Assembly (NCBI GenBank): GCA_963760795.1
Contig: CAVXEP010000016.1
Span: 128,001 to 192,000, forward strand
Direction of reading: 5' to 3'
Source of the DNA: an uncultured delta proteobacterium
GTDB taxonomy: Bacteria; Desulfobacterota; Binatia; UBA9968
Length of the DNA stretch: 64,000 nucleotides
The notes under the pieces are model-generated. The model was not told the origin of the DNA, did not search any database, and was given only the letters and a program-made list of their open reading frames with translations. Positions 1 through 64,000 of this stretch are shown piece by piece. Positions within the stretch are counted from its first letter, which is position 1, and every line of letters starts with the position of its first letter. A program made the translations under genes and the position numbers.

Positions 1-22
1 CGTACCGAATATTTTTCCGCCG

Positions 23-1387
23 GTGATGCTGGCGGTGTCGTGGACGGTGCTGTTAAGCCCGCGCACCGGTTTGATCAACCGATCATTCATGCAGATCTTC
101 GATCTGTCGGAAGCACCGCTCAATCTGTACTCGCTTTGGGGCATGGTTTACGTCGAGGCATTGATCACCGTGCCCCTGGCATTTTTGATGGTGTCGGCGG
201 CGCTTTATTCGATGGACCCTGCGCTGGAAGAATCGGCGCGAGTGGCGGGATCGAGCAACATGCAGATCGCCTGGCGCATCACGCTGCCGATCGTGCGCCC
301 GGCCCTGCTGGCTTCAGCGATGCTCAATTTCGTGCGCGCCATCGAGAGTTTCGATACTCCGGCGATCATTGCACTGCCAGCGCGCATTGAAGTTTTTACG
401 ACGAAAATCTATCGCGAGGCGATCGGCGCTTTCCCGCCAAATCAAAATCTCGCCGCGGCTTACGGGGTTTCGTTGCTGCTGATCACCATGTTCTTCGTCT
501 ATTTTTATCGGCATTTAACCGCGCGCTCGGAGCGTTACGTCACGGTGACCGGGCGCGGCTATCGGCCGATGATCATCGACCTGGGCAAATGGCGTTATGC
601 GGCGTCGGCGCTGGCCGGTCTCATTCTCGTCCTGATCGTGGTTCTGCCGTCACTAGTCATGATCTACGTGTCGTTTATCACCTACGTTCACGTTCCGAGC
701 GCCAAGACCTGGGAACTGCTGACGCTGGATAATTATATAACCAATCTATCCGACACGCGCACCTACCGGGCGCTGCAAAATAGTATGTTTCTCGCCGTCG
801 TCGGCGCGACGGTTTGCATGTTTTTGGCGGCGCTCACCGCGTGGGTCACCACCAAGACCAAGACGGTGGGGCGCGGTGTCATCGAAGCCCTGACGTTCAT
901 TCCCTGGGCCTTTCCCGGCACCGCCTTGGCGATCGGCTTACTTTGGACCTACGTGTATATCCCGCTGCCGATCTACGGTACGTTGTGGATTCTGATGATC
1001 GGCTACGTCACGCGGTTTTTGCCCTATGGTTTACGCACCATGACCAGCACCATCGTGCAATTGCACGACGACTTGCAGCAGGCCTCGATGGTCTGCGGCG
1101 CCAGTTTCCTGACCACCTTCCGGCGCATTCTTTTGCCGCTGTTGCGGCCCGGATTTATTGCCGGTTGGATACTTTTGGCGTCGATCTTTCTGCGCGAGTT
1201 CAGCACCTCGGTCTTTCTCTATTCCCCGGGAGCCGAACCGTTGGGGCCGTTGCTCTATCACTTCTACGTCGACGGCAATTTGGGGCCCATGTGTTCCTTG
1301 GCGTTGGTGGTGAGCTTAGTGTGCATGACGCTGATCTTGATCGCCCGCCGGATCGGCAAAGTCGGCGGCGACTTTGAGGGACATTGA
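23..1387 (+). CDS. ABC transporter permease, FbpB/ThiP-like double-TMD type; 5' end probably lies outside the window
   Basis: Multiple TM helices with two EAA-type loops (LEESARVAGS, LQQASMVCGAS); frame is open to the window edge. Confidence 0.9.
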   Translation: MMLAVSWTVLLSPRTGLINRSFMQIFDLSEAPLNLYSLWGMVYVEALITVPLAFLMVSAALYSMDPALEESARVAGSSNMQIAWRITLPIVRPALLASAMLNFVRAIESFDTPAIIALPARIEVFTTKIYREAIGAFPPNQNLAAAYGVSLLLITMFFVYFYRHLTARSERYVTVTGRGYRPMIIDLGKWRYAASALAGLILVLIVVLPSLVMIYVSFITYVHVPSAKTWELLTLDNYITNLSDTRTYRALQNSMFLAVVGATVCMFLAALTAWVTTKTKTVGRGVIEALTFIPWAFPGTALAIGLLWTYVYIPLPIYGTLWILMIGYVTRFLPYGLRTMTSTIVQLHDDLQQASMVCGASFLTTFRRILLPLLRPGFIAGWILLASIFLREFSTSVFLYSPGAEPLGPLLYHFYVDGNLGPMCSLALVVSLVCMTLILIARRIGKVGGDFEGH

Positions 1388-1408
1388 TATAAGCTTTGAG
1401 GAAGAAAT

Positions 1409-2600
1409 ATGTTGGACGCGGGTACTGCCAAAAAATTAATCGACAAGAATCTCAGCTACGACGAGGTCAAGCGGCTGACGGTGAAGCTGGTTCAACATGC
1501 CAGTCCGCAGACGCGGCTGCTCGAAGCGGAGCCGCAGGTGCTGGCGCTGATCAAAGACGTGATCATGGCTGAGCTGCAGCAGTCAGGGCTAAAACCATTC
1601 CTCGATAAGATGGGCAATCTGATTCTTGTCATCAAGGGACGCCAGCCTAAGGGCCGTTTGATGCTGGTCGGTTATGCCATGTGCGCGGCGCCGAGCACGA
1701 TGGAAAATCCCTATTCCGGCGACATCGTCGACGGCGCGCCCTACAGACTCGACGGCGAGTGCGTCTGGGGACGCGGCGCCTGCGAGCAAAAGGGCAGTTT
1801 GGCGGCGATGATGGCGGCGGTGAAATTCATCGGCAGCCACAAGGTCGAATTGCCCAGCGATCTCTATTTTGTCGTCAGCACCGCCGGCGAGACCGGCAAG
1901 CATGATTCGCTGGTTCATGTGCTCGATCATGGCAACGTGCAAGCGGAGTGGTGCATCATCGACGGCCCGCCGGAGATCCAACTAGGCAACAAGGGCCGAG
2001 TCGATGTGCTAGTCGTCGTCAAAGGCAAGCAGGCTCATAGCAGCCGGCCCTGGGAAGGCATCAATGCCATCGACGGCGCCATGCAGGTGTTGGAGCGGTT
2101 GAAGCCGCTGATGCCGACCCCTGAGGATAAACATCATCCCGAGTTGGGCAACGTCAGCCTGACGACCAACGCTATCGAAAGCTTTCCCAAGGCGACCCAC
2201 ACGATTCAGAGCGAATGCCGCATCATGTTCGACCGCCGGCTCTTGCCCGGCGACGATCCCGCCAAAGCGATCGAGCAGATGAAAGACGCCATCGGTGAGA
2301 TCGAACCCTTCGATATCGAAGTAGCAGGCGCGCGACTTTATGTATCCCAGCGAAGTGGCGAAAGACGCCGAAGTGGTGCAGGTGCTGGAACAGGGGATCC
2401 GGACGATGCTCAACTATGAGCCGAAGTTCTGCTACTCAACCGCCGCCAATGACACCGGACTGTTCAACCATCGCGGCATCCAGGCGATCAATTACGGCGC
2501 CCGCGACATCCGCTTCCAACACACCGATCATGATTTGGTGGCGTTAAATAACGTCTTCAACGCCGCGAAGGTTTTTGCGTTCTTGGGGATTCATCGGTAA
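1409..2600 (+). CDS. M20/ArgE-DapE family metallopeptidase/deacylase, divergent; frameshift near 2330
   Basis: GRGACEQKG, GKQAHSSRPWEGINAI and FDRRLLPG motifs; C-terminus (AANDTGLF...YGA...QHTDHD) continues in ORF 2340..2600. Confidence 0.8.
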
Positions 2601-2615
2601 GCGCGCGAATCACGC

Positions 2616-2703
2616 GGTTCAAAGGTTCAAATCGTTCAAGGTTCCACAGGATCAGATCTGGAACGACTTGAACTTTGGAACCGGGCTTGACAGCCCGTTG
2701 AAC
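2616..2703. repeat. Imperfect inverted repeat of GTTCAA(A/G) units between convergent genes; likely terminator-like hairpin
   Basis: ggttcaaaggttcaaatcgttcaaggttcc ... ggaacgacttgaactttggaacc; related copies at ~56015 and ~57532. Confidence 0.7.
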
Positions 2704-2706
2704 GGC

Positions 2707-3399
2707 TTATTTCGTTTCATGCTTCCGCAACATCCGCAGATAATATTCCCATAAATTTATCATCGCGTCGGGGCGGTAAATCCGTTTTCTTTTAAGCAGC
2801 GCGTCGGCGTCGGTGGCCCAGGTGAATGGACCCATGGACGCGGCTATGACCTGGGTCTTGGCGCTATGTTCGAGCAGCACGCCGCGGATGCAGGTCTCTT
2901 CGATGTTCGGACCGGCAACGACGATGCCGTGATTGCGCAGCAGCACGATCTGATGTTCGCCCAACAGTTTGGCCACCGATATGCCTTGTGCGGGACTGAC
3001 GATCAAATCGGAGGATTCCTCGAACTTGTCGATGGCCGGCGGATAAAACGCGCAGCTCAGGTTGGTGATCGGCAGGATCGATTTGTCGGACGAGGCGATG
3101 ATCGTCGAGTAGGTCGGGTGGGTGTGGATCACGCACTGGATTCCCGGATTGGTCCGGTAGACCTCGCTGTGGATCGGGAATTCGTTGTGGCGCTTGCGCT
3201 TGCCGGCCAGGGTGTTGCCCTCGAAGTCGATCAGGACCATGTCGTCGGCGGTGGCCTCTTCCAGACCGATGCCCGAGCCCTTGATCCAATACTGATCCGG
3301 ATTTTCGGTGCGCGCCGAAACATGGCCGTAGATCATGTCGTTGTGGCCCTGCATGGCCAGGATGCGGCAGGCCAATGCCAGTTTTTCTGGTATGGTCAT
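2707..3399 (-). CDS. Class II aldolase/adducin family protein
   Basis: GHVSAR, EFPIHSEVY, CVIHTHP and LLRNHG Zn-binding motifs. Confidence 0.9.
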   Translation of the reverse strand: MTIPEKLALACRILAMQGHNDMIYGHVSARTENPDQYWIKGSGIGLEEATADDMVLIDFEGNTLAGKRKRHNEFPIHSEVYRTNPGIQCVIHTHPTYSTIIASSDKSILPITNLSCAFYPPAIDKFEESSDLIVSPAQGISVAKLLGEHQIVLLRNHGIVVAGPNIEETCIRGVLLEHSAKTQVIAASMGPFTWATDADALLKRKRIYRPDAMINLWEYYLRMLRKHETK

Positions 3400-3621
3400 G
3401 GATGATTCTCCTCGGAACGGTTAACTAAAGATGGCACTTGAGAAAGCTCTCCAAGTCGTCATGTGTGTCGGGATCGCTGTTGACCAGCTTGGGACGATGG
3501 CGCAACTCCGCCGACACCTTGGAGTGCTCGTGCAGAAAGCCATGAAACCGTGGCTGAAAGGCAGCCGGTCGGCGCGGCGGCAATCGAGCCATCCAGCGTC
3601 GTAAAGATTGTCCGTGCGGTT

Positions 3622-4429
3622 TCATCGATGCATCCTGCCTGTCACCGTGGCAGATTCTCGCGAACCAGTAATTGCGCGCCATGGGTGAGGCCGCTCTCGA
3701 GTGTCTCCACGCCATTCGCTGGCCGACTTCAAGACTGCCGCATAGGGTGACGGACCAAATTCACGCAGCCAAGTGATCAGCGGGCTATGGGCTTCACGCG
3801 GGCTGACAAAGTCCAAGATATGGGGGCCCACTTGGAAGCGCAGTCCGTCGGCGCCGAGGGTAGCGTCGGCAAAGGGTTCGCCTTTGACGCCGAGTAGGGC
3901 GCCGTACCATTTGGCGATTTGACCAAGCTCGCCGACGGCGACGATTACTTTTTCGATGCCGGTGATCTGATTGGCATGGACGAACTGCTGGGGAATCCGC
4001 TCGCTGCGCGGGGTCACGTCTTCGATCAGAAATGGCGCCACGCCGCGGTGGCTGCCGGTGGCCAGTGACAAGAGCCACTTGAGTTCATAGCCGTCCGGCC
4101 GTTTGCGCGACCAGGGCACGGGGTTGTTGATCGCGACAGCGGCATCCTGCAATTTCTTGGTGTCGCCGCGCAGATCGTCGGTCTGAAAGCAGAAGTCGAC
4201 CAGACGCTCGCCCTTTTGCAAGCGGGTCCCACCAGCGATGATCGATCGCTTCGCGGTAAAAAGCGATGATTTCCAGATAGGAGCCGTCTGCGAATGAGAT
4301 CAAGACATTATGGCTGCCCACCGGATGTTGGCCGCCGGGCACCACGGTGAAGCCCAGCTGTTGGTAGTCGCGCGCCGCCTGGTCGAGATCATTGACGACG
4401 ATGACGAGATGATCGATGCCGAGAATCAT
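3622..4429 (-). CDS. VOC/glyoxalase-like family protein; frameshifts near 4220 and 3700
   Basis: IDHLVIVVNDL...LGFTVVPGGQHPVGSHNVLISFADGSYLEII; continues as WSRKRPDGYELKW...PFLIED in ORF 3622..4221. Confidence 0.85.
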
Positions 4430-4444
4430 AAATATCTGCAGCGA

Positions 4445-4508
4445 TGGAGTACTGGAGTGTTGGGTTGAATCTTTTTATCCACTACCCAATCATTCCATTG
4501 CTCCATTA
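4445..4508. repeat. Low-complexity 8-mer periodic inverted repeat (TGGAGT...ACTCCA type)
   Basis: tggagtactggagtgttggg ... ccactacccaatcattccattgctccatt. Confidence 0.6.
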
Positions 4509-4517
4509 CAGCTTCCT

Positions 4518-5516
4518 TTATCTGAACGCCGGCACGACTTCATCGAGAAAACGCTTGAGCTGGCCGTTCTGATCCCATGACGTCATGCGCAGCGTGACAT
4601 GCTCGATGCCGGCGGCGAAATAGGCTTTGAGTTCGTCGATGCACTGTTTCGGGCTGCCGGCGGTGGTAAAGCCCTCGACGAACTTCATGCTGAAGTTCGA
4701 CGTGTAGTATTTATCGAGAAACGCTTTGCTCTCGTCCAACGCCGCCTGGCGGTTCTCGTTGATGTTGATGTTGTGGTACAGCGAGCTGCCGATTTTCGAC
4801 GGGTCGCGGCCTTCTTCCTTGGCCATTGCCAAGATGCGCGTCCACTGGGACTTGAATTCTTCAGGTGTGACCTTGTTGGTCATCCAGCCGTCGGCGTATT
4901 TCGCCACTCGCCGTAGTCCTTTTTCGACGGCGGGCGAGGGCGCGCTGGCGCCATCTTTCCATGTGAGGCCGGTGGGATTGCTGGCGATCCAGATCGGCAG
5001 CGGGTTTTGCACCGGGCGCGGTTGGATGGTCACGCCTTCGAATTCATAGAAGCGCCCTTTGTGCGATGCTTTCTCTTCATGGAAAAGTTTTTTCAAAATG
5101 ACGATGCCCTCTTCGAGGCGGGCGACGCGCTCGGTGTCCTTGATGCCCATGACTTTATGCTCGAGGGCTTGAGCTGGGCTCTGCTCGTTGGGACCGCCGA
5201 GACAGACCGCCAGCCAGGAACGGCCGCCGGAGATCACGTCCAAGCTCGCCCATTGTTGCGCCAGCAGCGCCGGATGGCGGTGCGGAAAGGTCGCCATGCA
5301 GCCGACCGCGAGTTGAACTTTTTTCGTCACCACGGCCAGAGCCGAAAGCAAGGTGATGGATTCCAGCCGCGGCTTGGCGAGCAGGCTATCGCCGACCCAG
5401 ACAGCGGAGAAGGCGCCGGAGTCTTCGCCGCGTTTGGCCATGTCGAAGAGTTCCGGTACCGTGACCGCGCCGATGATCACGCCGCGATTTGCCAAAGTCA
5501 GTCCAAATGAAGCCAT
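4518..5516 (-). CDS. LLM class flavin-dependent oxidoreductase
   Basis: VWVGDS, LAQQWASLDVISGGR, PIWIAS and RRVAKYADGW luciferase-like motifs. Confidence 0.9.
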   Translation of the reverse strand: MASFGLTLANRGVIIGAVTVPELFDMAKRGEDSGAFSAVWVGDSLLAKPRLESITLLSALAVVTKKVQLAVGCMATFPHRHPALLAQQWASLDVISGGRSWLAVCLGGPNEQSPAQALEHKVMGIKDTERVARLEEGIVILKKLFHEEKASHKGRFYEFEGVTIQPRPVQNPLPIWIASNPTGLTWKDGASAPSPAVEKGLRRVAKYADGWMTNKVTPEEFKSQWTRILAMAKEEGRDPSKIGSSLYHNININENRQAALDESKAFLDKYYTSNFSMKFVEGFTTAGSPKQCIDELKAYFAAGIEHVTLRMTSWDQNGQLKRFLDEVVPAFR

Positions 5517-5722
5517 AGATCGCCTTTCGCAATGCCTAAGTTCGCCCGCGTTTATAACACATGGTGTCGGGTTTGCGAAATACGAGGAGCAGAAATGGCC
5601 GCAGAGTACGCAAAATATAAAAATTTAGGTCGGATCGTGATCCTGCGATTCATTACTCCAAGTTGGAATTAGCCGTATCGCCGTGTTAAGTCTCCTCGAA
5701 ATAAATCCCTGGGAGTAAATCC

Positions 5723-7295
5723 ATGAAGGCGAGCTTTCGCGACTACATCGATACCTTGCGCAAGAATGACGAGCTACTAGAAATCACCAAGCCGGTGGAC
5801 CTGCGCGATGTTGCGGCGCTGGTGGCGCAGTCGGAAAAAGCTTTGCTGTTCAAAAACCTGCCGGGTTATTCCATGTCTTTGGTTTCCGGACTGCTGCAAT
5901 CTCGTAACCGCATCGCACTAGGCATGGGCGTCGCCTATGAAAACATCGCCGACAAGCTGGGCAAGGCGATGGATAAGCCGATCGCGCCGCGGCGGGTCGC
6001 CAACGCGCCGGTGAAAGAGGTCAAGATCACCGGCAAAAAAATTAATCTCTTCGACCTGCCGGTGCCGGTCTTCTCGATTATGGACGGCGGGCCGATGATC
6101 ACCGGCGGCGTAGTCATCGCCGAGGACCCGGAGTTTGGCATCAACGCCGGCATTTATCGCCTGATGCTCAAAGAGCGCAACATCACCGGCATCGACATCG
6201 TCACGCCCAACAACATGCGTAAATTCGCCGAGCGCGCCCTGGCGAAAAAACAACCGCTGCCGATATCGATCTCCATCGGCACCCATCCCGTACGAACTGG
6301 TCGCGGCGACTTTCAAAGCAAACCTAGGCGTCAACGAACTGACCTTCGCCGGCGGCTTGCGTAATGAAGCGTTGCGGCTGGCCGACGGTGAGACCGTGCC
6401 GGTGCCGTGCATCGCCGATGCGGAGATTGTCCTGGAAGGCGAAATCCTTCCCGAAGGCTGGGTCCATACCGAAGGACCGTTTTCGGAATTCAACCGGCTG
6501 ATGGGCGGCATGCACATGAACCCGCGGGTGCGCATCAAGTCGATCATGCATCGCAAAGACGCCATGTACTACGCCCTGCAAATGCCTTGGGAAAATATCT
6601 GGATGTCAGCGCCGATCTACGAAGCCGCCGCGCGCCGGGTGCTGTTCGACGCCGGCGTGCAAACCGTCGCGATCAACGTCACGCCCGGCGGCTGCTGCCA
6701 CTGGCATATCGTCGCCTCGATCAAGAAGGTGCCGGGCGACGGCAAGAACGCGATCATGGCGCTGCTCTCCATCGCCGACATCAAACATGTCACCATCGTC
6801 GACGACGACATCGATGTATTCGACCCGGTCGACGTCGAGTGGGCCGTCGCCACCCGGGTGCAGGCCGACCGCGACGTGGTGATTATTTCCAACGCCAGAT
6901 CGAAGCCCCTCGATCCTTCCCTGCCATTGCCGCTGCACGGCAAAGTGCCGACGACGGCGAAGATGGGCATCGATGCGACGATTCCGGAAAATATTCCAGC
7001 CGAGCGCTACAAACGGATCGTCTATTTCAACCAGGACAAGATCAAATTGAGCGACTACCTGGGCGCCGGTGAAATAACGGCCAAAGCCGAAGCCCAAATC
7101 AAGCCGGAGGAGACCGTGGCAACGTTGAGCGAAAAAATCGTCGCGACGCTGGGCAAGTCACACTGCTTCTTCGCCGATCTGCTGGAGAAGTTCCCAAAGG
7201 CGGATTACAAAACCGTCGCCAATACGGTGGCGCACTTGTATGAAGACGGAAGGATCAAACAGGATAAAGACGGCCAATTTGAACTATCGAAGTGA
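5723..7295 (+). CDS. UbiD family (prFMN-dependent) decarboxylase with C-terminal extension; frameshift near 6285
   Basis: NAGIYRL, AEIVLEGEI, EGPFSEF, VDDDIDVFD..DVEWAVATRVQADRD, LDPS and KMGIDAT motifs across ORFs 5723..6364 and 6357..7295. Confidence 0.92.
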
Positions 7296-7319
7296 GTAGT
7301 TTGACGGTGTTTGCGAAGC

Positions 7320-7577
7320 TCCGTCATGCCGGTGAACACCGCCATCCAGGTTTGTTTCTGTCTCCTGTGCTGACACACACTACGACAGTCAAAATGACGA
7401 AACCCGTAGGATGTGGTGAATATGCGAACCGCATCCAGTACGGGCGACGCACCGACGATGCGGTTCCCTTTGGTCACCAAATCCTACAAACACCTGACCG
7501 GTATTTCGCAGGAGGTCACGAAGTTTGGAGAAATACCTTTCCAAACCCTTCGTGTCCTTCGTGCCTTCGTGGTGAAA
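7320..7577. repeat. Cluster of REP-like palindromes (CGTCAT-type, GTAG-type and CACGAAG/CTTCGTG-type)
   Basis: cgtcatgccggtgaacaccgccatcca; gtaggatgtggtgaatatgcgaaccgcatc; cttcgtgtccttcgtgccttcgtggtg. Confidence 0.7.
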
Positions 7578-7665
7578 GTTCCGATCTTAATCGTCGCTGG
7601 CCAGCTCTTTACCTTGACAGCATCGATTCGACGCGGGTATGAGGAAGAGGATTGAAGGAGGCGGA

Positions 7666-8637
7666 ATGCTTCGTATCACGCGGGGGGCGCTTGTCGTTGG
7701 ATTCGTGGCCGTCGGTTTGACCTGGCCATTTTGTTCCAGTTCGGCCTTCGCCCAGCAAAAACCCAAGCTGAGGCCCCTGCATATCGCCCTGGCCAACAAT
7801 TCGGTGACCATGACGGCGATCTATGTGGCCAAGCATCTGGGTATCTTTGAAAGCTACGGCTTCGACGCCCGTGTGTTGGTCCTGGAACCGCGCGCCGGCT
7901 TGGCGGCCTTGCTGGCGGGAGAGTTGGATTTCTACACCGCCATCGGTTCCACCGCCCGCGCTGCGCTGCGCGGTTTGCCGGTGCGCGTGGGCCTGGTGGC
8001 GCTCAATCGCCCCGATTTCTCGGTGGTCGCGACCAAGGACATTGCCAGCTTCGAACAGCTGCGCGGCCGGGTGATCGGCGCCTACACGCCGCAGGGGACG
8101 GTCAATGTCGTGCTCCATGAAATGATGCGCCGGCGCGGCTTCAAGCCCGATGACTACAAAGTCGTCAACGCCGGCACGGCGCGCGCCGCGGCGTTGAGCG
8201 GCGGCGCGGTGCAGGTGGCGGTGCTCAATAGCGTCGAGACCGTGCGCATGGTCAAAGCCGGATTTCATGTCCTCGGCCGGGCGAGCGATGATCTGGAGCT
8301 GCCGCAAAGCGGCTTGGGCATGTCGCTCGGCAGCATGCAGAGCCGCCGCGACTTCCTACGTCCCGGCGTCCAAGCCGTGCTCGATGCCATCCGCGTGATC
8401 GTCAATCAAAAGGATAAGACCGTGCCGGTGTTGATGAAGCAGTTGGCCATGAGCCAAGATGAAGCCAGCTATGTCTACGATGCCATTCGCCCGGGCTGGG
8501 CGCTGGACGGCCGGCCAACCGCCAACGCGATTAAACTCGATGCCGAGCTTTCGCAGCGCGACATGGGCTTGAAGGAGTTGCCGCGGGTGGAGCAGACTTA
8601 CGATTTTTCCATGTTGGATGAATTGACGAAAAAGTAG
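7666..8637 (+). CDS. ABC substrate-binding protein, NMT1/THI5/SsuA-like (paralog 1)
   Basis: RBS gaaggagg, signal peptide ending AFA-Q, GIFESYG and ALLAGELDF motifs. Confidence 0.88.
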   Translation: MLRITRGALVVGFVAVGLTWPFCSSSAFAQQKPKLRPLHIALANNSVTMTAIYVAKHLGIFESYGFDARVLVLEPRAGLAALLAGELDFYTAIGSTARAALRGLPVRVGLVALNRPDFSVVATKDIASFEQLRGRVIGAYTPQGTVNVVLHEMMRRRGFKPDDYKVVNAGTARAAALSGGAVQVAVLNSVETVRMVKAGFHVLGRASDDLELPQSGLGMSLGSMQSRRDFLRPGVQAVLDAIRVIVNQKDKTVPVLMKQLAMSQDEASYVYDAIRPGWALDGRPTANAIKLDAELSQRDMGLKELPRVEQTYDFSMLDELTKK

Positions 8638-8648
8638 AGGATGAACGG

Positions 8649-9603
8649 ATGAAATTGGCACTAAGTTCATTCTTAGCGACTAGCGCTGGCGCTGGTCGTC
8701 AACAGTTCTCCCGCCGGCGCGCAGCCGAAGAAGCTGCGCCCGCTTAGAATCGCGTTGCCGAGCCATTCAGTCAGCTCGACACCGATTTACATCGCGCGCA
8801 GTCTGGGGATCTTTGAGAGCCTGGGATTCGAACCGCAGATCCTCGTGCTTGAACCGCGGGCGGCGCTTGCCGCATTGCTGACCGGGGATTTGGATTTTTA
8901 CACCGCGGCGGGAACCACCGGCCGCGCCGCGCTGCGCGGCGTGCCGGTTCGAGTCGTGATGGTTTCGGCCAATCGTTCGGATTTGTGCGTGGTCGCGGCT
9001 AAGGAATTCACCAGCGTCGAGCAGCTGAGAGGCAAGACCTTCGGCGGCTACACGGCGCAGGCGTCGGCCAACATCGTGCTGATTGAATTGCTGCGGCGTA
9101 AAGGGTTGCGGCCCGATGATTACAAGATTCTCAATATCGGCACCGCTAGGTCACCGGCGCTGCTGAGCGGCACTGTTCCCGCGGCAGTTCTCACCGCCGT
9201 CGAGGCCGCAAGGCTTAGCCGCCAAGGTTTTCGCGTCCTGGCGCGGGCCTCCGACGACATCGATTTGACATCTGGGGGACTGGGTACGGCCATCGCCAGC
9301 CTGCAAAACAAGCGCGACGTCATGCGCTCGACGGTGCAAGCGGCCTTGGAAGGGCTGCGCATTGCTGCGACACAGAGAGACAAAGTGATTCCGATCTACA
9401 TGAAGCAGTTCGCTTTAACCGCGGAAGAATCGGCCTGGGTCTACGACAATGTTGCGCGTTCCTGGGCGCTCGATGGCAAACCGACGGCCGCGGCAAACAA
9501 ACTCGACTTCGAGCTGACCCAGCGGGACATGGGGCTGAAGGAGCCGCCGAAGATGGAGCAGATTTATGATTTTTCGCTGCTCGATGAATTGGCGAAGCGG
9601 TAG
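8649..9603 (+). CDS. ABC substrate-binding protein, NMT1/THI5/SsuA-like (paralog 2); frameshift in signal peptide
   Basis: ATG 8649 (MKLALSSF) is out of frame with LALALVVNSSPAGAQPKKLRPLRIAL; colinear with neighbouring paralogs. Confidence 0.85.
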
Positions 9604-9676
9604 GGTATCTTGTGATTGGATATCAGAGGTCAGAAGTCAGAGGTCGGTTTTCGGATCGGGCCGACTTTAGGAGTTC

Positions 9677-10639
9677 GTGCTGATGAAGTTTCGTGTAACT
9701 TGGTTGGTGCTTGCCGCCGCGTTGACGCTTTATACTTTTCCGGTCCACGCGCAGCCGAAGAAGCTACGGCCATTGCGCATTGCCCTGCCGAGCCACACCA
9801 TCGCCGGCACGCATTTTTACGTCGGTAAGAGTCTGGGAATTTATGAGCATTATGGTTTTGACGCGCAGCTCCTGGTTCTCGAACCGCGCGCCGCTCTCGC
9901 CGCTTTGACCACCGGCGATTTAGATTTTTACACCGCCACGGGAACGTCCACTCGCTCGGCGTTGCGCGGCGCGCCGGTACGGGTCCTGATGGTCGGTTTG
10001 AATCGGCCGGATCATGTGCTGGTTGCTTCCAAGGAAATCACCAGCGTCGACCAGCTGCGCGGCAAAGTCATCGGCGGCTATACAGCCAATGCCACGGTGA
10101 ATGTTTTGCTCATGGAAATGCTCAGAAAGAAGGGGCTCAAGACCGATGAGTATAAGATTCTTAACATCGGCACGGCGCGCTTCGGCGCGCTGATCAGCGG
10201 CACGGTGCCGGCGGCGGCTCTGAACGGTCTCGAAACCGTCAAAGCGTTGCGGCTCGGTTACCGGGCGCTGGCGCGAGCCGCCGATGACGTGGAACTCGCC
10301 ACCGGCGGGCTCGGCGCCTTTGTCGGCAGCATTCAAACCAAGCGCGATGTGTTCCGCGCGGCGGTGCAAGCGACCTTGGAAAGCATCCGCGTCTCTGCGA
10401 CCCAGCGCGAAAAAGTTCTGCCGGTGTTGATGAAACAGTTCTCGTTAAGCCAGGAAGATGTTAGCTTCGTCTACGATATCGTCCATAAAGGCTTTGCCCT
10501 GGATGGCCGGCCGACGCCGGGGAGTCAGAAGTTTGAATTCGATCTGGCGCAAAAGGAGATGGGTCTCAAAGAGCCGCCGCGGCCGGAACAGGTTTATGAT
10601 TTTTCCTTGCTCGATGAGCTCGCCGGCGGTAAAAAATGA
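9677..10639 (+). CDS. ABC substrate-binding protein, NMT1/THI5/SsuA-like (paralog 3)
   Basis: Signal peptide VHA-QPKKLRPLRIAL; shared LVLEPRAALAAL and YDFSLLDEL motifs. Confidence 0.88.
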   Translation: MLMKFRVTWLVLAAALTLYTFPVHAQPKKLRPLRIALPSHTIAGTHFYVGKSLGIYEHYGFDAQLLVLEPRAALAALTTGDLDFYTATGTSTRSALRGAPVRVLMVGLNRPDHVLVASKEITSVDQLRGKVIGGYTANATVNVLLMEMLRKKGLKTDEYKILNIGTARFGALISGTVPAAALNGLETVKALRLGYRALARAADDVELATGGLGAFVGSIQTKRDVFRAAVQATLESIRVSATQREKVLPVLMKQFSLSQEDVSFVYDIVHKGFALDGRPTPGSQKFEFDLAQKEMGLKEPPRPEQVYDFSLLDELAGGKK

Positions 10640-10691
10640 GCGCCATGGCTGTGCTCAATATGCCTCGAACTATTTGCGAACGGAGGATGAC

Positions 10692-11516
10692 ATGAAGTTA
10701 CAGTTGAAACGAAGTGTTTTCGCGCGGCTGGTTATTTTAACGGCGATGACGGCCTATCCATTTGCCGCTGCGTTGGCCAATGATCAAAGCGGCCTCGCTC
10801 AATTGTTGACGGCACCCTATCGCACTCAAGCCAACGTGGGACGCGATATTTATCGCCATCCGGTGGAAGTCCTGACCTTCTTCGGCGTGAAGGAAAGCAG
10901 CAGAGTGGTGGAGATCCTGCCGGGAAGCCGAGGTTATTTTCTCGAAATTCTCGCGCCCTTTCTGAAAGCCAAAGGGTTGTATATTGCCGCCAATCGCGAC
11001 GAAAACGCCGCGCCGCGCTATTTAGAGGATCACCAAAAGTTCTTGGCCCGGCTCAAAGAAGACGCGGTCTTCGATAAGGTCCAGGTCACCAAATTCAACG
11101 CCGATATGCATGAGGTCGCCCCGGCCGGGAGCATGGATTTTGTCCTGACCTTTCGCAATCTCCACAATTGGATCGAGCGCAATGAAATCGACGGCGCGTT
11201 GCGCGCCTTTCACAAAGCGCTCAAACCGGGGGGGATACTCGGCGTTACCGACCATCGTGGTCGCACCGATATGTCGCAAGATGCGCAAATGAAGTTCGGT
11301 TATGTCCGCGAGGACGTGGCGATCAAGCTGATGGAAAAGGCAGGTTTCAAACTCACTGGCACATCCCCGGTGAAGAACAATCCCAAGGATACTAAGGATT
11401 ATCCCGACGGAGTGTGGACGTTGCCGCCGAGCTTTCGCTTGGGAGACAAGGACCGGGCAAAATACCAAGCGATCGGCGAGAGCGACCGGTTTACCCATCG
11501 GTATGTGAAGCAGTGA
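10692..11516 (+). CDS. Predicted exported class I SAM-dependent methyltransferase-like protein (COG4798-type)
   Basis: RDIYRHPVEVLTFFG, VVEILPG, DFVLTFRNLHNW, LKPGGILGVTDHR, GVWTLPP and IGESDR motifs; signal peptide ending ALA. Confidence 0.85.
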   Translation: MKLQLKRSVFARLVILTAMTAYPFAAALANDQSGLAQLLTAPYRTQANVGRDIYRHPVEVLTFFGVKESSRVVEILPGSRGYFLEILAPFLKAKGLYIAANRDENAAPRYLEDHQKFLARLKEDAVFDKVQVTKFNADMHEVAPAGSMDFVLTFRNLHNWIERNEIDGALRAFHKALKPGGILGVTDHRGRTDMSQDAQMKFGYVREDVAIKLMEKAGFKLTGTSPVKNNPKDTKDYPDGVWTLPPSFRLGDKDRAKYQAIGESDRFTHRYVKQ

Positions 11517-11589
11517 GAACCGAAGAGCAGTTTCTCGCGGTCCGTTTATCTGTGATTCTGTCCATGCGATACTGCTCGGCATTCACAGC

Positions 11590-12019
11590 CATTACTCCGG
11601 CGAGCTGCCGGCGCCAATCAAAGCGGTGATTGCTAATCATGAGAGCTTGGGCTCGTTGGTGAAACCGTTCGGCATTCCGTTTCACTACATAGGCCATAAG
11701 GATCCAGAGCGCCGAACACGAGAAGCGGGTCATGGAAGTGGTCGACACTTATGAACCTGAGTACATCGTGCTCGCCAAGTACATGTGAATCCTGACGCCC
11801 AGCTTCGTCGCGCGTTCCGACGGCGCATATGGTCACCGACGACCTCGACACCGGGCCGATCATCGCCCAAAACGTGATGCCGGTGAATCACACCTATACT
11901 GCCGCAGCGATGGTCTAGGCGGGCCGGGACGCCGAAAAAATCGCTCTGGCTAGAGCGTGCGATTAATGCTTGATGAGCGAGCCTTCTTGCATGGCAACCG
12001 CAGTGTGGTGTTTGAATAG
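11590..12019 (+). pseudogene. purU: Decayed formyltetrahydrofolate deformylase fragment
   Basis: Manual translation: GELPAPIKAVIANHESLGSLVKPFGIPFHYI / YEPEYIVLAKYM*ILTPSFVAR / TAHMVTDDLDTGPIIAQNVMPVNHTYTAAAMV*AGRDAEKIALARA / FLHGNRSVVFE*; two in-frame stops, frameshifts, internal deletion, no N-terminal ACT domain. Confidence 0.88.
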
Positions 12020-12054
12020 CTGCGCCTTGCCAGCCATTCTTATCACGCCCCACA

Positions 12055-12082
12055 TTGACAAGTTTTCGGCCATCCTATAAAT
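12055..12082 (+). promoter_or_regulatory. Sigma70-type promoter of second ubiD gene
   Basis: TTGACA (12055-60), 16-nt spacer, TAAAAT (12077-82); AGGAGG RBS before ATG 12124. Confidence 0.65.
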
Positions 12083-12123
12083 ATTTTGCATAAATAATTT
12101 CATAACTTAGCTAGGAGGCCTAG

Positions 12124-13569
12124 ATGGCGAAGGATTTGCGAACTTTTATTGCCGATTGTGAGCGGCAATTGCCGGGCGAAGTGATTCACATTACCAAGGA
12201 AGTCAATCCGGCGAACTACGATGTGACCGCGATTATCAAGCATCTCGGCGCCCAGAAGAAATTTCCGATCATCATTTTCGACAATCCGCTAAATTTGAAC
12301 GGCAAAGTCGGGCCGATTAAACTGACCATGAACTGCGAGATCTCTCAGGGCAAGACGCAGATCGCCTTGGGCATGCCGCGTGATGCCACCCGGCCGCAGA
12401 TGGCGGAAAAATGTTTGGAGATGGAAGAGCATCGCGTGCCGCCATCGATCATCAGCCGGAAAGACGCGCCGATCAAACAGAACACCATGGTCGGCGATAA
12501 AGTCGATCTCTACCAGATTCCGATCATGCGCCACCACGAAATGGACGGCGGTCCGTATATCGTTCTTTCGACCATCACCAAAGACCGCAAGTCAGGGATC
12601 TACAACCTCTCGTACCACCGCATGGAAGTGAAATCGAAGAACTCGACGGCGCTCTACGCTTCGCCGCGCCATCTGTGGAAGATCTTCAAAGACTACGAAG
12701 AAAACAATTTGGAAATGCCGGTGGCCACCGTGTTGGGCCATCATCCGGCATTTCACATGGGCGCTTGTTACAGCGGCCCGTTTGAAGTGAGTGAGTACGA
12801 CGTGATCGGCGGCTACATGGGCGAACCGCTGCGCTTGGTCGCGTCAGAAACTTTCGGCGACGATCTGCTCATTCCCGCGGACGCCGAAGTTGTCATCGAA
12901 GGCGTGCTCAAACCGGGCGGCCGTGTGGTCGAAGGTCCCTTCGGCGAAGCGCCGGGCTATCTCGGGCCGCAGCGCTACACCACCTGCGTGCATTACGAAG
13001 TGCGTGCCATCAACTATCGCAACGGCGCCATGTATCAGTCGGTGATTACGCCGGAAGGCGATAAGCCGTGGATGGATCTGCCGCGCGAGGGTGCCTACCT
13101 GCGCCGCTGCCGCGAAGCCGTGCCCGGCGTCACCGCTGTCTGTAAGCAGGGCCGCCACGCCCATTACAATGTTTTCATCGCGATGAAGAAAATGTCCGAA
13201 GGCGATCCGGCACGCGCGGCGGCCGCCGCGCTGACCTTCGACCACACCAAGAATGTTTTCGTGTTCGATGAGGATATCGACGTTTTCAATCCCACCGACA
13301 TTCTCTGGGCGATCGCGACCCGGGTGCAGCCGCATCTCCAGGTCAATATTTTAAAGCCGCTGTTCCGCGGCAATTTCTTGGATCCGTCGCTGCGCGACGA
13401 GATCAAGACCTCCGGCATGATCGTCGATGCCACCAAACCGACTGACCGGCCATTCTCGCCGGTGTCGAAGTGCCCCGACGAAGCGATGGCGCGCATCAAA
13501 TTGGAAGATTACGTGCCGGGAGAAGTCTTGCAGCATATTCCAATGGACCGGACGACCTACTGGGCGTAG
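12124..13569 (+). CDS. UbiD family decarboxylase (second, divergent from the first)
   Basis: DGGPYI, YNLSYHRM, EGPFGE, FDEDIDVF..ILWAIATRVQP, LDPS and MIVDAT motifs. Confidence 0.93.
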   Translation: MAKDLRTFIADCERQLPGEVIHITKEVNPANYDVTAIIKHLGAQKKFPIIIFDNPLNLNGKVGPIKLTMNCEISQGKTQIALGMPRDATRPQMAEKCLEMEEHRVPPSIISRKDAPIKQNTMVGDKVDLYQIPIMRHHEMDGGPYIVLSTITKDRKSGIYNLSYHRMEVKSKNSTALYASPRHLWKIFKDYEENNLEMPVATVLGHHPAFHMGACYSGPFEVSEYDVIGGYMGEPLRLVASETFGDDLLIPADAEVVIEGVLKPGGRVVEGPFGEAPGYLGPQRYTTCVHYEVRAINYRNGAMYQSVITPEGDKPWMDLPREGAYLRRCREAVPGVTAVCKQGRHAHYNVFIAMKKMSEGDPARAAAAALTFDHTKNVFVFDEDIDVFNPTDILWAIATRVQPHLQVNILKPLFRGNFLDPSLRDEIKTSGMIVDATKPTDRPFSPVSKCPDEAMARIKLEDYVPGEVLQHIPMDRTTYWA

Positions 13570-13759
13570 CAGAATGAGTGTTTAGCCACAAAGGGCACAA
13601 AGTCGGGGCCGGCGATACCGACCCCGACTAATTCAGGGATTGGCCGCAAAGAACGCATAGGACGCAAAAGGAATCTTGGGCACGCTGCGCGGATTGCCTA
13701 GTCGCTCAGATCCGCCAATCGAAAAGCTAAAATCCAAAATAGATAGAGAGAGGTAAATC

Positions 13760-13906
13760 ATGGGTCAGGCCGTTGAAATCACATGTCCAGATTGTAAGAA
13801 AATTTTTGTCGTCAACCCGCATATGCTGGGGTCGGGAATGAATTTCCATTGCCCCTTCTGTGATAAATATTTCCCTGAAAAAGACAGTCCTAAAATCCGC
13901 AAGTAA
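13760..13906 (+). CDS. 48-aa Zn-ribbon/rubredoxin-like microprotein (absent from ORF track)
   Basis: RBS gagaggt; MGQAVEITCPDCKKIFVVNPHMLGSGMNFHCPFCDKYFPEKDSPKIRK* with two CPxC knuckles. Confidence 0.82.
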   Translation: MGQAVEITCPDCKKIFVVNPHMLGSGMNFHCPFCDKYFPEKDSPKIRK

Positions 13907-13963
13907 CCTTGGTCTCAGGCCACGGTGACGTTCTCACCGTGGCCTTTTTTTCAGCTCACACCA

Positions 13964-16258
13964 ATGAAGACGAAGCAAATTCTAAAAGTCGTCGGTACCA
14001 ATGCACACCGCGTCGACGCCATCGAAAAAGTCAGCGGCAAGGCGATTTACACCAGCGATATCCAGCTGCCGGGCATGGCCCATGCGCGGATATTACGCAG
14101 CCCGGTCGCGCATGCACGGTTGGTCAGGGTCGACGCCTCCAAGGCGAAAGAATTTCCCGGCGTCATTGCGACCTTGACGCGGGATGACATCCAGGGCTTC
14201 AACTTCAAATATGGCGCGACCTACAAGGATCAATCCATCGTTGCCGTCGACAAGGTGCGCTATGTCGGCGATCCGGTGGCGGCAGTGTTGGCCGACACGC
14301 CGGAGATCGCCGAGCAGGCGCTGGAACTGATCGAAGTCGAATACGACGAGTTGGCTAAAGTCACCAACCTTGAAGAGGCCATCGCACCGGGCGCAATCCA
14401 AGTGCACGAGGGCGGCGTGGCGCGCGCCGAGTTGCGCGGTTCGACCTACGGCGCACCGGAGCGCTTTAGCGGCACCAACATTTGCTATTACCTGACCTTC
14501 GGCCGTGAAGAGGCCGAAAAAGGCTTCGCCAAAGCCGATCATATTTTCGAGGACACCTTCCGCTTTCAGAAGGTCCAGCATTTCTCCCTCGAAGCGCATA
14601 ACAACGTCGCCTACTATGACGGCGAGAAGCTGACTGTGTGGGCCTCCTGCCAAGATCCGTTTACGCTGCGCGATCATCTGTCGGCCATCTTTCGTCTGCC
14701 CTGCAACCGCATCCGCGTCATCGTCCCCTATGTCGGCGGCGGCTATGGCGGCAAGCTTTATGTCAAAGCCGAGCCGATTGCCGCAGCCCTGTCGTGGATG
14801 ACCCGGCGGCCGGTGAAGCTACAGCTGTCGATCAATGAGAGCTTCAAGACCGTCACGCGCCATCCAGCCAGGGTCACGGTTAAGACCGGCGTGACCAAGG
14901 ACGGCAAGCTCATCGCCCGCGACTGCCAGGTCTACATGGACACCGGTGCCTATGCCGACGCCGGACCGCGGGTTACGCAGAAGGCCGGCTATCGCGCCCT
15001 GGGACCGTACAGAATTCCTTATGCCAAAGTAGAAGCTTACGGCGTTTATACCAACACCGTGCCCGCCGGTGCCTTTCGCGGTTTCGGCGCGCTGCAAGTC
15101 ACCTGGGCCTATGAATCGCAGATGGACATGATCGCCGAGCGCCTGGGCCTCGATCCCCTGGAATTTCGCATCAAGAACTTACTCAAGAAGGGGGATCTCT
15201 ATACCGTCGGCGATACGCCGGTGGATTGCGACATGGAAGAGGGTCTGCGCAAAGTTGCCGACGCCATCAAGTGGAACGAGAAGAGTGCCAACCCCAACCG
15301 CGCTAAAGGTTTGAGCTGCTGCATAAAAGACGCCGGCGGTACCTACAAAGTTGCCGGTGCGACAGTCAAGATGTCGTCCGACGGTAGCGTCATGTTGCTC
15401 ACTGGCACCGTCGAAGCGGGGCAGGGGCCGCGCACGGCGCTAAGCCAGATCGTCGCCGAAGAACTCGCCATGTCGATGGATCAGATCGGCGTCGCCCAGC
15501 TCGACACCGATGTCACGCCCTATGATATTTCCACCAGCGCGAGCAGCTCCACAGTAGTCATGGGTACCGCGGTGCAGCGAGCCTCCCAGGACGCCAAGAA
15601 GCAGCTACTTCAGTGCGCCGCCAAAGTGCTGAAGCAAAAAACCGACACACTCTCACTCAAAGATGGCCAGGTCTGGACGAGTTCAGGCCAGAGTCTTTCC
15701 TTTAGTAAAGTGATTGTCGACTTTTTCGGTAGTAAAGCTGGAGAAATCATCGGTAAAGGACTTTACAAAGATAAACGTAGCGCGAAAGCGGTGCTGGGCT
15801 CGACAACGACTTTCTGGGAAGTGGGCTGGGGCGGCGTCGAAGTCGAGGTCGATCCGGAAACCGGCAGCGTGGAACTGCTCAACTACGTGTCCGCCTGCGA
15901 TGCCGGCAAGGCGATCAACCCCGAGCAGTGCGTCGGTCAGGACGAAGGGGCGGTGATGTTCGGCATCGGCCACACATTGATGGAAGAGATGATTTACGAG
16001 GATGGCCAATTGCTCAATGGCAACATGGTTGACTATCGCGTGCCGACGTTCCAGGACGTACCCGCGCAGTTGCATACGATCCTGATCGAAAACGGCAATG
16101 GCCCGGGCCCGTTCGGATCTAAAGGAATAGGTGAGGGTGGGCTTTTACCGGTCGCGTCGGCGATCGCCAACGCGGTTTCGCGCGCGGTCGGCGTGCGTAT
16201 TCAAGACTTGCCGCTCACACCGCCGAAGATTTGGCGGGCGATTCAAGCGAAAAACTAG
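13964..16258 (+). CDS. Xanthine dehydrogenase/CoxL family molybdopterin-binding subunit
   Basis: VRYVGDPVAAV, VGGGYGGK, GAFRGFG, GQGPRT, SASSS, KAINP and GSKGIGEG motifs. Confidence 0.95.
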   Translation: MKTKQILKVVGTNAHRVDAIEKVSGKAIYTSDIQLPGMAHARILRSPVAHARLVRVDASKAKEFPGVIATLTRDDIQGFNFKYGATYKDQSIVAVDKVRYVGDPVAAVLADTPEIAEQALELIEVEYDELAKVTNLEEAIAPGAIQVHEGGVARAELRGSTYGAPERFSGTNICYYLTFGREEAEKGFAKADHIFEDTFRFQKVQHFSLEAHNNVAYYDGEKLTVWASCQDPFTLRDHLSAIFRLPCNRIRVIVPYVGGGYGGKLYVKAEPIAAALSWMTRRPVKLQLSINESFKTVTRHPARVTVKTGVTKDGKLIARDCQVYMDTGAYADAGPRVTQKAGYRALGPYRIPYAKVEAYGVYTNTVPAGAFRGFGALQVTWAYESQMDMIAERLGLDPLEFRIKNLLKKGDLYTVGDTPVDCDMEEGLRKVADAIKWNEKSANPNRAKGLSCCIKDAGGTYKVAGATVKMSSDGSVMLLTGTVEAGQGPRTALSQIVAEELAMSMDQIGVAQLDTDVTPYDISTSASSSTVVMGTAVQRASQDAKKQLLQCAAKVLKQKTDTLSLKDGQVWTSSGQSLSFSKVIVDFFGSKAGEIIGKGLYKDKRSAKAVLGSTTTFWEVGWGGVEVEVDPETGSVELLNYVSACDAGKAINPEQCVGQDEGAVMFGIGHTLMEEMIYEDGQLLNGNMVDYRVPTFQDVPAQLHTILIENGNGPGPFGSKGIGEGGLLPVASAIANAVSRAVGVRIQDLPLTPPKIWRAIQAKN

Positions 16259-16289
16259 TCTAAAGTTTTCCTTAAGCTAATCTCAAGGC

Positions 16290-16370
16290 TTACTCGAATG
16301 CTGCGACGCAATTCCTGAGAGCCTGATGTGCGCCTCGCGGTGTTGCAACGCCTCTCCTTTCAGTGAGTAA
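16290..16370 (-). ncRNA. Possible glycine-riboswitch-like single aptamer (degenerate or variant)
   Basis: Minus strand reads GGAGAG-GCGTTGCAAC-ACCGCGAGGCGCA-...-CTCTCAGG, enclosed by a TTACTC/GAGTAA stem. Confidence 0.35.
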
Positions 16371-16375
16371 AGATC

Positions 16376-16518
16376 CGTCCCGCGCACGTGGGAATCCAGG
16401 CATTATCGTCACCCCGGTGAAAACCGGGGTCCATCCCCCCCTCAACCTGGATACCGTTTTTCAACGGTATGACGAACATAGTCCGTCACCTGGATTCCGT
16501 TGTCGCGGGAATGACGGA
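16376..16518. repeat. Nested REP-like palindromes (TCCCGCG...GGGAAT and CGTCA...TGACG types)
   Basis: gtcccgcgcacgtgggaatccagg; cgtcaccccggtgaaaaccggggtcca...ctggataccg...cggtatgacg; ctggattcc...gcgggaatgacg. Confidence 0.75.
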
Positions 16519-16585
16519 ACAGAGAGATTTCGCAGCCAATCGCTCCAATCAGAATCGGTTGGCTGATAGCCGATAGTTGTTTGAT

Positions 16586-17089
16586 TTACAGTTCCAGCAC
16601 CGCGCCGCATTTTTTGCAGGTAGCTAATTTCGGGTCGGCTTTAAGGGCGGCGGTGGCTTTGTTGACCGCATCGCCCGGATCATCGAAGCGCACATCGGTG
16701 GCGTAAAGATTCGTGCCGCATTTCTCGCAGGGCCAGATAAATCGGTCGATCTCCTCTTTGGACCGGGTTTTTTCTACCACATAGGTCCACGAACCATCGG
16801 CGCGGCGCGGCGAGTGCGGCGTGTTCCTCGGCATGAGAAAAATATCGCCGGCCTTGAGCACCGCCAGCTCATGCTTGTCGTCCTTCAAGTAATGCAGGTT
16901 TAGCTCCCCTTCGAGCTGATAAAATATCTCGTCCCCAGGGTTGATGTGATAGTCCTTGCGCCGGTTCGGCCCGCGCGTAACGAAGGCGATGAAATCAGAG
17001 TCCTGCCAAATCACCCGCCGCTGTCCCCAATCGCCGCGGTTATCGTCGATCCATTTCTGTAGGTTGAACGTCTGTAGGTGAGGAAACAT
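16586..17089 (-). CDS. nbaC: 3-hydroxyanthranilate 3,4-dioxygenase-like cupin
   Basis: FNLQKWID, GPNRRKDYHINPGDEIFYQ, PHSP, and rubredoxin-like CEKC/CKKC; GGAGG RBS before ATG 17089. Confidence 0.85.
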   Translation of the reverse strand: MFPHLQTFNLQKWIDDNRGDWGQRRVIWQDSDFIAFVTRGPNRRKDYHINPGDEIFYQLEGELNLHYLKDDKHELAVLKAGDIFLMPRNTPHSPRRADGSWTYVVEKTRSKEEIDRFIWPCEKCGTNLYATDVRFDDPGDAVNKATAALKADPKLATCKKCGAVLEL

Positions 17090-17151
17090 AAAAACCTCCG
17101 GTGGCGCATGGCCAATATAGAATTGCACCGAAGCCGGAATCAAGCTAAATC

Positions 17152-17655
17152 ATGCTGGTCATGGTAATTCGCAGGAAACAGATCGAGATCGACAAGGGCA
17201 TCATCGGCGTGATCTCCGACACCCACGGCCTGGTCAGGCCTGAAGCCATGGCTGCGTTGAAGGGCGTGGAGCTGATCATTCACGGCGGCGATATCGGCAA
17301 GGCTGAAGTCCTAAAATCGCTAAGTCTGATGGCGCCTGTCTGCGCTATCCGTGGAAACAACGACCGTGATAGCTGGGCGAAGAAGCTGCCTGATGTGCTA
17401 AAGCTTCAGATCAATGGCGTCAAGTTTCAGGTCATTCATGATGTCAATGAGCTCGAAAGCGATCCCAGTGCCGCGGGAATTCATGCCGTCATCAGCGGTC
17501 ATTCCCACAAAGCGAGTGTCATCGAGCGCGATGGAGTCTTATTTATCAATCCCGGTAGTGCTGGGCCGAGAAGGTTCAAGCTGCCGGTGACTGTTGGCAA
17601 ATTGAGGCTACGGCATAAGATGGTCGCGGCTGAAATTATCGAATTAAGAATTTAG
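17152..17655 (+). CDS. YfcE/MJ0936-family metallophosphoesterase
   Basis: ISDTHG, HGGDIG, RGNND, GHSH and INPGSAG motifs. Confidence 0.92.
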   Translation: MLVMVIRRKQIEIDKGIIGVISDTHGLVRPEAMAALKGVELIIHGGDIGKAEVLKSLSLMAPVCAIRGNNDRDSWAKKLPDVLKLQINGVKFQVIHDVNELESDPSAAGIHAVISGHSHKASVIERDGVLFINPGSAGPRRFKLPVTVGKLRLRHKMVAAEIIELRI

Positions 17656-17666
17656 CATTGGATTCG

Positions 17667-17695
17667 TTGACAATCGGTTGATCGCACGTTAGAAA
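17667..17695 (+). promoter_or_regulatory. Sigma70-type promoter of pyr operon
   Basis: TTGACA (17667-72), 17-nt spacer, TAGAAA; predicted start falls just before the PyrR loop. Confidence 0.55.
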
Positions 17696-17702
17696 TTCTC
17701 AT

Positions 17703-17737
17703 ACCTTTTAAACCGATCCTGTGAGGTCGGCAAAGGG
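17703..17737 (+). promoter_or_regulatory. PyrR-binding RNA loop (anti-antiterminator)
   Basis: CCTTTTAA-ACCGA-TCCTGTGAGG-TCGG-CAAAGG matches the CUUUAA...UCCNGNGAGGY consensus. Confidence 0.88.
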
Positions 17738-17775
17738 CCAAATGACGGAACTTAATTTAGAATATTGCTACGCTC

Positions 17776-17812
17776 AAAGACCCACTCGGTGATGCCGGGC
17801 GGGTCTTTTTTT
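17776..17812 (+). terminator. Attenuator terminator of pyr leader
   Basis: aaagacccactcgg-tgatg-ccgggcgggtcttt hairpin plus U-tract ending directly at the pyrR ATG. Confidence 0.85.
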
Positions 17813-18373
17813 ATGGCTGAAGAGAAGAAAATTTTACTCGAACGCGACGATATCGGCCGGATGGTCAGCCGGATGGCCCATGAGATCGTTGAGAAGGCCG
17901 CTACTCCAGCTGAGTTGGCTTTGATCGGCATTCGTTCGCGCGGGGTGCATCTGGCGCGGCGGATTGCTCGCAAGATCGGCGAGATTGCCAACGTCGATCC
18001 AGTGGTGGGGGTGATCGATGTTACGCCTTACCGGGATGACAAGTCGCAGGAGCGGCCGATGCCGGCAGTGGGGGCTTTCGAGGTGCAGGTCGCGGTCGAT
18101 GACCGGACGGTGGTGTTGGTCGACGATGTGATTTACCGGGGGCGGACGATTCGTGCGGCGATGGAGGCGGTGGAGCGCTTGGGGCAGCCGAAGCGAATTC
18201 TTGTCGCGGCGCTGATCGATCGCGGTGACCGTGAGCTGCCGATTCGTGCCGATATTGTCGGCAAGAATATTGAAGTTGGCGATCGCCAGCGGGTCAATGT
18301 CTTGCTCGATGAGGCCGACGGCACAGATCAAGTGATTCTGACGAATTGGCAGGGGAGAACCCGGACTGAATAG
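17813..18373 (+). CDS. pyrR: Pyrimidine operon attenuation protein PyrR
   Basis: [41 protein letters not shown] and DRGDRELPIRADIVGKNI motifs. Confidence 0.93.
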   Translation: MAEEKKILLERDDIGRMVSRMAHEIVEKAATPAELALIGIRSRGVHLARRIARKIGEIANVDPVVGVIDVTPYRDDKSQERPMPAVGAFEVQVAVDDRTVVLVDDVIYRGRTIRAAMEAVERLGQPKRILVAALIDRGDRELPIRADIVGKNIEVGDRQRVNVLLDEADGTDQVILTNWQGRTRTE

Positions 18374-18384
18374 CCGCATATGCC

Positions 18385-18445
18385 CGTGATCCCGAGCGAA
18401 TGCGAGGGATCTAAGAGAGATTTCTCCCAGGGGTCGAAATGACAA
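18385..18445. repeat. REP-like palindrome pair
   Basis: cgtgatcccgagcgaatgcgagggatct...agatttctcccaggggtcgaaatgac. Confidence 0.7.
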
Positions 18446-18503
18446 CAATTCCAACCTTGGCGTGGGATCGACGGTTAACGAGTAGCCCTAGAAGTAAATC
18501 ACA

Positions 18504-20456
18504 ATGCGCTGCCTGATTTCCATTGCCGACCTGACCAACGATGAGATCGAGGAGATCTTTGCGCTGGCCGATAGCGCCGACAAGCTGCGCGCCGACAGGG
18601 TCGGCGCCGGGCAGATCATGGCGACGTTGTTCTACGAACCGAGCACGCGCACTCGGCTGTCGTTCGAATCGGCCATGCAGCGCCTCGGCGGCTCGGTGAT
18701 CTCCTGCTCGGATATGAAAGCTTCCTCGACGGCCAAAGGCGAGACCGTGGCCGACACGGCCAAGGTGGTGTCGAGCTACGCCGATGTTTTGGTCGTGCGT
18801 CATTATTGGGACGGCGCGGTGCAGGCGATGGCCGAGCACGCCGATGTGCCGGTGATCAACGCCGGCGACGGCGGTCACGAGCATCCGACCCAGACGCTGT
18901 GCGATCTTTATACGCTGCGCAAGGAGAAGGGCGATCTCAAAGGCTTGACGGTAGTCGTGTGCGGCGATCTCAAGAACGGCCGGACGATCCATTCTTTGGT
19001 TTACGCGCTGGCGCGCTTCGGCGCTAACGTAGTGACCCTGGCCGCTAACGGCATGGAGCTGCCGCAGTATGTGATCGAGCGGTTGGAGCGCGAGTACGAT
19101 TACGGCTTTGCGCCGGTGGCGTCGGGAGACTTGAATTCCGTCGTTACCGAAACCGACGCTTTATATTTAACCCCGAAGCAACCGCATCAGCTGGCGCTCT
19201 ACACCCAGGTGGACAAGGTCATCCAATCCCAGCTGAGCACCCTGGCGACCGGCCTGCGCTATGACGCTTTTTACATGACCCGGAAACAGAAAGAGCGGAT
19301 GAAAGAGGGCACCGCCAACGGCAACTATCCGACCATCGGTCCGGAGTTTCTCCAGGAAAAGCGTTTTCAGGACACCGTGGTGATGCATCCGCTGCCGCGT
19401 GTCGATGAACTGTCGCCGGAGCTCGACAAGGACCGGCGCGGCATCTATTTCAAACAGGCCGCTTACGGTGTGCCGGTGCGCATGGCGCTGCTCGAATTTC
19501 TGTTCCGGCGCAATCGCGCGCAGCAGCGTGCGACGAATATGGCCAACCGTTCCTATCGTAGCCCTGAACCCATCGGCCCCAAGTGCCATAATGCCAACTG
19601 CATTACGGTGAAAGAGCCGGCATCGACGCAGCGGCGCTTTCGCATCTATTTCGCCGAGGATATAGGCGCGCTGATTCTCGGCTGCGACTACTGCGATCAT
19701 CGCTTCAAAGTTGACTACGTCGGCAATATTAAAGCCAAACGCTATTCGTCCTTCGACGCCACGCTCAGCGAGACGTTGCGCGATTGGTGGGACAAGGGCG
19801 AGCTCGCCTTGTTCGACTCGATCAAAGAAGCCGAAGAGTTGGGGTACGAGCCGACGAGAAGTAGCGCGCAACGGATACTCATGTCCGAGACTGAGATCGA
19901 GACTGCGCTTGCCGAGATGAGCCGGCAGATTGTGCGCGACTGCCGCGATCCCGACCGGTTGTTGATTCTCGGCGTGCGCAGTGTTGGCTCGCTCCTGGCC
20001 CAACGCATTGCCAATGCAATCGCAGCGCAGCGCAACCGCAGACCGGAGCTGGGCGAGATCGAAATCTACGGCTCCGGCGATGAACTCCGGCGCATCGGCC
20101 CCAGCGATCCAGATCTCGGACCGCCCAGTCTGAAAGATCGCGAAGTGGTTCTAGTCGACGACGTGATTTTTACCGGCCGCACGGTGAAAAGCGCGTTGAG
20201 CATCATATTTCGCTCCGGCCGGCCACAGTCGGTGCGCTTAGCCGTGCTTGTCGACCGCGGCCACCGCGAGGTGCCGGTGAAGCCTAATTACGTCGGTAAA
20301 AATATTCCGAGCTCTGAAAAAGACCGCGTGCGCGTGCGCTTGCGCGGCGAAGATAGTGAGGCGGCCGACCGCGTAGTAATCTATTCAATTATGAGTCCCG
20401 CGGTGAGTGCGCAGCCAGCATCAACCTCCAGCCGGGACAAGGCGGCGAACCGATAA
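18504..20456 (+). CDS. pyrB: Aspartate carbamoyltransferase fused to PyrI-type Zn domain and C-terminal PyrR/PRTase domain
   Basis: [30 protein letters not shown] and HPLPRVDE (PyrB); CHNANC...CDYC (PyrI Zn site); [11 protein letters not shown]...[18 protein letters not shown] (PyrR), all in one open frame. Confidence 0.93.
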
Positions 20457-20460
20457 TTTC

Positions 20461-21624
20461 ATGAAAGCGATTTTAGCCTTAGCGGACGGCAAATTTTTTA
20501 GCGGTGTAGGCTTCGGCGCCGAAGGCGAAGCCGTTGGCGAAGTGGTTTTCAACACCAGCATGACCGGCTACCAAGAGATTCTCACCGACCCGTCTTATGA
20601 AGGCCAGTTGGTGGCGATGACCTATCCACAGATCGGTAACGTCGGGGTTAATCTTGAAGACGTCGAGTCGCGCCGGCCGTTCATGCGCGGCTTCATCGTT
20701 AAAGATTACACCGCCGAGCCGAGCAACTGGCGCGCCAGCCAGCCGCTGCATGAATATATGCAGGCCAATGGCATTGTCGGCATCTACGGCATCGATACCC
20801 GCGCGCTGGTGCGCCACCTGCGCGATCACGGAGCGCAAGACGGCATTATCTCGACAGGAGCGGCGAGTGCTGAAGAGTTGGCCGCCAAAGCCAAAGCTTC
20901 CCCGGGCCTTGTCGGCCAAGATCTGGTTAAAAATGTTACATGCCACGAGCCGTACGACTGGAATGAAGGCATGTGGCGACTAGTGGGCGGCTACAAGCGG
21001 CGCGATGGCGGCAGCGCTGCCAAGCGCAGCCGCAAGGGCAGCTTCACCGCGCCAAAATACTTCGTCATCGCCTACGACTATGGCATCAAATATAACATCC
21101 TGCGCAATCTCGCCGAGTCGGGCTGCCAGGTGCGCGTGGTGCCGGCGTCGATGCCGGCGAGCGAGGTGCTGGCGCTGAATCCCGATGGAATCTTTCTTTC
21201 CAACGGTCCCGGCGATCCCGACGCGGTTCCCTATGCGAAAGAAAACGTCCAACAGCTGATTGGCAAGAAACCGATCTTCGGCATTTGCCTGGGGCATCAA
21301 ATATTAGGTTTGGCCCTGGGCGGCAACACTTACAAACTCAAGTTCGGCCATCATGGCGGCAACCAGCCGGTGATGGATCTGACCACGCGCAAAGTCGAGA
21401 TCACGTCGCAGAATCATGGCTTCGCCGTCGATGCCGATTCGCTGAGCGGTGCCGCGCAACTGACTCACTTAAATCTCAACGACAACACGGTGGAAGGATT
21501 GGCGCATCGCGAGCTGCCGATCTTTTCCGTGCAGTATCATCCCGAGTCCTCGCCCGGCCCCCATGACGCGAACTATTTGTTTAAACGCTTTACCGACCTG
21601 ATGGCGCAGCACCGAGGCTCGTAG
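20461..21624 (+). CDS. carA: Carbamoyl-phosphate synthase small subunit
   Basis: [35 protein letters not shown] and QYHPE motifs. Confidence 0.98.
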
Positions 21625-21629
21625 CATCC

Positions 21630-24869
<3,240 letters not shown>

Positions 24870-24990
24870 CGGCGATGCAGCGCTTCGTCAGTGTCCTGGA
24901 ATTACTTGTGAACTCGGATAATTTAGGGGTCGGTTCGCGTGTGTATCCTGTCGTCAATAGTGACCATCCCTGCGGTTCGATAGGCTATCG

Positions 24991-27204
24991 ATGGCGATCT
25001 TAAAGCCAGTGGCAGAAGCCGCCAAACTGGTCACGACGAGTTCACAGCCCCGTGCCAATGCGCGCGAATGCTTGCGAGCTCTCGCGACCTCGATTCAGTC
25101 CCTCAAGGGCGTCGGTCCCAAACGGGCGGCGCAACTCGAAGCCAGCGGGCTCGCCACCGTCGAAGACATTCTCTATCACTTGCCGTTTCGCTTTGAGGAC
25201 CGCCGCCAGTTGAAGAAAATCAACCAAGCAGCGCTGGGCCAAGAGGAGAGCTTTACCGGTCAGCTGGTGCTGCTGCAAAACCGGTTCAACCCGCGCCGGC
25301 GCAGTCAGATGCTGTCGGCGGTGCTGCGCGACGACACCGGCACAATTGAATTGATGTGGTATCGGGCGCCAGGTTACTTGGCCAACGGACTGGCTCAAGG
25401 GCAAAATCTACTGGTTCATGGCAAGGTCGAGCAGGGCGCGCAGGCGCGCCTGCGTATCGTCCATCCCGACTTTGAAGTATTGGAGCCCGGTGAAGAGAGC
25501 GCCCATGCGCGTATCTTGCCAGTGTATCTGCGGCCGGGCGGCATGCCGATGTCATTCATGCGCAAGCTGGCGGCGCAAGCGCTCGAGCAATACGCGCAGT
25601 ATCTGCCGCCGGGACTACCGAGCAGCGTAGCGAGCCGCATGCAGCTGGTCGCCATCCCGGAAGCGCTACGCCGATTACACCAGCCGTCGCTGGATACCAG
25701 TGTAAACGCCCTGAACGATGCCAGCTCGCCGGCGCACCGCAGCGTGATCTTCGACGAGCTATTTTATCTGCAACTGGGGTTGGGGTTGCGCAAGCGCTCG
25801 CGCACGCAGAGCCGCGGCCAGCCGGTTCATTTGACTGACGGTAAACTAGTTCAGCGCATGCGCGAATTGTTGCCGTTCGAACTCACCGGCGCGCAGGATC
25901 GGGTTTTTGGCGAGATCGCCGCCGACATGGCGGGCGAGCAGCCGATGCAACGCTTGGTTCAAGGCGATGTCGGTTCGGGCAAGACCATGGTGGCATGGTT
26001 GGCGTCGCTGCGGACCATCGAGCAAGGCTATCAAGCGCTCTGGATGGCGCCCACGGAAATTCTCGCCGAGCAGCACTTTCGCGGTTTGTCGGGCTACGCC
26101 AAGACTTTGGGAGTTACGGCGGCGCTTCTCACGGCGGCGACGACGGCAAAAGAGCGCAAGGAATTGCTGCCGCGCATCGAGCGCGGCGAAGTGCAGTTTC
26201 TCGTCGGCACCCACGCGTTGATTCAAGAAGATATCCATGCGCCGCGCATGGGTCTGGGCGTCGTTGACGAACAGCACCGCTTCGGCGTGGCGCAGCGTTT
26301 GTCGTTGCGCCAACTGGTGGCCGGCAAGGATTCTCTGTCTTCGACCAGCCATGAGCCGCATATGCTGTTGATGAGCGCGACGCCGATCCCGCGCAGTCTG
26401 GCGATGGTGCTGTACGGCGACATGGAGGTTTCCTTCGTCGATGCCATGCCGCCGGGGCGCACACCGGTGCAAACCAAAGTGTTCAACGAACGGGAGCGCA
26501 AGCAGGTTTACACGATGGTTCTCGACCAATTGAAAAAAGGCCATCAAGCCTTTGTCGTCCTGCCGCTGGTCGAAGCCTCCGAACAGCTGCAACAAGTTAA
26601 GGACGCCACCCAGATGGCGGAAAAAATGCGCCAAACTTTGTTCAAAGACTTCGGCATCGGCCTGGTGCATGGCCGCATGAAAGCGGACGAGCGCGACCAA
26701 ACCATGCGCGCCTTTCGCGACGGCAAGTTGGGGATTCTCGTCGCTACCACCGTCATCGAGGTCGGCATCGACATTGCCAACGCCACGGTCATGGTCATCG
26801 AGCATGCCGAGCGCTTCGGCTTGTCGCAGCTCCATCAACTACGCGGCCGGGTCGGGCGCGGCCAGGCGCCGGGCTATTGTTTGTTGGTCAATCGCGGCAC
26901 CGGCGGTGCCGTCGCCGCCGAAAGATTGCGCGTCATGGCCAACGAGAAAGATGGTTTTAAGATCGCCGAAGCGGATTTGAAATTACGCGGTCCCGGCGAA
27001 CTTCTTGGCACGCGACAGTCGGGTTTGGCCGATTTCCGTTTGGCCAATCTGATCCGCGATACCCAGTTGCTCATCGCCGCGCGTCAAGAAGCCTTGGCAT
27101 GGTTGGAAAAGGACCCGCAGCTCAAAAACAAAGACTCCGCGGGCATGCGACAGGTTCTCAAACATCGCTGGGGCAAGCGATTGCAGTTGGGAGCGGTAGG
27201 GTAA
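24991..27204 (+). CDS. recG: ATP-dependent DNA helicase RecG
   Basis: QGDVGSGKT, DEQHRFG, SATPIPR, QLHQLRGRVGRG and DLKLRGPGE motifs. Confidence 0.98.
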   Translation: MAILKPVAEAAKLVTTSSQPRANARECLRALATSIQSLKGVGPKRAAQLEASGLATVEDILYHLPFRFEDRRQLKKINQAALGQEESFTGQLVLLQNRFNPRRRSQMLSAVLRDDTGTIELMWYRAPGYLANGLAQGQNLLVHGKVEQGAQARLRIVHPDFEVLEPGEESAHARILPVYLRPGGMPMSFMRKLAAQALEQYAQYLPPGLPSSVASRMQLVAIPEALRRLHQPSLDTSVNALNDASSPAHRSVIFDELFYLQLGLGLRKRSRTQSRGQPVHLTDGKLVQRMRELLPFELTGAQDRVFGEIAADMAGEQPMQRLVQGDVGSGKTMVAWLASLRTIEQGYQALWMAPTEILAEQHFRGLSGYAKTLGVTAALLTAATTAKERKELLPRIERGEVQFLVGTHALIQEDIHAPRMGLGVVDEQHRFGVAQRLSLRQLVAGKDSLSSTSHEPHMLLMSATPIPRSLAMVLYGDMEVSFVDAMPPGRTPVQTKVFNERERKQVYTMVLDQLKKGHQAFVVLPLVEASEQLQQVKDATQMAEKMRQTLFKDFGIGLVHGRMKADERDQTMRAFRDGKLGILVATTVIEVGIDIANATVMVIEHAERFGLSQLHQLRGRVGRGQAPGYCLLVNRGTGGAVAAERLRVMANEKDGFKIAEADLKLRGPGELLGTRQSGLADFRLANLIRDTQLLIAARQEALAWLEKDPQLKNKDSAGMRQVLKHRWGKRLQLGAVG

Positions 27205-27312
27205 AGTTGTGTGAATTGCCGCACCTGAAGTTTTCTTATTTGCACCTAGGGCAGCGATGCCTTATAAATGGAAAAATCTTTGATTCTCTAAACCAAACAG
27301 AGGTGACGGCCC

Positions 27313-28491
27313 GTGGAATTTCAGCGGATTAAGCGGCTGCCGCCCTATGTCTTCAGCATCATCGATGGCATGAAGATGGAGGCGCGGCATCGAGGCGAAG
27401 ATATCGTCGATTTCGGCATGGGCAACCCGGATTTGCCGACTCCGCCGCATGTCGTGGCCAAGCTCATCGAAGCCGCATCGAAGCCCGCCAACCACCGCTA
27501 CTCGGTCTCCCGCGGCATTTATAAACTCCGCGTCGCCATCGCCAAGTGGTACAGCCGGCGTTACGGCGTGATCATCGATCCGGACAGCGAGGCGATCGTT
27601 ACCATCGGCGCTAAAGAAGGGTTGTCCCATCTCGCCTGGGCGACCATCGATCCTGGCGATGTGGTGCTCTGTCCGAGTCCGACCTATCCGATTCACCAGT
27701 ATTCCGTTGTGCTCGCCGGCGGCGATCTGCGCTGCATTCCGCTGACCACCAGCGAAGAATTCTTCGGCCATCTCGAAGAGGCGATCCGCCAGACCTGGCC
27801 CAAGCCGAAGATGCTGATCATCAGCTTTCCGCATAACCCGACGACGCAGGTGGTGGAGCTCGACTTTTTTGAGAAGGTGGTCAAAGCGGCCAAGGAGCAT
27901 GGCTTTATCGTCGTCCACGATCTGGCCTATGCCGATCTTACGTTCGATGGCTACCAGGCGCCGAGTTTTCTCCAGGCGGCTGGCGCCAAGGATGTCGGCG
28001 TGGAGTTCTTCTCATTATCGAAGAGCTACAACATGCCCGGCTGGCGTGTCGGCTTTTGCGTCGGCAACAAGGAGATCGTCCACGCGCTGGCGCGGATCAA
28101 GAGTTATCTCGACTACGGTATCTTTCAGCCGATTCAGATCGCGGCAATTCAAGCCCTCGACGGACCGCAGGATTGCGTCGACGAGATTTGTTCGATGTAT
28201 CGAAAGCGCCGCGACTCGCTGCTCGACGGCCTCGACCGCGCCGGCTGGCATATTCCCCGGCCCAAGGGCACCATGTTCGTCTGGGCCGAGATTCCCGAGC
28301 CGGCGAAAAAAATGGGCTCGGTGGAGTTCGCTAAATACCTGCTCCAGGAAGCCCAGGTGGCGGTGTCGCCGGGTATCGGCTTCGGCCAGTATGGCGACGA
28401 GCATGTGCGCTTCGCGTTGATCGAGAACGAGCATCGGACCAAGCAGGCCGTGCGCAAGATCAAAAAGGCGCTTGGCAAGCTGCTCGATTAG
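27313..28491 (+). CDS. alaC: Class I/II aminotransferase, AlaC-like
   Basis: [39 protein letters not shown] and [11 protein letters not shown] motifs; upstream of hom. Confidence 0.88.
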
Positions 28492-28530
28492 CCTGCCACG
28501 GCGATTTTCTAGATATGATGCGAAGATCCT

Positions 28531-28612
28531 TTCACCACGAAGGCACGAAGGACACGAAGGTTTCGGAGATTTAGTAGTTCGAACTTCGTGATCTTAGTGC
28601 CTTCGTGGTAAA
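28531..28612. repeat. CACGAAG/CTTCGTG periodic inverted repeat (complete copy)
   Basis: ttcaccacgaaggcacgaaggacacgaag ... cttcgtgatcttagtgccttcgtggtaaa. Confidence 0.85.
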
Positions 28613-28652
28613 AACAGATTTTCAATTCGGCACATAATCCACACGCAATACA

Positions 28653-30046
28653 ATGGCAACAGCGAATACTCGGCGCAAAGTCGGTGTCGGACTGCTCGGC
28701 TCTGGGGTGGTCGGCGAGGCGATTCAGGATATCTTGTTCCGCGATCTCAAGGGACAGGTCGGTAACGACGTCGAGCTTGAGATTCGCAAGATTTACACGC
28801 GTAATCCTCATGGCAAAAAATGGTTCGGCAAGCGCAAAGCGCTGTTCACCAGCCGGCCGGAAGAAGTGCTCGATCATCCGGGCGTCGATATCGTCATCGA
28901 AGCTCTGGGCTTTCAATCGGCGGCGCAGTTGCCGCAGTTTCGCGATTATATTTTGCGCGCCTTCCGCAACGGTAAGTCGGTGGTGACTTCCGACAAAGCT
29001 GTCTTGGCCCGTTACGGCAAAGAGATTTGGGCGGCGGCAAAAAGTTACGGACGACAGTTGCGCTTCGAAGCTTGCGTCGGCGGCGGCATACCGGTGATCC
29101 GCTCGCTCAGCGAGAGTTTCGCCGTCGAGCAGCCCGAAGCGGTCTTCGGCATCGTCAACGGCACCTGTAATTATATTCTCTCGCAGATGGAGAAGAGCGG
29201 GAAACCCTACGCCGAGGCATTGCGCGAGGCGCAGCAAAAAGGCTACGCCGAAACCAATCCGGCAGCCGACGTCAATGGCAGCGACGCCGAAGCCAAACTG
29301 CTGTTGCTCAGCATGGTCGCCTTCGGCTTGCAGATCGAGCCGGGAAAGATTTGGCGCAAAGGGATTGAAGAAATCCAAGCGGTCGATTTTCGCTACGCCC
29401 AACGCATCGGCGCCAGCACGATCAAACAGTTGGCGGTGGCGCGCCGGCGCGGTTCGGCGGTACAAGTGTTCGTTTCGCCGGCGCTAGTCTCTGGAGAGAA
29501 CTTTCTCGCCAAAGTCGATGGCGCAACCAACGCGGTCTGCTTCGCCGGCAAGAGCAGCAGCGGCGGACGCGGCGCGCGGGATTGCGACTATGTCTTGGTC
29601 GGTCCGGGTGCCGGCGGCGGACCCACTGCCGTGGCGGTGTTGGGCGATGTCTGCGAGTTGGCCCGCGGTACGCGCCAGTTTAGCGGCGCGCCGAGTTTGA
29701 TCCCACCGGGCACCCTGAAGCTGCAACGGGAAGATGAAATCGATGTGCCGTTCTACGTTCGCTTCGTGGTCAAAGACCGCGCCGGCATCGTCGGCGATAT
29801 CGGCAAGACCTTCGGCCGCATGGGCGTGAATATTTCCGAGATCTGGCAGCTGCGCCATGTCGAAGAGGAGCTGCGCAGTCTGATGCAGAGCTACCGGCTC
29901 AAACAAAAGCGCGGCGAGTTTTGCCGTTCGTTATGACCCTCGAGCGCACGACGCTGCGGCAGATGCGCCGGGCACTGGACTCTATTCGCAATCGCGACTA
30001 TATCCTAGTCGATCCGGTATGGTTTCCGATCTGGAGTTCGAGCTAA
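28653..30046 (+). CDS. hom: Homoserine dehydrogenase with C-terminal ACT domain; frameshift near 29920
   Basis: GLLGSGVVG, FEACVGGGIPVI, GIVNGTCNYIL, GYAETNP and GPGAGG motifs; tail LPFVMTLE... in another frame to TAA 30046. Confidence 0.92.
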
Positions 30047-30086
30047 GTACTCGGCAAGTCAGAAAACTTAAGGTGGTTTTGCACAG

Positions 30087-31309
30087 ATGAAATATATCAT
30101 TCTTCAAGGCGACGGCATGGCCGACTATCCGATCGAAGCGCTCGGCAACAAGACGCCCTTGGAAGCGGCACGCACGCCCAACATGGACTGGCTGGCGCAG
30201 CATGGCGTCTACGGCATCGCCCATGTCATTCCTAAAGGTTTTCCCCCCGGCAGCGATGTCGGCAACATGAGCATCATGGGTTACGACCCGGCGGTCTATC
30301 ACACCGGCCGCTCGCCCTTGGAGGCCGCCAGCATGGGTGTGGCGCTGGGACCCAAAGATATCGCCTTTCGTTGCAATCTGGTCACCGTCGCGGGCAGTGG
30401 CTCTGAGGCGATCATGGAAGATTTTACTTCCGGCCATATCTCTACTGATGAAGCCGCGGAAATTATCCGCGACCTGGGCCGCGAACTCGGCGGCGCCGGC
30501 ATCGAGTTTTTTCCCGGCGTCAGTTATCGCCATCTGATGGTTTGGCGCGACGGCATGGAGAAAGATGGACAACCACGCCGCCCCATGACATCACCGACCA
30601 AAAGACCGCCGGTTATCTGCCCAATGGCGAGGGCGCCGAGCGTTTGCTCAAGCTGATGGCGGCGTCGCAACCTTTATTGGCGCAGCATCCGATAAACTTA
30701 AAGCGCAAGGCCGAAGGACAGCGCCAAGCGACGACCATCTGGCTATGGGGCCAGGGGCGGGCGCCGCAGTTGCCGCCGCTGACCGAACGTTTCGGCATTA
30801 CCGGCGGAGTGATCTCAGCTGTCGATATCATTCATGGCTTGGGCGTCTACGCCGGCTTGGAGCGCATCGATGTGCCGGGAATTACCGGCTTTCTCGATAC
30901 TAATTATCTCGGCAAGGGCGAATATGGCGTGCGCTCATTGGAGAAAAACGACTTGGTGTTCATCCATGTCGAGGCCACCGACGAGGCCGGCCATATGGGC
31001 GACTGGAAAGCGAAGATTCAGGCGCTGGAAGATTTTGACGAAAAGGTCGTCGGCACGGTGTTGAAAGGTATGTCGCAGCGCCAGGATTATCGCATTCTAC
31101 TCATGCCCGACCATCCAACCGCCTGCGCACTCAAGACCCATGTTTCCGAGCCGGTGCCCTTCGTGTTGTATTCGCCCCAAGAGGCGCGCGATAACGGCCC
31201 GGTGGGTTACAACGAAAAAGATGCACTCAAGACTGGCGTGGTGGCCGAACAAGCTTACCGGCTCATGGAGTCGCTGATTGAAGGGAGACCGACATGGACA
31301 GAAATCTAG
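30087..31309 (+). CDS. apgM: Cofactor-independent phosphoglycerate mutase, archaeal type; frameshift near 30565
   Basis: GDGMADYP..TPLEAARTPNMD, PPGSDV, HVEATDEAGH and PDHPT motifs. Confidence 0.92.
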
Positions 31310-32244
31310 CTCTAGAAGCAGTGCGTGTGACCGAAGCGGCGGCGCTCAATTGTGCCCGCTTGACCGGGCGCGGCGATGAGAAAGCCGCCGACCAAGCGGC
31401 GGTGGATGCCATGCGCAAGGCCTTCGATGGTTTGGGTATCGATGGCACGATTGTCATCGGCGAGGGCGAACGGGACGAAGCGCCGATGCTCTATATCGGC
31501 GAAAAGGTCGGCTCCGGCGGCCCTAAGGTCGATATCGCTCTCGATCCCCTGGAAGGCACGACCATCTGCGCCACCGGCGGCCCCAACGCGCTCGCTGTGC
31601 TCGCCATGGGCGATGGCGGCAACTTACTCCACTGTCCCGACACCTACATGCAGAAGATCGCCTGCGGTCCGATCGGCAAAGGTGTCGTCGATATCGATAA
31701 AACGCCGACGGAAAATCTCCACGCCCTGGCGGAAGCGAAGAAGTGTAAGGTCGAAGATCTAACCGTTATCATTCTATCGCGGCCGCGCCATGACGCGATC
31801 ATTCAAGAAGTGCGCAAGGCCGGCGCGCGCATTCGCCTGATCGGCGACGGCGACGTCGCGGCGGCTATCGCCACCACCAAGGCGGAGACCGGCATCGATT
31901 TGCTTCTGGGCATCGGCGGCGCGCCGGAAGGGGTCTTAGCAGCGGCGGCATTGCGCTGTGTCGGCGGCGAATTCCAAGGACGCCTGGCGCCGCGCAACAA
32001 CGAAGAGATCGAACGCGCCAAAAAAATGGGCGTGAGCGATATTAAGAAAAAATTCTCCATCACCGAACTGGCCGCCGGCGATGTCATGTTCGCCGCCACC
32101 GGCGTTACCGACGGCGACTATCTGCGCGGCGTGCACTTTTTCCCCGGCGGCGCGACCACGCAATCGGTGGTTATGCGTTCAAAGACCAAGACAATTCGGG
32201 TCATCGATGCAACTCATTATTTCGAGCATAAGCCGATTTATTAG
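31294..32244 (+). CDS. glpX: Fructose-1,6-bisphosphatase class II
   Basis: VRVTEAAA, GEGERDEAPML, DPLEGT and FAATGVTDG motifs. Confidence 0.97.
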   Translation: MDRNLALEAVRVTEAAALNCARLTGRGDEKAADQAAVDAMRKAFDGLGIDGTIVIGEGERDEAPMLYIGEKVGSGGPKVDIALDPLEGTTICATGGPNALAVLAMGDGGNLLHCPDTYMQKIACGPIGKGVVDIDKTPTENLHALAEAKKCKVEDLTVIILSRPRHDAIIQEVRKAGARIRLIGDGDVAAAIATTKAETGIDLLLGIGGAPEGVLAAAALRCVGGEFQGRLAPRNNEEIERAKKMGVSDIKKKFSITELAAGDVMFAATGVTDGDYLRGVHFFPGGATTQSVVMRSKTKTIRVIDATHYFEHKPIY

Positions 32245-32327
32245 TAGAGCGCTCGGCCGGAACGATTGAATTCATCGAGACGCTAGCTTAAGCGGGACCA
32301 GCCCTGATCCACTAGCGGTCGAAAAAC

Positions 32328-32613
32328 ATGGCCCAGAAAAAGAAGGTAAAGAAAGCCAGCTTGCTCAAGGACAGTTCTTATCTATACTTTCTTTCCACTC
32401 ATCATCTGGTCTCTAGCGTTCGTCGCGTGGTTGTATTGGGACAGCATCACGGCGCCATTCTCCACGGACAAAGCGAAAGGGCGCAAGCCAGCGCGGACAA
32501 TACACGATCTGGAGAAATCTGAAAAAGCTCCGGCGCCCGCCAAACGTTCCCAGGAAAAAATTCTCGACGACGACCGCAAGAAACTCGAAGATGTTTTAAA
32601 GCAGCGCCAGTAG
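32328..32613 (+). CDS. Small single-pass membrane hypothetical protein; frameshift near 32372
   Basis: MAQKKKVKK... joined to LIYTFFPLIIWSLAFVAWLYW...QEKILDDDRKKLEDVLK. Confidence 0.6.
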
Positions 32614-32704
32614 TCTTGCCAACCGAGTTCGTGTCCGATCCGTTTATCAGCGCTGAGTACATTTGCCGGTCGTAAGAGTTTTCACCATCGGCTTTCGGAT
32701 CGAT

Positions 32705-32908
32705 CATCCGCAAAGAGCGCAAGCGGCGCAAAAAAGAGTTGGGATTCGTAGGAGCGGGTTTCAAACCCGCCTCTTCGGTTTGCACCGGTGCAGCGTTGTG
32801 CCGGAAGTTTTGCCCAAGTCGTGTAAACTTTCAACGAAAGTAGTACCGAGTTCACAGAGGGTTCGAAGATTTTTTTTCTCTGTGGTCTCTGTGTTCTCTG
32901 TGGTGATG
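32705..32908. repeat. Cluster of intergenic repeats
   Basis: ccgcaaagagcgcaagcggcgcaaaa; gtaggagcgggtttcaaacccgcc (GTAG REP); cacagag...ctctgtggtctctgtgttctctgtggtg. Confidence 0.7.
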
Positions 32909-33000
32909 GGTCTTCTCGGAATTGCATCCCGAAGCTGGTTCGGAGTGAGAGTGATGGATTTTGCATTGCGTCAATGGCAAACTAGTCAGAATTACAAATC

Positions 33001-34155
33001 ATGAGCTTTTGGCAAGACATACCCAAGCCGATCGTCGGCCTGTCGCCCATGGACGGGGTCACCGATGCGTCGTTTCGCTGGATCGCGGCTAAACATGGCG
33101 GGCCGGATATCACGGTCACCGAGTTTACCAATGTCGATGCGGCGATTCATGCGCCGCAGACGTTGATCCGCGATTTTACCTATTCGGAGATCGAGCGGCC
33201 GATCGTCGCGCAGATTTACGGCCATACGCCGGAATTGTTTTATAAAGCTGCTCACGTGGTCTGCGAATTGGGATTCGACGGCCTGGATATCAATATGGGC
33301 TGCCCGGCGAAGAACGTCGCCGCCTCGGGCAGCGGCGCGGCGTTGATTCGCACGCCGGAATTGGCGCGGCAGATCGTCCGCGAAACCCGCCGCGGCATCG
33401 ACGATTGGGTGGCGGGGCAGACGCTCGACCAGTTGGGTTTGCGTCAGAAGCTTCGTGAAACCGTTATGGCGTCGAATCTCCAGCGCAGCGGTTGGGCGAG
33501 GCCGCCGGTGCGCCGGTCGATACCGCTGTCGGTGAAGACCCGCATCGGCTACGACCAGATCGTCATCGAAGACTGGATCGGCAACTTGCTTGAAGAGAAG
33601 CCCGTTGCGATCTCCATCCATGGCCGCACCCTCAAACAGGGCTACAAAGGCGATGCCGATTGGGACGCCATCGGCCGCGCCGTCGAAATCGCCAGGCCGA
33701 CGGGGACGCTCATTCTCGGCAATGGCGACTTGCGCGACATGGGCGACGTATATCGCAGAGTTCGCCAGTGCGGCGTCGATGGGGTTTTGCTCGGTCGCGC
33801 CGCTGAAGGCAACCCGTGGATCTTTAAAGCCAAGGAGAGCCTAAAGCAAGCGTTAAGCGATTCGGTCCCGCCGCTGTCCGGCGAGCCGATCAGCATGGCC
33901 GAGCGCTTTAACGTCATCGTCGAACACTCGTGCCACTTCGAAACTTACGTCCAGGAGCGCAACTTCGTCGGCATGCGCAAGCACTTGATCTGGTACTGCC
34001 GTGATTTTCGCGGCGCCGCCGAGTTGCGCACGAAAATGGTGCGGGTCAACGGCACCGCGGACGTGATCCAATGTCTGCGCGATTACCAGGCTTGGCGTGC
34101 TGCGCAGCCGGTTGGCGCGCGGGAATCGGCTCAAGCGCCATCGTTTGAGTTATAG
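33001..34155 (+). CDS. dus: tRNA-dihydrouridine synthase family protein
   Basis: LSPMDGVTD, DINMGCP, SVKTRIG, IHGRT, GNGD and GRAAEGNPW motifs. Confidence 0.93.
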   Translation: MSFWQDIPKPIVGLSPMDGVTDASFRWIAAKHGGPDITVTEFTNVDAAIHAPQTLIRDFTYSEIERPIVAQIYGHTPELFYKAAHVVCELGFDGLDINMGCPAKNVAASGSGAALIRTPELARQIVRETRRGIDDWVAGQTLDQLGLRQKLRETVMASNLQRSGWARPPVRRSIPLSVKTRIGYDQIVIEDWIGNLLEEKPVAISIHGRTLKQGYKGDADWDAIGRAVEIARPTGTLILGNGDLRDMGDVYRRVRQCGVDGVLLGRAAEGNPWIFKAKESLKQALSDSVPPLSGEPISMAERFNVIVEHSCHFETYVQERNFVGMRKHLIWYCRDFRGAAELRTKMVRVNGTADVIQCLRDYQAWRAAQPVGARESAQAPSFEL

Positions 34156-34173
34156 TCTTCCGGCAGAGAATTC

Positions 34174-34800
34174 ATGCGCTTGATTCTCGCTTCTACTTCG
34201 CCCCGGCGGCGGCAGATTCTGTCGTTGCTGGGACTACCCTTCGACGCCATCGCCCCCGAGTTCGACGAGACGGTCTCTGCGCACCTAAGTATCGAGGATG
34301 AAGTGCTCGACTTTGCCGTCGGCAAGGCGCGTTCCGTCGCCGTCCATCATCCCGAGGCCATCGTCATCGGCAGCGATACAATGATTTTTCTCGATGGCGT
34401 CAAGATCGGCAAGCCGCTGGATCTGACTGACGCCAAGCGAATCTTGCGCTTGTTATCGGGCCGGACCCATCTGATTTACACCAGCGTGGCGATTATCGAC
34501 GGTGGCGGCGACGGTCTGCAAATGACGGCTAAGGTGTCGGTCGACATGCGCCCATACGATGACAACGCCATCAATCGCTATCTAGCCTACGACGAATCGA
34601 TGGACAAAGCCGGCGCTTATTCGATCCAGGGGCAGGGGAGTAAGCTTATCGCAAAGATTGACGGCGACTTCCTCGCCGCGGTGGGCATGCCGCTGCGGCC
34701 CATCGCCGAATATCTGCAACGTCGGCATGTCGAGTTGCCGATCGACATCGATGCACTTCACGCTCAGAAAGATTTTCTCAACTGGCGCCATTTCGCCTGA
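34174..34800 (+). CDS. maf: Maf-family nucleoside triphosphate pyrophosphatase
   Basis: LILASTSPRR, IGSDT, GKP, LSGRTH and DKAGAYSIQG motifs. Confidence 0.94.
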   Translation: MRLILASTSPRRRQILSLLGLPFDAIAPEFDETVSAHLSIEDEVLDFAVGKARSVAVHHPEAIVIGSDTMIFLDGVKIGKPLDLTDAKRILRLLSGRTHLIYTSVAIIDGGGDGLQMTAKVSVDMRPYDDNAINRYLAYDESMDKAGAYSIQGQGSKLIAKIDGDFLAAVGMPLRPIAEYLQRRHVELPIDIDALHAQKDFLNWRHFA

Positions 34801-34834
34801 GTCCGCAAGCTGGATGTAACCGGTCCGTCGATCC

Positions 34835-36028
34835 ATGCCGCCATTTTGGGAATTTGTCTTGCTCGCGTCATGCGTCCTGTGGATTTGCGGTTTGATATAC
34901 TTATCCTGGGCGGCGTTTTGCTTGGCGCAATTTCACCGGTTGCAATTTCACCCACCGCAAGAGTGGCCAGCGCTCAGCATCATCATCCCGGCCTGTAACG
35001 AGGCCGCTAATATCGAGAGCGCGGTCGAGACGTTACTCTGGCAAGACTATCCCAACTTCGAACTTATCCTGGTCGACGACCGCTCCACGGACGGGACGGG
35101 TGCAATCATCGATCGGTTGGCGGCAGGCGACCGGCGGATTCGCGCCTTGCACGTGCAGACTTTGCCTGACGGCTGGTTGGGTAAAGTACATGCGCTCGAG
35201 CGCGGCGTCGAAATTGCCAGCGGCGATTGGCTGCTTTTTACCGACGCCGATGTCCATTTTGCCGCCGGCACGCTGCGCCGGGCCGTGGGCTGGGCGGCCG
35301 ACCGGCAACTCGATCATTTGGCGCTGGCGCCGCTGTCGCTGCAGCCGAGTTTCTTGCTCGAGATCGTCGTGCAAAGCTTTATGTTGCTGTTTCTGATCGG
35401 CACCCGCGCTGCGGGTCTCAATCGGCCCGGCAGTCGGGGCATTGCCGGTGTCGGTGCCTTCAATCTCATACGCCGCGCGGCATTTCAGCGCACGCCGGGT
35501 TTTTCATGGCTGCGTCTCGAACCCTGCGATGACGTCGGCTTGGGATTGATGATCAAGCGTGCCGGCGGGCGATCGTTTTTTGCCTTCGCGCAACAACATC
35601 TAACCGTGGTGTGGTACGGCTCGGTATCGGCGATGTTCAAAGGGCTCGAGAAAAATCTGTTCGGCGCAACCGCCAATTATCGCTGGTGGGTGACGCTGGT
35701 GCAGGTGGTCGGGATTTATACCATGGCGGCTGCCCCGATGATGGCGCTGTTTTTCGGTCTAACCGATAAGCATGGCCTACTACTCTGTACCGGCCTGATC
35801 GCGCTGGCGCTTCATTGGGCATTTAGCTTAGCGGTCACGACCGAAGGCTGGCGCAGCCGGTTGAGTCTAATGCTTGCGCCGGTGGGACTCTGGATGATCG
35901 GCGCCATGATGGCTCATGCCGCCTGGAAGTGTCTTGCCCATAATGGCATCGATTGGCGTGGTACCCATTATCCGCTCGTGCAATTACGCGGCGGCCAACG
36001 GGTCAAGCTTGGCTCCATGCAAGATTAA
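34835..36028 (+). CDS. Membrane glycosyltransferase family 2 (HpnB/CrtQ-like)
   Basis: IIPACNE, VDDRSTDGT, GWLGK, FTDAD and PCDD motifs; C-terminal TMs and WRG. Confidence 0.88.
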   Translation: MPPFWEFVLLASCVLWICGLIYLSWAAFCLAQFHRLQFHPPQEWPALSIIIPACNEAANIESAVETLLWQDYPNFELILVDDRSTDGTGAIIDRLAAGDRRIRALHVQTLPDGWLGKVHALERGVEIASGDWLLFTDADVHFAAGTLRRAVGWAADRQLDHLALAPLSLQPSFLLEIVVQSFMLLFLIGTRAAGLNRPGSRGIAGVGAFNLIRRAAFQRTPGFSWLRLEPCDDVGLGLMIKRAGGRSFFAFAQQHLTVVWYGSVSAMFKGLEKNLFGATANYRWWVTLVQVVGIYTMAAAPMMALFFGLTDKHGLLLCTGLIALALHWAFSLAVTTEGWRSRLSLMLAPVGLWMIGAMMAHAAWKCLAHNGIDWRGTHYPLVQLRGGQRVKLGSMQD

Positions 36029-36220
36029 TCTTCGTGCGTGTCCCGTTGCTCCGACGTCTAAGAAACCAAGGAGACTTGCGCAGAATTGTGAATTGGCTGA
36101 GGAGCCTAACGCCAATTTCGCACAGCCATCAGGGAAGACTCGTCACACTACAGGTATCAGCGCTCTCGAAATTCCTACAGAAGTAGTCGCTTACGGCTGG
36201 TCTATCGATTGCTCAGCAAG

Positions 36221-36430
36221 ATGAACAGGATTGCCATGAAACAGCCAAGCACTATCCCAAACGACGGGCAAAACTGGCAGTGGCCGGACAAGACCTGGTT
36301 TCGTCAACGCTTGAACGCCTTGAAGGCGGAGGAGAATCAGCGTCGACGCCGTCCCATGGTGAACTCCAACCAACCAGCCACGGTTACTTCCCCGAAAACC
36401 GACCCCGCCGACCAGTTGAAGGCTGAATAG
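36221..36430 (+). CDS. Small hypothetical protein
   Basis: Short open frame (WQWPDKTWFRQRLNALKAEE) followed by AT-shifted sequence; no recognisable motif. Confidence 0.35.
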   Translation: MNRIAMKQPSTIPNDGQNWQWPDKTWFRQRLNALKAEENQRRRRPMVNSNQPATVTSPKTDPADQLKAE

Positions 36431-36889
36431 GCGCTTTGACTTCGCCTGGAGTCGCGCGCTTTCCGAGCCTGAGGGGGTAAATACCTCGGGCTGCGAACAC
36501 ACTTAGATTCACCGAAGCCCCAGCATCAGCAATCATTCTCGATATGCTTTGCGTTCTTTACGATCTCCGTCCGCATTCTTATTGAATGCCGCTAAAATCT
36601 TGGCAGTTACATCGAAGCGCGATTGTCGATATCAACGCTGCCGTTGCCAATTCCAGCGGTTGATATCTTCGGCCGCCACTGCTTCGAGGATTCCCTGGCT
36701 AGTTTATTGATCCAAGTAAATGAAACCGGCTGGCCTCGTGTTTGGCTAACCTTTCTCGATCATCGCTGGAGGTTCCGGAAATTCTTTGAGACGCCGGAGC
36801 TTTAACTTCGCTAGTCAAAAGTCCACGGCCGGAAAGCAGCGGCATGGCAGCACTGCCAAGAAGCTTCGAATCCTCGATATCCTCCCTAG

Positions 36890-37963
36890 TTACAGAGCGA
36901 ACAACGCCTTGGGATTGTCATAGCAGATCTTGTCGTATTGGCCGTCGGTGATCATGCCGGTCTTCTTCAGGTTGCGCAGCGCTTCGACTTCGGTGGACTG
37001 GTCGTTGTGGCCGTAGTCGGTACCGATGACGAGATTGTCTTCGCCGGAGTATCGGAGCACGTAATCGACATCGTCGTCGGTCTGGCAGGAGACATACTGG
37101 CGGTACTCTTTGAGCGGGTTATCGGGCAAGTCTTTTTTCTGCGTCGCCCAGCGACGCTGTAAGTCCTTGACGACGTAGGGCACCCAGTTGGCTGCCGCCT
37201 CGGCCCAGTGAAAGCGCAGTTTGGGAAACTGCTGCGGGATTTCGCCCATGATGACCGAGTGAAACGCGCCGATCACCGGGATGCGAAATTTCCAGAAGCT
37301 GCCGCCGCCGTTGTACTGCGACACCATGTCGATGTTGTGCGGGCTGCCATTGCCGACGTGCACGCCGACCGCCATGTCGAGCCGGCTCATGGCATCGTAG
37401 AGCGGATAGAAATACGGGTCGGTGATCATGCGGCTGCCTTCGATGCCGCGCATGAAAACGCCGACGGCGCCGTGCTGTTGGCAAAACTTGAGTTCTTCCA
37501 CAGCCGCGCTCATGTCGAGCAGCGGCAGGACGCAGATCCAGCGCAAGCGCCCCTGGCCTTGTTGGTAAATGTCGGCGAGCCAGCGGTTATAGCCGCGGCA
37601 GATGGCGACCTCCCAGACCGGCTTCTCGGTGATCTGCTCGATGAACATGGTCGGGTAGAGCACCTGGACATCGATGCCGAGCTCGTCCATATGTTTGAGC
37701 CGCGCCGGGACATTTTCCATCTCGCGAGTTTCCTGCGGCGTGCCCATGACCCGGCCGGTGCGCTGAGCCACGTCGTCCATTTCCTTGGCGGTCATGATGA
37801 CGCGTACCAGGCCGCGAATTTTGCCATCGATGAACCAATACTCGGCGCTACTGCTACCGCGCGGCTTGACGATCACCGGCCGGTACTTCTGGTCGGCCTT
37901 GTCCATGTAGTCCCAGGTCCGTTCGCTTTCGACCACATGGGCGTCGGAATCTATAGTCGGCAT
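36890..37963 (-). CDS. Amidohydrolase family 2 protein
   Basis: IDSDAHVVE, RLKHMDELGIDVQVLYPT and GTDYGH motifs. Confidence 0.92.
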   Translation of the reverse strand: MPTIDSDAHVVESERTWDYMDKADQKYRPVIVKPRGSSSAEYWFIDGKIRGLVRVIMTAKEMDDVAQRTGRVMGTPQETREMENVPARLKHMDELGIDVQVLYPTMFIEQITEKPVWEVAICRGYNRWLADIYQQGQGRLRWICVLPLLDMSAAVEELKFCQQHGAVGVFMRGIEGSRMITDPYFYPLYDAMSRLDMAVGVHVGNGSPHNIDMVSQYNGGGSFWKFRIPVIGAFHSVIMGEIPQQFPKLRFHWAEAAANWVPYVVKDLQRRWATQKKDLPDNPLKEYRQYVSCQTDDDVDYVLRYSGEDNLVIGTDYGHNDQSTEVEALRNLKKTGMITDGQYDKICYDNPKALFAL

Positions 37964-38100
37964 GTGCGCTCCCTCCGTCGGCTGTTGCCCGCTTCTAGCG
38001 CGCCGTCGGTGCCACTGTCAACGCAAGAGCGCGGGATTATTTGACATCGTGGTGGCGGCATGATTCGTAGAGTGTTCAGACAGTGAAAGTCTTGATGCCG

Positions 38101-38719
38101 ATGAACATGAAATGGCTTGTCTCGAGCCTGTGCTCGCTGCTTTTGACCTGGACTCTTTCACTTGCCGTCGTCAGGGCGGACGGAGAAGAGCAACCACCCC
38201 GGCTGGTGCCGATTCTCAAAATCGACGAGGGGCTCGATAAGCGCACGGCGATCAAGCCCTCGCTCATTCCCGGCGGCGGTAACGGGCTGTACGCCGCCGC
38301 GGCGATCCAGCAGGGCGATGTCATCGGCATGCTCGGCGGTCAGCTGCGCACGGATGAGGATTATCCGGCGGGCAATTATTATCTGGCTTCCATCCCGGAA
38401 TGCGCCTGGGAGGAGACCAAGCCGTATAAATATCTCGATGCGAAACATTTCGGCGCTCATGTCAGCCGGATCAATTTCGCCCCCAAGACTATCAATGGCA
38501 TCGAAGCGGGTTTGCAAAATGCCGCGTTGCGCCAGCTGTGCAATTATCCCTATGTGATATTCGTCGCGCTTCGCGATATCGAAGTGGGCACCGAGATCTG
38601 GTCCAGCTACGGGCCGTATTATCCCTACGATCAGTTCATGTATGAACCGGCGGTAAGAGAGTTTTTCTGCAACCAGGCGAAAATCGACTGCCGGGAAGAG
38701 CTATAGTTTTGAGCCCTAA
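38101..38719 (+). CDS. SET-domain protein with N-terminal signal peptide (paralog A); frameshift in last codons
   Basis: GGGNGLYA...I..GDVIG, SRINF and ALRDIEVGTEIWSSYG motifs; shifted tail YSFEP* matches YSFDH* of paralog B. Confidence 0.82.
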
Positions 38720-38736
38720 ACGGCTGAGGAGACGAT

Positions 38737-39534
38737 ATGGAAGTTATCGATATTCATCATCACTTGGGCGCGCTCAACGGCGGCAGCTTGCAGGAAGGCG
38801 ACGACTGGCCGGATCGTGACTATGTCAATCGCGTGCGCATCATGGACGCCAATGGCGTAAACGCCGCGGCGATTCTGGCGGCGACGGGATATATCCAGGC
38901 GGACGGCATCAAGGACACGATGCGCTCCAACGATGTCGTCGCCGCCTATCGACTACGCGATCCCAAACGTTTTCCCATCGCCTGCGGCATCGTCGAGCCG
39001 CTCCACGGCGCCCGCTCGCTGGGCGAGTTGGAGCGGATGAAATGCGAGCTCGGTCTCGAGGGCGTGGTCTGGCATAGCCGCTTTCAAGGCGTCGCGGTGG
39101 ATCACCAGCTGATGCGGCCGCTGCTCAAAAAGGTCCAAGAGCTCGGCCTGGTGCCGCTGATTCACACCAATGCCGAATCCAACCTCGAAGCGGTGTGGCG
39201 CTTGGAACGGCTCGCGCTGGAGTTTCCCGACCTGACCTTCATCTCGTTGGACGCGTTGACCACCAACACCAACAGCCAGTTAGCGTTGGACATCGCCAAG
39301 CGTACCAAAAATATTATTTTCGATACCGCCCATGTGCGCGGGCCGGGCTATGTGAAAAATTTTGTCGAAGCGGTGGGCTCGGAGCGCATGGTTTTCGGCA
39401 GCCTGTTTTATTCCCATCCGGCGAGCTACGACCATTGCGTGAGCTTGGCGGAGATCAAGGCAGCCAAGATCAGCGACGCCGACAAGGCCAACATTTTGGC
39501 CGGCAACGTCAAAAGAATTTTTCAGCTCAAATAG
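38737..39534 (+). CDS. Amidohydrolase family metal-dependent hydrolase
   Basis: IDIHHH, LIHT and VGSERMVFGS motifs; GGAG RBS. Confidence 0.88.
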   Translation: MEVIDIHHHLGALNGGSLQEGDDWPDRDYVNRVRIMDANGVNAAAILAATGYIQADGIKDTMRSNDVVAAYRLRDPKRFPIACGIVEPLHGARSLGELERMKCELGLEGVVWHSRFQGVAVDHQLMRPLLKKVQELGLVPLIHTNAESNLEAVWRLERLALEFPDLTFISLDALTTNTNSQLALDIAKRTKNIIFDTAHVRGPGYVKNFVEAVGSERMVFGSLFYSHPASYDHCVSLAEIKAAKISDADKANILAGNVKRIFQLK

Positions 39535-39598
39535 CCGCGGCGAATTTGATTGCGGCAAAGTTCGATTTGGAGAGGAGCCGGTTGCGAATCGCTTCAGT

Positions 39599-40207
39599 AT
39601 GGCTAAATTCTTCGTCCTGTTATTTATCACCGTCGTGGGCGAGTGGGTGTTTCAAGGTTCGCCATTGTTGCCGGCGGAGAGTCTTAATATGGAATTCCCG
39701 CTGCTAAAAATTAACAAGGCGCTCGACAAGCGCACGGTGATCAAGCCGTCGATGATTCCCAATGGCGGCAACGGCCTATATGCGCTCGTGCCGATCAAGA
39801 AAGGCGAGGTGATAGGCGAGCTCGGCGGACGATTGCTGCCGGCGGATAAATACCCTCAAGGCAACCATTACATCGCCGCGTTGTTGGAGTGCGCGCAAAA
39901 GCAGGCCCATCCTTACGTTTACCTAGACTCCAAGGATAACGGCGCCAATGTCAGCCGGATCAACTTTGCGCCAAGCAAAATCAACGGCATTGACACTCAT
40001 TTCCAGAACTCGGCGATCCGAAGATTGTGCCAGCCGCCGTACGTTGAGTTCTACGCGCTGCGGGATATCCCAGCGGGTGAAGAGATATTCTCCAGCTATG
40101 GGCCCAACTACGACTATGACCGGTTCATGCACCAGCCCGACGTGAAAGAGTTCTTCTGCAAGCGCGCCAAGATCGACTGCCGGGCGAAGTACTCATTCGA
40201 CCATTAG
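39599..40207 (+). CDS. SET-domain protein with hydrophobic N-terminus (paralog B)
   Basis: NGGNGLYA...IKKGEVIGE, SRINF and ALRDIPAGEEIFSSYG motifs. Confidence 0.84.
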   Translation: MAKFFVLLFITVVGEWVFQGSPLLPAESLNMEFPLLKINKALDKRTVIKPSMIPNGGNGLYALVPIKKGEVIGELGGRLLPADKYPQGNHYIAALLECAQKQAHPYVYLDSKDNGANVSRINFAPSKINGIDTHFQNSAIRRLCQPPYVEFYALRDIPAGEEIFSSYGPNYDYDRFMHQPDVKEFFCKRAKIDCRAKYSFDH

Positions 40208-42488
40208 TCGGCGTTCTTACCAGCCGGGGTAATTTCCACCAAGGTGTCAAAGAAAGCATAGTTGTCTGAAGTCGGGCTCACCTGTTCGTGGGTCAGGCTG
40301 TAGGGCTCGCCTTTGGGGAAATCTTTCACCCAGGAGCCTTCCGAGATCACCACCACGCCAGGACGTAGATCGGCATTGAGGCGGCACTTTAGCTCGACGC
40401 GGCCACGCGGGTTGTAAACTCGGACGAGCTGGCCATCGCTCAAACCTCGGCGCGCGGCGTCATCCGGAGCAATCTCGACCAGCGGTTCGGGTTCGTGCTG
40501 CTTTGCTCTGGCCAGATTGGCGAAGGTCGAATGAATCCGATGACGGCTGTGGGAGAAGAGTAAAGTCAGCGGATACTTCGCATAGATTGGATTCTTGGGA
40601 CTCGCCTCGATGGGCTCGCGGTAGTAGGGCAGTTCCGCGCCATGTTTTAGCAGTTCTTCCTTATAGATTTCGATGCGTCCTGACGGAGTTTTAAACCGCA
40701 AATCGGCCAAGCCGACATAGGGCGCAGCCGGGCGGTTGAGCAAGATCGCATCTTCGCCCTGCAAGCGTTCGAGAGTAATGCCTTTGAGCAAGGCATCGTC
40801 ACTGTCGAGCATCTCGCGCAAATAATCGTCCGGTGGGCGCTCGAAGTGTTGTCCAAACCCCATGCGCTGGGCCAAGCCGGCCATGATATCCCAGTCAGAT
40901 TTACTTTCGCCCTCCGGGGTGACTGCTTGGCGTTGCAGTTGGAGAAACATCGCGGCGATCAAATCGTTCTTTTCAAAAATCGTGCAGGCGGGCAGGACGA
41001 TATCGGCTAACGCCGCGCTATCGGTCATGAACTGATCGACCACGACGAGCAGCTCCAACTTGGGCACAATTTCCCGCAACACCCGGCGGCGATTGGCCGA
41101 GGTCTGATTAAACATGTTCGAGGCCGAGAGCCAGAGCGATTTGACCGGGTAGGGCTCGCCATGTTCGATGGCTTGCATCAGGCCGATGATGTCGAGGGTC
41201 GCCGCTTCCCGGCCGCCGGGAGTGCGAAAGGGCCGCAAGTTTAACGGCGCCGCGTAGGTGCCGTCGTGGACGCTGATGCCGCCGCCGGGAATGCCGATGT
41301 TGCCGGTGGCGATGGCTAGATTCGCTACCGCGCGGGCGGTGTAGTCGGCGTAGTACCAGCGGTCAACGCCGTAACCAATGCGAATCGCCGCCGGTTTGGT
41401 GTTGGCAAACTCTCGTGCCAGGTCGCCGAATGACGTTCGCTGGCAATGCTGGTGATTTCCGCTGCGCGCTCGACCGAATACTCTGCGCAAAGATCGTGCA
41501 GTAGTTGAAACGACGGCACGCAATCGATGGTTTCGCCGAAATCGGTTTTCACTTGATACACACCCGTTAGCGCCGGCGTCCTCGCTTCGTTGGCGGCGCA
41601 GAGCTGTCGGCGCTGGATGAATCCCAAACCAGATACTAGAGGAAGCACCATCGATTTGATGTCCAGTCCGCGCAGCAAAGCGCCGTTGTCGCGTCGCACC
41701 AAAAACGCCGCATTGGTATGGTGGATGAGAAATTCGCGATCATGGAGATCCTGGGCAATGATCTCGTTGAGCAGCGCGAGTGCCAAGGCGGTATCGGTGC
41801 CCGGCCGGGGTGAAATCCACTGATCGGCATGTTGTGCCGTCGCGCTGCGGTTGGGATCGATGCAAATAATCTTGGCGCCGCGCCGCTGCGCCTCCAAGAC
41901 AAAGTGAAAATCCACCAGCCGGGTATCGGCAGCGTTGCCGCCCCACAGGAGGATCAGTTGCGAATTCACCGCGTCGGCGTATTCATGGCCACCAGGCCTG
42001 AAATAGGTCGAGGCTGGAATGCCAAAGCTGTACTCCAATCCCTTGGGCACGCCGTAGTCGACGCCGCCGGCGCGGTAGGCCGTGCCGCCGATGGCGGCGG
42101 CGAAGCGCTGCACCGAGCCCTTGGTTAGAACTCCCGCCGCGCCGCTGCCGGTGTAAAAGGCCAGCGAGCGTGAGCCGTATTGATCACCAACGATGCGCAA
42201 TTGTTCGGCGAGAAGCTCGTAGGCGCGATCCCAACTGATCCGTTGCCATTTGCCTTCGCCGCGCCGGCCGAGGCGTTGGAGCGGGTAGTGCAACCGATCC
42301 GGGTGATATTGTTGTTCAAGCCGCGCCATGCCCATGGCGCAGATGCGCCGGTCATATTCGGCGAGCGGGAAGCGACCGGCTTCGATCTTGTCGATTCGAC
42401 CGTCGACGACGTGAGCCGTGATGCCGCAGCGCGGGCTGGCGTGGCAATTCGGGTCGCAGACGGTGCGGACTATGCGGGATTCGGCCAT
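40204..42488 (-). CDS. Bis-MGD molybdopterin oxidoreductase catalytic subunit (DMSO reductase family); frameshifts near 41430-41640
   Basis: N-terminal Cys cluster CDPNCHASPRC...ICAMG, GEGKWQRISWD, PRPGTD, ADIVLPA, TPSGRIE and HSTF motifs. Confidence 0.92.
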
Positions 42489-42608
42489 GGATCGGAACTC
42501 ACTGCTAAGTAAATATCGGCAGGCGAACGACTGCAAGTCATCCCGGATCTATCGTGCGGCTTTAGTTTGACAGCCTCCTCTCCTTGTTCACGAGAAGGGC
42601 CACGCCTG

Positions 42609-42718
42609 CGTCATTCCCGCGCGGGCGGAATTCAGCTGACGGACAGCGTCCGTCATGCCGTTGAAAAATATCCAGGTGGATGATGGGTCCGGATTGCCGT
42701 TGTCACGGGAATGACGGA
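42609..42718. repeat. Nested CGTCAT-type REP palindromes
   Basis: cgtcattcccgcgcgggcggaat ... cgtcatgccg ... cacgggaatgacg. Confidence 0.7.
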
Positions 42719-42808
42719 ATTAGAGTCCAGTTTTGTTGCGCTCGGCGCTGGCTTTTCCAATCTCGGTTAAGTATTTCTAACGGTGAAGTCAATTTTAGGA
42801 GGCAATCG

Positions 42809-42934
42809 ATGAAACCAGAAGATTGGGCGAAGAAATACGCGGCGATGGATAAACGCATCGAACTCAAGTACCAGCAACTGGCCAAAGGCGAACAAGTCGG
42901 CAAGCGCACCGAGGCGCCAAAACCCGCTAGCTAA
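42809..42934 (+). CDS. 41-aa hypothetical microprotein
   Basis: AGGAGG RBS 6 nt before ATG; MKPEDWAKKYAAMDKRIELKYQQLAKGEQVGKRTEAPKPAS. Confidence 0.65.
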   Translation: MKPEDWAKKYAAMDKRIELKYQQLAKGEQVGKRTEAPKPAS

Positions 42935-42950
42935 GAAATCCTAACCTGCC

Positions 42951-43493
42951 TCACGCCAACGGCTTCTTGCCGTCGGGCACCTCCACGTCGAAGGCGTTGA
43001 GGGTGAGCGCCACCATGGCGTAGAAGCCCACGCCGGAGACGAGCTCGACCATTTGCTGTTCGCCGAACAGCGCCATGCCGCGGCCGAAAGTTGTATCCGA
43101 AAGTCGCTGGGTGGTGTTGAGCTCCAGAGTAATATCGTAAACCAACCGCTCGTCTTCACGGGTAAAGTCCGGCGTGCGCCGGTCGCGGATCGCTTCGACA
43201 ATCTCGCGCGAGATCCCATGCTGCAACGCATGGGGCTCGTGGATGTGCCAGGCATACTGCGCGCCGGCGCAGCGCGCCGCCACCAAGATCATCAACTGGA
43301 TCAGGCGCCGCTCCATCTGCACCCTCGACGCGAACATGTCTTGCAGCTTTAGAGCACCCTCGGCGAGCTCGGCATTGCGCAGCCACACCGCGAACGGCCC
43401 GCGCACCCTTCCGCGCACGCGCATGATGTCGTCGTAAATAACTTTTTGTTGCGGCGAAAGTTTCGCTTCGTCTAGCTCGGGTAGTCGTGGCAT
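42951..43493 (-). CDS. Carboxymuconolactone decarboxylase/AhpD-like protein
   Basis: RGPFAVWL, YAWHIH and VELVSGVGFY motifs. Confidence 0.88.
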   Translation of the reverse strand: MPRLPELDEAKLSPQQKVIYDDIMRVRGRVRGPFAVWLRNAELAEGALKLQDMFASRVQMERRLIQLMILVAARCAGAQYAWHIHEPHALQHGISREIVEAIRDRRTPDFTREDERLVYDITLELNTTQRLSDTTFGRGMALFGEQQMVELVSGVGFYAMVALTLNAFDVEVPDGKKPLA

Positions 43494-43694
43494 GGTTATC
43501 CTCCGGTAGGTGATTTGGCTATCTTTTTTAGCACAACTGGCTCGTCAATCGTTAGCTCGACTGCATGGATGAAACGGAAGCTAGTTTTGCATTATCCATG
43601 TCAATTCTCCATTGGCATTTTTTTGCTCTTGTAATTTTATCGTACTGGTTATAATCGAGTCTAAATCTTCACAGTACAGCGGGAGGAGAGAGCG

Positions 43695-45426
43695 ATGGCA
43701 CAAGCAGGAGCGAATAGCTGGGATCTCGAAGCGGATGTTGTGGTGATCGGTTCAGGAGCGGCGGGCTTGCCGGCGGCGGTCAAAGCCCGCGATGAGGGTT
43801 GTTCGGTAATCGTCGTCGAAGCTAACTACGACATCGGCGGCCATGCGATCATTAGCGGCGGCAATGTGCCGCTCGGCGGCGGCACCAGTGCGCAGAAGAA
43901 ATACGGCATCGCCGATTCTCCCGATACGGTATTCTCCGATCTCACCGACTGGACCGTGGTGCAAAACAATGGCTCGCCGGATTTCCGCTACAATGACCGC
44001 GAAGTCATGCGCGCCTTTGCCGATCATTGTGCGCCGACCTATGAATTTCTCATCGGCAACGGCGTCGAGTTCAAACCGATCCCGCCCGACAATCAAGGCG
44101 GTCACAACTTGGGTAATTCCGCGCCGCGCGAGAATCACGCCTTTTGGACCAAAGGCGCCGGCTACGAAAGTCCGAACAACCGGCCAGGCACGGGCGTGAT
44201 CCGGCCGCTGGAAAACAGCGCGCGCAAGAAGGGCGCGAAGTTTTTGCTCAATTACAAGATGACCGGTTTCGTCCGCGAAGGGCAGAAGAGCGGCGCGGTA
44301 CTCGGCATCAACGCCGAGTACACGCCGCGGATCATGCCGGGACAATCGACGCCATTGAAGAGCTTTCGTTCCGACGGCAATATCGACAGCACCCAACCGA
44401 CCCTGCGCATCCGCGCCAAGAAAGGCGTGATCGTCGCCACCGGCGGCATGACCAGCGACGTGAACTTCCGGCGCATGTTCGATCCGCGTCTGACCGAAGT
44501 GCTGACCGTCGCCGGCGAACCCTACAGCTATCAGGACGCCAGCGGCGAGCGCGCCGCCTTGGAGATCGGCGCGTCGCTGTGGGGTTTGGTGAACCAGACC
44601 TTGGAGAACGGCGATAACATTCGTTGCCAACGGGTGCTCGGCACCAAATGGAATTACATGACTTGGGAGTTCGAAAGTCCGATCTTCCCGCTGGTGCGCG
44701 CGCAAGGATTGAGCTTAAAAGATTGGCAGAATCTGATCTTGGTGAACCAGGTTGGCAAGCGCTTCTACGACGAGACCAAGGGCGACTATCCGCATGGCAA
44801 TGTCTGTGGCGATATCGATCCCTACACGCCCAACGATTATCGCAACAACGAAAACATTCACTACCATCCGAGCAATTACAACTTTTTCAACGCCGCCGTG
44901 GCGATGAATGAATACTCGGAGCCGCCGGAATATTCCGCCGGGCCGATTTGGGCGATCTTCGACTCAGAGGCGGTGGCGCGCAACCAGTGGAACGTCGAGC
45001 CGCCCTACGTCGATCCCGACGGCTACTTCTTCAGCGCCAATACGCTGAAAGAGCTGGCCGTCAAGATCAAGAACGAGTTTCAAGCTAAGCCGATGAAAGG
45101 CGAAGTCTTGGAAGCCACCGTGGCGCGCTACAACTCCTTTGTCGATGCCGGCAAAGACGAAGACTTCGGCAAGCCGTCGCCCAAGTACAAAATCGCAAAA
45201 GCCGCCGTTCTACGCCGCCTGGAGCACGCCCAACGTGCATGACACCCGCTCCGGCTTGCGCATCAACGCCAAATGCCAAGTCCTGGATATGAACGGCCAA
45301 GTCATTCCCGGCCTCTACTGTGCCGGCGAAAGCGCCGGCGGCTTCAACCAACATGGCTTGGGCCGCTGCACGACCCAGGGGTTTATTTCAGGGATGAACG
45401 CGGCGAAGGAGCCGAGTAGGGGATAA
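43695..45426 (+). CDS. FAD-dependent oxidoreductase (flavocytochrome c/fumarate reductase/KstD family); frameshift near 45195
   Basis: DVVVIGSGAAG, VIVATGG, LVNQVGKRF, DEDFGK and then PPFYAA...GLRIN...IPGLYCAGE. Confidence 0.9.
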
Positions 45427-45537
45427 GGAAGAAATTTCCGAAATGGGTTGGTACAAGCGGGGCCGGGTGCGCAGCACCGGCCCCGTCGAGTTTCATGCTC
45501 ACACCTCGCATTTGTCTGTGATTTGTCATTTCCTACG

Positions 45538-46032
45538 ATGAATTCCTATTGCCTCGATCCCTGCGAAGAAAATCAGTTTCTCGTCGACCACGTCGCGCTT
45601 TTACTCGCCAGTCTTCGGCGCTGGACAGGGCGCGACCTAGTCGACCCAGAGTTGCCGATAGCCGAGCAGGCAAGGCGGATATTTTATGCACCGTTTGCGG
45701 TTTTGTCCCATGACACCGCAGCCGATCCGATTCTGAACTATGGCAACCGCGCCGGCATGCAGCTCTTCGAGCTTAGCTGGGCTGAGTTGACGCAAACGCC
45801 ATCGCGCTTGACCGCTGAGCCGGTGCATCGTGACCAACGGGCGCGCTTGCTCGATGCGGTGACCCGCGATGGCTTCATTGACGACTATCGCGGTATTCGC
45901 ATTTCCAAAACCGGGCGGCGATTTTTGATTGAGAACGCGACGGTGTGGAACCTTCTCGACGAAAATGGTGCGCACTACGGCCAGGCGGCGACGTTTAGCG
46001 CGTGGAAGTATGTCGATGCCGAAGGCACATGA
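45538..46032 (+). CDS. MEKHLA domain (PAS-like) protein
   Basis: APFAVLSH...DPILNYGN, PSRLTAE, YRGIRISKTGRRF.I...VWNL...GQAATF. Confidence 0.92.
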   Translation: MNSYCLDPCEENQFLVDHVALLLASLRRWTGRDLVDPELPIAEQARRIFYAPFAVLSHDTAADPILNYGNRAGMQLFELSWAELTQTPSRLTAEPVHRDQRARLLDAVTRDGFIDDYRGIRISKTGRRFLIENATVWNLLDENGAHYGQAATFSAWKYVDAEGT

Positions 46033-47510
46033 TCATGGATGAGATAAGCTTCGTCGATACTACGCTGCGTGATGGCCATCAGAGTTTGTGGGCCGAAGGA
46101 ATGCTGACCGGGATGATTCTGCCGATCGCCGATCGCCTGGACCAGGCTGGGTTCGAAGCCATCGAACTCGTCGCGCCGTCGTTTTTCAAAAAAGCTTGCC
46201 GGGAATTTAAGGAAGACATCTGGGAGCGCATTCGACTGGTGCGCCAGCACGTCACCAAGACGCCGCTGCGCGGTATCCGCAATCGCTATATGGCGGGCTT
46301 TCAGGTGACGCCGGCTTGTGCCACCCAGCTGTGGCTGGAGCGGCTCGCCGCCAATGGCATTCGTGAGCTGCGCAGCTCCGATCCGTCCAATAGCCCTGCC
46401 AATTGGGCCGAGATGGTGAGCGCGGCTAATGAAGTGGGTTTAGCGACGATTATCAACCTCACTTTTTCCGAGTCGCCCAAGCATTCGGATGCTTATTACG
46501 TTGGGCGCGCACGGCAGGCGGCGGCGCTGCGACCGGCGCGTATCTGCATCAAAGACCCCGGCGCGCTGTTGACGCCCGATCGAACTCGAACCTTGGTCCC
46601 CGCAGTACTTGGCGCCGTCGACAATGTCCCGGTCGAGTTTCATACCCATTGCATTACCGGGCTTGGGCCCCTGTGCTGCTATGAGGCGATCAAGCTAGGC
46701 ATCCGTTCGATCAATACGGCGATCCCACCGCTAGCCAACGGTTCATCGAACCCGTCGCTGTTCACCGTCGCGCGAAACGCCCGCGCCTTGGGCTATCGCA
46801 CCGCTATCGATGAAGCGGTGCTGAAGCCGGTGGAAGAACATTTCAACTGCATCGCCAAGCGCGAAGGTTTTGCTCCCGGTGAGCCGCGCGAATACGATAG
46901 CTATCACTACCACCATCAAGTTCCCGGCGGGATGATTTCCAACTTTCGTTTTCAGCTTGGCAAACTTGGCATGTCACATCGCGTCGGCGAAGTCTTGGAA
47001 GAGGTTGCCCGGGTGCGCCAGGAGTTAGGCTATCCGATCATGGTCACGCCGTACTCGCAATTCGTCGGCGTCCAGGCGGCGATGAATGTCATTCTCGGCG
47101 AGCGCTACAAGGAATGCACCGACGAAGTGATTCAATACGCCTTGGGAACTTGGGGTGAGGAAGAGAGCTCATCCATCGAAGCGAATGTTAAAGACAGGAT
47201 TCTCAACCGGCCGCGGGCGCGGGAGCTAAAGAATGGTCAAGTGCCGGAGCTCACGCTGCGACAATTTCGCGTCAAGCTGGCTGGCGCCGGAGTATCCGAC
47301 GACGAATTGTTATTGCGCTACTTCGCCGGCAAGGACGATGTCGAACGGATGAAAGGTGCGCCACCGGTGCGCGCGTACTTGAGCGGGCAACGGCCACTGG
47401 TGCTACTGATCGAGGAACTGAGTAAGCAGAAAAAGTTTCGTCAAGTTGTCGTGCAGCGCGGCGATCTGGCGATCCGCCTGGAGCGGCAGGGGAGTGCGGG
47501 CAACCCTTAG
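46029..47510 (+). CDS. Pyruvate carboxylase/oxaloacetate decarboxylase alpha-type carboxyltransferase without biotinyl domain
   Basis: DTTLRDGHQSL, IKDPG, FHTHC, HQVPGGMISN and GYPIMVTPYSQFVG motifs; no AMKM. Confidence 0.9.
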   Translation: MIMDEISFVDTTLRDGHQSLWAEGMLTGMILPIADRLDQAGFEAIELVAPSFFKKACREFKEDIWERIRLVRQHVTKTPLRGIRNRYMAGFQVTPACATQLWLERLAANGIRELRSSDPSNSPANWAEMVSAANEVGLATIINLTFSESPKHSDAYYVGRARQAAALRPARICIKDPGALLTPDRTRTLVPAVLGAVDNVPVEFHTHCITGLGPLCCYEAIKLGIRSINTAIPPLANGSSNPSLFTVARNARALGYRTAIDEAVLKPVEEHFNCIAKREGFAPGEPREYDSYHYHHQVPGGMISNFRFQLGKLGMSHRVGEVLEEVARVRQELGYPIMVTPYSQFVGVQAAMNVILGERYKECTDEVIQYALGTWGEEESSSIEANVKDRILNRPRARELKNGQVPELTLRQFRVKLAGAGVSDDELLLRYFAGKDDVERMKGAPPVRAYLSGQRPLVLLIEELSKQKKFRQVVVQRGDLAIRLERQGSAGNP

Positions 47511-47553
47511 ATCGGTTAGCGCAGCGCTCGTTCCGTTAGATTGGGCGGCAAAG

Positions 47554-48039
47554 TTACGTCGCGGAGCGACCTTCGCGAGAACCGCCGTTGATAGTGGCGC
47601 GCTCTTTATACATGCGCATGGCCATACCGGCGATATCGTTAGCAACCATATCCTCGCTGCGATATCGACCCATGCGGGTTTCGTATTCGATCTTGAAGAT
47701 GCTGCCGTCCGATACGGAATCCGGCGCCGAGATGCGCACTAATTTGGCGTCGATTCGCTCGACGTGGCGGCCGATGGTGCGGAGAATTTCACCCAGACCT
47801 GTGAACTCCACGAACTTGAATCCGGAGCTTCGTGTCTCGATGGCGCGGAATTCCAGGGATTTGAGTTCGAAGGTTGAATATCTGAGATGGATCAGATCGG
47901 TGAAAGGCGGATTCGGATCGCCGCAGACCAGGACATAATCGCCGTCCTCGTAGCGCAAATCGAATATGTCGATGTCTCGCTTCGCGAGCTGTTGGCCGAT
48001 GGTGCGCAGCTCTCGTGCGTGGTTATAACGAGGCACCAT
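47554..48039 (-). CDS. Hypothetical protein with internal LRxIG repeat
   Basis: ARELRTIGQQLAKRDIDIFDL ... GEILRTIGRHVERID; resembles 51707..52212. Confidence 0.65.
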   Translation of the reverse strand: MVPRYNHARELRTIGQQLAKRDIDIFDLRYEDGDYVLVCGDPNPPFTDLIHLRYSTFELKSLEFRAIETRSSGFKFVEFTGLGEILRTIGRHVERIDAKLVRISAPDSVSDGSIFKIEYETRMGRYRSEDMVANDIAGMAMRMYKERATINGGSREGRSAT

Positions 48040-48225
48040 GAATTGAGCTTTTATCTTATTCGCTCGCCCCCCGCAAGCCGAAAAATTGCGGCGTCGCTTG
48101 GCCGCTAAGTTGAACGGCTGTGCCAATCCGCTAATATCCATTGGCTGCGCTCGGGCGCGGCAATTTTTTTGGGCTACGACGCTTTCCCGCCTCTGCATAA
48201 ACTGGAAAGTGCCGCGCATTCCGGC

Positions 48226-49458
48226 ATGGCCGATCTCAAACCATCAGACCCAACAGAACGGCGCGGCATCTATGCCTACGATCAGTTTCTCACGCTGTAT
48301 TTCCCGGCCTTTGTTTTCGCCCTGGGCTACAGCATCGCGACTCCGGCGATTCCGGTGTTCGCCAAGTCCTTCGACAAGGGCTTCGCCGTCGCTTCGTTGG
48401 TGATCGTCATGCACGCCTTGGGCGGGCTGATCGCCGCCGTACCCAGCGGATTTCTCATCGACCGTATCGGCCGCCGGCCGGTGCTGCTCATCGGCCCGCT
48501 GTTGATGGCGCTGTCGTCGATTCTAACCGCGTTGGCTGGCTCGTTTACGCAGTTACTGGCCTATCGCTTCATCGGCGGCGCGGCCATGGAGATGTGGCGC
48601 CAAGCGCGCTTGGCGATGGTCGCCGATGTCGGTAAACAGCGCCAGCGCGGCCGCCAGATGACCGGCATGATCGGCACCGAAGGGGCAGGGCGGCTGATCG
48701 GCCCGGCGTTGGGCGGCTGCTGGCGAGCTGGAGTATCCGTGTGCCTTTTGTCGTGCATGGTATCTTGTCCGTGCTGGCGATCCTGCCGAGTGTCTTTCTT
48801 ATTGCGCGAGTCGGCGCCCAACCCCAAGGCTAAAAATGGCCCGGACGCGGATAACCACCTGAGTACCCGTGAAATAATCGCCCTGATGTGGGATCGCCAG
48901 TACCGCGGCTTTTTCTGCGCGCAATTTTTTGCCTCGATGACCCGCGGTGTGCTGTGGGGCGGCACCATGTTGCTCTATGCCACCTTCGCCTACGATATCG
49001 GCCCCCAGGGATTGGGTGGTCTGGCGACCATGAGCACCATCGTCGGCATTCCGATTACGCTCTGCTGCGGCTACTTGATGGATCGCTTCGGCCGCAAGAC
49101 CACCATGGTTCCCGGTTTTGCCTTGATGGCGCTGGGCTTGTTTTTTCTCGCCGCCGGCGCCGGTTGGCAGTGGGGCTTTGTTTATTTCATCGGCGGTTTT
49201 CTCTGGGTACATTGCGGCCAGGCGGTCACCGCCGGCAGCATGCAGGTATTGGGCTCGGATATGGCGCCGGCCAACGCCCGTGGGCGCTTCTTTGGCTTCT
49301 GGCGCTTGATCGGTGAGATCGGCGGCTTGGTCAGTCCGGCGGTGTTTGGATTTGTCGCCGATCATGTATCCTACGCAGCGGCGTTTAGCATGACGGCTTT
49401 TTTCGCCTTGATCACTGCGGCGCTGTTGACCTTCTCGGTGAAAGAGACCGTCGGATAG
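48226..49458 (+). CDS. MFS transporter (compensating frameshifts ~48715-48800)
   Basis: GFLIDRIGRRP and GYLMDRFGRK motif A; about 12 TMs; garbled stretch reads LASWSIRVPFVVHG in another frame. Confidence 0.92.
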   Translation: MADLKPSDPTERRGIYAYDQFLTLYFPAFVFALGYSIATPAIPVFAKSFDKGFAVASLVIVMHALGGLIAAVPSGFLIDRIGRRPVLLIGPLLMALSSILTALAGSFTQLLAYRFIGGAAMEMWRQARLAMVADVGKQRQRGRQMTGMIGTEGAGRLIGPALGGCWRAGVSVCLLSCMVSCPCWRSCRVSFLLRESAPNPKAKNGPDADNHLSTREIIALMWDRQYRGFFCAQFFASMTRGVLWGGTMLLYATFAYDIGPQGLGGLATMSTIVGIPITLCCGYLMDRFGRKTTMVPGFALMALGLFFLAAGAGWQWGFVYFIGGFLWVHCGQAVTAGSMQVLGSDMAPANARGRFFGFWRLIGEIGGLVSPAVFGFVADHVSYAAAFSMTAFFALITAALLTFSVKETVG

Positions 49459-49532
49459 AGATCGGGGATGAATGGGCACGAGGATCGTCTATGGCGCTTG
49501 GCTTTCTGACTGGTGGTGAAGTTTGATGAGTT

Positions 49533-49620
49533 CCGTCATGCCGGCGCAGGCCGGCATTCATCTTCGGCTTCGTTTCAAGTTCAAAAAAAGCCTGGATTTC
49601 CGCCTGCGCGGGAATGACGA
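49533..49620. repeat. CGTCAT-type REP doublet between convergent genes
   Basis: cgtcatgccggcgcaggccggcattca ... ctggatttccgcctgcgcgggaatgacg. Confidence 0.75.
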
Positions 49621-49688
49621 AAAAGAGCCAGTCAACTTCTAGTCGACGCAAGCAAAGTCCCTCAGCCCATAACCGAAGGTCGTTCAGT

Positions 49689-50715
49689 TTACTTCAAAAG
49701 CTTGTGCAGCCGGTCGACGGCATCTTTATTTGCCGACATCACTTCCTTTGCCAAGGCTTCGAGATCCTCGCCGCTGGTCGGGTCGATCTCGAGGTTTTTC
49801 TTTTTCGCTTCGGCCAACAGATCGGGATCTTTCAGAGTCTTGGCAAAGGCCTCGCGTAGCAGTTTCGCGCGCTCGGCGGGGATGCCGGGGGTGGCGACGA
49901 TGGGCCGGCCGAAATCGCCGGACGCCAGCGCTAGGCCGGACAATCGGCGCATTCCGTCTGAAACTTTGTACTCATCGAGCAACTCATTGACCGTTGGCAC
50001 GTCGGCCAAGCGCGGATCGCGTTTCCTGCCGGTTTGAACCAGCACGCGGACAAAACCGCGCTTGCGCCAGCTGTGAAACGGCTCGCGGGCGAAAAACGTC
50101 GTCACGGTAAAGCCGCGGCACACCGCTTCGCCGCGCTCGACTGCCAGATCAATTTCCTGACCGCCCTGATAGCCGGTAACTACGGTGAATTTAGTGCCGA
50201 TCGCTTCGTTAAGCAGCTTGACGAGAAAATAGGACGGCGAGCCGGTGCCGGTGGAGCCGCATTTGGGCGGCTCCGTGGCTTTCGTCACATCGTGGATGGT
50301 TTTGTAGGGCGTATCGGCGCGCATGTAAATCAGGTTATTGGAGCTTTCGAAGCTGCCGAGCCAGCCATACTTGCGCCAGTCGAACTTCACTTCCTTGCGG
50401 CCGAGCAGTTGATCGAAGTAGAGCGATGGCAAGATCGAGCCGAAGGTCAGGCCATCGGGCTTGGCGACGTTGTAAACATAATTCGCCGTGATCATGCTCG
50501 ACGCCCCCGGCATATTTTGCACCATCAGCGTGGGATTGCCGGGGATATACTTGCCCATGTAGGTTGCCAACATGCGGGCGTAGGTATCGTAGGCGTCGCC
50601 GGCGGGCAGACCGACGACTATGCGGATCGTCTTGCCCTCGAAAAATGATCCTTGCGCTGACAGCCTGCCAGCGGATAAAACCAATATCAGGAAACGCGAG
50701 AGCGATGGTGTTCAT
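49689..50715 (-). CDS. Bug/TctC-like tripartite tricarboxylate transporter substrate-binding protein; frameshift in signal peptide
   Basis: GKTIRIVVG..AG..YD.YAR, VQNMPGA, AKPDGLT, GYQG...LAVERGE and PGIPAER motifs. Confidence 0.9.
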
Positions 50716-50816
50716 AGCGCAGCTCCTCTTGACCGCTAGGCTAAAGACGGCTGGAGCCTAGCCGAGTGCGCTCGTCTGTGTCAAATTAATTCCAGCGATT
50801 TAAAAGGAGAAAGGCC

Positions 50817-51635
50817 ATGACCGAAAAATTTGAAACCTTATTGCTGACCCGCGATGGCGGCATCACGACAATTACCTTTAATCGTCCGGAAAAACGCAAC
50901 GCCATGAGCCCGCAGTTGCATCGCGACATGTACCAGGTCTTGACCGAACTACGCTACGACAAGCAGACCAAGGTCGTGGTTCTCACCGGCGCGGGGGATA
51001 ATTTCTGCGCCGGTCAAGATTTGAAACAGTACGGCTTGGAGATGGAGTCCCAGCCCGAATGGGTGAAGGACGAAATTCGCGAGAAAGTGCGCAAGTGGCG
51101 CACTGAGCTCCTGCGCACCTTGCCGCAACCGATCATCGCGCGCATCGCCGGCTGGTGTCTGGGCGGTGCGCTCACTGTCACAGTGGGTTGTGACGTGGCG
51201 ATCGCCGCCGATGACGCCAAGTTCGGCCTGCCGGAGGTCAACTTCGGCCATTTTCCCGCCGGCGAAACAACACCGATCTTGGCCAATTATTTACAATCCA
51301 AGCATGGCCTCTATTACGCCTTGTCGGGCAAGATGATGTCGGCTCACGAAGCCGAACGGATCGGTCTGATTTCGCGCGTGGTGCCGCGCGCCGAGCTCGA
51401 TAACGAAGTGAACGAGTTTGCCAATTGCCTCGCCGAGAAGAGCCCGCGGGCGCTAAGAGCCGTTAAAGAGGCATGGTACACGAGTATGAAAGCCTCGCCG
51501 GACGTCGGCTTTGCGATCTCCAACTTTATTTCCGAACGGATCATTCGCGAGCAGGGCGGGCGGCCCGGCCTGGAGCAGTTCGTCGAGAAAAAACTCCGCC
51601 CGGTGTCGGGCACGATGAAACTGGAGAAGGAATGA
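50817..51635 (+). CDS. Enoyl-CoA hydratase/isomerase, hydroxycinnamoyl-CoA hydratase-lyase-like
   Basis: NRPEKRNAMSP, AGQDLK, GWCLGG, FGLPEVNFG and GLEQFVEKKLRP motifs. Confidence 0.85.
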   Translation: MTEKFETLLLTRDGGITTITFNRPEKRNAMSPQLHRDMYQVLTELRYDKQTKVVVLTGAGDNFCAGQDLKQYGLEMESQPEWVKDEIREKVRKWRTELLRTLPQPIIARIAGWCLGGALTVTVGCDVAIAADDAKFGLPEVNFGHFPAGETTPILANYLQSKHGLYYALSGKMMSAHEAERIGLISRVVPRAELDNEVNEFANCLAEKSPRALRAVKEAWYTSMKASPDVGFAISNFISERIIREQGGRPGLEQFVEKKLRPVSGTMKLEKE

Positions 51636-51706
51636 GCCAAACACGAATCTGCGGGGGAAACCGGAGGTGTCTTCAAACCGTAGGCTAATCGGCTATAATT
51701 CTTGAA

Positions 51707-52212
51707 ATGGCACATGCAAAAACCTTCAGAGCGGTCGGTGAGTCGCTCGAATCCCTCGGCGTGCGCACCTTTACTTTAGAAAAGGCCGGGCAAGGCGTCA
51801 CCGTTCGTACCAGCGATCCGCTCGACCCGTCGAAGTTGCCTAAGGCGAATCTTTCGGAAAAGGATTGGGAAATCGAGGCGAGACTCGCGGCGGCAGGCTA
51901 AACTGTTTCGCGAGGATGGCGTGCTGCGCTACGACGCCGACTATATCTCCTGGCTCGAAACCCAAGGCCAGCGCAAACGGCACAATCGATTTTCCCGCGA
52001 GCAGCAAGAAGAGTCTGGCCCAGCTGATGCGCTCTCTCGGCCGCCATCTCGATCGCGTCGAACCCCACAAGTTTCGGATCTCCTGGGGCGATGCAGAAGT
52101 CCATCTCGATTACCAATTGCCTGATGGCAGCCGCATTCAAGAAGTCCTCAACATCGCAAAGCTTGACGAACTGACGATGCGCAGCCGCTACCGCCGGTCG
52201 GCGCGCAAGTAA
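51707..52212 (+). CDS. Hypothetical protein, likely paralog of 47554..48039; frameshift near 51893
   Basis: AKTFRAVGESLESLGVRTFTL ... SLAQLMRSLGRHLDR ... MRSRYRR. Confidence 0.65.
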
Positions 52213-52321
52213 TACCGCCGCCATCTCCGCCGAATTGTCGATTGACTTCGCGCGCGCTTCAAACGTACAACGGACTCGAACCATACGGCTGACGCGTGGA
52301 AACTGCGAGGAGGCGTTGCTT

Positions 52322-53521
52322 ATGGATCGGTAAAGATTCGATTGCTCTCTTTGGCGCTTATGCTTTGGCAATCTGTTGCCAGGCAGCGTTCGCCAATCCC
52401 TTTCCGCCGGCAGATCAGAAACGACCGCCGCTGGTGCTTCAAGCCCATGGCATCTTTTGGGCCGGCGGCGAGATTGTCAATCGCACACAATCCGGCACCG
52501 AGAATAGTCGGCGATCTGAAAAATCTTCCCTACAACCAACAGCAGTATTTGGTCGGCCAAGCCTATGTCGAGTATTTTATTCCGCAGAAACTGCGTAACG
52601 GCAAAAACACCTTGCCGATCGTCATGGTACCGGGCGGCGCTTTGATCGGCGTGCAATTTTCTCACCACGCCGGACGGGCGCGAAGGGTGGGCGCACTATT
52701 TTCTTCGCCGCGGTTTTCCGGTTTATGTCGTCGATGTGCCGGGACGCGGGCGCGCCGGCTTCATGCCCGACGAATTTAACAGACGTGAGAGCGGGGGTTA
52801 CGCGTCGCCGAATAGCCAGACGGAAATCCGCGCCTGGGACAGCTCGGCCTGGCTCGAGTGGAATACCGGGCCGCTGCCGGCACCGACACCGGCCCATGGC
52901 GCCAACGATCCTAGCTGCATCGGCAACGATGGCCGCGATCCCAACAGCGCGCCGGTGTACTGCAACGGCAATTTGATGCCGGCGCTGGATAGCGAAGGCT
53001 ACAAACATTGGCTTGCGGCGTTGGTGCCGGAAGGACCGGTCAAAGGTGGCAGCGACCCGGGTTTACTGGCGGTGATGAAACGAGTCGGCCCAGCGATCTG
53101 GCTCGGCCACTCACAAGCCGGAACTACCGGCGGCCGCCTGAGCAACGAAAACCCGGAGCTATTTAAAGCCGTGATCGGCATCGAGCCTCAGGGCGCCTGC
53201 AATCTGCCGCCGAATGCCAGTCACAAGGGCGTCGCCAAGGTGGCGCAGTTCAGTATTCACGGCATCAACCAGGTCGGCCGACCCGACACCGGCCCTTGCT
53301 TGGATACTTACGCGAAGATCAAAGCGGCTGGCGGCGATGCGACGTATTTGTCCTTACCGAAGCTGCCACGCACGCCGCTCTTCGATCGGATTCCGCAGGC
53401 GGGTATTTGGGGCAACGACCATATCATGATGTGGAACAGCAACAGCGATCAGATCGCCGACCTGGTGCTGAAGTGGATTGAGAAGCATATCGAGAAGAAA
53501 AAAGTGAAGACGCCGTGGTGA
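52322..53521 (+). CDS. Secreted alpha/beta hydrolase (several frameshifts in 5' half)
   Basis: AGGAGG RBS; TTPDGREGWAHYFLRRGFPVYVVDVPGRGR, GHSQAG nucleophile elbow, GIWGNDH. Confidence 0.82.
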
Positions 53522-53566
53522 GTTTGGCCGCTGCATGCGACATAGTGCAGCTTTGAAAGATCTCTT

Positions 53567-53615
53567 CCACCACGAAGGACACGAAGTTCACGAAGTGGGG
53601 TGCGCTTTGCACACC
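53567..53615. repeat. Left arm of CACGAAG repeat followed by GTGG-type REP palindrome
   Basis: ccaccacgaaggacacgaagttcacgaag-tggggtgcgctttgcacacc. Confidence 0.65.
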
Positions 53616-53637
53616 GTTCGGTCTCACTGGAGGTTCT

Positions 53638-54621
53638 ATGGGATTACTGATTCGAGCGACACTATTGTCGCTGCTGTTGCTGCCCCGGTATTCACCCGCC
53701 CAGGCCAAGATCACCATCGCCTATATCTCCGACTCGCCGAGCTCATCGGTGCCCCAGTGGATCGCCAAGGAAACCGGGATATTCAAAAAGTATGGGCTGG
53801 ACATCGATCTGGTATTTATCGACGGCAGCACCCGCGGTATTCAAGCGCTCTTGGCCGGCGATCTCGGCTTCACCGAAGCGGTGGGTACCTCGGCGATCAA
53901 CGGCAAGATCGCCGGCGGCAACATTGCCATCATCAACGGCGTGGTCAACACGCTGCCTTACTACATCATCGGCAATCCGGCGATCAAATCGCGCGACGAT
54001 CTCAAAGGCCGCATCGCGGCAGTGCATATACCGGGCACGGCGGCCGACTTTGCCTTGCGGCTGGCGCTTAAGGGCATCAACTTGCCGTACAATCAGATCA
54101 AAGCGATCACCGTCGGCGGCGGGCCGGCGCGCATCGGCGCCTTGATCAACGGCCAGGCGGAATTCACCATCGTCAGCGACGCCGAGAGAATTCAAGGCGA
54201 ACGGGTTGGCCAGAAAGTCATCATCGATATCGCCGAACTCAAAGTGCCGTTTCAATTTACCTGCACTGTCACTTCGCTCAAAATGATTCGCGAGCAGCCT
54301 GACACCGTGCGGCGCATGGTCGAAGCGATCGCCGCCGGGATTCATTTCTTTAAGAACAACAAGGAAGAGACGATTAAGATCTTGAGTAAATACACGCGCG
54401 GCGCCGATCGCACGATCCTCGAAGGCGCCTACACGGCTTACAACAAACTATTCGTCGAAGACACCTATCCGACGATTGAAGGCTTGCGCAACACGCTGGA
54501 GATCCAGTCGTCCTGGGATCCCAAGGTCGCCAAGGCTAAAGCCGAGGATTTCGTCGACCTGCGTTTCGTCGATCAGATGCGCAGCAGCGGCTTTATCGAC
54601 AAGCTTTATGGCCGTAGATAG
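53638..54621 (+). CDS. ABC substrate-binding protein, NMT1/THI5/SsuA-like
   Basis: Signal peptide; WIAKETGIFKKYGLD, ALLAGDL and FVDLRFVDQMRSSGFI motifs. Confidence 0.9.
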   Translation: MGLLIRATLLSLLLLPRYSPAQAKITIAYISDSPSSSVPQWIAKETGIFKKYGLDIDLVFIDGSTRGIQALLAGDLGFTEAVGTSAINGKIAGGNIAIINGVVNTLPYYIIGNPAIKSRDDLKGRIAAVHIPGTAADFALRLALKGINLPYNQIKAITVGGGPARIGALINGQAEFTIVSDAERIQGERVGQKVIIDIAELKVPFQFTCTVTSLKMIREQPDTVRRMVEAIAAGIHFFKNNKEETIKILSKYTRGADRTILEGAYTAYNKLFVEDTYPTIEGLRNTLEIQSSWDPKVAKAKAEDFVDLRFVDQMRSSGFIDKLYGRR

Positions 54622-54641
54622 TCAATTAGGATTCGGAGTGT

Positions 54642-54862
54642 CAACCACAAAGTCTGTCCTGAGCGAATGCGAAGGAACTGGAGCCGCACAAAGGGCGCAA
54701 AAAAATCCCAAGATGAAATCCCAGTGTAGGGGCGTATGGCATACGCCCTGGGGTAGTGGAGTGGCAATCGCGTGGCGCCAAGATTTGCGTTCTAGATTTT
54801 GCCGAACTTCGTGCTCGTAGCGTGTGGTGACGTAAAGTCCAACGCATGTCCTTCGTGATGAA
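54642..54862. repeat. Nested intergenic repeat cluster
   Basis: accacaaag-[tgtcctgagcgaatgcgaagga]-cacaaagggcgcaaa; gtaggggcgtatggcatacgccc; cttcgtgctc...tccttcgtgatg. Confidence 0.7.
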
Positions 54863-54888
54863 CAAGTCTTTCGCGTTAGGAGTGGAAA

Positions 54889-56014
54889 ATGACATCTAGG
54901 CTGTAGAATCTACACGGTAGCTACGGCGATTGTTTTCTTCGTTTCTCTGACGGCTGGCGTCGCCGTGGCGCAGAGCGATTGGAAGAAAGACTGGGAGCGG
55001 GTCCAGCAAGACGCGAAGAAAGAGGGTGCCATCGTCGTCGGCATCCCGGCGCGGGCCGAACTGAGGAAACAAATGGAGGCGGTGTTCAAACCCAAATTCG
55101 GCATCGACATGGATCTGTCGACGGCGCGCGGACCGCAAAACGCCAGCCGCATCGCCGCGGAATACGCCGCCGGGGTGAAAAACTTCGATGTCTTTATCGG
55201 CGGCAGCGGCACATTTGAGTCGTTGGTCGAGGGCGGCATGGTCGAACCGTTAGATGCGCTGATGCTTCTGCCCGAAGTCAAAGAGGCCAAGCAGTGGTGG
55301 GGCGGCCATATCTGGGAAGATAACTTGAGCGGCAACCGCCATCTCTATTCATTCATCGCCGAAGCCGGCACCGGCGGCCTGTGGTTTAACACCGAAGCAG
55401 CGAAGCCCAACGAGCTGCGTTCCTTTGACGATCTGCTGAACCCCAAGTGGAAAGGCAAGATCGGCTTTCTCGACCCGCGCACACCCGGCTCGGGTCAGTC
55501 GGTGTGGTCTTATTTGTGGGATAAAAAAGGTGAGCCCTTTTTGCGCAAACTCTTGCAGCAAGATCTGTTCATCAGCCGTGACCAGCGCCAATTGGGCGAC
55601 GCCCTGGCCAAAGGCAAAGTCGCGATTGCCCTCGGCGTAAGCTTCTACACTCTCGAAGGTTTCATCGTCGCCAATTTGCCGGTGAAGGAGTTGCCGACAC
55701 CGAAGGAAGGCTTGCCGTCGAGCAACGGCTCAGGCGTCATCGGCGTCGTCAAAAACGCGCCCCACCCCAACGCGGCGCGGCTGTTCGTCAACTGGCTGCT
55801 GTCCAAGGAAGGCCAGGAGTTATACGTGAAAGCTATGCACCAATCGACCCGCCGCCTCGATGTCGACACCAAATGGCTGCGCGAACACGGCGTGCGCGCC
55901 GCCAAGGACAACATGACCGTGGATCAATATCACAAGGCGAGAAATCACTTGGAAGACAAATATACGCGGGTACGGATTCCGGCAGGGAAGTTCGCCGAGG
56001 AAATTCTCAAATGA
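54889..56014 (+). CDS. ABC substrate-binding protein, AfuA/FbpA/thiamine-like; frameshift after ATG
   Basis: AKKEG, DLLNPKWKGKI and KNAPHPNAARLFVNWLLSKEGQ motifs; AGGAG RBS, ATG 54889 one base off the signal-peptide frame. Confidence 0.88.
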
Positions 56015-56170
56015 GTTCAAAGCTCAAGCGTTCAAGGTTTCAAGTATCCTGTTTATTGCACTTTGAGCTCTTTAACTTCTCATAAAAACTGACCTTTGGC
56101 ATTTGCAGTATCTGCTGCTTTAGATAGGTCGCGATCCCCACAGCTTTCAAGACATTCGGGAACAAACGGC

Positions 56171-57516
56171 TCAAAGGTCCTGAATCTTTCGATTCGCCGG
56201 CGCGGTTTCCAATATTTCGTCGAACTTTCGGGTGATCTCGCGCAACTTGTCCAGGCTGGGGGAATCCGCCAGCGGGAGAGCATCCTCACCGTGGCGGTCC
56301 ATCGCGGCCAAGACCTTGGTTACCGTCAGCTGGTCGAGCGGGCAGCCCGGCTGATAGGCGACCATCTCACTGTCGCTGGCACGAATCTCCGCAAGAATTC
56401 TGGCTTCCGTCAGCTCGAGAAGAGTGGAACGAACTAAACGGATGGGGATTTCCAATTCCTGGGCGATGTCCTCGGCGGTCGGCGCGCTTTGCGCCTGGAC
56501 AAACGCCTTGACGCAATGATGCGGTGATGAACAGGGCCACCGTGCGTTTGAACCGATTGCTGAGACTGGCGCAGTCGGCGGCGAACTCATAGGCAGGCGA
56601 CATTCTGATGGGCAAAGGAGACTTCGGCGCCGAACAGAACGATCAGCCAGCTCAATTGCAGCCACACCAGAAACAGCGGCAACGCCGCGAAACTGCCGTA
56701 GATCGCGCCGTACCCGGAGACACCGACTTGGAATTTGATGTAGGTAAACTGCGTCAGTTGATAGATCGTCCCGGCGAGAACCCCGCCCCAGATGGCGGAT
56801 TTTAGCTGCACTTTGGTGTTCGGCATGAAAACATACATGAAGGTGAATAAAAACCAGATCACGGTATAGGGCAAAAACTTGATGAGAATAATGATTATGC
56901 CGCCGGCATAACCGAGGAAGGCGAGCCCTTCGACCATCGTGGTAATTTGCGTGGTCACTAACAGGGTCACGCTGCTGGCGATAATCAACAGCACCGGACA
57001 GATAATCATCACCGATAAATAATCGGCAAGCTTGCGGCCCAAGGCGCGCGCCCTGGCGATGCCCCAAATATCGTTGAGAGCGCTTTCAATGTTGCCTAAG
57101 ACTTTTATCACCGACCAAAACAACACCGCCACACCGACGCCGGCGATGGCGCCGCCCTTGGTGTTCTCCAACAGGGTGCGGGCAAAGCCGAGCAGGCGGT
57201 CGGCGACTTCGGGCTGCCCCTCCAGTTTGGCGAGCAGCTGCGCCTCGAGTATTTTCTCCAGGCCGAATCCCTTTGCGACGCCGAAAGCCATCGCGACCAC
57301 GGGCACGATCGACAGCAAGGTGTAAAAGGTCAGCGCCGAGGCACGCAATTCACACTTGTTGTCGAAGAATCGGCGGCTCGCCAGCAGCAGGATCCGTAAC
57401 GGGTTGATATAAAGTTGTTTTCGCCGATCTAATTTACGCCCATGGATGCGCCAAATATCGCTTTTGAGAAATTGCCTCGAGGCGGAAATTTTGTCGCGCA
57501 GTGTGCTTTCCGGCAT
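56171..57516 (-). CDS. YihY/BrkB family membrane protein with C-terminal Rrf2-type HTH; frameshifts near 56540-56600
   Basis: ASALTFYTLLSIVP, IESALNDIW and IYGSFAALPLFLVWLQLSW motifs; tail IAQELEIPIRLVRSTLLELTEARIL. Confidence 0.9.
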
Positions 57517-57594
57517 AGCCTCCTTCGATTCCGTTCAAAGGTTCAAGCGTTCAAGGTTCAACGTTTTCGGAATCGGATTGAACTTATTGAACAA

Positions 57595-58725
57595 TTATTT
57601 GAGCGCCGGCATCGCACTCTTGACCCCTGTCTTGGCCAATTCATCGTCATAGTGCCTGCGAATATGCGGATCTTCGTCGGCGTACTCGATCAAGGTTCCG
57701 CCTTGTTTGACGTCGATATAGACGCCGTCTTCGCTGCGTTTGTCGGCGATCTTGAAACCGATGGGGTGGATGCGACTGCCGTAACGGAGCGCCAAGTGGC
57801 GCGCGGGATCGGCGCCGGTGTTGAAGTGTTGATGGAACCATCCGCCGCCGGGGCAGTAGACGCTGCCGGCTTTCCATTTGACCTCGACCACTTCATCGCC
57901 ATGGCCGTTCTCGAAGGGGTGCGTGCCCGCCTCTTTTGACCAAAGCAGGACGTAGCCGGATGACTGCAAGCCTAAGAGAATCGCGCCGGCGCCGTGATAG
58001 TGCGCTTTGTGATAGCGCGCGGCGGGCCAGGTGGCTAGATGGCCGATCAAACTATTACCGGCGATTTCGAACTGGGTGATGCCGACGCCGGCGCCTTTGA
58101 CTTCGCGGCTGTCGACGTTGGCGGTTTGGATGTCGCTGATAAAGTTGGTCTCCCAGATATGCTGCATGCCGGCCTCGTAGCGCTTGAGACCTTGATTGAA
58201 ATAGCCGTCGTCGGCGGCGTAACGGTCGGCGAAATTATACGGACAGTTAAAAATAAAATCTTCGTTGTGGACGATGTCCATGACCAGCGGCGCGTTGCTC
58301 ACCGACAAGTATTTCACCGGCGTCCGGCCGCCATTGATCAAGCGGTGCCAAGTATTGAGCGGCGGTGCGAACAGGCTCCAGGGGCCCCACTCGAACATCA
58401 GCTTCTTGCCGCCGTCCTGCCAGACCTCCGTGGCGCCTTGGCCTTCGAGGATAACCATCACTTCTTCATAGAAGTGCTTCTCCGGCTTCAACGCGCCGCC
58501 GGCGGGGATCTCGCCGACATACATGCCGGTGACGCCTTCCATGCCGTAGAGATTTAAGAACGCCGCTTTGCCACCGGTGCGCGACCAAGGAGCCATGGCG
58601 ACATCGCGCACATCTTCGACGCCATAACCGTCGACCACCGGGATGGCTTCCTTGGCCATCCAGCGAAAGTAAGTGGTCTTACGAAAGGCCGCCATCAAAG
58701 CTTCGATACGTGGGTTCTGTGCCAT
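57595..58725 (-). CDS. Bicupin protein
   Basis: EKHFYEE...FAPPLNTWH and YHKAHYHG...GGWFHQHFN cupin motifs. Confidence 0.82.
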   Translation of the reverse strand: MAQNPRIEALMAAFRKTTYFRWMAKEAIPVVDGYGVEDVRDVAMAPWSRTGGKAAFLNLYGMEGVTGMYVGEIPAGGALKPEKHFYEEVMVILEGQGATEVWQDGGKKLMFEWGPWSLFAPPLNTWHRLINGGRTPVKYLSVSNAPLVMDIVHNEDFIFNCPYNFADRYAADDGYFNQGLKRYEAGMQHIWETNFISDIQTANVDSREVKGAGVGITQFEIAGNSLIGHLATWPAARYHKAHYHGAGAILLGLQSSGYVLLWSKEAGTHPFENGHGDEVVEVKWKAGSVYCPGGGWFHQHFNTGADPARHLALRYGSRIHPIGFKIADKRSEDGVYIDVKQGGTLIEYADEDPHIRRHYDDELAKTGVKSAMPALK

Positions 58726-58864
58726 GTGAAGAATCACTCCCGATTACTGAATTGTTCGTCGAACTCGACCTTTAGCACGATTTGGCAAAGCGCAGGAAGT
58801 CTTGGAGCGCGGAAATTCGCGGGCGGATTTCTCGTCGCACGCAAAGCATGTTAAGATTTGGCCG

Positions 58865-59389
58865 ATGAAGTTGTTGCGCAATCTCGGCCTGGTCCTAACG
58901 CTGATGACGCTCGCAGGCTGTTCTCATCCGATGACCATGAGATCGCCTGAGGGCGTGACCTACGACGGACGTTACCGTTTCGGCCGCGATGACAGCGGTC
59001 TTATGCAAATTCATGGGCCGGAAAATGAAGTGCTGCTGGGCCGCTTCGACCGAGTCGGCCGGACGGCATTTGTCGAGAACTATCAGAAAGCCTTCGGCCG
59101 CGGCACCATCGAGATTGACGGCCCCGACCTGTCGCGCCATGTCGGAAGTCTAGGCGGGGTGATTGGACCTACCTCAGGCTTTCATGAAACCGCTTTTGCC
59201 GATCCGGCCGCGGCCGCCGAGGGACGGCCGAGCAAGTCGATCACCGGGCCGCTGTTTTACTGGGTCGCCTCCCTGCAAGGCGACCGGCGCACCGTGCTCG
59301 GCTGCTTTCTCATCGGCTCGTCGTACACCGGCAGCGGTTTCGGCCGCTGTAAAAGCCAGAGCGGCCAAGAGTACGACATCGATTTTTGA
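58865..59389 (+). CDS. Hypothetical lipoprotein
   Basis: MKLLRNLGLVLTLMTLAG-C lipobox; C-terminal C...GFGRC. Confidence 0.7.
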   Translation: MKLLRNLGLVLTLMTLAGCSHPMTMRSPEGVTYDGRYRFGRDDSGLMQIHGPENEVLLGRFDRVGRTAFVENYQKAFGRGTIEIDGPDLSRHVGSLGGVIGPTSGFHETAFADPAAAAEGRPSKSITGPLFYWVASLQGDRRTVLGCFLIGSSYTGSGFGRCKSQSGQEYDIDF

Positions 59390-59455
59390 CTATTCGTTTT
59401 CGCTGCCGGTTCCCATCAGCGCGATACCGTCGGTCTACTTGCAAGACATAATCTC

Positions 59456-60445
59456 ATGACGTCAAATCTCAAGTTCGGTCTGCTGCTGCCCCATTTCGGC
59501 GCCCATATGTCGGTTGCCGACTGCCTTGAGGGCGCGCGGCGCGCCGAGGCGTACGGTTTCGATTCGGTGTGGGTGCGCGATCACTTGGTTTTCAAACCGC
59601 ACGCCGGCGAAGGCGGCGATCCGAGTCATCTGGAATGCCTGATGCTGCTCGCAGCATTGGCGCCGGTGACGACCAAATTGCAATTCGGCACCGCCATGGC
59701 GATTTGCCATCGCCATCCGATTCACCTGGCGCAATCCTGCGCCGGGTTAAGCGAAATCTCCAAAGGACGATTTATTCTAGGCCTTGGTTTAGGCGGCTTT
59801 CCCCATGAGTTTGCCGCCGCCGGGCGACCGAGTTCGCTTACCGAGCGCGCCGAGCTGGCACGGATCAATATCGAAATCTGCCGAACGTTGTGGCGCGGCG
59901 AAACGGTTTCCCATCGCAGCGCTTATTTTGAATTCAAAGATGTCGCCCTCAAGCCACGTCCTGACAAATCCATTCCCATCTGGATCGGCGGTAGCACGCC
60001 CGCGGCATGCCGCCGTGCCGTGGCGCTGGGCGATGGCTGGATGCCGGCGCGGATCAATTACCCGACGTTCGGCAAACGGATCGAATACCTGCGATCGCTC
60101 TGTGCCGAGGCGGGCCGGCCGATGATTGAAACCGCGGTGATGCCATTTACCACCATCGGCAAAGATGTCGAGAACGCGCTGCGCGGCATTGACGTCAAAG
60201 GCTTGTTGGATGAAGCGCATAATTCCTCCACCTGGGTAAAACCGGCGTCGGGCAAATTTGAAACCCGCGAAGACCTGGGCGGTGTGCTGATCGCCGGCTC
60301 GCCCGCCGACATCGTGCGCGAAAGCGCAACCTATGAAGCCGCCGGCGCCAATCACATCGTCTACGACTTGCGCCTGCGCTTTAACGACTGGTACGAGCAG
60401 ATCGATTTGTTGGGAAAAGAAGTGCTGCCGGCACTGCGCTCTTAA
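59456..60445 (+). CDS. LLM class flavin-dependent oxidoreductase
   Basis: AEAYGFDSVWVRDH, SKGRFILGLG, PIWIGG and GDGW motifs. Confidence 0.92.
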   Translation: MTSNLKFGLLLPHFGAHMSVADCLEGARRAEAYGFDSVWVRDHLVFKPHAGEGGDPSHLECLMLLAALAPVTTKLQFGTAMAICHRHPIHLAQSCAGLSEISKGRFILGLGLGGFPHEFAAAGRPSSLTERAELARINIEICRTLWRGETVSHRSAYFEFKDVALKPRPDKSIPIWIGGSTPAACRRAVALGDGWMPARINYPTFGKRIEYLRSLCAEAGRPMIETAVMPFTTIGKDVENALRGIDVKGLLDEAHNSSTWVKPASGKFETREDLGGVLIAGSPADIVRESATYEAAGANHIVYDLRLRFNDWYEQIDLLGKEVLPALRS

Positions 60446-60448
60446 GAC

Positions 60449-60519
60449 GTAAGGTGTGAAGGGTGAGGGGTAAGGGGTTTCGGACCGGACGCTTTACCCT
60501 TTACGCTTCACCCTTCACC
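60449..60519. repeat. 7-mer periodic inverted repeat (GT(G/A)AGGG / CCCTT(C/T)AC) between convergent genes
   Basis: gtaaggtgtgaagggtgaggggtaagggg ... ctttaccctttacgcttcacccttcacc. Confidence 0.75.
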
Positions 60520-61846
60520 TATGTTTCCTACCGACGGCACAGTGAAACGGTTCTGAGATAAAAAACGTGCCTTCGGCATTGGCCCGTTCCAGAGCGGCAC
60601 GCCATTCCGTGAGTTCGTCAGGATTGAGTAACGCGACGATGCGCTCGTGCAGGTAGTCTAATCTTTCGCCATCCTTGTGACTCGCCCATTGCGGCAGCAT
60701 CGCGACATCCTTTAGTCCCGCCTCATTCATGCGCCGGTAGAGACTGGCGTCGGCGCAGCCTTTGTCGGTGACGTTACCGCCAAAAAGCGTTGCCGACTCG
60801 ACCTTGGCTTTAAGTTGCGGCCCTAAAGGTAGATTCACCCAACGTGGCAGATCAGTGGAGCGGGTGACACTGCCGACTTTGCCGCCCGGTTTGGTGACCC
60901 GGACGAATTCACTGAGCATGCGATCGGCATCGCCTTCTTCCATCACGGTGCAAGAAATGGTGCGATCAAATCGGTTGTCCGCGAATGGTAGTTGGGTGGC
61001 GTCGCCAGGGTGGAATTCGATATAACCCTCCAACCCTTCGCGCTTGGCCAACGCCGCCGCCTCGCCCATGAGATAACGATTTACATCGGCGGCGACGATC
61101 GGATTGGCCCCACGGGTGCGGGCAGCGAGACGACGAACGATGGCGCCGGGACCGCAGCCGACTTCGAGAATCGAATGTCCCGGTCTAAGATTCAATTCAT
61201 GGAACAGTTGATCGATGACACGCATGTAGCTCGACTGCGCTCTGGTTTCGAGATGGGCGACCATGCCGAGATGAGCGCCGCCCAAGGTAATGACGCAGAA
61301 GTTTTCGCTCAGTGGCTTGACGAGCGGTTGCCACTGGGAAGGCGAGAGCGCCAGCGGCATGAGCAACAACGGCTCGCCGCTGCCATGACAGGAATAGGTG
61401 ATGCCGTCGCATTCGCCGAACCGGGACGATAAGTTTGCGATTCGCTGTGAATCGCCGAGAGCGTTGGTCTCGATAAATTCCCTCATCGCACTACCGATGG
61501 CGTCGCGCCGATCGCCAATCGGGTCGGCCCAAGGCGGGCTAAAGTAGTTCTCTAGAATCAGCGACCGCGCACCGGCGATCTTTTTCGCATCTCTGATCGC
61601 GTCGAGGCCGCCGCGCCCCTTGTCGCCGGTGACGATAAAGATCGGCGGTGGGCTGGTGACCAAGGGCGCCAGTTCGATGCCCATCGGGCACATCAGCGTG
61701 AGCGACGCGACCGTGTTTTTGTGACGGGTAAGCAGTCCCACCCAGTCCCGCGGCATGCAGGCGGCGAAATGAGCACGCTCGATGCCGAGGTGACGCATGA
61801 GCTCGATTAGGCGATCTTCGAGGGGAGCGTCGGTTAAGTTCGTCAT
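60515..61846 (-). CDS. Class I SAM methyltransferase with N-terminal degenerate alpha/beta-hydrolase-like region
   Basis: ILEVGCGPG, GDATQLPFADNRFD and RVTKPGG motifs; N-terminal LMRHLGIERAHF and YSCHGSGEPLLL segments. Confidence 0.85.
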   Translation of the reverse strand: MTNLTDAPLEDRLIELMRHLGIERAHFAACMPRDWVGLLTRHKNTVASLTLMCPMGIELAPLVTSPPPIFIVTGDKGRGGLDAIRDAKKIAGARSLILENYFSPPWADPIGDRRDAIGSAMREFIETNALGDSQRIANLSSRFGECDGITYSCHGSGEPLLLMPLALSPSQWQPLVKPLSENFCVITLGGAHLGMVAHLETRAQSSYMRVIDQLFHELNLRPGHSILEVGCGPGAIVRRLAARTRGANPIVAADVNRYLMGEAAALAKREGLEGYIEFHPGDATQLPFADNRFDRTISCTVMEEGDADRMLSEFVRVTKPGGKVGSVTRSTDLPRWVNLPLGPQLKAKVESATLFGGNVTDKGCADASLYRRMNEAGLKDVAMLPQWASHKDGERLDYLHERIVALLNPDELTEWRAALERANAEGTFFISEPFHCAVGRKHR

Positions 61847-61905
61847 GAAAAGTAGTCTCCTACGGTGCGATTCTTCTAGCAGGTCGCCGAAAAAGCTTCT
61901 CGGAA

Positions 61906-61986
61906 TCCTTCGACGTGACTCAGGACGAATGGAGGGGATTTGAAATCATCGATGATTTTTCGCTCATGCTGAGGTACTCGAAGCAT
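61906..61986. repeat. REP-like doublet (CTTCGAC...CTCAGGACG / CATGCTGAG...TCGAAG)
   Basis: tccttcgacgtgactcaggacgaatgg ... gctcatgctgaggtactcgaagca. Confidence 0.7.
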
Positions 61987-62126
61987 TCCGACTCTTCTTT
62001 ACGCAGGTTGCTAGCCTCTCTTTAGCTCGACCTTCAGCGCTAATACAACTCATCGCTGAACCTGTTTTTCTTAACTCGCTATGCTATTGATCTAGTGAAG
62101 CGAGGAATTGGCCGATTAAATCTCCA

Positions 62127-62825
62127 TTGCTCAATATCGGTTTCGTCAGCCCCGGACCGGCGACCTGGCCGCATTATGATGGCTTCATGCAGCTGGTGCC
62201 GGACTTTGTGCAGTTCGATTTTCAAGGCTTGGGGCTATTCGGCCAATCGCTTTACGAAATCATCGGCAAGAAACAGGAAGTCGTGCGCCGGGTCAGTGAA
62301 CTTGCCACTGCAAAGAAATGGCATGCGGTCATTCTCATCGGCGCGCCGACCGAGGTGATGAACCCTGGACTGTTCGTGGAACTAAAAGCGGCTCTGCAAA
62401 TCCCCGTGACCACCGCTCTGACGGCGTCGGTGCATGCGTTGCAACAGTACGACGCCAAGCGTTTACTGCTGCTGACGCCATTCGAGACCCGGCTGAACGG
62501 CATGATCGAAGAATATTTGACCGACGTCGGCTTCTCGGTGCGCGCGCCAAAGTCATTCGCCAACATCGGCGAGGCCGGCCGTTTGGGGCCGGAAGCGGTT
62601 TATGATCTCACCAAACAGGCGTTGGCCGAAGTCGGCTCTGTCGATGCCATATACTTTCAAGGCGCCGTGCTCGATCCATTGCCGGTGTTGCAACAGATCG
62701 AAGACGATCTAAAGATCACCGCCATCGCCAGCAATCCGGCGATGCTCTGGGAAATACTTTCACAATTGGGCCGCCGCGCGCCGATCCAAGGTTACGGCAA
62801 ACTGCTCGCCGAGTGGCCGAGCTAG
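62127..62825 (+). CDS. Asp/Glu racemase / maleate isomerase / AMDase superfamily protein lacking catalytic Cys
   Basis: PVTTA, LLTPF, VDAIYFQGA and IEDDL...ASNPAMLW fold motifs; TTG start. Confidence 0.8.
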   Translation: MLNIGFVSPGPATWPHYDGFMQLVPDFVQFDFQGLGLFGQSLYEIIGKKQEVVRRVSELATAKKWHAVILIGAPTEVMNPGLFVELKAALQIPVTTALTASVHALQQYDAKRLLLLTPFETRLNGMIEEYLTDVGFSVRAPKSFANIGEAGRLGPEAVYDLTKQALAEVGSVDAIYFQGAVLDPLPVLQQIEDDLKITAIASNPAMLWEILSQLGRRAPIQGYGKLLAEWPS

Positions 62826-62831
62826 GCGACT

Positions 62832-63918
62832 ATGAAGTCAGATTCATATTCACCACGAAGGACATGGTTCGACTACGCTCACCACAGGCTACGGTCACGA
62901 AGTTTTCGGACAAGTAATTTTCCGACCTTCGTGCTCTTCGTGTCCTTCGTGGTGAATGCGTTCTTCATCAGCCCGCCAGAATACGCCCAAGCGATGGACA
63001 AGATTCGCCTCGGCATGGGCGCTTTTAGCCCGAGCAATAGCGCCATATGGGTAGCTGAGGAGCGCGGTTTTTTCAAAAAGCATGGTCTCGACGTCGAGGC
63101 GATCTTCATCGGCGGTGGGGCGGCGCGCGGCATTAACGCCTTATTGGCGGGCGATATTCAGTTCGCCAGCGCCAGCGGCGGGCCGGTGATTAGCTCCATG
63201 CTCAAGGGCGTCGATGTGGTGATGATCGCCGCGCTCAACAACAAAGGCGTGCATCGGCTACTCGTGCGGCCGGATGTCGATACGCCGGAGGCCTTAAAGG
63301 GCAAGCGCATCGCCATTACCGCCTTTGGCACCGCATCCCATACGGTTCTGACGCTCTTGCTCAATCATTGGAACCTGCGCCAGGAGGAGTTGAACGTCTT
63401 GCAGATCGGTTCATCACCGACCATGCTGGTGAGCTTGCAAAAGAAAGTCGTCGACGGCGCGGTGCTGACCGATCCGTCCTATTTCATCGCCGAAGACAAT
63501 GGCTTCCGCGTTTTGGCCGATCTCGCCAAGATGAACATTCACTATCTGCAAAGCATGCTGGTGTCGACGCGCGGCTACCTGCGCGGCAACCGTGATCAGG
63601 CGACTCGATTGATGCGCGCCTACGTCGAGGGGATCGCCTATTTCAAGCGCAACAAGAAGGAAAGCATCCGCATCATCCTGAAGAAAATGCGCATGGAGGC
63701 GGACAAGGAGAAGTACGCCGAGCGCACCTACGACCAGTACGCCAACACCTATTTCGATCGTGTGCCCTATCCCTCCTTGGGCGGCATTCGCACCGTGCTC
63801 GACTCCATCGCCAAGGAGTTTCCCAAAGCTAAGGTCTGCCGACCCGGCGTCGTTCAGCGATCCAAGTATTTTGAAGTCGCTGGAAGACAGCGGCTTCATC
63901 AAAAGTCTGTACGAATAA
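62832..63918 (+). CDS. ABC substrate-binding protein, NMT1/THI5/SsuA-like; frameshift near 63838
   Basis: AQA-MDKIRLG, WVAEERGFFKKHGLDVE and ALLAGDIQF motifs; expected tail DPSILKSLEDSGFIKSLYE* in another frame. Confidence 0.88.
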
Positions 63919-64000
63919 TGTTTCTGGTCGTCAGCAATATCACCACAAAAACGGCGGCGAAAAGAGAAAGCGGTAATCAATGAGCCATCATTAGCCAGCT

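Follow-up and report, generated by a model that had tools for sequence, protein, structure and literature searches.

The window analysed here, a 64,000-nucleotide stretch of a genome of the class Binatia, contains an operon in which an aspartate transcarbamoylase (ATCase) gene lies between pyrR and carA. The following features were assigned:

17701..17812, + strand, PyrR-binding leader RNA with a terminator-like hairpin and U-run, the attenuator of this operon (Rfam RF00515, 55.4 bits against a gathering threshold of 54; RNAfold hairpins)
17813..18373, + strand, free pyrR, with its ATG at 17813 (PRK05205.1-5, 192 bits)
18380..18463, no strand assigned, palindromic repeat of ~80 bp between pyrR and the fusion gene (39 blastn matches in the genome)
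18504..20456, + strand, four-domain ATCase gene (P0001), 650 aa: PyrB, PyrI Zn domain, Ada-like module, PyrR-derived domain
18504..19517, + strand, PyrB catalytic chain, residues 1-338, class-B/archaeal-like by PDB sequence matches and invariant site residues
19158..19262, + strand, insert of ~35 residues in the Asp domain (about residues 219-253), seen from split HMM alignments
19575..19712, + strand, PyrI C-terminal zinc domain (PF02748 over cut-off; C361, C366, C394 and C397)
19713..19859, + strand, Cys-less module, probably of N-Ada fold, about residues 404-452 (profile links and fold matches)
19860..20393, + strand, PyrR-derived PRTase-fold domain, which keeps DDV-x-x-G-x-T, DRGHR and K599 and has lost the helix-1 residues, the TRG Arg and YRDD
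20461..21624, + strand, carA (TIGR01368, 511 bits), starting 4 nt past the stop of the fusion gene
21630..24869, + strand, carB, a 1079-aa ORF named by sequence and position

When the 650-aa protein was scanned against Pfam, matches to OTCace_N (residues 3-139), OTCace (257-332), PyrI_C (360-404; 27.6 bits, cut-off 23.4) and Pribosyltran (464-602) were obtained. The NCBIfam models for ATCase (TIGR00670, 291 bits, cut-off 237) and, over residues 455-627, for PyrR (PRK05205.1-5, 149.6 bits, cut-off 138) were matched as well. An earlier note on this DNA, made without database searches, had described a single uninterrupted 650-aa frame holding PyrB, a PyrI-type Cys domain, a linker and a PyrR fold, and had named these four Pfam families for a domain scan. 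The open frame and all four matches bear it out, and its placing of the Cys motif at 19584-19694 was exact for the four cysteines. Its three-domain anatomy was not retained: the "linker" (~404-452) probably folds into a module of the N-Ada type, giving the protein four domains. An AlphaFold2 model of the protein, built from a 143-row alignment, had a mean pLDDT of 82.9 and a pTM of 0.75. The fusion is the sole ATCase found in the genome (the other carbamoyltransferase match is 26 % identical).

A search with residues 335-650 retrieved 710 proteins from 8000 candidates scored. Of the 120 homologues listed, most are ~650 aa long and carry the identical Pfam set, and the named ones are labelled Candidatus Binatia or Binataceae. 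Across the region, a frame of at least 624 aa was observed in 96 of 99 matching class genomes. Of the three exceptions, one is cut by the end of a contig and two have a single-base insertion that lies within PyrB and not at a junction. Stop codons between the domains, a concern of the earlier note, were not seen in these relatives. The junctions, which it had also wanted compared with read data, are crossed by sequence from public runs. A 1121-nt stretch of soil-run contig X1, which may come from the source sample, spans 19380-20500 and with it all three junctions (21 substitutions, no gaps), and contigs X6 and X4, each from another soil study, bridge PyrB-Zn (19098-19647) and Ada-PyrR (19671-19948), respectively. 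Purifying selection was indicated by dN/dS in all domains of the fusion. One RNA run gave coverage on parts of pyrR and PyrB only and is uninformative on a fused transcript.

When the architecture was searched for across genomes, as had been suggested, the same four-domain fusion was found in 5 of the 20 Binatia families sampled. The Zn+Ada segment is present in 99 of 301 class genomes, including 25/28 of family f1, 4/4 of f2, 1/1 of f6, 52/52 of f10 and 16/16 of f12, and a single-protein query found none in 199 genomes of the 15 other class families; a second query gave the same pattern. The whole protein lies in one frame in 21 of 24 same-genus genomes (two of the other three are split or cut and one is without an ATCase-level match), in 4 of 5 genomes of f2 and in 0 of 11 of f3. 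In a phylum-wide sample of 400 genomes, the Zn+Ada pair turned up just once outside the class (G324, in a 480-aa frame). A class- or phylum-wide fusion was ruled out by the absence in the 15 families and in the phylum-wide sample.

In five Binatia families without the fusion (one genome each), pyrR is followed by a small PyrB of the DHOase-associated kind, as in pyrR-pyrB-pyrC-carA-carB operons (pyrR and pyrB in 5/5, pyrC in 4/5). This PyrB occupies the same operon slot but is 31-34 % identical to the fusion PyrB and is without a zinc or PRTase tail. Because an ordinary pyrB occurs in this slot in five other families, one PyrB type must have replaced the other in place.

By sequence, the closest solved chains to the PyrB part are those of M. 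jannaschii (2rgw) and P. abyssi (1ml4), and the modelled part matched 5g1n with Z 37.0 and an rmsd of 2.0 over 295 aligned residues. Thirteen catalytic positions (STRT, K78, R99, H127, Q130, R160, R260, Q262 and L297-P298, assigned through the E. coli numbering) do not vary in any of the 45 Binatia locus rows. Judged by these residues, the ATCase active site of the fusion is intact. The counterparts of Y165, K143r and the E239 loop, presumably the T-state links of E. coli ATCase, are variable (Y165 is N, H, F or R, K143r is mostly H and the E239 loop varies). The insert repeats a D-x-(L/F)-Y-x-T strand just ahead of the R260/Q262 loop, an apparent tandem duplication; it is conserved, yet the model has a pLDDT below 50 at 227-249. 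It co-occurs with the Ada-like module, being present in three- and four-domain forms and missing from 4 of the 5 two-domain forms shown.

The profile of the zinc domain matches residues 106-150 of E. coli PyrI (E 4e-8), and its top fold match is 2be7_D (Z 5.6). All 143 rows have the four cysteines. Residues N363, E371, Y/F396 and D/E398 match N111, E119, Y140 and E142 of E. coli PyrI. Every one of the 45 Binatia locus rows has them, and by this comparison the PyrI zinc site and its docking residues are intact. The nucleotide-binding N-terminal domain of PyrI (PF01948) was not matched in the fusion protein or in the 89 %-complete genome, in agreement with the earlier reading that it is absent; 7 of 14 control genomes have a match.

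Between the zinc and PyrR-derived domains lies the Ada-like module. Of 15 three-domain relatives, 8 matched PF02805 (N-Ada) with E ≤ 0.1, and one of these exceeded the cut-off (27.4 against 23); the fusion protein itself and two other Binatia fusions gave no match. A profile search with this region retrieved proteins with tandem Ada_Zn_binding repeats. The modelled region gave middling matches to N-Ada structures among 48,161 chains (1u8b, rank 2, Z 4.7, rmsd 3.1, 56 aligned; 1eyf, rank 4, Z 4.1); at low Z, L9-N and RNase H1-N are also among its neighbours. With a 105-residue model, Foldseek returned no match below E 0.001 and the ESM Atlas no usable match. The module appears to share with N-Ada the small fold and the pattern YVG...F.S..EA...GY.P. 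In contrast to N-Ada, residues 404-452 have no conserved Cys, and thus no zinc site or methyl acceptor; no conserved basic face was found on the module either, which may be an internal adaptor.

The modelled PyrR-derived domain matched M. tuberculosis PyrR 1w30 with Z 24.4 and an rmsd of 2.1 over 164 aligned residues. Like the PyrRs of B. subtilis (1a3c), B. caldolyticus (1non) and M. tuberculosis (1w30), it has the fold, the PRPP loop, DRGHR and a predicted dimer, and it passes one PyrR equivalog cut-off. It differs from them in being fused to an enzyme, in having lost RNA-binding (helix-1) and catalytic residues and in forming a clade apart from free PyrR. For the residue comparison, 50 distinct fused domains from five Binatia families were set against 59 free PyrRs drawn from the same set of loci (46 or so Binatia operon copies plus those of f3, Dehalococcoidia, one Armatimonadota and the third copy of this genome). 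In helix 1, whose basic and His residues we take to be the RNA-binding face of PyrR, R467 is found in 95 % of the free proteins (top residue 24 % in the fused domains), R471 in 95 % (34 %), H474 in 80 % (28 %) and E475 in 90 % (Q in 70 %). E478 is likewise conserved in free PyrRs (80-95 % for the helix-1 set) and not in the fused domains. The YRDD loop and the TRG Arg presumably serve PRTase catalysis. Here R494, the Arg of the K/R-T/S-R-G loop, is present in 98 % of the free proteins against V in 34 % of the fused domains, and R525, D526 and D527 (YRDD) in 100 % each against G in 56 %, D in 60 % and E in 46 %. The lost positions align to R15, R19, H22, E23, R42 and YRDD of B. subtilis PyrR. 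R562 is also lost, and in 40 % of the fused domains a W stands in place of R559 in the phosphate loop.

Other positions are kept in 96-100 % of the fused domains (D552, D553, V554, G558, T560, D584, R585, G586, H587, R588, P591 and K599), with those of the ribose-phosphate/PRPP loop (D552, D553, V554, G558 and T560) at 100 %. Newly fixed in the fused domains are GPQR at the junction, H587, R573, P574, P594, Y596, P602 and Y627. The dN/dS values (NG86) were 0.08-0.34 in 12 of 12 pairs for the fused domain and 0.05-0.22 in 10 pairs for free pyrR. In a tree of 24 fused and 37 free rows, from which near-duplicates were left out, the fused domains came out on a single branch (100/100), within which the families grouped as they do for free operon pyrR. 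That the fused domain is a recent tandem duplicate of the adjoining pyrR was ruled out by the 34 % identity between the two and by the separate, old clade.

When two copies of the C-terminal half (residues 352-634) were submitted to oligomer structure prediction, as the earlier note had proposed, the dimer scored 0.53 against 0.00 for the best control. Of 30 solved pairs, 20 attained this mark, as did 1 of 23 single chains. The runs agreed in at least 93 % of contacts with a pLDDT of at least 72, and the interface (550, 561-569, 575-579 and 588-595) lies wholly in the PyrR domain. The fused PyrR-derived domains are thus predicted to pair with each other, a prediction which may reflect likeness to solved PyrR dimers (remembered structures) and not binding. 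The kept ribose-phosphate loop, the purifying selection and the predicted homodimer support the earlier suggestion of a co-opted PRTase as regulatory module, and the domain may act in allosteric sensing.

The rest of the operon was also analysed. The leader RNA model RF00515 is also over gathering at 3 of 12 related loci. Free pyrR is canonical, with the helix-1 R/R/H/E residues, SRG and YRDD all kept, and is likely both RNA-binding attenuator and UPRTase. It lies directly upstream of the fusion in all 45 or so Binatia loci with the flank covered. A second canonical copy is on contig C13, and it keeps YRDD and the loop Arg, as does the copy at window position 17813; no upp over cut-off was found in the genome. 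The palindromic repeat behind free pyrR is dispersed in the genome and not operon-specific, and a depth spike and loose ends were observed at 18380/18463.

Downstream, the order carA-carB is conserved at related loci. In f6, f10 and f12, a gap of ~1.3 kb separates the fusion from carA in all 16 loci fetched, and a DHOase-like ORF (HxHxR...DHAPH, which we take to be the DHOase motif) was printed in the gap for 8 of 10 inspected loci. No gap of this kind was seen in 13 f1/f2 loci, where carA comes next after the fusion. A DHOase-like gene also lies directly after the three-domain form in Dehalococcoidia, and the best matches to operon-type pyrC in the present genome are DHOase-family genes elsewhere (26-31 % identical). 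The absence of pyrC from the cluster had been taken to fit a DHOase-independent enzyme. That argument falls, as pyrC follows the same fusion in f6, f10 and f12 and its absence is specific to f1/f2. DHOase independence of the fusion ATCase is still likely, on the ground of its class-B-like PyrB sequence and not of gene order.

Relatives with fewer domains were drawn from a genome scan (best 80 of 600+). Among these best 80, PyrB with a separate PyrI was found in Clostridia and others. Among the matches listed, 17 rows are PyrB-Zn forms of ~360 aa (Poribacteria, Armatimonadota, Alistipes and some Clostridia) and 31 rows are PyrB(+insert)-Zn-Ada forms of 440-480 aa (Planctomycetota, Alphaproteobacteria and Dehalococcoidia). 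In a quick PyrB tree of a 76-row subset, three- and four-domain forms made one group (98), within which two four-domain lineages were grouped with weak support (83). The PyrB-Zn forms were scattered among PyrB+PyrI, so a repeated origin of this form is probable. Stepwise assembly of the architecture is suggested by the relatives that have fewer domains.

The second four-domain lineage consists of P0178, P0285-P0297 and the more distant P0196. Its 14 aligned members all keep RDD and the loop Arg and all miss the helix-1 residues. The motif (F/Y)RDD was observed in 19 of the 223 full-length proteins retrieved, a count inflated by targeted search. At L164, the second-lineage locus among the matches listed, no free pyrR lies within 3.4 kb upstream and no Rfam match was found upstream. 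The PyrR domain of this lineage sits on long branches and falls, with weak support, outside the fused domains of Binatia. UPRTase activity is plausible in this lineage from its residues, and the pattern would fit an order in which RNA binding was lost first and catalysis later.

The fusion was compared with known ATCases. It resembles the class B enzymes (PyrB6-PyrI6; 1d09, 2rgw/2yww and 1pg5) in its closest solved catalytic chains and in the PyrI zinc domain with four Cys and the docking residues, and it may also follow their logic of two trimers plus three dimers. Unlike them, it is one chain without the ATP/CTP-binding PyrI N-domain or a separate regulatory chain, and it has Ada-fold and PyrR-fold domains after the zinc domain and the ~35-residue insert before the 240s loop. 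The fusion probably works like a class B enzyme while falling outside the class for want of the PyrI N-domain. A fused catalytic and regulatory ATCase of T. maritima was reportedly described by Chen et al. in 1998. In its excerpted text, a 2015 review likewise places the catalytic and regulatory parts of Thermotoga maritima ATCase in one polypeptide (PMC4581275), which is the likeness to the present fusion. However, with the Thermotoga PyrBI model (PRK13376; cut-off 800) the fusion reaches 94 bits, over PyrB only, and T. maritima, used as a control, matches PF01948, whereas the genome of the fusion does not.

Taken with the sequence comparisons and the models, these results make it somewhat probable that PyrR-domain dimers replace the PyrI N-domain as trimer cross-link and nucleotide sensor. 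The fusion would then be a single-chain class-B-like ATCase in which the job of the PyrI N-domain has passed to a PyrR paralogue. PyrB would assemble as its usual trimer, each zinc domain would dock on the carbamoyl-phosphate domain as in E. coli, and the Ada-fold module would act as a rigid adaptor. Two trimers would be held together by three PyrR-domain dimers in a hexamer corresponding to c6r6, or in a larger cage should the dimers associate with one another. Binding in the dead PRTase site, whether of UMP, of another nucleoside monophosphate or of PRPP, would shift the dimer and hence the activity. Free upstream PyrR would attenuate transcription separately, giving two control layers from two PyrR copies. 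The effectors of PyrR are UMP/UTP and PRPP, according to an excerpt of PMC6524683. No self-pairing element other than the predicted PyrR-type dimer, with its kept ribose-phosphate loop and no catalytic loop, was found behind the zinc domain, and class-B logic with a different sensor, one that would read UMP or PRPP, is the simplest reading. We counted in its favour the sole ATCase, the missing PF01948 match, the fused-versus-free division of labour, the purifying selection on the fused domains and their single branch, the predicted dimer, the conserved docking residues and the PyrR site before free pyrR. Against a sensor we counted the unconserved T-state residues, W at 559 in 40 % and the PyrR attenuation already present in the operon. 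The widespread PyrB-Zn and PyrB-Zn-Ada relatives also count against it, since the zinc domain evidently needs no sensor behind it.

The unconserved T-state contacts and the existence of two- and three-domain relatives without a sensor would suit a domain that is only a scaffold. Its dimer would cross-link or stabilise the trimers, or anchor DHOase/CPS partners, with no nucleotide signal, and the newly fixed R573, P574, H587, P594, Y596 and P602 flank or sit in the predicted interface. However, the ligand-loop residues D552-D553, G558 and T560 are at 100 % across five families and lie outside the named interface residues, and we consider the scaffold alternative rather unlikely.

The earlier note had offered a bifunctional enzyme as well, in which an active UPRTase (or other PRTase) at the C-terminus joins salvage to de novo synthesis. 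This fits the intact PRPP motif, the lack of a upp over cut-off in the genome and the second lineage, where (F/Y)RDD and the loop Arg are kept (14/14) and L164 is without a nearby free pyrR. For this gene, however, the suggestion was judged improbable because YRDD and the loop Arg are gone here and in the 50 Binatia domains, while the two canonical PyrR copies of the genome keep both motifs. We give an equally slim chance to a coupling with gene control, in which the fused domain pairs with free PyrR, or binds RNA together with the Ada-fold module, so that the amount of enzyme would act back on the operon. The fold of the module is shared by nucleic-acid-binding domains (N-Ada, L9-N, RNase H1-N). 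The low-Z neighbours of the module speak for this coupling, as do the kept R585, R588 and K599 and the constant position of free pyrR directly upstream. It is opposed by the loss of helix-1 residues invariant in free PyrR, by the low identity of the two PyrRs (34 %) and by the module having no conserved basic face. Finally, a frameshift, assembly artefact or decaying read-through has virtually no probability left: the frame is split in 2 of 20 class loci, but both splits are single-base insertions within PyrB, and hundreds of intact homologues, independent junction-bridging contigs and purifying selection in all domains rule it out.

ATCase is a model allosteric enzyme. No published description of the PyrB-Zn-Ada-PyrR architecture was found in the literature searched, which lay mostly outside subscription papers, and the earlier note had known of none. 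The excerpted text of the 2015 review gives three prokaryotic quaternary types of ATCase, none of the build of the fusion (PMC4581275). The chances seem to us evenly balanced that the fusion represents a structural class of ATCase not recognised so far, a clade that arose in steps from PyrB-Zn-Ada and a PyrR paralogue, in which a former RNA-binding attenuator serves as dimerising allosteric subunit and the PyrI zinc lever directly conveys feedback from UMP/PRPP. If so, the sensorless PyrB-Zn-Ada, the lineage with a working fused UPRTase and the sensing-only form of Binatia would be living intermediates. If the PyrR-derived dimer drives the zinc-domain lever, one sensor domain would have been exchanged in nature for an unrelated one while the element that transmits the signal stayed conserved. 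The series PyrB+PyrI, PyrB-Zn, PyrB-Zn-Ada, PyrB-Zn-Ada-PyrR (active-looking) and PyrB-Zn-Ada-PyrR (degenerate) would make gain, loss and replacement of allostery testable in real proteins. In the databases, the four-domain proteins are mis-annotated as plain PyrB, or as PyrR/PRTase.

Proteins of ~360 aa consisting of PyrB and the PyrI zinc domain alone (PyrB-Zn) were found, among the matches listed, in Poribacteria, Armatimonadota, Alistipes and Clostridia. They occupy dispersed positions on the PyrB tree, a scatter which suggests that the allosteric domain was lost repeatedly while the zinc domain was retained. No pyrI was seen adjoining the PyrB-Zn gene in the 9 loci inspected.

Three-domain proteins, in which PyrB with the ~35-residue insert is followed by the zinc domain and the Ada-like module, were observed in Planctomycetota, Alphaproteobacteria and Dehalococcoidia among the matches listed. 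Across these relatives the insert and the Ada-like module are gained or lost together, and in L100 the insert is reduced and the module absent. Because both come and go together, the sequences hint at mutual contact between them. A second four-domain lineage preserves (F/Y)RDD and the loop Arg in its PRTase domain; no free pyrR was seen upstream of the four-domain gene at its L164 locus.

L101, L104, L107-L109, L112, L114, L116, L123, L133-L137, L141: PyrB-Zn loci
L067-L098, L102, L150-L173: loci of PyrB (with insert)-Zn-Ada
L164:3432-5459; proteins P0178, P0285-P0297, P0196: second four-domain lineage

Further genes and a repeat were located in the window and elsewhere in its own genome.

L060:1222-1773 (G000 contig C13): third PyrR, outside the pyr operon
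L056:1444-2814 and L057:1447-2895: two DHOase-family genes
window 18380-18463: palindromic repeat of ~80 bp, separating pyrR from the fusion gene
window 24991-27204: recG, after carB in order

The third PyrR looks canonical, with both TRG and YRDD present, and clusters in the tree with pyrR of family f3. Its neighbours are an amidohydrolase-like gene and a substrate-binding-protein gene. The DHOase-family genes share only 26-31% identity with the operon pyrC of other Binatia, and their surroundings look catabolic.

The palindrome is REP-like, with 39 BLASTn matches throughout the genome and no Rfam family at gathering threshold.

In G003 (same genus; 92% complete, 10 contigs), no ATCase-level match to the query was found. 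In family f3 (L026, L029), plain pyrB adjoins a pyrD-like gene; a stretch of about 11 kb, containing genes for an ABC transporter and ETF, separates it from pyrR. In the related genome G279, carA and carB form an apparent single frame of 1410 aa (L052:1079-5311(-)). The order carB then recG is shared by the window and the fetched f1/f2 loci.
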